Part shown: positions 1-64,000 of the stretch, one piece after another | How positions within the stretch are numbered: the first letter of the stretch is position 1 | How the letters are laid out: the number at the start of each line of letters is the position of its first letter | Assembly (NCBI RefSeq): GCF_013315695.1 | Contig: NZ_CP054353.1 | Source: Escherichia coli | GTDB lineage: Bacteria > Pseudomonadota > Gammaproteobacteria > Enterobacterales > Enterobacteriaceae | Strand: one strand, 5' to 3' | DNA: 64,000 nucleotides | Notes under the pieces: generated by a model | Database searches by the model: none | What the model saw: the letters and a program-made list of their open reading frames with translations, nothing else | Told to the model about the DNA's origin: nothing | Translations under genes and position numbers: made by a program

Positions 1-14900: not shown

Positions 14901-15724
14901 CTGTTATTTTCATCAATCATCACACCATTGTTTTGGTCATAATTATCATCAACAGAAATATCAATAAGATACGGGGATGTGGTGCTGCTGGTATAAATTG
15001 CTCCGCCATAACCTTCTGCATAGTTATTGGTAAAGGAGGTATTATTAATTATCGTTTTTCCTGAAAGATGTGTGTTATCCGTACTATTATCCGTAACATC
15101 AATGGCACCGCCGTCCCCATCACTATAGCTGGTTGATGTATATGCCTGATTATTATCAAAAATGACATCACTTAAATAAATATCATTATTGATAGAATAA
15201 ATAGCGCCACCTTTACCATCATTGGCGATATTATTCGCAAATATTGCATTAGTGATATTTAAATCCATATCACCGGCATCGTTTGTTCCCGCAGAATAGA
15301 TTGCTCCGCCATAGCCTCCTGCAACGTTACTGTCGAAAATAACATTCGCAAGATTTATCGTTGAGTTTTCTTTAGCAAAGATAGCTCCGCCATTATTATA
15401 TTCGCCACTAATCGAGTTATTAGCAAACAGGGTCATCCCTGTTTCATTTTGTGGTGATATCGTAAATTCAGCACTTTGCTGCAAAAATACGGCGCCACCG
15501 CTGGCATTATTGGCCATACCCGAAAAAATCACCCATTGCCCATCGGCGATGCTCCAGTCCTGCGTAATGCCTGAAAGGCTTTGCCTGCTGGCCTGACAAC
15601 TCGCTTTGATATCATATCCCTGGCATGAATCCAAAACCTCCGCGACACTGTTAACAGAGAAAAGAGATGCAATCATTGACGGGAGTAAAGATAAATACTC
15701 CTTGCGTAGAAAAATAATCCGCAT
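11966..15724 (-). CDS. yfaL: Type Va autotransporter adhesin YfaL (EhaC family)
   Basis: 1252-aa ORF, MRIIFLRKEYLSLLPSMIASLF...; passenger domain with GGAIY repeats; proline-rich PTPDPDPTPDPDPTPDPEPTP linker; C-terminal beta-barrel ending ...FLSMTVKW. Confidence 0.93.
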   Translation of the reverse strand: MRIIFLRKEYLSLLPSMIASLFSVNSVAEVLDSCQGYDIKASCQASRQSLSGITQDWSIADGQWVIFSGMANNASGGAVFLQQSAEFTISPQNETGMTLFANNSISGEYNNGGAIFAKENSTINLANVIFDSNVAGGYGGAIYSAGTNDAGDMDLNITNAIFANNIANDGKGGAIYSINNDIYLSDVIFDNNQAYTSTSYSDGDGGAIDVTDNSTDNTHLSGKTIINNTSFTNNYAEGYGGAIYTSSTTSPYLIDISVDDNYDQNNGVMIDENNSASGYDHSATAAAGGFMYIGHSVAEFNIAADKTLVIGNTSNDGAIDSLAGTGVIVKEGAGELVLNADNNAFTGEMSIQNGEVTLGRSDELMNVGDTHCQSDPQDCFGLMVGSTVHSEYQAELNVGNTQQTFVHSLTGFANGILNIDAGGNVTVNQGGFSGSIQGEGQLTVAQDGSYLLTGAQSMALTGDIVVEDNAVLSLAGNQADLRAMQSDPQSIVLNSGVLDLSDFTTWDGDSSYNDGLQISGSGGTVIGSNDVVDISSGDDLHIGGSDASQNGVYVVINAGDQRVTLANNNGYLGNTQIASGTLEVSDNSQLGDTSYNRSVIFTDPQQHSEMDVTTDVDIRSATTGQGRNIEMRADGEIHVEDGVDTQWGGLMADSTGQQLDSVSTLTKSGGGTLELTASGTATSAVRVEDGTLKGEAENIIPYVSSLWVGEDGVFETGQNQDIRSIDATSGGDIDITDGTVLRLTQQDTNQALDASLFSGDGTLVNATDGVTLTGELNTNLETDSLTYLSDVTVNGDLTNTSGAVSLQNGVAGDTLTVNGDYTGGGTLFLDSELNGDDSASDQLVLNGNTAGNTTVVINPITGIGEPTSTGIKVVDFAADPTQFQNNAQFSLAGSGYVNMGAYDYTLVEDNNDWYLRSQEVNPTPPPDPDPTPDPDPTPDPDPTPDPEPTPAYQPVLNAKVGGYFNNLRAANQAFVMERRDHAGGDGQTLNLRVIGGRYHYTAVGQLAQHEDTSTVQLSGNLFSGHWGDDGEWMLGIVGGYSDNQGDSRSNMTGTRADNQNHGYAVGLTSSWYQHGNQKQGAWLDSWLQYVWFNNDVSEQDDGVDHYHSSGIIASLEAGYQWLPGHGVVIEPQTQVIYQGVQQDDFTAANHARVSQSQGDDIQTRLGLHSEWRTAVGVTPTLDLNYYHDPHSTGIEEDGSTISDDAAKQRGEIKVGITGNISQRVSLRGSVAWQKGSDDFAQTAGFLSMTVKW

Positions 15725-15955
15725 ATTAATCTGACCATCATGTTCTATAAGACGGCATATTTAATCGCATTATACGATATGGGTTATTTTTCTTTTGTAA
15801 ATTGTTCAACCCGGTGCAATGGCTATTTTGTTATTATTTCATGAATAATATCAGTGCGTCATAATTCAAGTTAATCACCTTAAGGGATATCAGTTATGTT
15901 TAAACTGAATTAAAGTAATGAATAATTTTCTTATAATATAAGGTAAATTAACAAA

Positions 15956-16045
15956 ATGGCTTCGCATTTAACAACAACCGAAGAGAAAACAACCATTTCG
16001 ACATCAACAATCGCTTACATTCGCTTATATATTGACCATAACTGA
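15956..16045 (+). CDS. Candidate small ORF (29 aa, MASHLTTTEEKTTISTSTIAYIRLYIDHN) in the yfaL-nrdA intergenic region
   Basis: ATG with aagg 12 nt upstream; no family assignment possible; may be non-coding. Confidence 0.2.
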   Translation: MASHLTTTEEKTTISTSTIAYIRLYIDHN

Positions 16046-16257
16046 TACATCAGATTATGTGATGACTCGTGCTTAGATCAATTTTTGCAATCATTAGCCA
16101 AAAGATTAATAAACCATCTATATCAATTTATCTAACCTATTCTTCCGTTCAAGAAATCGCCGAACAGTTATTTTTAACAAATTTTTCTCTTCCCATTGAC
16201 TTTCCCGGACACCTTGTCTGACCTAAGGTGCGCGAAAGCCACTTTTTCCTTCCTGAG

Positions 16258-16277
16258 TTATCCACAAAGTTATGCAC
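16258..16277 (+). promoter_or_regulatory. Tandem DnaA-box-like sequences upstream of nrdA (ttatccaca, ttatgcac)
   Basis: Match to the TTATNCACA DnaA box; DnaA boxes are known in the nrdAB promoter. Confidence 0.55.
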
Positions 16278-16296
16278 TTGCAAGAGGGCCATTTTC

Positions 16297-16343
16297 ACAC
16301 TATCTTGCAGTGAATCCCAAACATACCCCCTATATATAGTGTT
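16297..16343 (+). promoter_or_regulatory. Two NrdR-box-like palindromes (acactatcttgcagtg and ccctatatatagtgtt) in the nrdA promoter / 5' leader
   Basis: Partial inverted repeats resembling the NrdR box, located about 80-120 nt upstream of the nrdA ATG. Confidence 0.5.
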
Positions 16344-16419
16344 CTAAGCAGCTTCCCTCACTACAGGTAGTCTGCATGAAACTATTGCGGAAAGAATTCC
16401 AAAAACAGGTACGACATAC

Positions 16420-18705
16420 ATGAATCAGAATCTGCTGGTGACAAAGCGCGACGGTAGCACAGAGCGCATCAATCTCGACAAAATCCATCGCGTTCTGGAT
16501 TGGGCGGCAGAAGGACTGCATAACGTTTCGATTTCCCAGGTCGAACTGCGCTCCCACATTCAGTTTTATGACGGTATCAAGACCTCTGACATCCACGAAA
16601 CCATTATCAAGGCTGCCGCAGACCTGATCTCCCGTGATGCGCCGGATTATCAGTATCTCGCCGCGCGCCTGGCGATCTTCCACCTGCGTAAAAAAGCCTA
16701 CGGCCAGTTTGAGCCGCCTGCGCTGTACGACCACGTGGTGAAAATGGTCGAGATGGGCAAATACGATAATCATCTGCTGGAAGACTACACGGAAGAAGAG
16801 TTCAAGCAGATGGACACGTTTATCGATCACGACCGTGATATGACCTTCTCTTATGCTGCCGTTAAGCAGCTGGAAGGCAAATATCTGGTGCAGAACCGTG
16901 TGACCGGCGAAATCTACGAAAGCGCCCAGTTCCTTTATATTCTGGTTGCCGCGTGCCTGTTCTCGAACTACCCGCGTGAAACGCGCCTGCAATACGTGAA
17001 GCGTTTTTACGACGCGGTTTCCACATTTAAAATTTCGCTGCCGACGCCAATCATGTCCGGCGTGCGTACCCCGACTCGTCAGTTCAGCTCCTGCGTACTG
17101 ATCGAGTGCGGCGACAGCCTGGATTCCATCAACGCCACCTCCAGCGCGATTGTTAAATACGTTTCCCAGCGTGCCGGGATCGGCATCAACGCCGGGCGTA
17201 TTCGTGCGCTGGGTAGCCCGATTCGCGGTGGCGAAGCGTTCCATACCGGTTGTATTCCGTTCTATAAGCATTTCCAGACAGCGGTGAAATCCTGCTCTCA
17301 GGGCGGTGTGCGCGGCGGTGCGGCAACACTGTTCTACCCGATGTGGCATCTGGAAGTGGAAAGCCTGCTGGTGTTGAAAAACAACCGTGGGGTTGAAGGC
17401 AACCGCGTGCGTCATATGGACTACGGGGTACAAATCAACAAACTGATGTATACCCGTCTGCTGAAAGGTGAAGATATCACCCTGTTCAGCCCGTCCGACG
17501 TACCGGGGCTGTACGACGCGTTCTTCGCCGATCAGGAAGAGTTTGAACGCCTGTACACCAAATATGAGAAAGATGACAGCATCCGCAAGCAGCGTGTGAA
17601 AGCCGTTGAGCTGTTCTCGCTGATGATGCAGGAACGTGCGTCTACCGGTCGTATCTATATTCAGAACGTAGACCACTGCAACACCCACAGCCCGTTTGAT
17701 CCGGCTATTGCACCAGTGCGCCAGTCTAACCTGTGCCTGGAAATCGCCCTACCGACCAAACCACTGAACGACGTCAACGACGAGAACGGTGAAATCGCGC
17801 TGTGTACGCTTTCTGCTTTCAACCTGGGCGCAATTAACAGCCTGGATGAACTGGAAGAGCTGGCAATTCTGGCGGTTCGCGCACTCGACGCACTGCTGGA
17901 TTATCAGGATTACCCGATCCCGGCCGCTAAACGTGGAGCGATGGGGCGTCGTACGCTGGGTATTGGTGTGATCAACTTCGCTTACTATCTGGCGAAGCAC
18001 GGTAAACGCTACTCCGACGGCAGCGCCAACAACCTGACGCATAAAACCTTCGAAGCCATTCAGTATTACCTGCTGAAAGCGTCTAATGAGCTGGCGAAAG
18101 AGCAAGGCGCGTGCCCGTGGTTTAACGAAACCACTTACGCGAAAGGGATCCTGCCGATCGATACCTATAAGAAAGATCTGGATGCCATCGCTAATGAGCC
18201 GCTGCATTACGACTGGGAAGCACTGCGTGAGTCAATCAAAACGCACGGCCTGCGTAACTCCACGCTTTCTGCTCTGATGCCGTCAGAGACCTCTTCGCAG
18301 ATCTCTAACGCCACTAACGGTATTGAACCGCCGCGTGGTTACGTCAGCATCAAAGCGTCGAAAGACGGTATTCTGCGCCAGGTGGTGCCGGACTACGAGC
18401 ATCTGCACGACGCCTATGAACTGCTGTGGGAAATGCCGGGTAACGATGGCTATCTGCAACTGGTGGGTATCATGCAGAAATTTATCGATCAGTCGATCTC
18501 TGCTAACACCAACTACGATCCGTCACGCTTCCCGTCAGGAAAAGTGCCGATGCAGCAACTGCTGAAAGACCTGCTCACCGCCTACAAATTCGGGGTTAAA
18601 ACGCTGTATTATCAGAACACCCGTGACGGTGCTGAAGACGCACAAGACGATCTGGTGCCGTCAATCCAGGACGATGGCTGCGAAAGCGGCGCATGTAAGA
18701 TCTGA
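16420..18705 (+). CDS. nrdA: Ribonucleoside-diphosphate reductase 1, alpha subunit
   Basis: 761-aa ORF MNQNLLVTKRDGSTERINLDKIHRVLDWAAEGL...; class Ia RNR large subunit. Confidence 0.98.
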   Translation: MNQNLLVTKRDGSTERINLDKIHRVLDWAAEGLHNVSISQVELRSHIQFYDGIKTSDIHETIIKAAADLISRDAPDYQYLAARLAIFHLRKKAYGQFEPPALYDHVVKMVEMGKYDNHLLEDYTEEEFKQMDTFIDHDRDMTFSYAAVKQLEGKYLVQNRVTGEIYESAQFLYILVAACLFSNYPRETRLQYVKRFYDAVSTFKISLPTPIMSGVRTPTRQFSSCVLIECGDSLDSINATSSAIVKYVSQRAGIGINAGRIRALGSPIRGGEAFHTGCIPFYKHFQTAVKSCSQGGVRGGAATLFYPMWHLEVESLLVLKNNRGVEGNRVRHMDYGVQINKLMYTRLLKGEDITLFSPSDVPGLYDAFFADQEEFERLYTKYEKDDSIRKQRVKAVELFSLMMQERASTGRIYIQNVDHCNTHSPFDPAIAPVRQSNLCLEIALPTKPLNDVNDENGEIALCTLSAFNLGAINSLDELEELAILAVRALDALLDYQDYPIPAAKRGAMGRRTLGIGVINFAYYLAKHGKRYSDGSANNLTHKTFEAIQYYLLKASNELAKEQGACPWFNETTYAKGILPIDTYKKDLDAIANEPLHYDWEALRESIKTHGLRNSTLSALMPSETSSQISNATNGIEPPRGYVSIKASKDGILRQVVPDYEHLHDAYELLWEMPGNDGYLQLVGIMQKFIDQSISANTNYDPSRFPSGKVPMQQLLKDLLTAYKFGVKTLYYQNTRDGAEDAQDDLVPSIQDDGCESGACKI

Positions 18706-18713
18706 TATTGAGA

Positions 18714-18827
18714 TGCCGGATGCGGCGTGAACGCCTTATCCGGCATACGGCTCGGTTTGTAGGCCTGATAAGACGCGCCAGCGTCGCATCAGGCACAGGA
18801 TGCGGCGTAAAATGCCTTATCCGGCAT
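18714..18827. repeat. Cluster of three REP elements between nrdA and nrdB
   Basis: tgccggatgcggcgtgaacgccttatccggcatac / gtaggcctgataagacgcgccagcgtcgcatcaggc / ggatgcggcgtaaaatgccttatccggcat. Confidence 0.8.
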
Positions 18828-18850
18828 TAAACTCCCAACAGGACACATTC

Positions 18851-19981
18851 ATGGCATATACCACCTTTTCACAGACGAAAAATGATCAGCTGAAAGAACC
18901 GATGTTCTTTGGTCAGCCGGTTAACGTGGCTCGCTACGATCAGCAAAAATATGACATCTTCGAAAAGCTGATCGAAAAGCAGCTCTCTTTCTTCTGGCGT
19001 CCGGAAGAAGTTGACGTTTCTCGTGACCGTATCGATTACCAGGCACTACCTGAACACGAAAAACACATCTTTATCAGCAACCTGAAATATCAGACGCTGC
19101 TGGACTCCATTCAGGGTCGCAGCCCGAACGTGGCACTGCTGCCGCTGATCTCGATCCCTGAACTGGAAACCTGGGTCGAAACCTGGGCGTTCTCAGAAAC
19201 CATTCACTCTCGTTCTTATACCCATATCATTCGTAATATCGTTAACGATCCGTCCGTTGTGTTTGACGATATCGTCACCAACGAGCAGATCCAGAAACGT
19301 GCGGAAGGGATCTCCAGCTATTACGATGAACTGATCGAAATGACCAGCTACTGGCATCTGCTGGGCGAAGGCACCCACACCGTTAACGGTAAAACCGTGA
19401 CCGTTAGCCTGCGCGAGCTGAAGAAAAAACTGTATCTCTGCCTGATGAGCGTTAACGCGCTGGAAGCGATCCGTTTCTACGTCAGCTTTGCCTGCTCTTT
19501 CGCATTCGCTGAACGTGAGCTGATGGAAGGTAACGCCAAAATTATTCGCCTGATTGCCCGCGACGAAGCCCTGCACCTGACCGGCACCCAGCATATGCTG
19601 AATCTGCTGCGCAGCGGCGCGGATGATCCGGAGATGGCGGAAATTGCCGAAGAATGTAAGCAGGAGTGCTATGACCTGTTTGTCCAGGCGGCACAGCAAG
19701 AGAAAGACTGGGCGGATTATCTGTTCCGTGACGGTTCGATGATTGGTCTGAATAAAGACATTCTCTGCCAGTACGTCGAGTACATCACCAACATCCGCAT
19801 GCAAGCTGTCGGTTTGGATCTACCGTTCCAGACACGTTCCAACCCGATCCCGTGGATCAACACCTGGCTGGTGTCTGATAACGTACAAGTTGCCCCACAG
19901 GAAGTTGAGGTGAGTTCTTATCTGGTCGGGCAGATTGACGCGGAAGTGGACACCGACGATTTGAGTAACTTCCAGCTCTGA
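18851..19981 (+). CDS. nrdB: Ribonucleoside-diphosphate reductase 1, beta subunit
   Basis: Start placed at [22 protein letters not shown]... within track ORF 18800..19981; ends ...DDLSNFQL. Confidence 0.97.
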
Positions 19982-20235
19982 TGGCCCGCGTTACCCTGCG
20001 CATCACTGGCACACAGCTGCTGTGCCAGGATGAACACCCTTCCCTTCTGGCGGCGCTGGAATCCCACAATGTGGCGGTTGAGTATCAGTGCCGCGAAGGT
20101 TACTGCGGTTCCTGTCGCACACGCCTTGTTGCAGGCCAGGTGGACTGGATTGCCGAACCGTTAGCCTTTATTCAGCCGGGGGAAATTTTGCCCTGTTGTT
20201 GCCGGGCAAAAGGCGATATTGAAATCGAGTTGTGA
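19981..20235 (+). CDS. yfaE: 2Fe-2S ferredoxin YfaE (RNR diferric-tyrosyl cofactor maintenance)
   Basis: 84-aa ORF with Cys cluster CREGYCGSCRTRL...CCC; ATG overlaps the nrdB stop. Confidence 0.93.
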   Translation: MARVTLRITGTQLLCQDEHPSLLAALESHNVAVEYQCREGYCGSCRTRLVAGQVDWIAEPLAFIQPGEILPCCCRAKGDIEIEL

Positions 20236-20247
20236 TCGGGTACTAGC

Positions 20248-20283
20248 GCCAGATACGACGCTTACGCGTATTATCTGGCCTAC
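20248..20283. repeat. REP-like palindromic unit between convergent yfaE and inaA (probable bidirectional terminator)
   Basis: gccagatacgacgcttacgcgtattatctggcctac. Confidence 0.6.
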
Positions 20284-20288
20284 AACGA

Positions 20289-20939
20289 TTACATGGCGTA
20301 GTAATACGCTTTCACCTGCTCCCAGTCCGCTTTAGGGATCGGCTCCAGATATTTTTCCAGCTGGCGGAAGTCATGATTAATCGCTTTATCACGACGCAAG
20401 CGGCGACGACTTTTCTCCAGGTCAAGAAATCCAGCTTCTGCCTTACCTTCTGTTTTCACATAGATATGGCGAACATAACAACAGCCATGCTGACAATTAA
20501 CGCTATGCATTTTCTTAAACGCCAGCGCCACTGCTTTCAACATGGCTTGCCGTACTTCGTCAGAATAAGGCGATACTGCATGCCGGGCATACCAGTCAGC
20601 AATGCTGATGAACCCCGCCATATCTTCAGTCACCAGCAACGCGCGCCATTCCCCCTCAATTTTCACCGCTTCACCAAAAACGATCTTCGGCACGATGACA
20701 CCAGCCCGTTCCAGTTCTTTAATTACCGCAACCTCACGGACAATCGTTGGTCGACCGAACGGATAACGTACGGAATGAAACAGATGATGCGTCATGCGCT
20801 TTACATATAGCTTTTTGCCGTTGCGCTCGACGCATTGCACCCCGCTCATACCATTACGGCGATAGTTAGGCTCTTCAACCCAGTCGCCCTCTGTTGCCCA
20901 CCAGTGATTAAATTCGTCGTGCTTTGCTGAAACTGCCAT
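20289..20939 (-). CDS. inaA: Acid-inducible Kdo/WaaP-family kinase InaA
   Basis: 216-aa ORF MAVSAKHDEFNHWWATEGDWVEEPNYRRNGMSGVQ... Confidence 0.93.
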   Translation of the reverse strand: MAVSAKHDEFNHWWATEGDWVEEPNYRRNGMSGVQCVERNGKKLYVKRMTHHLFHSVRYPFGRPTIVREVAVIKELERAGVIVPKIVFGEAVKIEGEWRALLVTEDMAGFISIADWYARHAVSPYSDEVRQAMLKAVALAFKKMHSVNCQHGCCYVRHIYVKTEGKAEAGFLDLEKSRRRLRRDKAINHDFRQLEKYLEPIPKADWEQVKAYYYAM

Positions 20940-21019
20940 ACCCTATCGCCTGTCATTTTTTATTTACGACAATGACTATAGGTGGTTACCTGCGAAAAAT
21001 CTTAATGAAACGTGTCGTA

Positions 21020-22210
21020 TTAATGAATTTCTTTTGCCACTACTAGCGCGACACCGCTTTTGCCCTTCATTTGCAGCGCATAGACTCCACCAGCCACTAC
21101 CACTAATAGTGCACCCAGCAGATAAATCATTCGGTAGCCAGTATGTGCAACCATCATCCCCATCACACAGGCTCCCAGCGCCAGGCCTGCATCCATCGCA
21201 TTGAAGAAGAGGGAGTTTGCGACACCGATTTTATGCGGTTCCACTGAACTGATAATCTGCGTCTGAAAAACTGGCGTCACGGAACCATACCCGATACCAA
21301 TCAATGCGCCAGAAACAACCATCATTATGCTTCCCTGGGTGTAGCCGAGAACCACCAGTCCTACCGTAAAGAACACAAGGCAAGGGTAAACCACATATTT
21401 CGGTCCTTTTTTGTCGCAGACATTGCCGGTAAAGGTACGGCAGATCATCAGGAAGATAGCGTAGCAAAGCAGGAAATTACTGGCTGCCGACATCAGGTTA
21501 AGTTCGCGTGCATAAAGCGCCAGAAAAGCAGAAACCCCGGCATACGAAAAGGTCATAAAAAAGGTGACCATCGCAAATGGCAACGCCGCGCGATCGAACA
21601 TGGCGGCGAAGCCCATTTTCGGCGTTGAACCATCAGCATGGCTGATAACCGGCGGCACTGTCATAATCAGCGACAGAATAATCCCCACCGCTGCCACGCC
21701 GGTGCATAACCAGAAAGCCATATTAAAGGCCTCCCAGCGCGCCATATTCAGGCCAATCCACGGCCCGACCACCATTGCCAGCCCCATTGCCAGAGAGAAA
21801 AAACTGATGCCCTCCCCACGTCGGGAGGCCGGGATCAGCCGCGCGGAAATCGTTCCTTTTACCGTAGTGATAACCCCGAAGGTAATACCATGAAGCACCC
21901 GAATAAAAAGCAGTGATTCAATTGAGTGGCAAAAAGGATACAGCGCAGTGACCACCAAGAAGGCCAGAGAAGAGAGCCCCAGAATAGTTTTATTCGAGTA
22001 TTTGCCCACCCATTGCCCGGCAAAGGGGCGAATAACAATGGCGGCAATTAAAAATAAAGTCACCAACAAACCTGCTTTATCAGGAGAGGCATGCAAGCGG
22101 TCTGAGATATAAATTGGCAACAATGTTAGTAAAACATAAAAGACGAAGAAAATAATAAAGCTGATGATGGTTATTGCCCAAAAATCCTTCGTCCATAACT
22201 TCTCTTTCAT
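21020..22210 (-). CDS. MFS transporter (12-TM, substrate unknown)
   Basis: 396-aa highly hydrophobic ORF MKEKLWTKDFWAITIISFIIFFVFYVLLTLLPIYISDRL...; not present between inaA and glpQ in K-12 as I recall it. Confidence 0.8.
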   Translation of the reverse strand: MKEKLWTKDFWAITIISFIIFFVFYVLLTLLPIYISDRLHASPDKAGLLVTLFLIAAIVIRPFAGQWVGKYSNKTILGLSSLAFLVVTALYPFCHSIESLLFIRVLHGITFGVITTVKGTISARLIPASRRGEGISFFSLAMGLAMVVGPWIGLNMARWEAFNMAFWLCTGVAAVGIILSLIMTVPPVISHADGSTPKMGFAAMFDRAALPFAMVTFFMTFSYAGVSAFLALYARELNLMSAASNFLLCYAIFLMICRTFTGNVCDKKGPKYVVYPCLVFFTVGLVVLGYTQGSIMMVVSGALIGIGYGSVTPVFQTQIISSVEPHKIGVANSLFFNAMDAGLALGACVMGMMVAHTGYRMIYLLGALLVVVAGGVYALQMKGKSGVALVVAKEIH

Positions 22211-22361
22211 ACCCTACCGCCTGTCAGGATGACGCACGCAGACAACACTCCCGTTACTGCGGTTGCGTCAAATTGTGATGTACTTTGCAGAACAGAAGTA
22301 TAAATGGCGGCATGCTATTAGAGAAATTAATCGTTTTAATATTATTGATTAGCAAACTCTA

Positions 22362-23261
22362 ATGACTCTTACCCAAATAAATTCTTTACTCGCCGTGCTG
22401 GATTACGGTGGCTTTACTGAAGCCAGCAAGCGATTGTTCATGACGCAGTCGGCGGTAAGTCAGGCAATTGCTGCCCTCGAACAAGAACTTGGCGTGAATA
22501 TACTGTTACGCGATCGCCGTAAAGCTATACAACTGACCTCTGCAGGTCACCGCATTATGCATCATCTGCGCGCCATTAATCGGGAAGTGAACGCAGTAAA
22601 AGAGATAGCCGAGCAGGAAAAGCAGAACCCTCAAAGAACGCTGAGACTTGGTTGTTTCCCCAGCGTCTGCGCCTGTATCTTACCGGCTGTGATTCGCTAC
22701 TTTGAAATTCATCATCCGAATATAAAAATTATTCCTTTTGAGGAAAATAGCACAGCGATTATTGATTCCCTTCAGAATGAATCCATTGATGCCGGTTTTG
22801 TTCATTTTCCGGTGAGCGGAATGTACTCCGTGCCCATTTATCAGGATAAATTCACCGTAGTGTTACCGCCCAACCATGCTCTGGCAAAAAACAGCACTAT
22901 TACAGTGGAAGAGTTAATGGGTGAACCATTAATTATTAGTAAAGGACGCTATGAATTAAGCATTATGGCACTATTTAAAGAAAAGAATATTACCCCACAG
23001 ATAAAATATGAATTTAATCACCCGGATACAGCGATCAGTTTTATTCGACAGGGATTAGGCATCGCCTTATTACCAGAGTTAACGCTGAAAACCATTGCAG
23101 ATGAATTGTGTTCCGTTCCTCTCGAACCAACCTTCTATCGACAGATTTCGTTGCTGGCTAAAGAAAAGCCGGTAGAAGGCAGTCCACTGTTTTTACTACA
23201 AATGTGCACAGAACAATTAGTGGAGAGTGGAAAATTTGATATGAGACAGGATGGCGCATGA
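22362..23261 (+). CDS. yfaH: LysR-family transcriptional regulator (intact counterpart of the K-12 yfaH pseudogene locus)
   Basis: 299-aa ORF; N-terminal HTH ...FTEASKRLFMTQSAVSQAIAALEQELGVNILLRDRRKAIQLTSAG; divergent from the MFS gene. Confidence 0.75.
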   Translation: MTLTQINSLLAVLDYGGFTEASKRLFMTQSAVSQAIAALEQELGVNILLRDRRKAIQLTSAGHRIMHHLRAINREVNAVKEIAEQEKQNPQRTLRLGCFPSVCACILPAVIRYFEIHHPNIKIIPFEENSTAIIDSLQNESIDAGFVHFPVSGMYSVPIYQDKFTVVLPPNHALAKNSTITVEELMGEPLIISKGRYELSIMALFKEKNITPQIKYEFNHPDTAISFIRQGLGIALLPELTLKTIADELCSVPLEPTFYRQISLLAKEKPVEGSPLFLLQMCTEQLVESGKFDMRQDGA

Positions 23262-23280
23262 ACGCCATCCTGCAGTAGCA

Positions 23281-24357
23281 TTACTCTTTATTAAGGAATT
23301 TTACTGCCTTATCAGGGAAATCAGTAAACAGCCCATTTACACCCGCTTTGTTATACAGAGCATCATATAACTGATTCACATCAGTAGTGTATTCAGGCAG
23401 CTTATCTGACCGCACGGTGTAAGGATGCACTACCAGTTTATTCTGCTGAGCATCTTGCACCATGCCAGTGAGTTTGATATTACCTGGCTGCGATGTCTCC
23501 TCAATCAACATATGGTAATCCGGACCAATACCATCAGCATATTCCGCCACCTGTTTCATGGCCCCCGGCTTAAACATCCAGTCGTAGTTGTAATTAACCC
23601 AGCTTCCGTCCGGCTGTTTCTGCTGAGTTTCGTTCCAGTCGGTATAGGCAATCAGCTGTACCAGATTGAGGTCCATGCCCATTTTAGGTTCCAGCTCATT
23701 CTTAATACGCTTCAGTTCATCGGCATCAAAACATTGCAAATAAACTTTGTCGTCCTTACCGGTGTAACCATATTTCTTCAGCACTTCCAGCGTTTTTGCC
23801 GCAATATCCTTCCCTTCCTGATGATGGAACCACGGCGCTTTAATCTCCGGGTAGATACCAATATTTTTCCCGGTAGAGTGATTTAACCCCTGAACAAATT
23901 CAATCTCTTCTTCAAAGGTGTGCACCCGGAAGTCGGACTTACCCATTGGGAAACGCCCCGGATAAGTCTGTACTTTCTTACCGTTTTCAATATCGAAACC
24001 TTCGGTAAATTTCAGTGACTTAATTTCATCGAGCGTGAAATCTATCGCGTAGTAACGACCGTCTTTGCGCGCCCGATCCGGGAAACGATCGGCAACATCA
24101 GTAACACGATCGAGATAATGGTCATGCAGAACAACCAGATGGTCGTCTTTGGTCATCACCAAATCCTGTTCCAGATAATCCGCTCCCTGCGCATACGCCA
24201 TCGCTTTTGCTGGCAGCGTATGCTCCGGCAAATATCCACTGGCACCGCGATGGGCGATGACTATTTTTTCGTTGCTGTCCGCCGCCATTGCACTGCTTCC
24301 CATGATCATTCCACTCATCATGATCGCCATGCTAAGGTTTTTCAGCGTCAATTTCAT
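23281..24357 (-). CDS. glpQ: Periplasmic glycerophosphodiester phosphodiesterase
   Basis: Start placed at MKLTLKNLSMAIMMSG... (signal peptide) within track ORF 23281..24414; HRGASGYLPEHT active-site motif. Confidence 0.96.
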   Translation of the reverse strand: MKLTLKNLSMAIMMSGMIMGSSAMAADSNEKIVIAHRGASGYLPEHTLPAKAMAYAQGADYLEQDLVMTKDDHLVVLHDHYLDRVTDVADRFPDRARKDGRYYAIDFTLDEIKSLKFTEGFDIENGKKVQTYPGRFPMGKSDFRVHTFEEEIEFVQGLNHSTGKNIGIYPEIKAPWFHHQEGKDIAAKTLEVLKKYGYTGKDDKVYLQCFDADELKRIKNELEPKMGMDLNLVQLIAYTDWNETQQKQPDGSWVNYNYDWMFKPGAMKQVAEYADGIGPDYHMLIEETSQPGNIKLTGMVQDAQQNKLVVHPYTVRSDKLPEYTTDVNQLYDALYNKAGVNGLFTDFPDKAVKFLNKE

Positions 24358-24361
24358 GCCA

Positions 24362-39314: not shown

Positions 39315-40472
39315 ATGGCGGAAGGAAAAGCAATGTCAGAATTTTTGCCTTTTTCGCGACCAGCAATGGGCGTGGAGGAACTCGCTGCAGTTAAAGAGGT
39401 TCTCGAATCCGGTTGGATCACAACCGGTCCGAAGAATCAGGCGCTTGAACAAGCCTTTTGCCAGTTGACGGGAAATCAGCATGCCATCGCGGTCAGTTCA
39501 GCCACCGCCGGAATGCATATCACGCTAATGGCGTTGGAAATTGGCAAGGGCGATGAAGTGATTACGCCTTCCCTGACCTGGGTTTCAACCCTCAATATGA
39601 TCTCCTTGTTGGGTGCAACGCCGGTAATGGTGGATGTCGACCGCGATACGCTGATGGTCACGCCTGAAGCGATCGAGTCAGCCATTACGCCACGCACTAA
39701 AGCCATCATTCCGGTGCATTATGCCGGTGCGCCAGCAGATATTGACGCCATTCGCGCCATTGGCGAACGTTACGGCATCGCAGTTATCGAAGATGCTGCC
39801 CATGCCGTCGGTACGTATTACAAAGGGCGACATATTGGCGCAAAAGGTGCCGCTATTTTTTCATTTCATGCCATTAAAAATATTACCTGTGCTGAAGGTG
39901 GCCTGATTGTAACTGATAATGAAAACCTTGCCCGCCAGCTACGGATGCTGAAATTTCACGGTCTGGGTGTCGATGCCTATGACAGACAAACCTGGGGCCG
40001 TGCACCGCAAGCTGAAGTCTTAACACCGGGCTATAAGTACAATCTGACCGATATTAACGCCGCGATTGCCCTGACACAGTTAGCAAAATTAGAGCACCTC
40101 AACACCCGTCGGCGCGAAATTGCCCAGCAATATCAGCAAGCACTGGCAGCTCTCCCCTTTCAGCCATTAAGCCTTCCCGCCTGGCCGCACGTTCACGCCT
40201 GGCATCTGTTTATTATTCGTGTCGATGAACAACGTTGTGGTATCAGTCGCGATGCGTTGATGGAAGCGTTAAAAGAAAGAGGTATTGGTACCGGGTTACA
40301 TTTCCGCGCCGCTCACACACAAAAATATTATCGCGAGCGTTTTCCCACGCTGTCGTTACCGAATACCGAATGGAATAGCGAACGCATCTGTTCGTTGCCG
40401 CTGTTCCCGGATATGACCACCGCCGATGCCGACCGCGTCATCACAGCCCTTCAGCAACTCGCAGGACAATAA
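39315..40472 (+). CDS. arnB: UDP-4-amino-4-deoxy-L-arabinose--oxoglutarate aminotransferase
   Basis: Start placed at [19 protein letters not shown]... within track ORF 39300..40472; DegT/AHBA-synthase family. Confidence 0.95.
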
Positions 40473-41443
<971 letters not shown>

Positions 41444-41444
<1 letters not shown>

Positions 41445-43426
41445 TGAAAACCGTCGTTTTTGCCTACCACGATATGGGATGCCTCGGTATTGAAGCCCTG
41501 CTGGCTGCCGGTTACGAAATTAGCGCCATTTTTACCCATACTGATAATCCCGGTGAAAAAGCCTTTTATGGTTCGGTTGCCCGACTGGCAGCGGAAAGAG
41601 GCATTCCGGTTTACGCGCCGGATAACGTTAATCATCCACTATGGGTGGAGCGCATTGCCCAACTGTCACCAGAGGTGATTTTCTCGTTTTATTATCGCCA
41701 TCTTATTCACGACAAGATTTTGCAGCTCGCTCCTGCAGGCGCATTTAATCTGCATGGTTCACTGTTACCAAAATATCGTGGTCGCGCGCCGCTGAACTGG
41801 GTGCTGGTGAACGGTGAAACGGAAACTGGCGTGACATTGCACCGAATGGTGAAACGTGCCGATGCCGGGGCCATTGTGGCGCAACTGCGCATTGCCATTG
41901 CGCCAGACGATATCGCCATTACGCTGCATCATAAGTTATGTCATGCCGCGCGCCAGCTACTGGAGCAGACATTACCCGCCATTAAACACGGTAATATTCT
42001 GGAAATCGCCCAGCGCGAAAACGAAGCCACCTGTTTTGGTCGCAGAACACCGGAAGACAGTTTCCTCGAATGGCATAAACCGGCATCCGTGCTGCACAAC
42101 ATGGTGCGTGCCGTTGCCGATCCGTGGCCGGGTGCCTTCAGCTATGTTGGTAATCAGAAATTTACCGTCTGGTCGTCACGCGTGCATTCTCATGCGCCCG
42201 CAGCACAACCGGGGAGCGTGATTTCTGTTGCGCCACTGCTGATTGCCTGTGGCGATGGCGCGCTGGAAATCGTCACTGGACAGGCGGGCGACGGCATTAC
42301 TATGCAGGGCTCGCAATTAGCGCAGACGCTGGGCCTGGTGCAAGGTTCACGCTTGAATAGCCAGCCTGCCTGTGCCGCCCGACGCCGTACCCGGGTACTC
42401 ATCCTCGGGGTGAATGGCTTTATTGGCAACCATCTGACAGAACGCCTGCTGCGCGAAGATCATTATGAAGTTTACGGTCTGGATATTGGCAGCGATGCGA
42501 TAAGCCGTTTTCTGAATCATCCGCATTTTCACTTTGTCGAAGGCGATATCAGTATTCATTCCGAATGGATTGAGTATCACGTCAAAAAATGTGATGTCGT
42601 GTTGCCGCTGGTGGCGATAGCCACGCCGATTGAATATACCCGCAACCCGCTGCGCGTATTTGAACTCGATTTCGAAGAGAATCTGCGCATTATCCGCTAC
42701 TGCGTGAAGTACCGTAAGCGAATCATCTTCCCGTCGACTTCAGAAGTTTATGGGATGTGTAGCGATAAATACTTCGATGAGGACCATTCTAATTTAATCG
42801 TCGGCCCGGTGAATAAACCACGCTGGATTTATTCGGTGTCTAAACAATTACTTGATCGAGTGATCTGGGCCTATGGCGAAAAAGAAGGTTTACAGTTCAC
42901 CCTCTTCCGCCCGTTTAACTGGATGGGGCCACGACTGGATAACCTTAATGCAGCGCGAATTGGCAGCTCCCGCGCTATTACGCAACTCATTCTCAATCTG
43001 GTAGAAGGTTCACCGATTAAGCTGATTGATGGCGGAAAACAAAAACGCTGCTTTACTGATATTCGGGATGGTATCGAGGCGTTATACCGCATTATCGAAA
43101 ATGCGGGAAATCGCTGCGATGGCGAAATTATCAACATTGGCAATCCTGAGAACGAAGCGAGCATTGAAGAACTGGGGGAGATGCTGCTGGCGAGCTTCGA
43201 AAAACATCCGCTGCGCCATTACTTCCCACCGTTTGCGGGCTTTCGTGTTGTCGAAAGTAGCAGCTACTACGGCAAAGGATATCAGGACGTAGAGCATCGT
43301 AAACCGAGCATCCGCAATGCCCGCCGCTGCCTGGACTGGGAACCCAAAATTGATATGCAGGAAACCATCGACGAAACGCTGGATTTCTTCCTGCGCACCG
43401 TTGATCTTACGGATAAACCATCATGA
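41444..43426 (+). CDS. arnA: Bifunctional UDP-glucuronic acid decarboxylase / UDP-Ara4N formyltransferase
   Basis: 660-aa [37 protein letters not shown]... Confidence 0.96.
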
Positions 43427-44313
43427 CCAAAGTAGGCTTACGCATTGATGTCGATACCTTTCGTGGCACCCGTGAAGGCGTGCCGCGTCTGCTGGAAATC
43501 TTGAGTAAGCATAATATTCAGGCCAGCATTTTTTTCAGCGTCGGCCCGGACAATATGGGCCGCCATCTCTGGCGACTGGTGAAACCACAGTTTTTGTGGA
43601 AGATGCTGCGCTCAAACGCGGCATCGCTTTATGGCTGGGATATTTTACTGGCAGGTACGGCCTGGCCAGGTAAAGAGATTGGTCATGCCAATGCCGATAT
43701 CATTCGTGAAGCAGCTAAACATCACGAAGTCGGCCTGCACGCCTGGGATCACCATGCCTGGCAAGCCCATAGCGGTAACTGGGATCGGCAAACAATGATC
43801 GACGATATTGCACGCGGCCTTCGCACCCTGGAAGAGATTATAGGTCAACCGGTAACCTGTTCTGCCGCTGCTGGCTGGCGTGCTGACCAACAGGTGATCG
43901 AAGCAAAAGAAGCGTTCCATTTGCGCTACAACAGCGATTGTCGTGGGGCGATGCCGTTTCGTCCATTGCTCGAATCAGGAAACCCTGGCACTGCGCAAAT
44001 TCCGGTGACCTTACCCACCTGGGATGAAGTGATTGGTCGGGATGTGAAAGCAGAAGATTTTAACGGTTGGTTACTCAACCGCATCCTGCGAGATAAAGGC
44101 ACGCCGGTTTATACCATTCATGCAGAAGTTGAAGGCTGCGCTTATCAGCATAATTTTGTGGATCTCCTGAAACGCGCAGCTCAGGAAGGCGTGACATTTT
44201 GCCCTTTAAGCGAACTGTTATCAGGGATGTTGCCGCTCGGACAAGTTGTTCGCGGAAATATTGCCGGACGTGAAGGCTGGCTGGGTTGCCAACAAATTGC
44301 GGGTAGTCGCTGA
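43423..44313 (+). CDS. arnD: 4-Deoxy-4-formamido-L-arabinose-phosphoundecaprenol deformylase
   Basis: 296-aa [30 protein letters not shown]...; start overlaps arnA stop. Confidence 0.95.
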
Positions 44314-45965
44314 TGAAATCGGTACGTTACCTTATCGGCCTCTTCGCGTTTATTGCCTGCTATTACCTGTTACCGATCAGCACGCGTCTGCTATGGCAAC
44401 CCGATGAAACGCGTTATGCGGAAATCAGTCGGGAAATGCTGGCATCCGGCGACTGGATTGTGCCCCATCTGTTAGGGCTACGTTATTTCGAAAAACCCAT
44501 TGCCGGATACTGGATTAACAGCATTGGGCAATGGCTATTTGGCGCGAATAACTTTGGTGTGCGGGCAGGCGTTATCTTTGCGACCCTGTTAACTGCCGCG
44601 CTGGTGACCTGGTTTACTCTGCGCTTATGGCGCGATAAACGTCTGGCACTACTCGCCGCTGTCATTTATCTCTCGCTGCTTATTGTCTACGCCATCGGCA
44701 CTTACGCCGTGCTCGATCCGTTTATTGCATTCTGGCTGGTGTCGGGAATGTGTAGCTTCTGGTTGGCAATGGATGCGCAAACGTGGAAAGGTAAAAGCGC
44801 GGGATTTTTACTGCTGGGAATCACCTGCGGCATGGGGGTGATGACCAAAGGTTTTCTCGCCCTTGCCGTGCCGGTATTAAGCGTGCTTCCATGGGTTGCA
44901 ACGCAAAAACGCTGGAAAGATCTCTTTATTTACGGCTGGCTGGCGGTCATCAGTTGCGTACTGACGGTTCTCCCCTGGGGACTGGCGATAGCGCAGCGGG
45001 AGCCTGACTTCTGGCACTATTTTTTCTGGGTTGAGCATATTCAACGCTTTGCAATGGATGATGCTCAGCATAGAGCTCCGTTCTGGTACTACTTGCCGGT
45101 CATCATTGCCGGTAGCCTGCCGTGGCTGGGATTACTCCCCGGAGCACTGTACGCAGGCTGGAAAAACCGCAAGCATTCCGCAACCGTCTATTTGTTGAGC
45201 TGGACGATAATGCCGCTGCTGTTTTTCTCCGTCGCTAAAGGCAAATTGCCCACCTATATTCTTTCCTGCTTTGCACCTCTGGCAATGCTGATGGCGCATT
45301 ACGCTTTGCTGGCAGCAAAAAATAATCCTCTGGCGCTGCGGATTAATGGCTGGATTAACATCGCTTTTGGTGTCACTGGCATTATTGCCACATTTGTGGT
45401 CTCCCCATGGGGACCAATGAACACGCCAGTGTGGCAAACCTTCGAGAGCTATAAAGTCTTTTGTGCCTGGTCGATTTTTTCGCTATGGGCATTTTTCGGC
45501 TGGTACACCTTAACAAACGTCGAAAAGACCTGGTCTTTTGCCGCGCTTTGCCCGCTGGGGCTGGCGTTGCTGGTAGGATTTTCAATTCCTGACAGAGTCA
45601 TGGAAGGAAAACATCCGCAATTTTTTGTCGAGATGACACAAGAATCACTGCAGCCAAGCCGCTATATTCTTACTGATAGCGTCGGTGTTGCCGCAGGTCT
45701 GGCATGGAGCCTGCAACGCGATGACATCATCATGTATCGCCAGACAGGTGAGTTGAAATACGGCCTTAATTATCCGGATGCGAAAGGGAGATTTGTCAGC
45801 GGTGATGAGTTCGCAAACTGGCTTAATCAACATCGTCAGGAGGGGATTATTACACTCGTGCTTTCGGTTGACCGCGATGAAGATATCAACAGTCTCGCCA
45901 TTCCGCCCGCAGATGCCATCGATCGTCAGGAGCGTCTGGTGCTGATTCAGTATCGTCCCAAATGA
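44313..45965 (+). CDS. arnT: Undecaprenyl phosphate-alpha-Ara4N transferase (lipid A modification)
   Basis: 550-aa membrane [46 protein letters not shown]... Confidence 0.95.
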
Positions 45966-46297
45966 TCTGGCTAACATTAGTCTTTGCCAGCTTGCTTAGC
46001 GTTGCCGGGCAGTTGTGTCAGAAACAGGCAACCTGCTTTGTGGCGATAAACAAACGGCGCAAACATATCGTGCTGTGGCTGGGACTGGCGCTGGCTTGTC
46101 TTGGTCTTGCCATGGTGCTCTGGCTGCTGGTCTTGCAGAACGTACCGGTAGGCATTGCCTACCCGATGTTAAGTCTGAATTTTGTCTGGGTGACGCTGGC
46201 TGCAGTAAAACTGTGGCACGAACCGGTATCGCCGCGTCACTGGTGTGGGGTGGCGTTCATTATTGGTGGCATTGTGATCCTCGGGAGTACCGTGTAA
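45962..46297 (+). CDS. arnE: Undecaprenyl-phosphate-Ara4N flippase subunit ArnE
   Basis: 111-aa membrane [25 protein letters not shown]... Confidence 0.92.
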
Positions 46298-46683
46298 TGG
46301 GCCTGATGTGGGGATTATTCAGCGTCATTATCGCCTCCGCTGCGCAATTAAGCCTGGGTTTTGCGGCGAGTCATCTGCCGCCGATGACGCACTTATGGGA
46401 TTTTATCGCGGCGCTGTTAGCTTTTGGCCTGGATGCCCGGATACTGTTACTCGGGCTGCTGGGTTATCTGCTTTCCGTTTTTTGTTGGTATAAAACACTA
46501 CATAAACTTGCACTAAGCAAAGCCTATGCCTTGCTCAGTATGAGTTATGTGCTGGTATGGATTGCTTCAATGGTACTTCCCGGCTGGGAAGGAACTTTTT
46601 CGCTGAAAGCACTACTGGGAGTAGCCTGTATTATGAGCGGGTTGATGCTGATTTTCCTGCCCACGACAAAACAACGTTACTGA
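46297..46683 (+). CDS. arnF: Undecaprenyl-phosphate-Ara4N flippase subunit ArnF
   Basis: Start placed at [14 protein letters not shown]... (taATGg overlap with arnE stop) within track ORF 46015..46683. Confidence 0.9.
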
Positions 46684-46943
46684 GTTTTCCCTGCCACTTT
46701 ACACTGCCGTTCCCACTCATCGGGGCTATAACTGCTTGCCGAGAGGACTTTCACCGTATGCAGCTTTTCACGATTAATACAATAAAGCGCATTCTGCAAA
46801 GGCGAGAGTAAATCCCCCACTTTCACGGCGAAGTCACTCTTCACTTCGGCGATCATTTTTATCGCGCCGCCAGCATCGCAGAGCATAAGTACATGTCTGT
46901 TATCTTGTTTATTGCAGCACGATTTTTTGACCAGCCATTCCAT
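46677..46943 (-). CDS. pmrD: PmrD connector protein
   Basis: Start placed at [26 protein letters not shown]... (88 aa) within track ORF 46677..46973; 3' end overlaps the arnF 3' end convergently by 7 nt. Confidence 0.92.
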
Positions 46944-47052
46944 TGCATTATCCTGTTTGATAAGAGTTTTCACATCAATTTACAGATTAACAGATAAACC
47001 TATTATCAACGGCAATGGAATGGCAAAATTGCGAAGTGAAACTAATGATTTC

Positions 47053-48408
47053 TTAATCCTGGCGTTGCACCCACTCTTTTAACGCCTGACGTGAAATTTT
47101 AATACCGCCGTTTTTCAGTTCTGATGGTAACGTTAACCAACGCACCGGTTGCTGAAAACGAGCCAACTTGTCTTTCACCCATTCGTCAAGATCAACGGTT
47201 TGCTGGTCATACTCCACCACCGCTACCGGCCGATGACCAAACTCCTTGTCGGCAACGGGGACGATAAACACCTGCAAAACCGCAGGATGTGCAGCAATAA
47301 CGCGCTCGACTTCTTCCGGCTGAATACCCTCACCGCCACTGAAGAATAGATTGTCTAAACGTCCGACAATGGTCAGCTTGCCATTATGCATCTCACCGCG
47401 ATCGCGCGTGGCGTACCAGCCTTCGTCATTAACCAGTGGAACCCGTTGCCCGTTACGCCAGTAACCTTCTGCCATACTGGCAGCCCGCAGCCACACTTCA
47501 TCATTAACGATTTTCACTTCCCGACCCGGCAGCGGCGAACCAACGTCCGCCAGGCCGTCGGCTTCTTTCGCACACACCGTGGAGGCAAACTCGGTCAGAC
47601 CATAGCCGCAAAAGCAACGAATCCCCTGCTCGCGCGCCTGTTCCGTCAACTCGACCGGGATAGCCGCGCCGCCAAGTAAAACCGCTTTCAGGGAAACGGA
47701 ACTACGGTTAACCAGCAAACGCCAGAGTTGTGTTGGCACCAGTGAAGCGTGAGTACAGCCTGCCAGCATTTGCTCCAATGGCTGTTTATCACGTACCGTC
47801 ATCCGCGCACCCGCGTATAACCAGCGCCACATAATTCCCTGACCGGAGACGTGAAACAGCGGTAAAGAGAGCAACCAGTCATCGTGCTCGCCAAACGGTA
47901 TCAGCGATAACACACCTTGCGCACTGGCAAGATGGGCCTGATAAGTATGAACAGCGGCTTTCGGCAAACCGGTAGAGCCAGAGGTCAACGTCATTGAGCA
48001 CAGACGCGTCGGCTGCCACGCAGCGGCATGTGCGCCTTCAACCAGCTGAATGTGCAGCGACGTTAACGCCGGAAACGTGTTTTCCCCATCCGGCACCAGC
48101 GCAAATTGCAGCGTCAGATTGGGCAGCAATTCTTCAAGCAACGGTTGCGGCAGCTGAGGGTTCACGGGCAACACCCGCGCCCCGCATTGCAGTAACGCCA
48201 GCCAGGCGAGCAGCGTTTGCGGCGTATTCCACGCCCGCAACATCACGCCGCTGCCCTCAACAACGCCCTGCGCCGCAAAGCCGGAGGCTAATTCATCGAC
48301 GCGAGCACAAAGCTCACGCCAGTTGAGTTGCTCGTCATTAAGACGTAAGGCGATGGCTTCTCCCCGCACTTGCCGCCAGTGACGCCACGGCCAGTCAGAG
48401 AAGATCAT
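47053..48408 (-). CDS. menE: o-Succinylbenzoate--CoA ligase
   Basis: 451-aa [33 protein letters not shown]... Confidence 0.95.
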
Positions 48409-49367
48409 AACAGCCGCTCCAGTGCATCAACTTCCACTAACGGCAGCGGGCTACCCGGCCAGCGACGAACCTGCTGCGCCTGCATCAGATCCAGCGTGTC
48501 CAGCCCCGGAATGGTGTCTGGCGTTAACCAGGCGGCAATCCGCGCCAGTTGCGTTAAGCCTAAGCTCGACTCAATAGAAGAACTGATCACCGCCGTCAGC
48601 CCCAACGCGTGCGCCGCCTGCACCTGCTCGCGTACTTTCTCCAGGCTACCCGTGAGCGTGGGTTTGATAACTACCGCGCGCACACCTTTTTCCGCCACAA
48701 AGGCAAAATCCGGCTCACGCAGGCTTTCATCCCAGGCAATGGCAATGCCGGTTTCACGGGCAAACGCACGCGAATCATCGCGGGTTTTGCACGGCTCTTC
48801 GAGAAAAGCAATGCGGTGGCGATAATCCGGGTTAACGTATTTGGCAAACTGCTGGCCTTTCAGCGGTGTCCAGGCGCGATTCGCGTCAAGACGCAAATGC
48901 AGATCCGGAATTGCCTCCAGCAACAGATTCACCACCATGCCGTCGCGCACGGCTTCGTACAATCCCACTTTGACCTTCGCCACTTTCTCACCAGGCATAT
49001 CGGCAAGTTTGAGGATCATATCGTCAGGATCGCCATTACACAGTGGTGCCGCACGGTAATTGGCCGCCTGCGGCAACGCATCGGTCAGTTCTGCCAATGC
49101 ACAGCTTACGCCAAAGGCCACGGAAGGCATCTGCGGTAATTCGCAATCGCCTGCCAGCCAGTTATTTACCCAGGCAAGCAGCACGCTTTGCGCCTCTTCC
49201 CAGGTTTCCTGGCTGAAGCCCGGCAGTGGGGAGATCTCCCCCCACCCTTCGCGCTCGCCCTCACGCAGGCAAACGTACAGCCCGTCGCGGGTTTTTAACC
49301 GCCTGTCGCGCAGAACCACCCCCGCGTCCATGGGGATCTGCCAGCGGTATACCTGCGCGCTACGCAT
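48405..49367 (-). CDS. menC: o-Succinylbenzoate synthase (enolase superfamily)
   Basis: 320-aa [35 protein letters not shown]... Confidence 0.96.
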
Positions 49368-50224
49368 TACGGATTCCGTTTAAATTTGCTGAAGTCAGGC
49401 TGACGTTTCTGGTTGAAGGCGTTGCGACCTTCCTGACCTTCTTCCGTCATGTAGAACAGCATGGTGGCGTTGCCCGCCAGCTCCTGCAGACCTGCCTGAC
49501 CGTCACAGTCGGCGTTCAGTGCAGCTTTCAGGCAGCGCAGCGCCATCGGGCTGTTTTGCAGCATTTCACGGCACCAGCGCACGGTTTCTTTTTCCAGATC
49601 CGCCAGCGGTACCACGGTGTTTACAAGGCCCATATCCAGCGCCTGTTTCGCGTCGTACTGACGGCACAGGAACCAGATTTCACGCGCTTTTTTCTGTCCG
49701 ACGATGCGAGCCATGTAGGAAGCGCCCCAGCCGCCGTCGAAGGAACCGACTTTCGGGCCAGTCTGACCGAAGATGGCATTATCTGCCGCGATAGTCAGGT
49801 CGCACATCATGTGCAGAACGTGACCGCCGCCGATGGAGTAGCCAGCCACCATCGCGACAACCGGTTTCGGACAGGTACGAATCTGACGCTGGAAGTCCAG
49901 CACGTTCAGGTGATGTACGCCGGAATCATCTTTATAGCCGCCGTAATCACCACGCACTTTCTGGTCACCACCGGAGCAGAACGCTTTATCGCCTGCGCCA
50001 GTCAGAATGATCACGCCGATGTTGTCGTCATAACGCGCATCTGCCAGTGCCTGGATCATCTCTTTTACCGTCAGAGGACGGAAGGCATTGCGCACCTGCG
50101 GACGATTAATGGTGATTTTTGCGATACCGTCGGCAGATTTTTCATAACGAATGTCCTCGAAACCTTCGGAGCAGTCGTGCCATTCAACCGGTGCGTAAAG
50201 CATTGCTTCATCAGGATAAATCAT
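49367..50224 (-). CDS. menB: 1,4-Dihydroxy-2-naphthoyl-CoA synthase
   Basis: 285-aa crotonase-fold [33 protein letters not shown]... Confidence 0.97.
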
Positions 50225-50238
50225 ATTGTGTCCTTTAG

Positions 50239-50997
50239 TCAGAAACGCAAGATCTGCGCCAGACTTGCGATTACGCCAGCGGGATTTTCCCGATGCGCGT
50301 TATGTCCGGCGCGAGGAATGACATGGCATTCGGCAGCCAGTTCCGCCGCCAGGGCGCGGAATTTGCTGTCACGTTCACCACATAAATAATAAAACGCAAA
50401 TGTGCGGGCGCTAAGGTTAGCACGTAAATCGGGCTGGACGGCGAGAGAAGTCGCCTCCAGCATGGCGGCAAGCGTTGCGCCATTATTGTTGCTGCGCAGC
50501 GCAACCAGCTCCCGGCGTTGTTCGTCATTGAGTGAGGCAAAAACAGGCTGTTGATACCAATCAGCAAATACCGCCGTTAACGGTTCTGTGCGAAAACGCT
50601 GCGCCCATTGGCGATCGGAACGCTGACGTTCCGTGCGTTGTTCAGCATTTTGCAACCCAGGATGCCCGCCTTCGACAACAACCCCACAAAGCCCCGCCAG
50701 CCCCTGGCAAGCCGCCATCATCGCCACCCGTCCGCCAAGCGAGTACCCCACCAGCCAGAAGTCAAGGATGTTGTAACTAACCAAGGTTTTACACAGTAAG
50801 CCGGTGACATCATCAAATCCATCGACGCTAATCGCCGCCGAACCACCGTGACCAGGGAGATCAACATACAACCGTGAGTAGTCGGCAAACACCTCGCCCA
50901 CTTCTTGCCATTCATGGCAATCGCCGGAAAAACCGTGCAAAAACACCAGCCAGGGTAAACCTGGTTTACCGTGTTTTGCCTGCGCGTGCAGGATCAT
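50239..50997 (-). CDS. menH: SHCHC synthase (alpha/beta hydrolase)
   Basis: 252-aa [33 protein letters not shown]...; GYSLGG nucleophile motif. Confidence 0.95.
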
Positions 50998-52664
50998 AAA
51001 TGGCTTACCTGCGCCAGCAGTTGCTGGAGGGTTTGCGCACCATCGGTGTCGTTAACCACCATTTCAATTACCGTGGTGGTCGGCGTGCGCCAGGCGTCGG
51101 CAAGTGCCGTTTCAAGTTCCTGCCAGTTTTGCGGACGATGATATTTCAGCTCGAACATCGCGGCGGCGTGCTCAAAATGGACGTTTTGCGGCATCAGATA
51201 GAAACGCTCGCGCTCGTTTTTCGGCGTTGGCAACAGCGAGAAAATTTGCCCGCCGTTGTTGTTCACCACAATTAATACCAGCGGCGCGGAAACCTGACGT
51301 AATAACGCCAGCGCGTTGAGATCGTAAAGAGCTGAGAGATCGCCCACAATCGCCAGCGTCGGTTTGCCGCTTGCCCGCTGAACGCCTGCGGCGGTCGAGA
51401 GCAGCCCGTCGATACCGCTGGCACCACGGTTGCTGTACACCGGGTAACCTGCCGGAAGTTGCGAAAGCGCATCAATCAGACGTACCACCAGGCTGTTACC
51501 GACAAACAATTGCCCCTGTTCAGGCAGATAGTCGCTGATGCGATGCGCCAGTTGGGCTTCGCCAAACGCATCGCGACGGGCAATAACCGCCTGCATTGCC
51601 TGTTCCGCCAGGCGCGGGATTTCAACGCACCAGGGCTGGCGTTTTTCTGCCGGATGTTGCTCCAGCCAGTCGGCAATATTGGCAATTAAGCGACGTCCGC
51701 GATGGTGTGCCGGATCAAGTCGCCCTTCAATGTCATCAACAATCCAGTACTCTTCGGGTTCACAGCTTGCCTGCCATTGCAGGAGCCGTTTGCCCGTCAG
51801 GCTGCTTCCCAGTTGCACCACAATTTGCGCCTGTTGCAGTTCGCTGGTCGCTTTGGCATTGCCTAACCAGAGATCGGCACACGGCAGCGGCTGTCCGGTT
51901 TGCGACAGCACATCGCCAATCAGCGGCCAGCCAAGAGTTTGCGCCCACAGGGCAACTTTTTTGCCCTCTTCCGCACTCATGCGCCCGGCAACCACCACGC
52001 CGCGCTTTTGTCGCCAGAAGAACCAGTCGCGCTGTTTTTCACTTTCCAGACGAGGCGCTTCACGCAGCCACGGCTTATCGTCCTGCCACCAGTCGCCCAG
52101 ACGCTGTTGCCAGCTAAGCCCGGTGTCGTCCATTTCGCCATACAGCGGTTCGGCAAACGGACAGTTGATATGGACTCCACCCGCATGAAGCGTACCGAGA
52201 GCGTGGTCGATGGTAGAAACCAGCCAACGTGCGGGGATATCCTGGGTCGGGCGCGGCAATGAAATACTGTGCGTGGGGTGAGAGGCGAACATTCCCGGCT
52301 GACGAATCGCCTGATTCGCGCCGCAGTCAATGAGCTCCGGCGGGCGATCGGCGGTTAACAGGATCAGTTTTTCTCCGGTTAACCCGGCTTCAATCAGTGC
52401 CGGATAGAGATTTGCTACCGCCGTGCCGGAGGTCACAATCACCGCCACCGGCTGCTTGCTGACTTTCGCCAGCCCCAGCGCCAGATGCCCCAGTCCACGC
52501 TCATCGAAATGGGTGTGGTGAATGAATGCGGAATTCTCCGCCGCCGCTAACGTTAACGGTGTAGAACGCGAGCCAGGGGCGATACAGATGTGTCTGACGC
52601 CGTGACGCGTTAATGCTTCCAGAATGACCGCCGCCCAGCGTCGGTTAAATGCGCTTACTGACAT
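50994..52664 (-). CDS. menD: SEPHCHC synthase (ThDP-dependent)
   Basis: Start placed at [36 protein letters not shown]... within track ORF 50994..53015 (556 aa). Confidence 0.95.
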
Positions 52665-52752
52665 GAGTTTGTCCGGTATCAATATTGCGGCTAAGTATAA
52701 GGAGCTACAAAAATAGATTATTGATATGAATCGGTAATGATGCGACTCATTA

Positions 52753-54048
52753 CTATTCCATTTGTAATAAAGTACGCAGCCCTGCCGCTTTGTTGTCGAT
52801 TTCCTGCCACTCTTGCTCGGGGTCGGAACCACGGACAATGCCCGCGCCAGCATATAGCCGCACGACATTGCCGCTAATTTTTGCTGAGCGCAGGGAAACG
52901 CAGAATTCGCTTTGTTGTAATGAGAGATAGCCCGCAGAACCGGCGTACCATTCTCGGGTGAACGGTTCGTGACGGGCGATAAACTGTCGCGCCAGATCGC
53001 GCGGTAAGCCAGCAACTGCTGCCGTTGGCTGCAACTGATGTAAACAGATCACATCATCCGCTTTGTTGAGTGCAGTCCAGATACAGCGGCGAAGATGCTG
53101 CACTTTACGCAGACGCAGTACCTGCGGCGGTAAAACATCCAACGTCCGGGTATCGGCCTGCAATCGTTGGCAGATATCCTCCACCACCAACATGTTCTCG
53201 CGCTGGTTTTTATCATCCGCCATCAGCCACTCACCCAACCGCTGCGCCTGCTTATCATCAGGATGATTTGCTACCGTTCCCGCCAGCGCTTCAGTACGCA
53301 GCGCTTTGTCACGCCGCCGCCATAACCGTTCCGGTGAAGAGCCAAGAAAAGCAATTTCGCCATCAAAGGCCATGTAAAAATGGTAGCAATTCAGATTCAG
53401 TCGACGACTGGCAGCCATCATCGCCGCCGCATTGACCGGACTTGCGAAATGCAGGTCAGTTGCCCGAGCAAGCACCACTTTGTCGAGCTCACCTTCGGCG
53501 ATGGTTTTCGTTGCCAGTTCGATTAATTGCGTCCAGCCCGTTTTGTCCGGCCAGTGTTGTTCTCGGGTGGTGGTTAAATGTAACCCAGGCAAGGGTTTAA
53601 TACTCACCAGTGTGGCGATAAATTCTTTTGCCTTAATCGCATCATGCTGAAGGGATCTTTCGCTGAATAGCGTCAGCCGCAGCGTGGCTTTACCGCCACA
53701 GCGTCGCCATTCGAGGCGTGGTAAAAGTAAATTGCCCTGCGACGGGTCAAACGCATTCAACCCCCAGATGCGTAAGTCGGCGTGTTCCGGGTGTTGGCGA
53801 AGAAAACGTTGTGCCTGGTCCAACGACGTAAAACGGGTTATCGCACCCAGGACGGCAGCTTCTTCATCACCATTACGTTGTTGCCAGTAGAATTGCGGAT
53901 ACACCTGCTGACTGGCCAGCCAGCTCAAGGCATCAAAAGCGTCTTTGAGAGGGAAAGGAATATCGATAACCCGAATGCCGGGTGTCGCCGGAATCTCTTG
54001 CGACAAATGGCGCAGTAGATTTTCCAGCGCCGTAGTAAGTGATTGCAC
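52753..54048 (-). CDS. menF: Isochorismate synthase
   Basis: 431-aa [35 protein letters not shown]... Confidence 0.95.
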
Positions 54049-54126
54049 GCGGACCTCTCCCTGTTAAAAGCCTCACATTATACGGGGTACGACAAAAAAA
54101 ATGCAGTACCCCGGTGTAGGGAGGTT

Positions 54127-54432
54127 TTAACGGCGTGCCAGCAACAGTCCTAGTACCAGCCCAACGGCCGCACCCACACCAATTCCTTGCCAGGGTTTTT
54201 CGTGGACGTAGTCATCAGCACGATAAACTGCCTGCTTCGCCCGATAGTAATAACTGTCTGAAGCCTGGCTAACCCGTTTTTTCACATCATCCAGCGCTTT
54301 TTCTGCACGCGCTTTCAGCTCAACATATTTCTGATCGGCGGGATCGCCAGAGGAGCGGAGCACCTCTTCCAGTGTTTCACTAAGCAGCGTCAGGTCGTCA
54401 TCGATACGTGTATCACCAAACTGATTAGACAT
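54127..54432 (-). CDS. elaB: Ribosome-associated tail-anchored membrane protein ElaB
   Basis: 101-aa ORF MSNQFGDTRIDDDLTLLSETLEEVLRSSGDPADQKYVELKARAEKALDD... with C-terminal TM anchor. Confidence 0.93.
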   Translation of the reverse strand: MSNQFGDTRIDDDLTLLSETLEEVLRSSGDPADQKYVELKARAEKALDDVKKRVSQASDSYYYRAKQAVYRADDYVHEKPWQGIGVGAAVGLVLGLLLARR

Positions 54433-54479
54433 TCTCGTTCTCCATTTGCGTAAAACCTGTCACTAACTATAGACAATGG

Positions 54480-64000: not shown

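What the first reader, a model, noticed from the sequence alone, without database searches (positions are those of the whole stretch)
15956..16045. Possible 29-aa small ORF in the AT-rich yfaL-nrdA intergenic region
An ATG with an upstream aagg opens a Thr/Ser-rich 29-codon frame within the 695-bp regulatory region upstream of nrdA. It could be an unannotated small protein or simply part of the nrdA upstream regulatory DNA.
Basis: seen in the sequence. Interest (0 to 1): 0.25.

Follow-up and report, generated by a model that had tools for sequence, protein, structure and literature searches.

The report
Chance ORF in yfaL–nrdA spacer
The 29-codon reading frame is really in the sequence, but it is an accidental open frame in fast-evolving, AT-rich non-coding DNA between the yfaL and nrdA genes of E. 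coli; about 85% of E. coli genomes, including K-12, have it broken by stop codons, so it is ordinary.

Summary
**Observation confirmed.** ATG 15956 to TGA 16045 (+) encodes MASHLTTTEEKTTISTSTIAYIRLYIDHN. "aagg" sits 12 nt upstream. The ORF lies in the 695-bp yfaL–nrdA spacer of an E. coli genome.

- K-12 reads ATG GCT TAG, with a second TAG at codon 10.
- O157-type alleles have TAG at codon 10. B2-type alleles have TTG for ATG plus TAG at codon 3. One genome has a 1-nt deletion.
- Only about 827 of 5,426 complete E. coli genomes (15%) keep the first 12 codons open.
- Variable sites fall 6/4/5 over codon positions, at the same density as the flanks.
- E. albertii and a cryptic Escherichia have no ATG and two in-frame stops at the syntenic place.
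- 96% of dinucleotide shuffles of the spacer contain an ATG-ORF of this length or longer.
- The peptide is not in a 15-billion-protein collection, and RefSeq never annotates it.

**What is there.** It is 29% GC non-coding DNA outside the conserved nrdA regulatory block, which starts near 16145. It lies just downstream of, and antisense to, the predicted yfaL promoter TTGATC-16-CATAAT (16081→16054). The spacer is reported to bind RNA polymerase and H-NS in vitro. The annotated ypaB is a different ORF (16149–16292, minus strand).

**Verdict:** not a gene; low interest.

The parts
15956..16045 (+). The 29-codon ORF of the finding (ATG...TGA). It is a chance open frame and is polymorphic within E. 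coli: open in about 15% of genomes.
   Evidence: ORF; stops at codons 3 and 10, ATG->TTG, 1-nt deletion in other E. coli; 612 + 215 genomes with the open 41-nt haplotypes; no codon-position bias; shuffles
15939..15943 (+). UAAGG, a weak Shine-Dalgarno-like match 12 nt upstream of the ATG
   Evidence: sequence; duplex with the 16S 3' end is -4.0 kcal/mol; 16% of random positions are as good or better
16054..16081 (-). Predicted sigma-70 promoter of yfaL, TTGATC-16-CATAAT. A transcript starting near 16047 would read leftwards through the ORF region, antisense to it, as the yfaL 5' leader.
   Evidence: consensus scan; Shimada et al. 2014, PMC3946193, Table 1: the same hexamers are listed for yfaL in a spacer that bound RpoD holoenzyme in genomic SELEX and is marked HNS. 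The start site itself is inferred, not mapped.
15725..16144 (.). Distal (yfaL-side) part of the spacer: 29% GC, fast-evolving, and not alignable by blastn outside E. coli proper. It contains the ORF.
   Evidence: composition; no conservation in E. albertii, the cryptic Escherichia L014 or Pseudocitrobacter, although all three keep yfaL-nrdA synteny
16011..16030 (.). Tandem 10-bp direct repeat TCGCTTACAT/TCGCTTATAT inside the 3' half of the ORF. It is the only island of the distal spacer that stays recognisable in the outgroups (TTTACATTCGCTCACAT...). Possible protein-binding site; function unknown.
   Evidence: sequence; invariant columns T291-C298, G299, T301, A303, A305-T306, T309-A311, C313-A314
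16145..16419 (+). Conserved nrdA regulatory block and 5' leader. It holds the AT tract at 16168-16186, DnaA boxes TTATCCACA (16258-16266) and TTATGCACT (16270-16278), -35 TTGCAA (16278-16283) and -10 TATCTT (16301-16306).
   Evidence: 82-97% identity to L014, L015 and L017 from spacer position 353-422 onward; review: DnaA boxes, Fis and IciA at the nrdAB promoter. Motif assignment is from sequence plus established consensus; the Fis site centred at -156 is recalled from the Augustin et al. 1994 abstract (memory).
16149..16292 (-). ypaB, the only gene RefSeq annotates in the spacer. It is a different ORF on the other strand and is not part of the finding.
   Evidence: coordinates converted from locus 1925-2068; no Pfam or NCBIfam family
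11966..15724 (-). yfaL (AIDA-I family autotransporter adhesin YfaL/EhaC), the left flank
16420..18705 (+). nrdA (class Ia ribonucleotide reductase alpha subunit), the right flank

Best explanation
The 29-codon frame is not a gene. It is an accidental open reading frame in the AT-rich, rapidly evolving, yfaL-proximal half of the divergent yfaL-nrdA intergenic region.

**How the frame came to be open.** It is open only in a minority lineage of E. coli. Three point changes opened it relative to the ancestral state:
- a start codon arose (GCG or TTG became ATG);
- TAG became TCG at codon 3;
- TAA or TAG became GAG at codon 10.

The Thr/Ser-rich 'protein' is a by-product of the A/C-rich strand (AACAACAACC..ACAACC..CAACAA).

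**What the DNA most likely does (inferred).** It serves on the other strand and as DNA. It lies immediately downstream of the predicted sigma-70 promoter of yfaL (TTGATC-16-CATAAT, 16081->16054). It would therefore be the first ~90 nt of a long yfaL 5' leader. It is also part of an AT-rich tract that H-NS can coat, silencing the cryptic adhesin gene yfaL and possibly dampening nrdAB.

**Shown:** polymorphic stops, lack of coding-type constraint, lack of conservation, lack of any database homologue, and the chance expectation.

**Inferred:** the yfaL leader role and the H-NS role. These rest on in vitro genomic SELEX at spacer resolution and a consensus promoter match.

The stated confidence (0.9) is for 'not a gene'. 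The yfaL-leader and H-NS sub-claim alone would be about 0.5.
For: **Disruption within E. coli**
- K-12: ATG GCT TAG plus TAG at codon 10.
- O157:H7-type and related alleles: TAG at codon 10. B2-type: TTG for ATG plus TAG at codon 3. One genome has a 1-nt deletion.
- Exact 41-nt haplotype counts give 612 + 215 open genomes of 5,426. The mismatch classes fit about 1,700 genomes with the codon-10 stop, about 1,840 K-12-type and about 1,050 B2-type.

**No coding signature**
- The 15 variable sites split 6/4/5 over codon positions. Their density is 15/90, against 13/59 and 11/60 in the flanks.
- The two open alleles differ by T7I, T16I and H28Q.

**Outgroups that keep yfaL-nrdA synteny**
- They conserve only the nrdA-proximal ~275-345 nt.
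- The syntenic frame reads INKANFNFTLAD*KTPVL* with no Met.

**Chance expectation and database checks**
- Shuffles: 96% contain an ATG-ORF of 29 aa or more.
- The peptide is absent from the 15-billion-protein collection and has no Pfam or NCBIfam match.
- tblastn against 80 Enterobacterales nrdA loci gave a best E-value of 0.1.
- RefSeq annotates nothing under the match in any of 60 sampled genomes, including those with the open allele.

**Context**
- The distal spacer is 29% GC.
- The predicted yfaL promoter appears and is the same hexamer pair that Shimada et al. 2014 list for yfaL, in a spacer that bound RpoD holoenzyme and is marked HNS.
- H-NS is named as a repressor of class Ia RNR genes.
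Against: - In the 15% of genomes with the open allele, the ATG has a weak UAAGG 12 nt upstream, and the surrounding RNA is predicted to be nearly unstructured (-3.1 kcal/mol). A perfect TATAAT (15932-15937) and a TTTAAA-16-AATAAT match lie just upstream. Occasional transcription and translation therefore cannot be excluded from sequence alone.
- The 3' half of the ORF overlaps the only conserved island of the distal spacer, so part of the DNA is under some constraint, though not a coding one.
- The yfaL start site has not been mapped here, and the H-NS evidence is at spacer resolution only.
Confidence: 0.9

Rival explanations
1. Lineage-specific (de novo) micro-protein. In the ~15% of E. coli where three point mutations opened the frame, a spurious rightward promoter in the AT-rich DNA produces a short transcript, and the 29-aa Thr/Ser-rich peptide is made. 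It would be a proto-gene, with or without function.
For: The frame is open in 612 + 215 genomes. UAAGG lies 12 nt upstream with a -4.0 kcal/mol duplex, and the start region is unstructured. Promoter-like hexamers lie just upstream (TATAAT at 15932-15937).
Against: There is no coding-type constraint even between the two open alleles: three non-synonymous differences, and an even spread over codon positions. Stops are present in 85% of the species and in the outgroups. There are no homologues. ORFs of this size are expected by chance. Promoter-like sites are not enriched: 6 found against 3.6 +/- 1.9 expected. The spacer is reported as H-NS-bound, which would silence such promoters.
Confidence: 0.04
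2. The stretch is a far-upstream part of the nrdA regulatory region. It would hold extra Fis, H-NS or other sites acting on the nrdAB promoter from -265 to -354, and it is non-coding.
For: The nrdAB promoter is regulated by Fis, IciA, DnaA, NrdR and H-NS. The spacer is marked as H-NS-bound, and H-NS spreading could reach both promoters (authors' argument). A conserved island lies at 16011-16038.
Against: Sequence conservation linked to nrdA stops at about 16145 in E. albertii, the cryptic Escherichia and Pseudocitrobacter. That is about 100 nt to the right of the ORF. From my memory of Augustin 1994 and Sun 1994, the characterised cis elements (Fis site at -156, AT-rich tract, DnaA boxes) all lie inside the conserved block. 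The ORF region varies as fast as its flanks.
Confidence: 0.2
3. The stretch encodes a small non-coding RNA, or is a leader-peptide (attenuation) ORF controlling nrdA.
For: None specific. The only basis is that it is a long intergenic region next to a highly regulated operon.
Against: No Rfam family matches; the best is a sub-threshold hit of 19.5 bits against a gathering score of 94.2. The 900 nt scanned contain no intrinsic terminator-like site. The ORF lies about 265-354 nt upstream of the nrdA promoter elements and so is not in the nrdA leader. It is not conserved.
Confidence: 0.02

Closest known systems
Spurious short ORFs in AT-rich, H-NS-bound intergenic DNA of E. coli (non-genic ORFs or 'proto-genes')
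   Same: It is short and AT-rich, has promoter-like hexamers nearby, shows presence/absence polymorphism through point mutations, has no constraint and no homologues, and is of a length expected by chance.
   Different: Nothing distinguishes it from this class. Expression has not been measured.
ypaB (b4605), the annotated 47-aa ORF of the same spacer
   Same: It is also a tiny uncharacterised ORF in the yfaL-nrdA spacer with no family assignment.
   Different: ypaB lies on the minus strand at 16149-16292, overlapping the nrdA promoter and DnaA boxes. The finding is on the plus strand at 15956-16045, about 100 nt away, and is never annotated.
Validated E. coli small proteins found by initiation-complex ribosome profiling (e.g. 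YoaM, antisense to nrdAB; Weaver et al. 2019, bioRxiv 10.1101/511675)
   Same: Similar size class and the same genomic neighbourhood.
   Different: Those were detected in K-12 by ribosome profiling and by tagging or fusions. In K-12 the finding's frame is ATG GCT TAG, so it cannot be among them.
nrdAB upstream regulatory module (Fis site, AT-rich tract, DnaA boxes, NrdR boxes)
   Same: Same intergenic region; non-coding DNA.
   Different: That module is conserved with nrdA across genera (16145-16419). The ORF region is not.

Membership tests
Bacterial small-protein gene (sORF of 50 aa or fewer) | Intact ORF (start codon, no premature stop, same frame) in close relatives | tested here: not met
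   K-12 has TAG at codons 3 and 10. O157-type has TAG at codon 10. B2-type has TTG for ATG plus TAG at codon 3. One genome has a 1-nt deletion. Only 827 of 5,426 genomes are open. Outgroups have no ATG and two stops.
Bacterial small-protein gene (sORF of 50 aa or fewer) | Coding-type substitution pattern (excess at third positions, synonymous over non-synonymous changes) | tested here: not met
   Variable sites are 6/4/5 by codon position. There are 4 synonymous changes against 15 non-synonymous or stop-related changes (including loss of the stop codon). Density equals that of the flanks.
Bacterial small-protein gene (sORF of 50 aa or fewer) | Ribosome-binding site at functional spacing | tested here: inconclusive
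   UAAGG lies 12 nt upstream with a duplex energy of -4.0 kcal/mol. 16% of random positions do as well, and nrdA's own site scores -3.8, so the measure does not discriminate.
Bacterial small-protein gene (sORF of 50 aa or fewer) | Homologues or family membership in protein databases | tested here: not met
   The exact peptide is absent from ~15 billion proteins. No Pfam or NCBIfam hit. tblastn best E-value is 0.1 in 80 loci.
Bacterial small-protein gene (sORF of 50 aa or fewer) | Direct evidence of translation (ribosome profiling, tagging, mass spectrometry) | not testable with these tools
   No expression data are available for a strain with the open allele. The K-12 data sets cannot contain it because the frame is closed there.
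Leader peptide / uORF of the nrdAB operon | Lies within the 5' leader of the regulated transcript and is followed by a terminator or occluded RBS | tested here: not met
   The ORF ends 233 nt to the left of the -35 element (16278-16283), so it is upstream of the promoter. No terminator-like site was found.
Conserved nrdA cis-regulatory module | Sequence conserved together with nrdA in related genera | tested here: not met
   blastn and MAFFT conservation begins at spacer position 353-422 (window 16077-16146). The ORF occupies spacer positions 232-321.
H-NS-bound divergent promoter spacer / yfaL promoter-leader region | AT-rich DNA that binds H-NS and RNA polymerase, with a promoter directed towards yfaL upstream of the stretch | tested here: inconclusive
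   Composition is met: 29% GC. The promoter consensus TTGATC-16-CATAAT is present and is listed for yfaL with an HNS mark by Shimada et al. 2014. However, binding is known only at spacer resolution and in vitro, the start site is unmapped, and the 10-mer H-NS motif scan was uninformative.
Known small RNA families (Rfam) | Match to a covariance model at gathering score | tested here: not met
   The only hit is IS605-orfB-I at 19.5 bits against a gathering score of 94.2, E = 0.11.
ypaB | Same coordinates and strand as the annotated gene | tested here: not met
   ypaB is at window 16149-16292 on the minus strand.

The most novel reading that the evidence does not exclude
The frame is a very young de novo micro-protein gene. 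It was born inside E. coli by three point mutations (gain of ATG and removal of two stops). It would be translated in about 15% of strains from a pervasive promoter in H-NS-controlled AT-rich DNA, giving a natural snapshot of proto-gene birth with open and closed alleles segregating in one species.
Probability: 0.03. Interest if true: 0.35.

Novelty: not a real feature. Interest (0 to 1): 0.04.

Why it matters
It matters little. The result removes a candidate small protein from consideration and shows that the yfaL–nrdA spacer has two parts with very different evolutionary behaviour. One part is a conserved nrdA regulatory block of about 275 bp. The other is a fast-evolving, AT-rich yfaL-side part of about 420 bp, in which short ORFs open and close by single mutations. 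If the open allele were translated, it would be a modest example of proto-gene polymorphism within a species.

Tried and rejected
- **Rfam scan of 15500-16600** with permissive thresholds gave only a noise-level hit.
- **Terminator scan** found none. Promoter-like sites are not enriched: 6 found against 3.6 ± 1.9 expected.
- **H-NS high-affinity 10-mer** (TCGATAAATT, up to 2 mismatches) is not enriched in the window and does not occur inside the ORF. The result is uninformative.
- **Anti-SD duplex energy** does not discriminate. nrdA's own site scores no better than the finding.
- **Original nrd promoter papers** (Augustin 1994, Sun 1994, Cendra 2013) are not held. The −156 Fis position and the 110-nt leader therefore rest on my memory of those papers.
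- **Genome-wide TSS tables.** The Cappable-seq GTF is truncated in storage, and the SMRT-Cappable-seq supplements hold no yfaL, nrdA or ypaB entry. The yfaL start site therefore remains unmapped here.
- **OmpR idea.** I considered that the conserved 10-bp direct repeat might be an OmpR-type site. One literature search (yfaL + OmpR) gave nothing relevant, and it was not pursued.
- **Is the finding ypaB?** No: different strand and coordinates.

Full report
**1. The observation**

The window is E. coli. The 695-bp stretch 15725-16419 is 100% identical to strain MS 21-1 and is present in 5,422 of 5,426 complete E. coli genomes. It separates yfaL (11966-15724, minus strand, AIDA-I-type autotransporter) from nrdA (16420-18705, plus strand).

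The ORF listing gives the ORF exactly as described: 15956..16045 (+), ATG start, 29 aa, MASHLTTTEEKTTISTSTIAYIRLYIDHN. 'aagg' is at 15940-15943, 12 nt before the ATG.

It is not beyond chance. In 2,000 dinucleotide-preserving shuffles of the spacer, 96% contain at least one ATG-ORF of 29 aa or more. The mean is 2.8, and the real spacer has 3. The SD-like duplex (−4.0 kcal/mol) is matched or beaten at 16% of random window positions.

**2. Is it annotated or known?**

RefSeq annotates one gene in the spacer, ypaB. It lies at window 16149-16292 on the minus strand, over the nrdA promoter, and is a different ORF.

Nothing is annotated under the finding in any of 60 genomes sampled evenly down the ranking, including genomes with the identical ORF. 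The exact peptide, and the variant from the second open allele, are absent from a collection of about 15 billion predicted proteins. There is no Pfam or NCBIfam match and no Rfam family.

**3. Conservation within E. coli: the decisive test**

An alignment of the spacer with K-12 and a B2-type genome shows that K-12 reads ATG GCT TAG, a stop at codon 3, with a second TAG at codon 10. The B2-type allele has TTG instead of ATG and TAG at codon 3.

I sampled one to three genomes from each identity class of a 90-nt search (loci) and translated them.

| State | Alleles |
|---|---|
| Open | The window allele; a one-synonymous-change variant (L004, L005); a second allele with T7I, T16I and H28Q (L006, L008) |
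| Closed | O157:H7-type and a related allele (TAG at codon 10); K-12-type (TAG at codons 3 and 10); two TTG-start alleles with a stop at codon 3 or 10; one genome with a 1-nt deletion |

Exact-match counts of 41-nt probes that cover the start codon and both stop positions give 612 genomes for the window haplotype and 215 for the second open haplotype. That is about 827 of 5,426 (15%).

The mismatch classes of the same searches fit the following rough partition. This partition is inferred from mismatch classes plus the sampled sequences, not from every genome.
- About 1,700 genomes with the codon-10 stop only.
- About 1,840 K-12-type genomes.
- About 1,050 TTG-type genomes.

**4. Substitution pattern**

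Among nine distinct 90-nt alleles, the 15 variable sites split 6/4/5 over codon positions 1/2/3. Variable-site density in the ORF (15/90) equals that of the 60-nt flanks (13/59 and 11/60). Changes are overwhelmingly non-synonymous or nonsense. There is no coding signature.

The Thr/Ser richness follows from the A/C-rich strand: AACAACAACC, ACAACC, CAACAA.

**5. Outgroups**

A scan of one genome per species with the NrdA N-terminus returned 80 Enterobacterales loci. Five retain yfaL next to nrdA: E. albertii L015, a divergent 'E. coli' L014, a Pseudocitrobacter MAG L017, and L041 and L077.

In L014, L015 and L017, blastn and MAFFT conserve only the nrdA-proximal part. This runs from spacer position 353-422, that is window ~16077-16146, to the nrdA start. 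Identity there is 82-97%. The ORF region is not detectably homologous by blastn.

In the global alignment, the syntenic frame in L014 and L015 has GCG where E. coli has ATG, TAA at codon 10 and TGA at codon 16. It reads INKANFNFTLAD*KTPVL*. The open state is therefore derived, through gain of ATG and loss of two stops.

tblastn of the peptide against all 80 loci gives nothing better than E = 0.1. That hit is at the syntenic place in L014 and reflects residual DNA similarity.

**6. What the DNA is**

The spacer has two parts.

*The nrdA-side block.* The right-hand ~275 bp (16145-16419, 42.5% GC) is conserved across genera. It holds:
- an AT tract (16168-16186);
- two DnaA-box matches, TTATCCACA at 16258-16266 and TTATGCACT at 16270-16278;
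- −35 TTGCAA and −10 TATCTT;
- NrdR-box-like palindromes.

These come from the sequence and its conservation. Reviews confirm that DnaA, Fis, IciA, NrdR and H-NS act at this promoter. The positions 'Fis site centred at −156' and 'start site 110 nt before the ATG' are from my memory of Augustin et al. 1994 and Tuggle & Fuchs 1986, because those papers are not held. If they are right, the left border of the conserved block coincides with the Fis site.

*The yfaL-side part.* The left-hand ~420 bp (15725-16144) is 29% GC, evolves fast, and contains the ORF.

The consensus scan finds a minus-strand promoter-like site, TTGATC-16-CATAAT, at 16081→16054. Shimada et al. 2014 (PMC3946193, Table 1) list exactly this hexamer pair as the best leftward promoter for yfaL. 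They place it in a spacer that bound RpoD holoenzyme in genomic SELEX and mark that spacer as containing an H-NS site. Both hexamers are unchanged in the B2-type allele, while three bases of the 16-nt spacer between them differ.

A transcript from this promoter would start near 16047 and run leftwards through 16045-15956. The ORF would then be the antisense of the first ~90 nt of a ~320-nt yfaL leader. This step is inferred; no start-site data could be retrieved.

**7. Mechanistic conclusion**

The most likely reading (confidence about 0.9 for 'not a gene') is a chance ORF in non-coding DNA. The DNA itself probably works as part of the yfaL promoter-leader region and as AT-rich substrate for H-NS, which may affect both divergent promoters. 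This functional sub-claim carries perhaps 0.5 confidence.

Rivals, in order of confidence:
- a far-upstream nrdA regulatory role (0.2; not exclusive of the above);
- a lineage-specific translated proto-gene (0.04);
- an sRNA or leader peptide (0.02).

**8. Comparison with known things and novelty**

It behaves like the many non-genic short ORFs of AT-rich intergenic DNA. It fails every testable defining feature of a small-protein gene, namely an intact frame in relatives, coding-type substitution and homologues. Only the RBS criterion is inconclusive, and translation is untestable here.

It is not ypaB. It is not in the nrdA leader. It is not part of the conserved nrd module.

Verdict: not a real feature as a gene; interest 0.04.

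Noticed in passing
window 16149-16292 (minus strand): ypaB, annotated 'protein YpaB' (47 aa) in RefSeq, lies antisense over the nrdA promoter (DnaA boxes and the -35 element). It has no Pfam or NCBIfam family. It is annotated in genomes with the K-12-like spacer but not in the five sampled genomes with the ~90%-identity B2-type spacer. In the divergent Escherichia L014 the same frame runs for 90 aa. Its reality as a gene looks doubtful.
   Followed up: partly
window 16011-16030 (extending to ~16038): A tandem 10-bp direct repeat, TCGCTTACAT/TCGCTTATAT, followed by ATTGACCA. It is the only island of the yfaL-side spacer still recognisable in E. albertii, L014 and Pseudocitrobacter (TTTACATTCGCTCACATTATGAACA). 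The one-helical-turn spacing suggests a protein-binding site, such as a response-regulator-type direct repeat. No supporting literature was found.
   Followed up: partly
window 16388-16400: The B2-type spacer allele (about 1,100 records at 80-90% identity) lacks 13 nt (CGGAAAGAATTCC) of the nrdA 5' untranslated leader, about 20 nt upstream of the start codon. It differs by ~10% over the rest of the spacer. So there are two deeply diverged haplotype classes upstream of an essential operon.
   Followed up: no
window 11966-15724 / L001 1-1500: In strain MS 21-1, whose spacer is 100% identical to the window, RefSeq flags yfaL as a pseudogene ('internal stop'). In the window, yfaL is an uninterrupted 1,252-aa ORF.
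   Followed up: no
window 15932-15937 and 15899-15926 (plus strand): A perfect TATAAT hexamer and a TTTAAA-16-AATAAT match lie just upstream of the ORF. Such promoter-like sequences are typical of AT-rich DNA and are not enriched over shuffles. They would matter only if rightward transcription were shown.
   Followed up: partly
nrdA-nrdB region of the window (antisense), not examined: The literature (Weaver et al. 2019, bioRxiv 10.1101/511675) reports a small ORF, yoaM, antisense to the nrdAB operon, with support from a lacZ fusion. It is unrelated to the finding, but it is a genuine small-protein candidate in the neighbourhood.
   Followed up: no

Follow-up and report, generated by a model that had tools for sequence, protein, structure and literature searches.

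The intact yfaH locus of Escherichia coli: a conserved LysR-type regulator gene divergently paired with an MFS transporter gene

Two divergent genes lie between inaA and glpQ

The window, a 64,000-nucleotide stretch of Escherichia coli DNA, carries between inaA and glpQ a transporter gene and a regulator gene that diverge from a shared control region:

21020..22210, minus strand: MFS transporter gene, 396 aa with 12 predicted transmembrane (TM) helices (RefSeq WP_000660218.1; ortholog of O157 Sakai ECs_3121)
22362..23261, plus strand: LysR-type regulator gene, the full-length form of the K-12 pseudogene yfaH, 299 aa (RefSeq WP_000176733.1; ortholog of Sakai ECs_3122, "yfaH")
22211..22361: divergent control region, 151 bp between the transporter and regulator starts

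An earlier note on this DNA had described an intact 396-aa MFS transporter and a complete, divergently transcribed 299-aa LysR regulator, and both open reading frames were found at these coordinates, separated by the 151-bp spacer. The transporter matched the Pfam family PF07690 (MFS_1) with 198.6 bits against a gathering score of 33.4, which places it in the MFS, and the regulator contained both domains of a LysR-type protein, HTH_1 (65.5 against 26.6) and LysR_substrate (126.8 against 28). The same two genes are present in the RefSeq annotation of NZ_OZ547117.1, a record that is 100% identical to the window. The intact locus is not new, as public genomes already annotate it, for example as ECs_3121 and ECs_3122 in Sakai, and its presence in this strain is an ordinary strain difference rather than a new system.

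The pair is conserved across genera

The divergent pair was found downstream of nrdA-nrdB-yfaE in Salmonella, Citrobacter, Kluyvera, the Klebsiella oxytoca group, Superficieibacter, Phytobacter, Pluralibacter, Pseudocitrobacter and other Escherichia species. At least 10 genera have transporter orthologs that are 79-96% identical, and the divergence of the pair across genera tracks taxonomy. Genus-specific insertion junctions, a sign of independent gains, were not seen among the outgroup genomes. Both genes are under strong purifying selection (dN/dS: transporter 0.02-0.12, regulator 0.04-0.16). The shared position after nrdAB-yfaE and the low dN/dS together indicate that the pair is ancestral and functional where it has been kept, which bears out the description of the locus in the earlier note as the ancestral or intact form.

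In distant Bacillota homologs (Neobacillus, Desulfosporosinus; transporter identity 34-55%), a divergent LysR gene is still paired with the transporter gene. Relatives beyond Enterobacterales were picked with query-derived peptide patterns, so that their invariant N-terminus and the apparent dearth of other proteobacterial relatives may be biased. The neighborhoods of the distant homologs in Desulfosporosinus, Bacillus, Neobacillus and Leminorella had only the LysR gene in common and offered no clue to the substrate; genes found nearby encode a radical SAM protein, a dienelactone hydrolase, a two-component system, Usp and DsbB.

The pair was lost at least twice in E. coli

K-12 lacks 1,879 bp of the locus, consisting of one copy of an 8-bp direct repeat and the DNA between both copies, and its deletion junction reads ...CCCAGCAGATAAAATGTGAATTT. 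The repeat copies that bound the K-12-type deletion are as follows:

21119..21126: left copy of the direct repeat CAGATAAA
22998..23005: right copy of the direct repeat CAGATAAA

The deletion left a 105-bp remnant of the transporter gene and the pseudogene yfaH, which corresponds to the C-terminus of the regulator. In MG1655, neither gene is intact and yfaH (b2238) is the only annotated remnant between inaA and glpQ. The statement in the earlier note that K-12 has only a yfaH fragment therefore holds for the annotation of MG1655, but not for the sequence, in which the 105-bp transporter fragment is also kept; in K-12 HMS174, PGAP finds this remnant of the transporter 3' end. The K-12 fragment represents residues 226-291 of the window regulator, as matched by NF007272, the NCBIfam YfaH model, which was built on the 68-aa K-12 fragment (140.8 bits, cut-off 139; profile positions 2-67 of 68). 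The intact locus thus explains the origin of the pseudogene. As a natural null for the conserved pair, K-12 offers a clean and convenient background in which the function of the cassette could be studied.

We considered the opposite polarity, in which the K-12 state is original and this strain gained the pair as an island by horizontal transfer. Several observations would fit acquisition: the A+T-rich composition of the regulator gene (GC about 41-46%, compared with about 50-54% for the flanking DNA), the finding that Bacillota, at 55% identity, are the nearest relatives located outside the enterobacteria, and the lack of any recognizable gene remnant at the empty site of the CFT073 type. However, K-12 holds truncated 3' ends of both genes, fused at the 8-bp microhomology, and the pair sits in the same slot behind yfaE across at least 10 genera, its divergence following taxonomy. 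A transfer between phyla in the distant past is conceivable, though it would have to be older than Enterobacteriaceae. The remnants in K-12 and the synteny across genera effectively refute an island acquired by this strain, which we regard as extremely improbable.

Locus states were counted in 5,426 complete E. coli genomes. The intact pair was present in 1,216 of them, the K-12-type junction in 3,131 (about 58%), and the pair was wholly missing from 1,058 (about 19%), CFT073 among them. E. coli has lost the pair at least twice, once by the K-12-type deletion and once by the complete loss of the CFT073 type. The filler of roughly 100 bp at the CFT073-type empty site matched neither of the two genes nor the 1.7-kb segment of Sakai described below at a significant level; only its terminator-like hairpin resembles the window.

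A part of the locus also exists in two forms within the species:

22030..23300: segment with two deeply divergent E. coli haplotypes, comprising the transporter 5' end, the spacer and the whole regulator gene; the window carries the common haplotype

Between the window and strain F829, 100-bp intervals of this segment were mostly 68-83% identical (48-58% in two intervals containing indels), whereas the flanks were 90-100% identical. The two regulators share 83.6% amino acid identity, with a dS of 2.8, and about 100 E. coli genomes fall within the 80-90% identity band. It is conceivable, but in our judgment improbable, that these patterns reflect lineage-specific selection on the handling of a host or niche metabolite. 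This would make the locus an uncharacterized, deeply conserved LysR-MFS cassette, common to Enterobacteriaceae and Bacillota, that was affected in E. coli by two deletions (~77% of genomes) and, in ~100 genomes, by a sharply bounded swap, limited to the regulator and operator, to an allele as divergent as that of another genus. If so, the cassette would set EHEC and some extraintestinal lineages apart in phenotype from K-12 or B2 strains.

The regulator carries a C-terminal extension

The named LysR equivalogs (GltC, CidR, AlsR, CynR, HcaR, CysB, OxyR) all scored far below their cut-offs with the regulator, the best being GltC of the Gram-positive type (129.3 against 350), and its closest solved relatives were CysB, BenM and OxyR. 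Two features mark the 3' end of the gene:

23229..23240, plus strand: 1-bp deletion in an A-run (window GGAAAATTTGAT), which puts the last codon out of frame and lengthens the protein by 7 residues
23247..23272: 10-bp G+C-rich hairpin between the convergent regulator gene and glpQ, a likely bidirectional terminator

The canonical regulator is 292 aa long, as in 19 of the 22 other sequences compared, and ends in ...SGKI* or similar; the remaining three have 289, 291 and 295 aa. At the A-run, K-12 and E. coli 135 read GGAAAAATTTGA and two other Escherichia species read GGTAAAATTTGA or GGTGAAATTTGA, all of them one base longer than the window and in the canonical frame. The frameshift replaces the last residue of the regulator with FDMRQDGA. 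The 299-aa regulator that the earlier note called complete is a frameshift-extended version of a 292-aa protein. At least 1000 contigs on record encode the identical 299-aa protein, so that it represents a true allele rather than an error of sequencing. The shifted frame stops in the loop of the hairpin, which has a fold energy of -23.2 kcal/mol (z = -4.1) and was not called by a simple terminator scan.

The 1-bp deletion changes the regulator C-terminus and brings translation into the terminator stem, and the locus is plainly dispensable, as ~77% of E. coli genomes lack it. Both points could mean that the module is decaying in this strain, with an inactive, frameshifted regulator and a transporter that is either silent or constitutive. 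Against such decay, the frameshift exchanges just the final residue and appends 7 more, both regulator domains are complete, the 299-aa allele is widespread, and the transporter retains every invariant residue of its family. We consider decay very unlikely, and the 7-residue extension is probably harmless.

The transporter resembles proton-coupled exporters

The AlphaFold2 model of the transporter contains 12 helices (mean pLDDT 86.5, pTM 0.84) and aligned with many solved MFS structures at TM-scores of 0.75-0.82. Its best fold matches were NorA (TM 0.82), MFSD10, VMAT and YajR, and the search also returned the symporters/exchangers DgoT, MCT1 and OxlT. By sequence, the best relatives were all exporters or putative exporters (YfcJ, YhhS, CntE, EmrB, MxcK, Cmx, NorA and SotB). 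The scores stayed well below the cut-offs of NF003477 (YfcJ-type; 109.8 bits against 374), NF009048 (YhhS-type; 85.1 against 364) and NF047574 (CntE metallophore exporter; 72.6 against 235), and no cnt-like biosynthesis genes were found near the pair.

Arg104 in TM4, Gly149-Pro150 in TM5 and Asp340 in TM11 are invariant in the transporter family and Gly153 is nearly so, with D340 in helix 11 being the sole invariant membrane acidic residue. The signature of DHA1 drug:H+ antiporters consists of motif C in TM5 (G-x8-G-x3-G-P-x2-G-G) and the motif B arginine in TM4. The transporter matched motif C in part; the spacing of the upstream glycines and the second G of the GG do not fit. The transporter is closest to proton-coupled exporters with a NorA-like fold, yet it is a member of no characterized family, and it would most likely be a proton-coupled carrier of a small organic molecule.

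Regarding direction, we lean toward export over uptake, with about even confidence in export as such. The lean toward export draws on the sequence relatives, the best fold matches, the invariant Arg104, Gly149-Pro150 and Asp340, and the lack of a catabolic enzyme conserved beside the pair in the genomes examined. Family resemblance is weak evidence on transport direction. The other possibility, that the same module encodes an inducible uptake system in which an H+ symporter imports a nutrient sensed by YfaH, appears less probable, although a real contender. It draws on the symporters/exchangers among the fold neighbors and on PunR-PunC, in which a LysR regulator and an adjacent MFS transporter of a drug-efflux-like family enable growth on purine nucleosides (PMC8376909). 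However, no co-conserved catabolic enzyme accompanies the pair in any genome examined, whether from Enterobacteriaceae, Leminorella or Bacillota, the named sequence families scoring above noise all consist of exporters or putative exporters, and the TM5 Gly-Pro is present.

The control region contains a conserved candidate LysR-type box

The spacer was aligned across 20 taxa, and the following elements were identified:

22326..22340: candidate LysR-type box ATTAA-TCGTT-TTAAT, a perfect dyad (ATTAA-N5-TTAAT) detected as a palindrome and containing T-N11-A
22348..22363: second conserved dyad ATTAG-N6-CTAAT of putative role, overlapping the regulator start codon, its centre 22.5 bp from that of the first box
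22297..22302, minus strand: candidate -10 hexamer TATACT of the transporter promoter, proposed from its conservation
22265..22279: conserved block GCGTCAAATTGTGAT, in which TGTGA is invariant

Variation in spacer length (151-218 bp; 67 bp) was confined to the transporter side, and the roughly 65 bp between the TATA-like element and the start codon of the regulator were gap-free and partly invariant. The box core AAATTAATC.T.TTAAT was the best-conserved stretch of the spacer in the 20 taxa, which include Leminorella, with 11 invariant positions and every other position shared by 90% or more of the taxa. The arrangement typical of LysR-type control, a T-N11-A dyad in a control region shared with a divergent gene, is therefore present at the sequence level. 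The second dyad is gap-free and largely conserved, and the ribosome-binding site and start codon may account for part of this conservation.

Most taxa have a TAnnnT hexamer (TATACT, TATAAT, TATTAT, TATGAT, TAGAAT or TAAAAT) at a fixed minus-strand position. A consensus promoter/terminator scan returned nothing in the spacer, the candidate -10 included, and gave fewer total matches than in shuffles. In two Citrobacter species, a 56-bp insertion separates the TGTGA block from the LysR box, indicating that a fixed spacing between the two is not required. A CRP site at the TGTGA block was rejected because the second half-site is not conserved. A search of the locus against Rfam gave two chance-level matches, both below gathering scores, and no riboswitch or sRNA.

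The conserved dyad beside a -10-like element supports, as a candidate arrangement, LysR-controlled expression of the transporter. The box thereby lends support to the regulatory side of the substrate-inducible efflux or uptake system suggested in the earlier note, which stays a hypothesis as to substrate and direction. Classical LysR-type regulators repress their own genes and activate the target promoter when a co-inducer is bound. By this model, YfaH would bind the ATTAA-N5-TTAAT box and probably also the neighboring ATTAG-N6-CTAAT dyad, which would place its sites just upstream of the -10-like element on the transporter strand and inside the leader or promoter of its own gene. YfaH would repress itself and, with a small-molecule co-inducer bound, activate the transporter promoter. 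The box is centered near -43 of the proposed transporter promoter, as opposed to the textbook LysR site at -65, which counts against the model. Either dyad may serve as the recognition site, with the other as the activation site.

On balance, we moderately favor the interpretation that the locus is the intact, ancestral enterobacterial form of yfaH, a self-contained two-gene module of a LysR regulator and a divergent 12-helix MFS transporter under YfaH control. The pair is one of many uncharacterized LysR/MFS modules and its significance beyond housekeeping is small; if its substrate were identified, a minor gap in the inventory of enterobacterial transporters would be closed.

Comparison with known systems

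Full-text literature mentioned yfaH only incidentally and without a function, and searches for ECs3121-3123 and for STM2280/STM2281 (Salmonella tags that may be wrong) returned nothing on function. A 2026 survey of Salmonella LysR regulators did not mention the locus under the terms tried.

The same locus in O157:H7 Sakai has both genes intact (ECs_3121 and ECs_3122) between inaA and glpQ, but Sakai encodes a 292-aa regulator and has an extra 1.7-kb segment before glpQ (ECs_3123, no Pfam match), whereas the window encodes 299 aa and lacks the segment. The K-12 locus (yfaH, b2238) differs from that of the window by the 1,879-bp loss.

In the PunR-PunC (YdhB-YdhC) system, the best-studied LysR/MFS pair of E. 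coli, a LysR regulator activates an adjacent MFS transporter of a drug-efflux-like family, which is reported to be an uptake system and supports growth on purine nucleosides (PMC8376909). Both this system and the yfaH pair are two-gene LysR-plus-MFS units with a palindromic operator near the regulator gene and an effector presumed to be the transported compound. The two are not close in sequence, as no PunR or PunC model was among the 25 best NCBIfam matches of each protein, and PunC differs in that its substrate and uptake role were tested.

YfcJ and YhhS are E. coli MFS transporters with putative efflux function (PMC3429515). Their NCBIfam models scored best with the window transporter over the full length, and both proteins have 12 TM helices and a similar size. 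YhhS is 24% identical to the window transporter, and the YfcJ match is local only (119 residues). Both are themselves poorly characterized, and neither has an adjacent LysR gene.

NorA, a DHA1 drug:H+ antiporter of Staphylococcus aureus, was the best solved structure both by sequence (E 2.3e-13, N-terminal half) and by fold. Both transporters have the TM4 Arg and the TM5 Gly-Pro, at an identity of 17-19%. In NorA, a pair of acidic residues is essential (E222 and D307 are the positions mutated in solved entries); D340 stands alone as the invariant membrane acidic residue of the window transporter.

The inaA-glpQ locus and its partial deletion in K-12

The window is E. coli chromosomal DNA with the gene order nrdA-nrdB-yfaE / inaA / MFS / LysR / glpQ-glpT / glpABC; the 4.3-kb region queried (window positions 20200-24500) is 100% identical to that of isolate AF3 (NZ_OZ547117.1; blood culture, UK). 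The 396-aa and 299-aa reading frames claimed by the earlier note were both found, with matching coordinates and strands, and are separated by a 151-bp spacer:

21020-22210, minus strand: MFS transporter gene, 396 aa; Pfam MFS_1, 198.6 bits
22362-23261, plus strand: LysR-type regulator gene (YfaH), 299 aa; Pfam HTH_1, 65.5 bits, and LysR_substrate, 126.8 bits

The statement of the earlier note that K-12 carries just the yfaH pseudogene here agrees with the MG1655 annotation, in which yfaH (b2238) is the sole gene between inaA and glpQ. In K-12 HMS174 (PGAP annotation), a 105-bp remnant of the transporter gene's 3' end abuts a 243-bp remnant of the LysR gene's 3' end; neither strain has the two genes intact. 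Alignment of the inaA-glpQ region with K-12, by pairwise BLAST and junction inspection, showed that 1,879 bp are missing from K-12, and the end points of this deletion fall within copies of an 8-bp direct repeat, CAGATAAA (window 21119-21126 and 22998-23005). The NCBIfam model of the 68-aa K-12 YfaH fragment matched regulator residues 226-291 above cut-off.

Two further features were observed in the window. In the yfaE-inaA gap (20205-20280, plus strand), Rfam gave a sub-threshold naRNA4 match, scoring 28.9 bits with E 0.026 (gathering score 59.5), which probably marks a REP-type repeat. Between gyrA and ubiG, which are adjacent in CFT073 and O157 Sakai, lies a three-gene insert (7548-11026) that resembles an acid-sugar utilisation island in decay, with an intact mandelate racemase/muconate-lactonizing family enzyme and an MFS transporter and GntR regulator that are both annotated as frameshifted.

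Population states in E. coli

Among 5,426 complete E. coli genomes, the interior deleted from K-12 was present (at least 80% covered) in 1,216, the K-12 junction was found in one piece in 3,131, and the pair was completely absent from 1,058, the inaA-glpQ gap of 202 bp in this last state being identical in CFT073 and strain A26. The three states sum to 5,405 genomes, and the remainder includes IS1-disrupted variants. Independent IS1 insertions occurred in several strains (NZ_OZ546925.1, NZ_CP018965.1, NZ_CP196168.1 and one further match), within the regulator gene, beside the K-12-type remnant or within a 1.7-kb segment. The CFT073-type empty site (CFT073 16287-16488; 1840-1942 in locus record L004) contains ~100 bp without detectable similarity to either lost gene, the one feature recognisable in it being a divergent version of the terminator hairpin; it could stem either from an old deletion followed by decay or from replacement.

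The A+T-rich 1.7-kb segment lies between the regulator stop codon and the glpQ terminator in 1,046 intact genomes of the survey, always on the chromosome (4041-5775 in locus record L003; from 48149 in the Sakai record, L049), with its insertion point at window ~23248. It is absent from the window, K-12 and other Escherichia species. Its product is hypothetical protein ECs_3123 of O157 Sakai, which is frameshifted in strain 135 and had no match in a Pfam search.

The segment ~22030-23300 exists as a different haplotype in about 100 E. coli genomes, with ~76% DNA identity to the window and flanks of mostly 96-100% identity; its regulator is 83.6% identical (dS ~2.8). The haplotype replaces, with sharp boundaries, the transporter 5' end, the spacer and the entire regulator (strain F829; ~4000-5170 in locus record L010). 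At ~24% DNA divergence, this allele is farther from the window than those of other Escherichia species; purifying selection persists (dN/dS 0.04), and the LysR box is kept.

Since 1,046 of the intact genomes carry the 1.7-kb segment and ~100 the divergent haplotype, the combination seen in the window, an intact pair with the common regulator haplotype and without the 1.7-kb segment, is a minority state of at most ~170 genomes.

Ancestry and selection

The same divergent pair was found directly 3' of nrdA-nrdB-yfaE, usually followed by glpQ-glpT or glpA, in Salmonella enterica (three subspecies), several Citrobacter species, Kluyvera, the Klebsiella oxytoca group, Superficieibacter, Phytobacter, Pluralibacter, Pseudocitrobacter and three other Escherichia species. 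Across these taxa identity falls from 96% to 79% for the transporter and from 95% to 59% for the regulator, and wherever dS was measurable, dN/dS was 0.02-0.12 and 0.04-0.16, respectively. Together with the K-12 remnants, this synteny, identity and constraint leave one reasonable reading of the sequences, namely that the pair is ancestral, functional and lost in most E. coli. The earlier note, which took it for the ancestral or intact form, was correct in its finding and sound in its interpretation.

Among the taxa compared, Escherichia and Pseudocitrobacter alone have inaA (window 20289-20939) interposed between yfaE and the transporter gene, which are immediate neighbours in Salmonella, Citrobacter, Klebsiella, Kluyvera and others. 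Several genera lack glpQ, or glpQ and glpT, at this site.

The lower G+C content of the regulator gene relative to its flanks, and Bacillota relatives, the nearest retrieved from outside Enterobacterales, with 55% identity in two genomes (Desulfosporosinus, L035; Bacillus sp. EB600, L036) and ~34% in Neobacillus (L038-L041), would allow for a very ancient transfer between phyla. Most of these relatives have their own divergent LysR gene, and they share the N-terminus MKEKLWTK. The peptide patterns used to retrieve them were derived from the query, which biases the sampling, and the likeness may reflect this bias rather than transfer.

Regulator C-terminus

Of 22 other regulator sequences, 19 are 292 aa long and the remainder 289, 291 and 295 aa. 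In the window one A is missing from GGAAAAATTTGA, which converts the final Ile to FDMRQDGA, and the extended frame stops within the loop of a 10-bp hairpin (23247-23272). Since the HTH_1 and LysR_substrate domains are unaffected and the allele is common, the deletion is probably neutral.

Control region

In an alignment of 20 taxa, no gaps interrupt the 65 bp next to the regulator start codon, and variation in spacer length (151-218 bp) is confined to the transporter side; a separate alignment covered four taxa. The best-conserved stretch of the gap-free part is AAATTAATC.T.TTAAT, with 11 invariant positions and at least 90% of taxa agreeing at the others. The elements are:

22265-22279: conserved spacer block GCGTCAAATTGTGAT (TGTGA invariant)
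22302-22297, transporter strand: TAnnnT hexamer in most taxa (TATACT in the window), 24 bases to the other side of the box
22326-22340: candidate LysR box, perfect dyad ATTAA-N5-TTAAT, containing the LysR-family T-N11-A pattern
22348-22363: second dyad, ATTAG-N6-CTAAT, two helical turns from the box

Two Citrobacter species (L014, L016) have a 56-bp insertion between the TGTGA block and the TATA-like element, giving spacers of 217-218 bp. A consensus promoter scan of the spacer detected no promoter, which is usual with activator-dependent promoters and is no evidence for one.

From this arrangement we infer a model in which the hexamer would be the transporter -10 element, and the two dyads, at roughly -43 and -65, would be bound by a YfaH tetramer. 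Ligand-responsive YfaH would activate the transporter and repress its own transcript, which would have to start within or upstream of the dyads. The variable DNA, including the Citrobacter insertion, would fall harmlessly in the transporter 5' leader.

Comparison with known systems

The intact genes bear the RefSeq labels 'MFS transporter' and 'LysR family transcriptional regulator', and the O157 Sakai labels 'antibiotic efflux protein' (ECs_3121) and 'yfaH' (ECs_3122); yfaH of K-12 has a pseudogene annotation. A literature search covering the locus, the Sakai gene names and a Salmonella LysR survey found no functional study. What the locus shows is an ordinary polymorphism, already known, in the presence or absence of an uncharacterised LysR-MFS module.

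The transporter fits no curated family among the NCBIfam models, all of which scored below cut-off: YfcJ type, the best (109.8 bits against 374), YhhS type (85.1 against 364; 24% identity to YhhS) and CntE (72.6 against 235). Little is known about YfcJ and YhhS themselves (PMC3429515). Among solved proteins, NorA (N-terminal half, E 2e-13) and SotB come closest in sequence. The AlphaFold2 model, which is confident (pLDDT 86.5, 12 helices), is closest to NorA (TM 0.82), MFSD10, VMAT1/2 and YajR, with MCT1, OxlT and DgoT nearly as close in fold. Among the residues that do not vary between enterobacterial and Bacillota members are R61, R104 (TM4), G149-P150 (TM5), R258, D266 and D340 (TM11), and no co-conserved catabolic genes lie beside the pair in the genomes examined. 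Given the exporter-like relatives, the Gly-Pro in TM5 and this complete lack of catabolic neighbours, we lean towards proton-coupled export of a small organic compound, to which we give about an even chance, rather than uptake, a possible but distinctly less probable role. As PunR-PunC illustrates, uptake can be the function of a LysR/MFS pair of an efflux-like family (PMC8376909).
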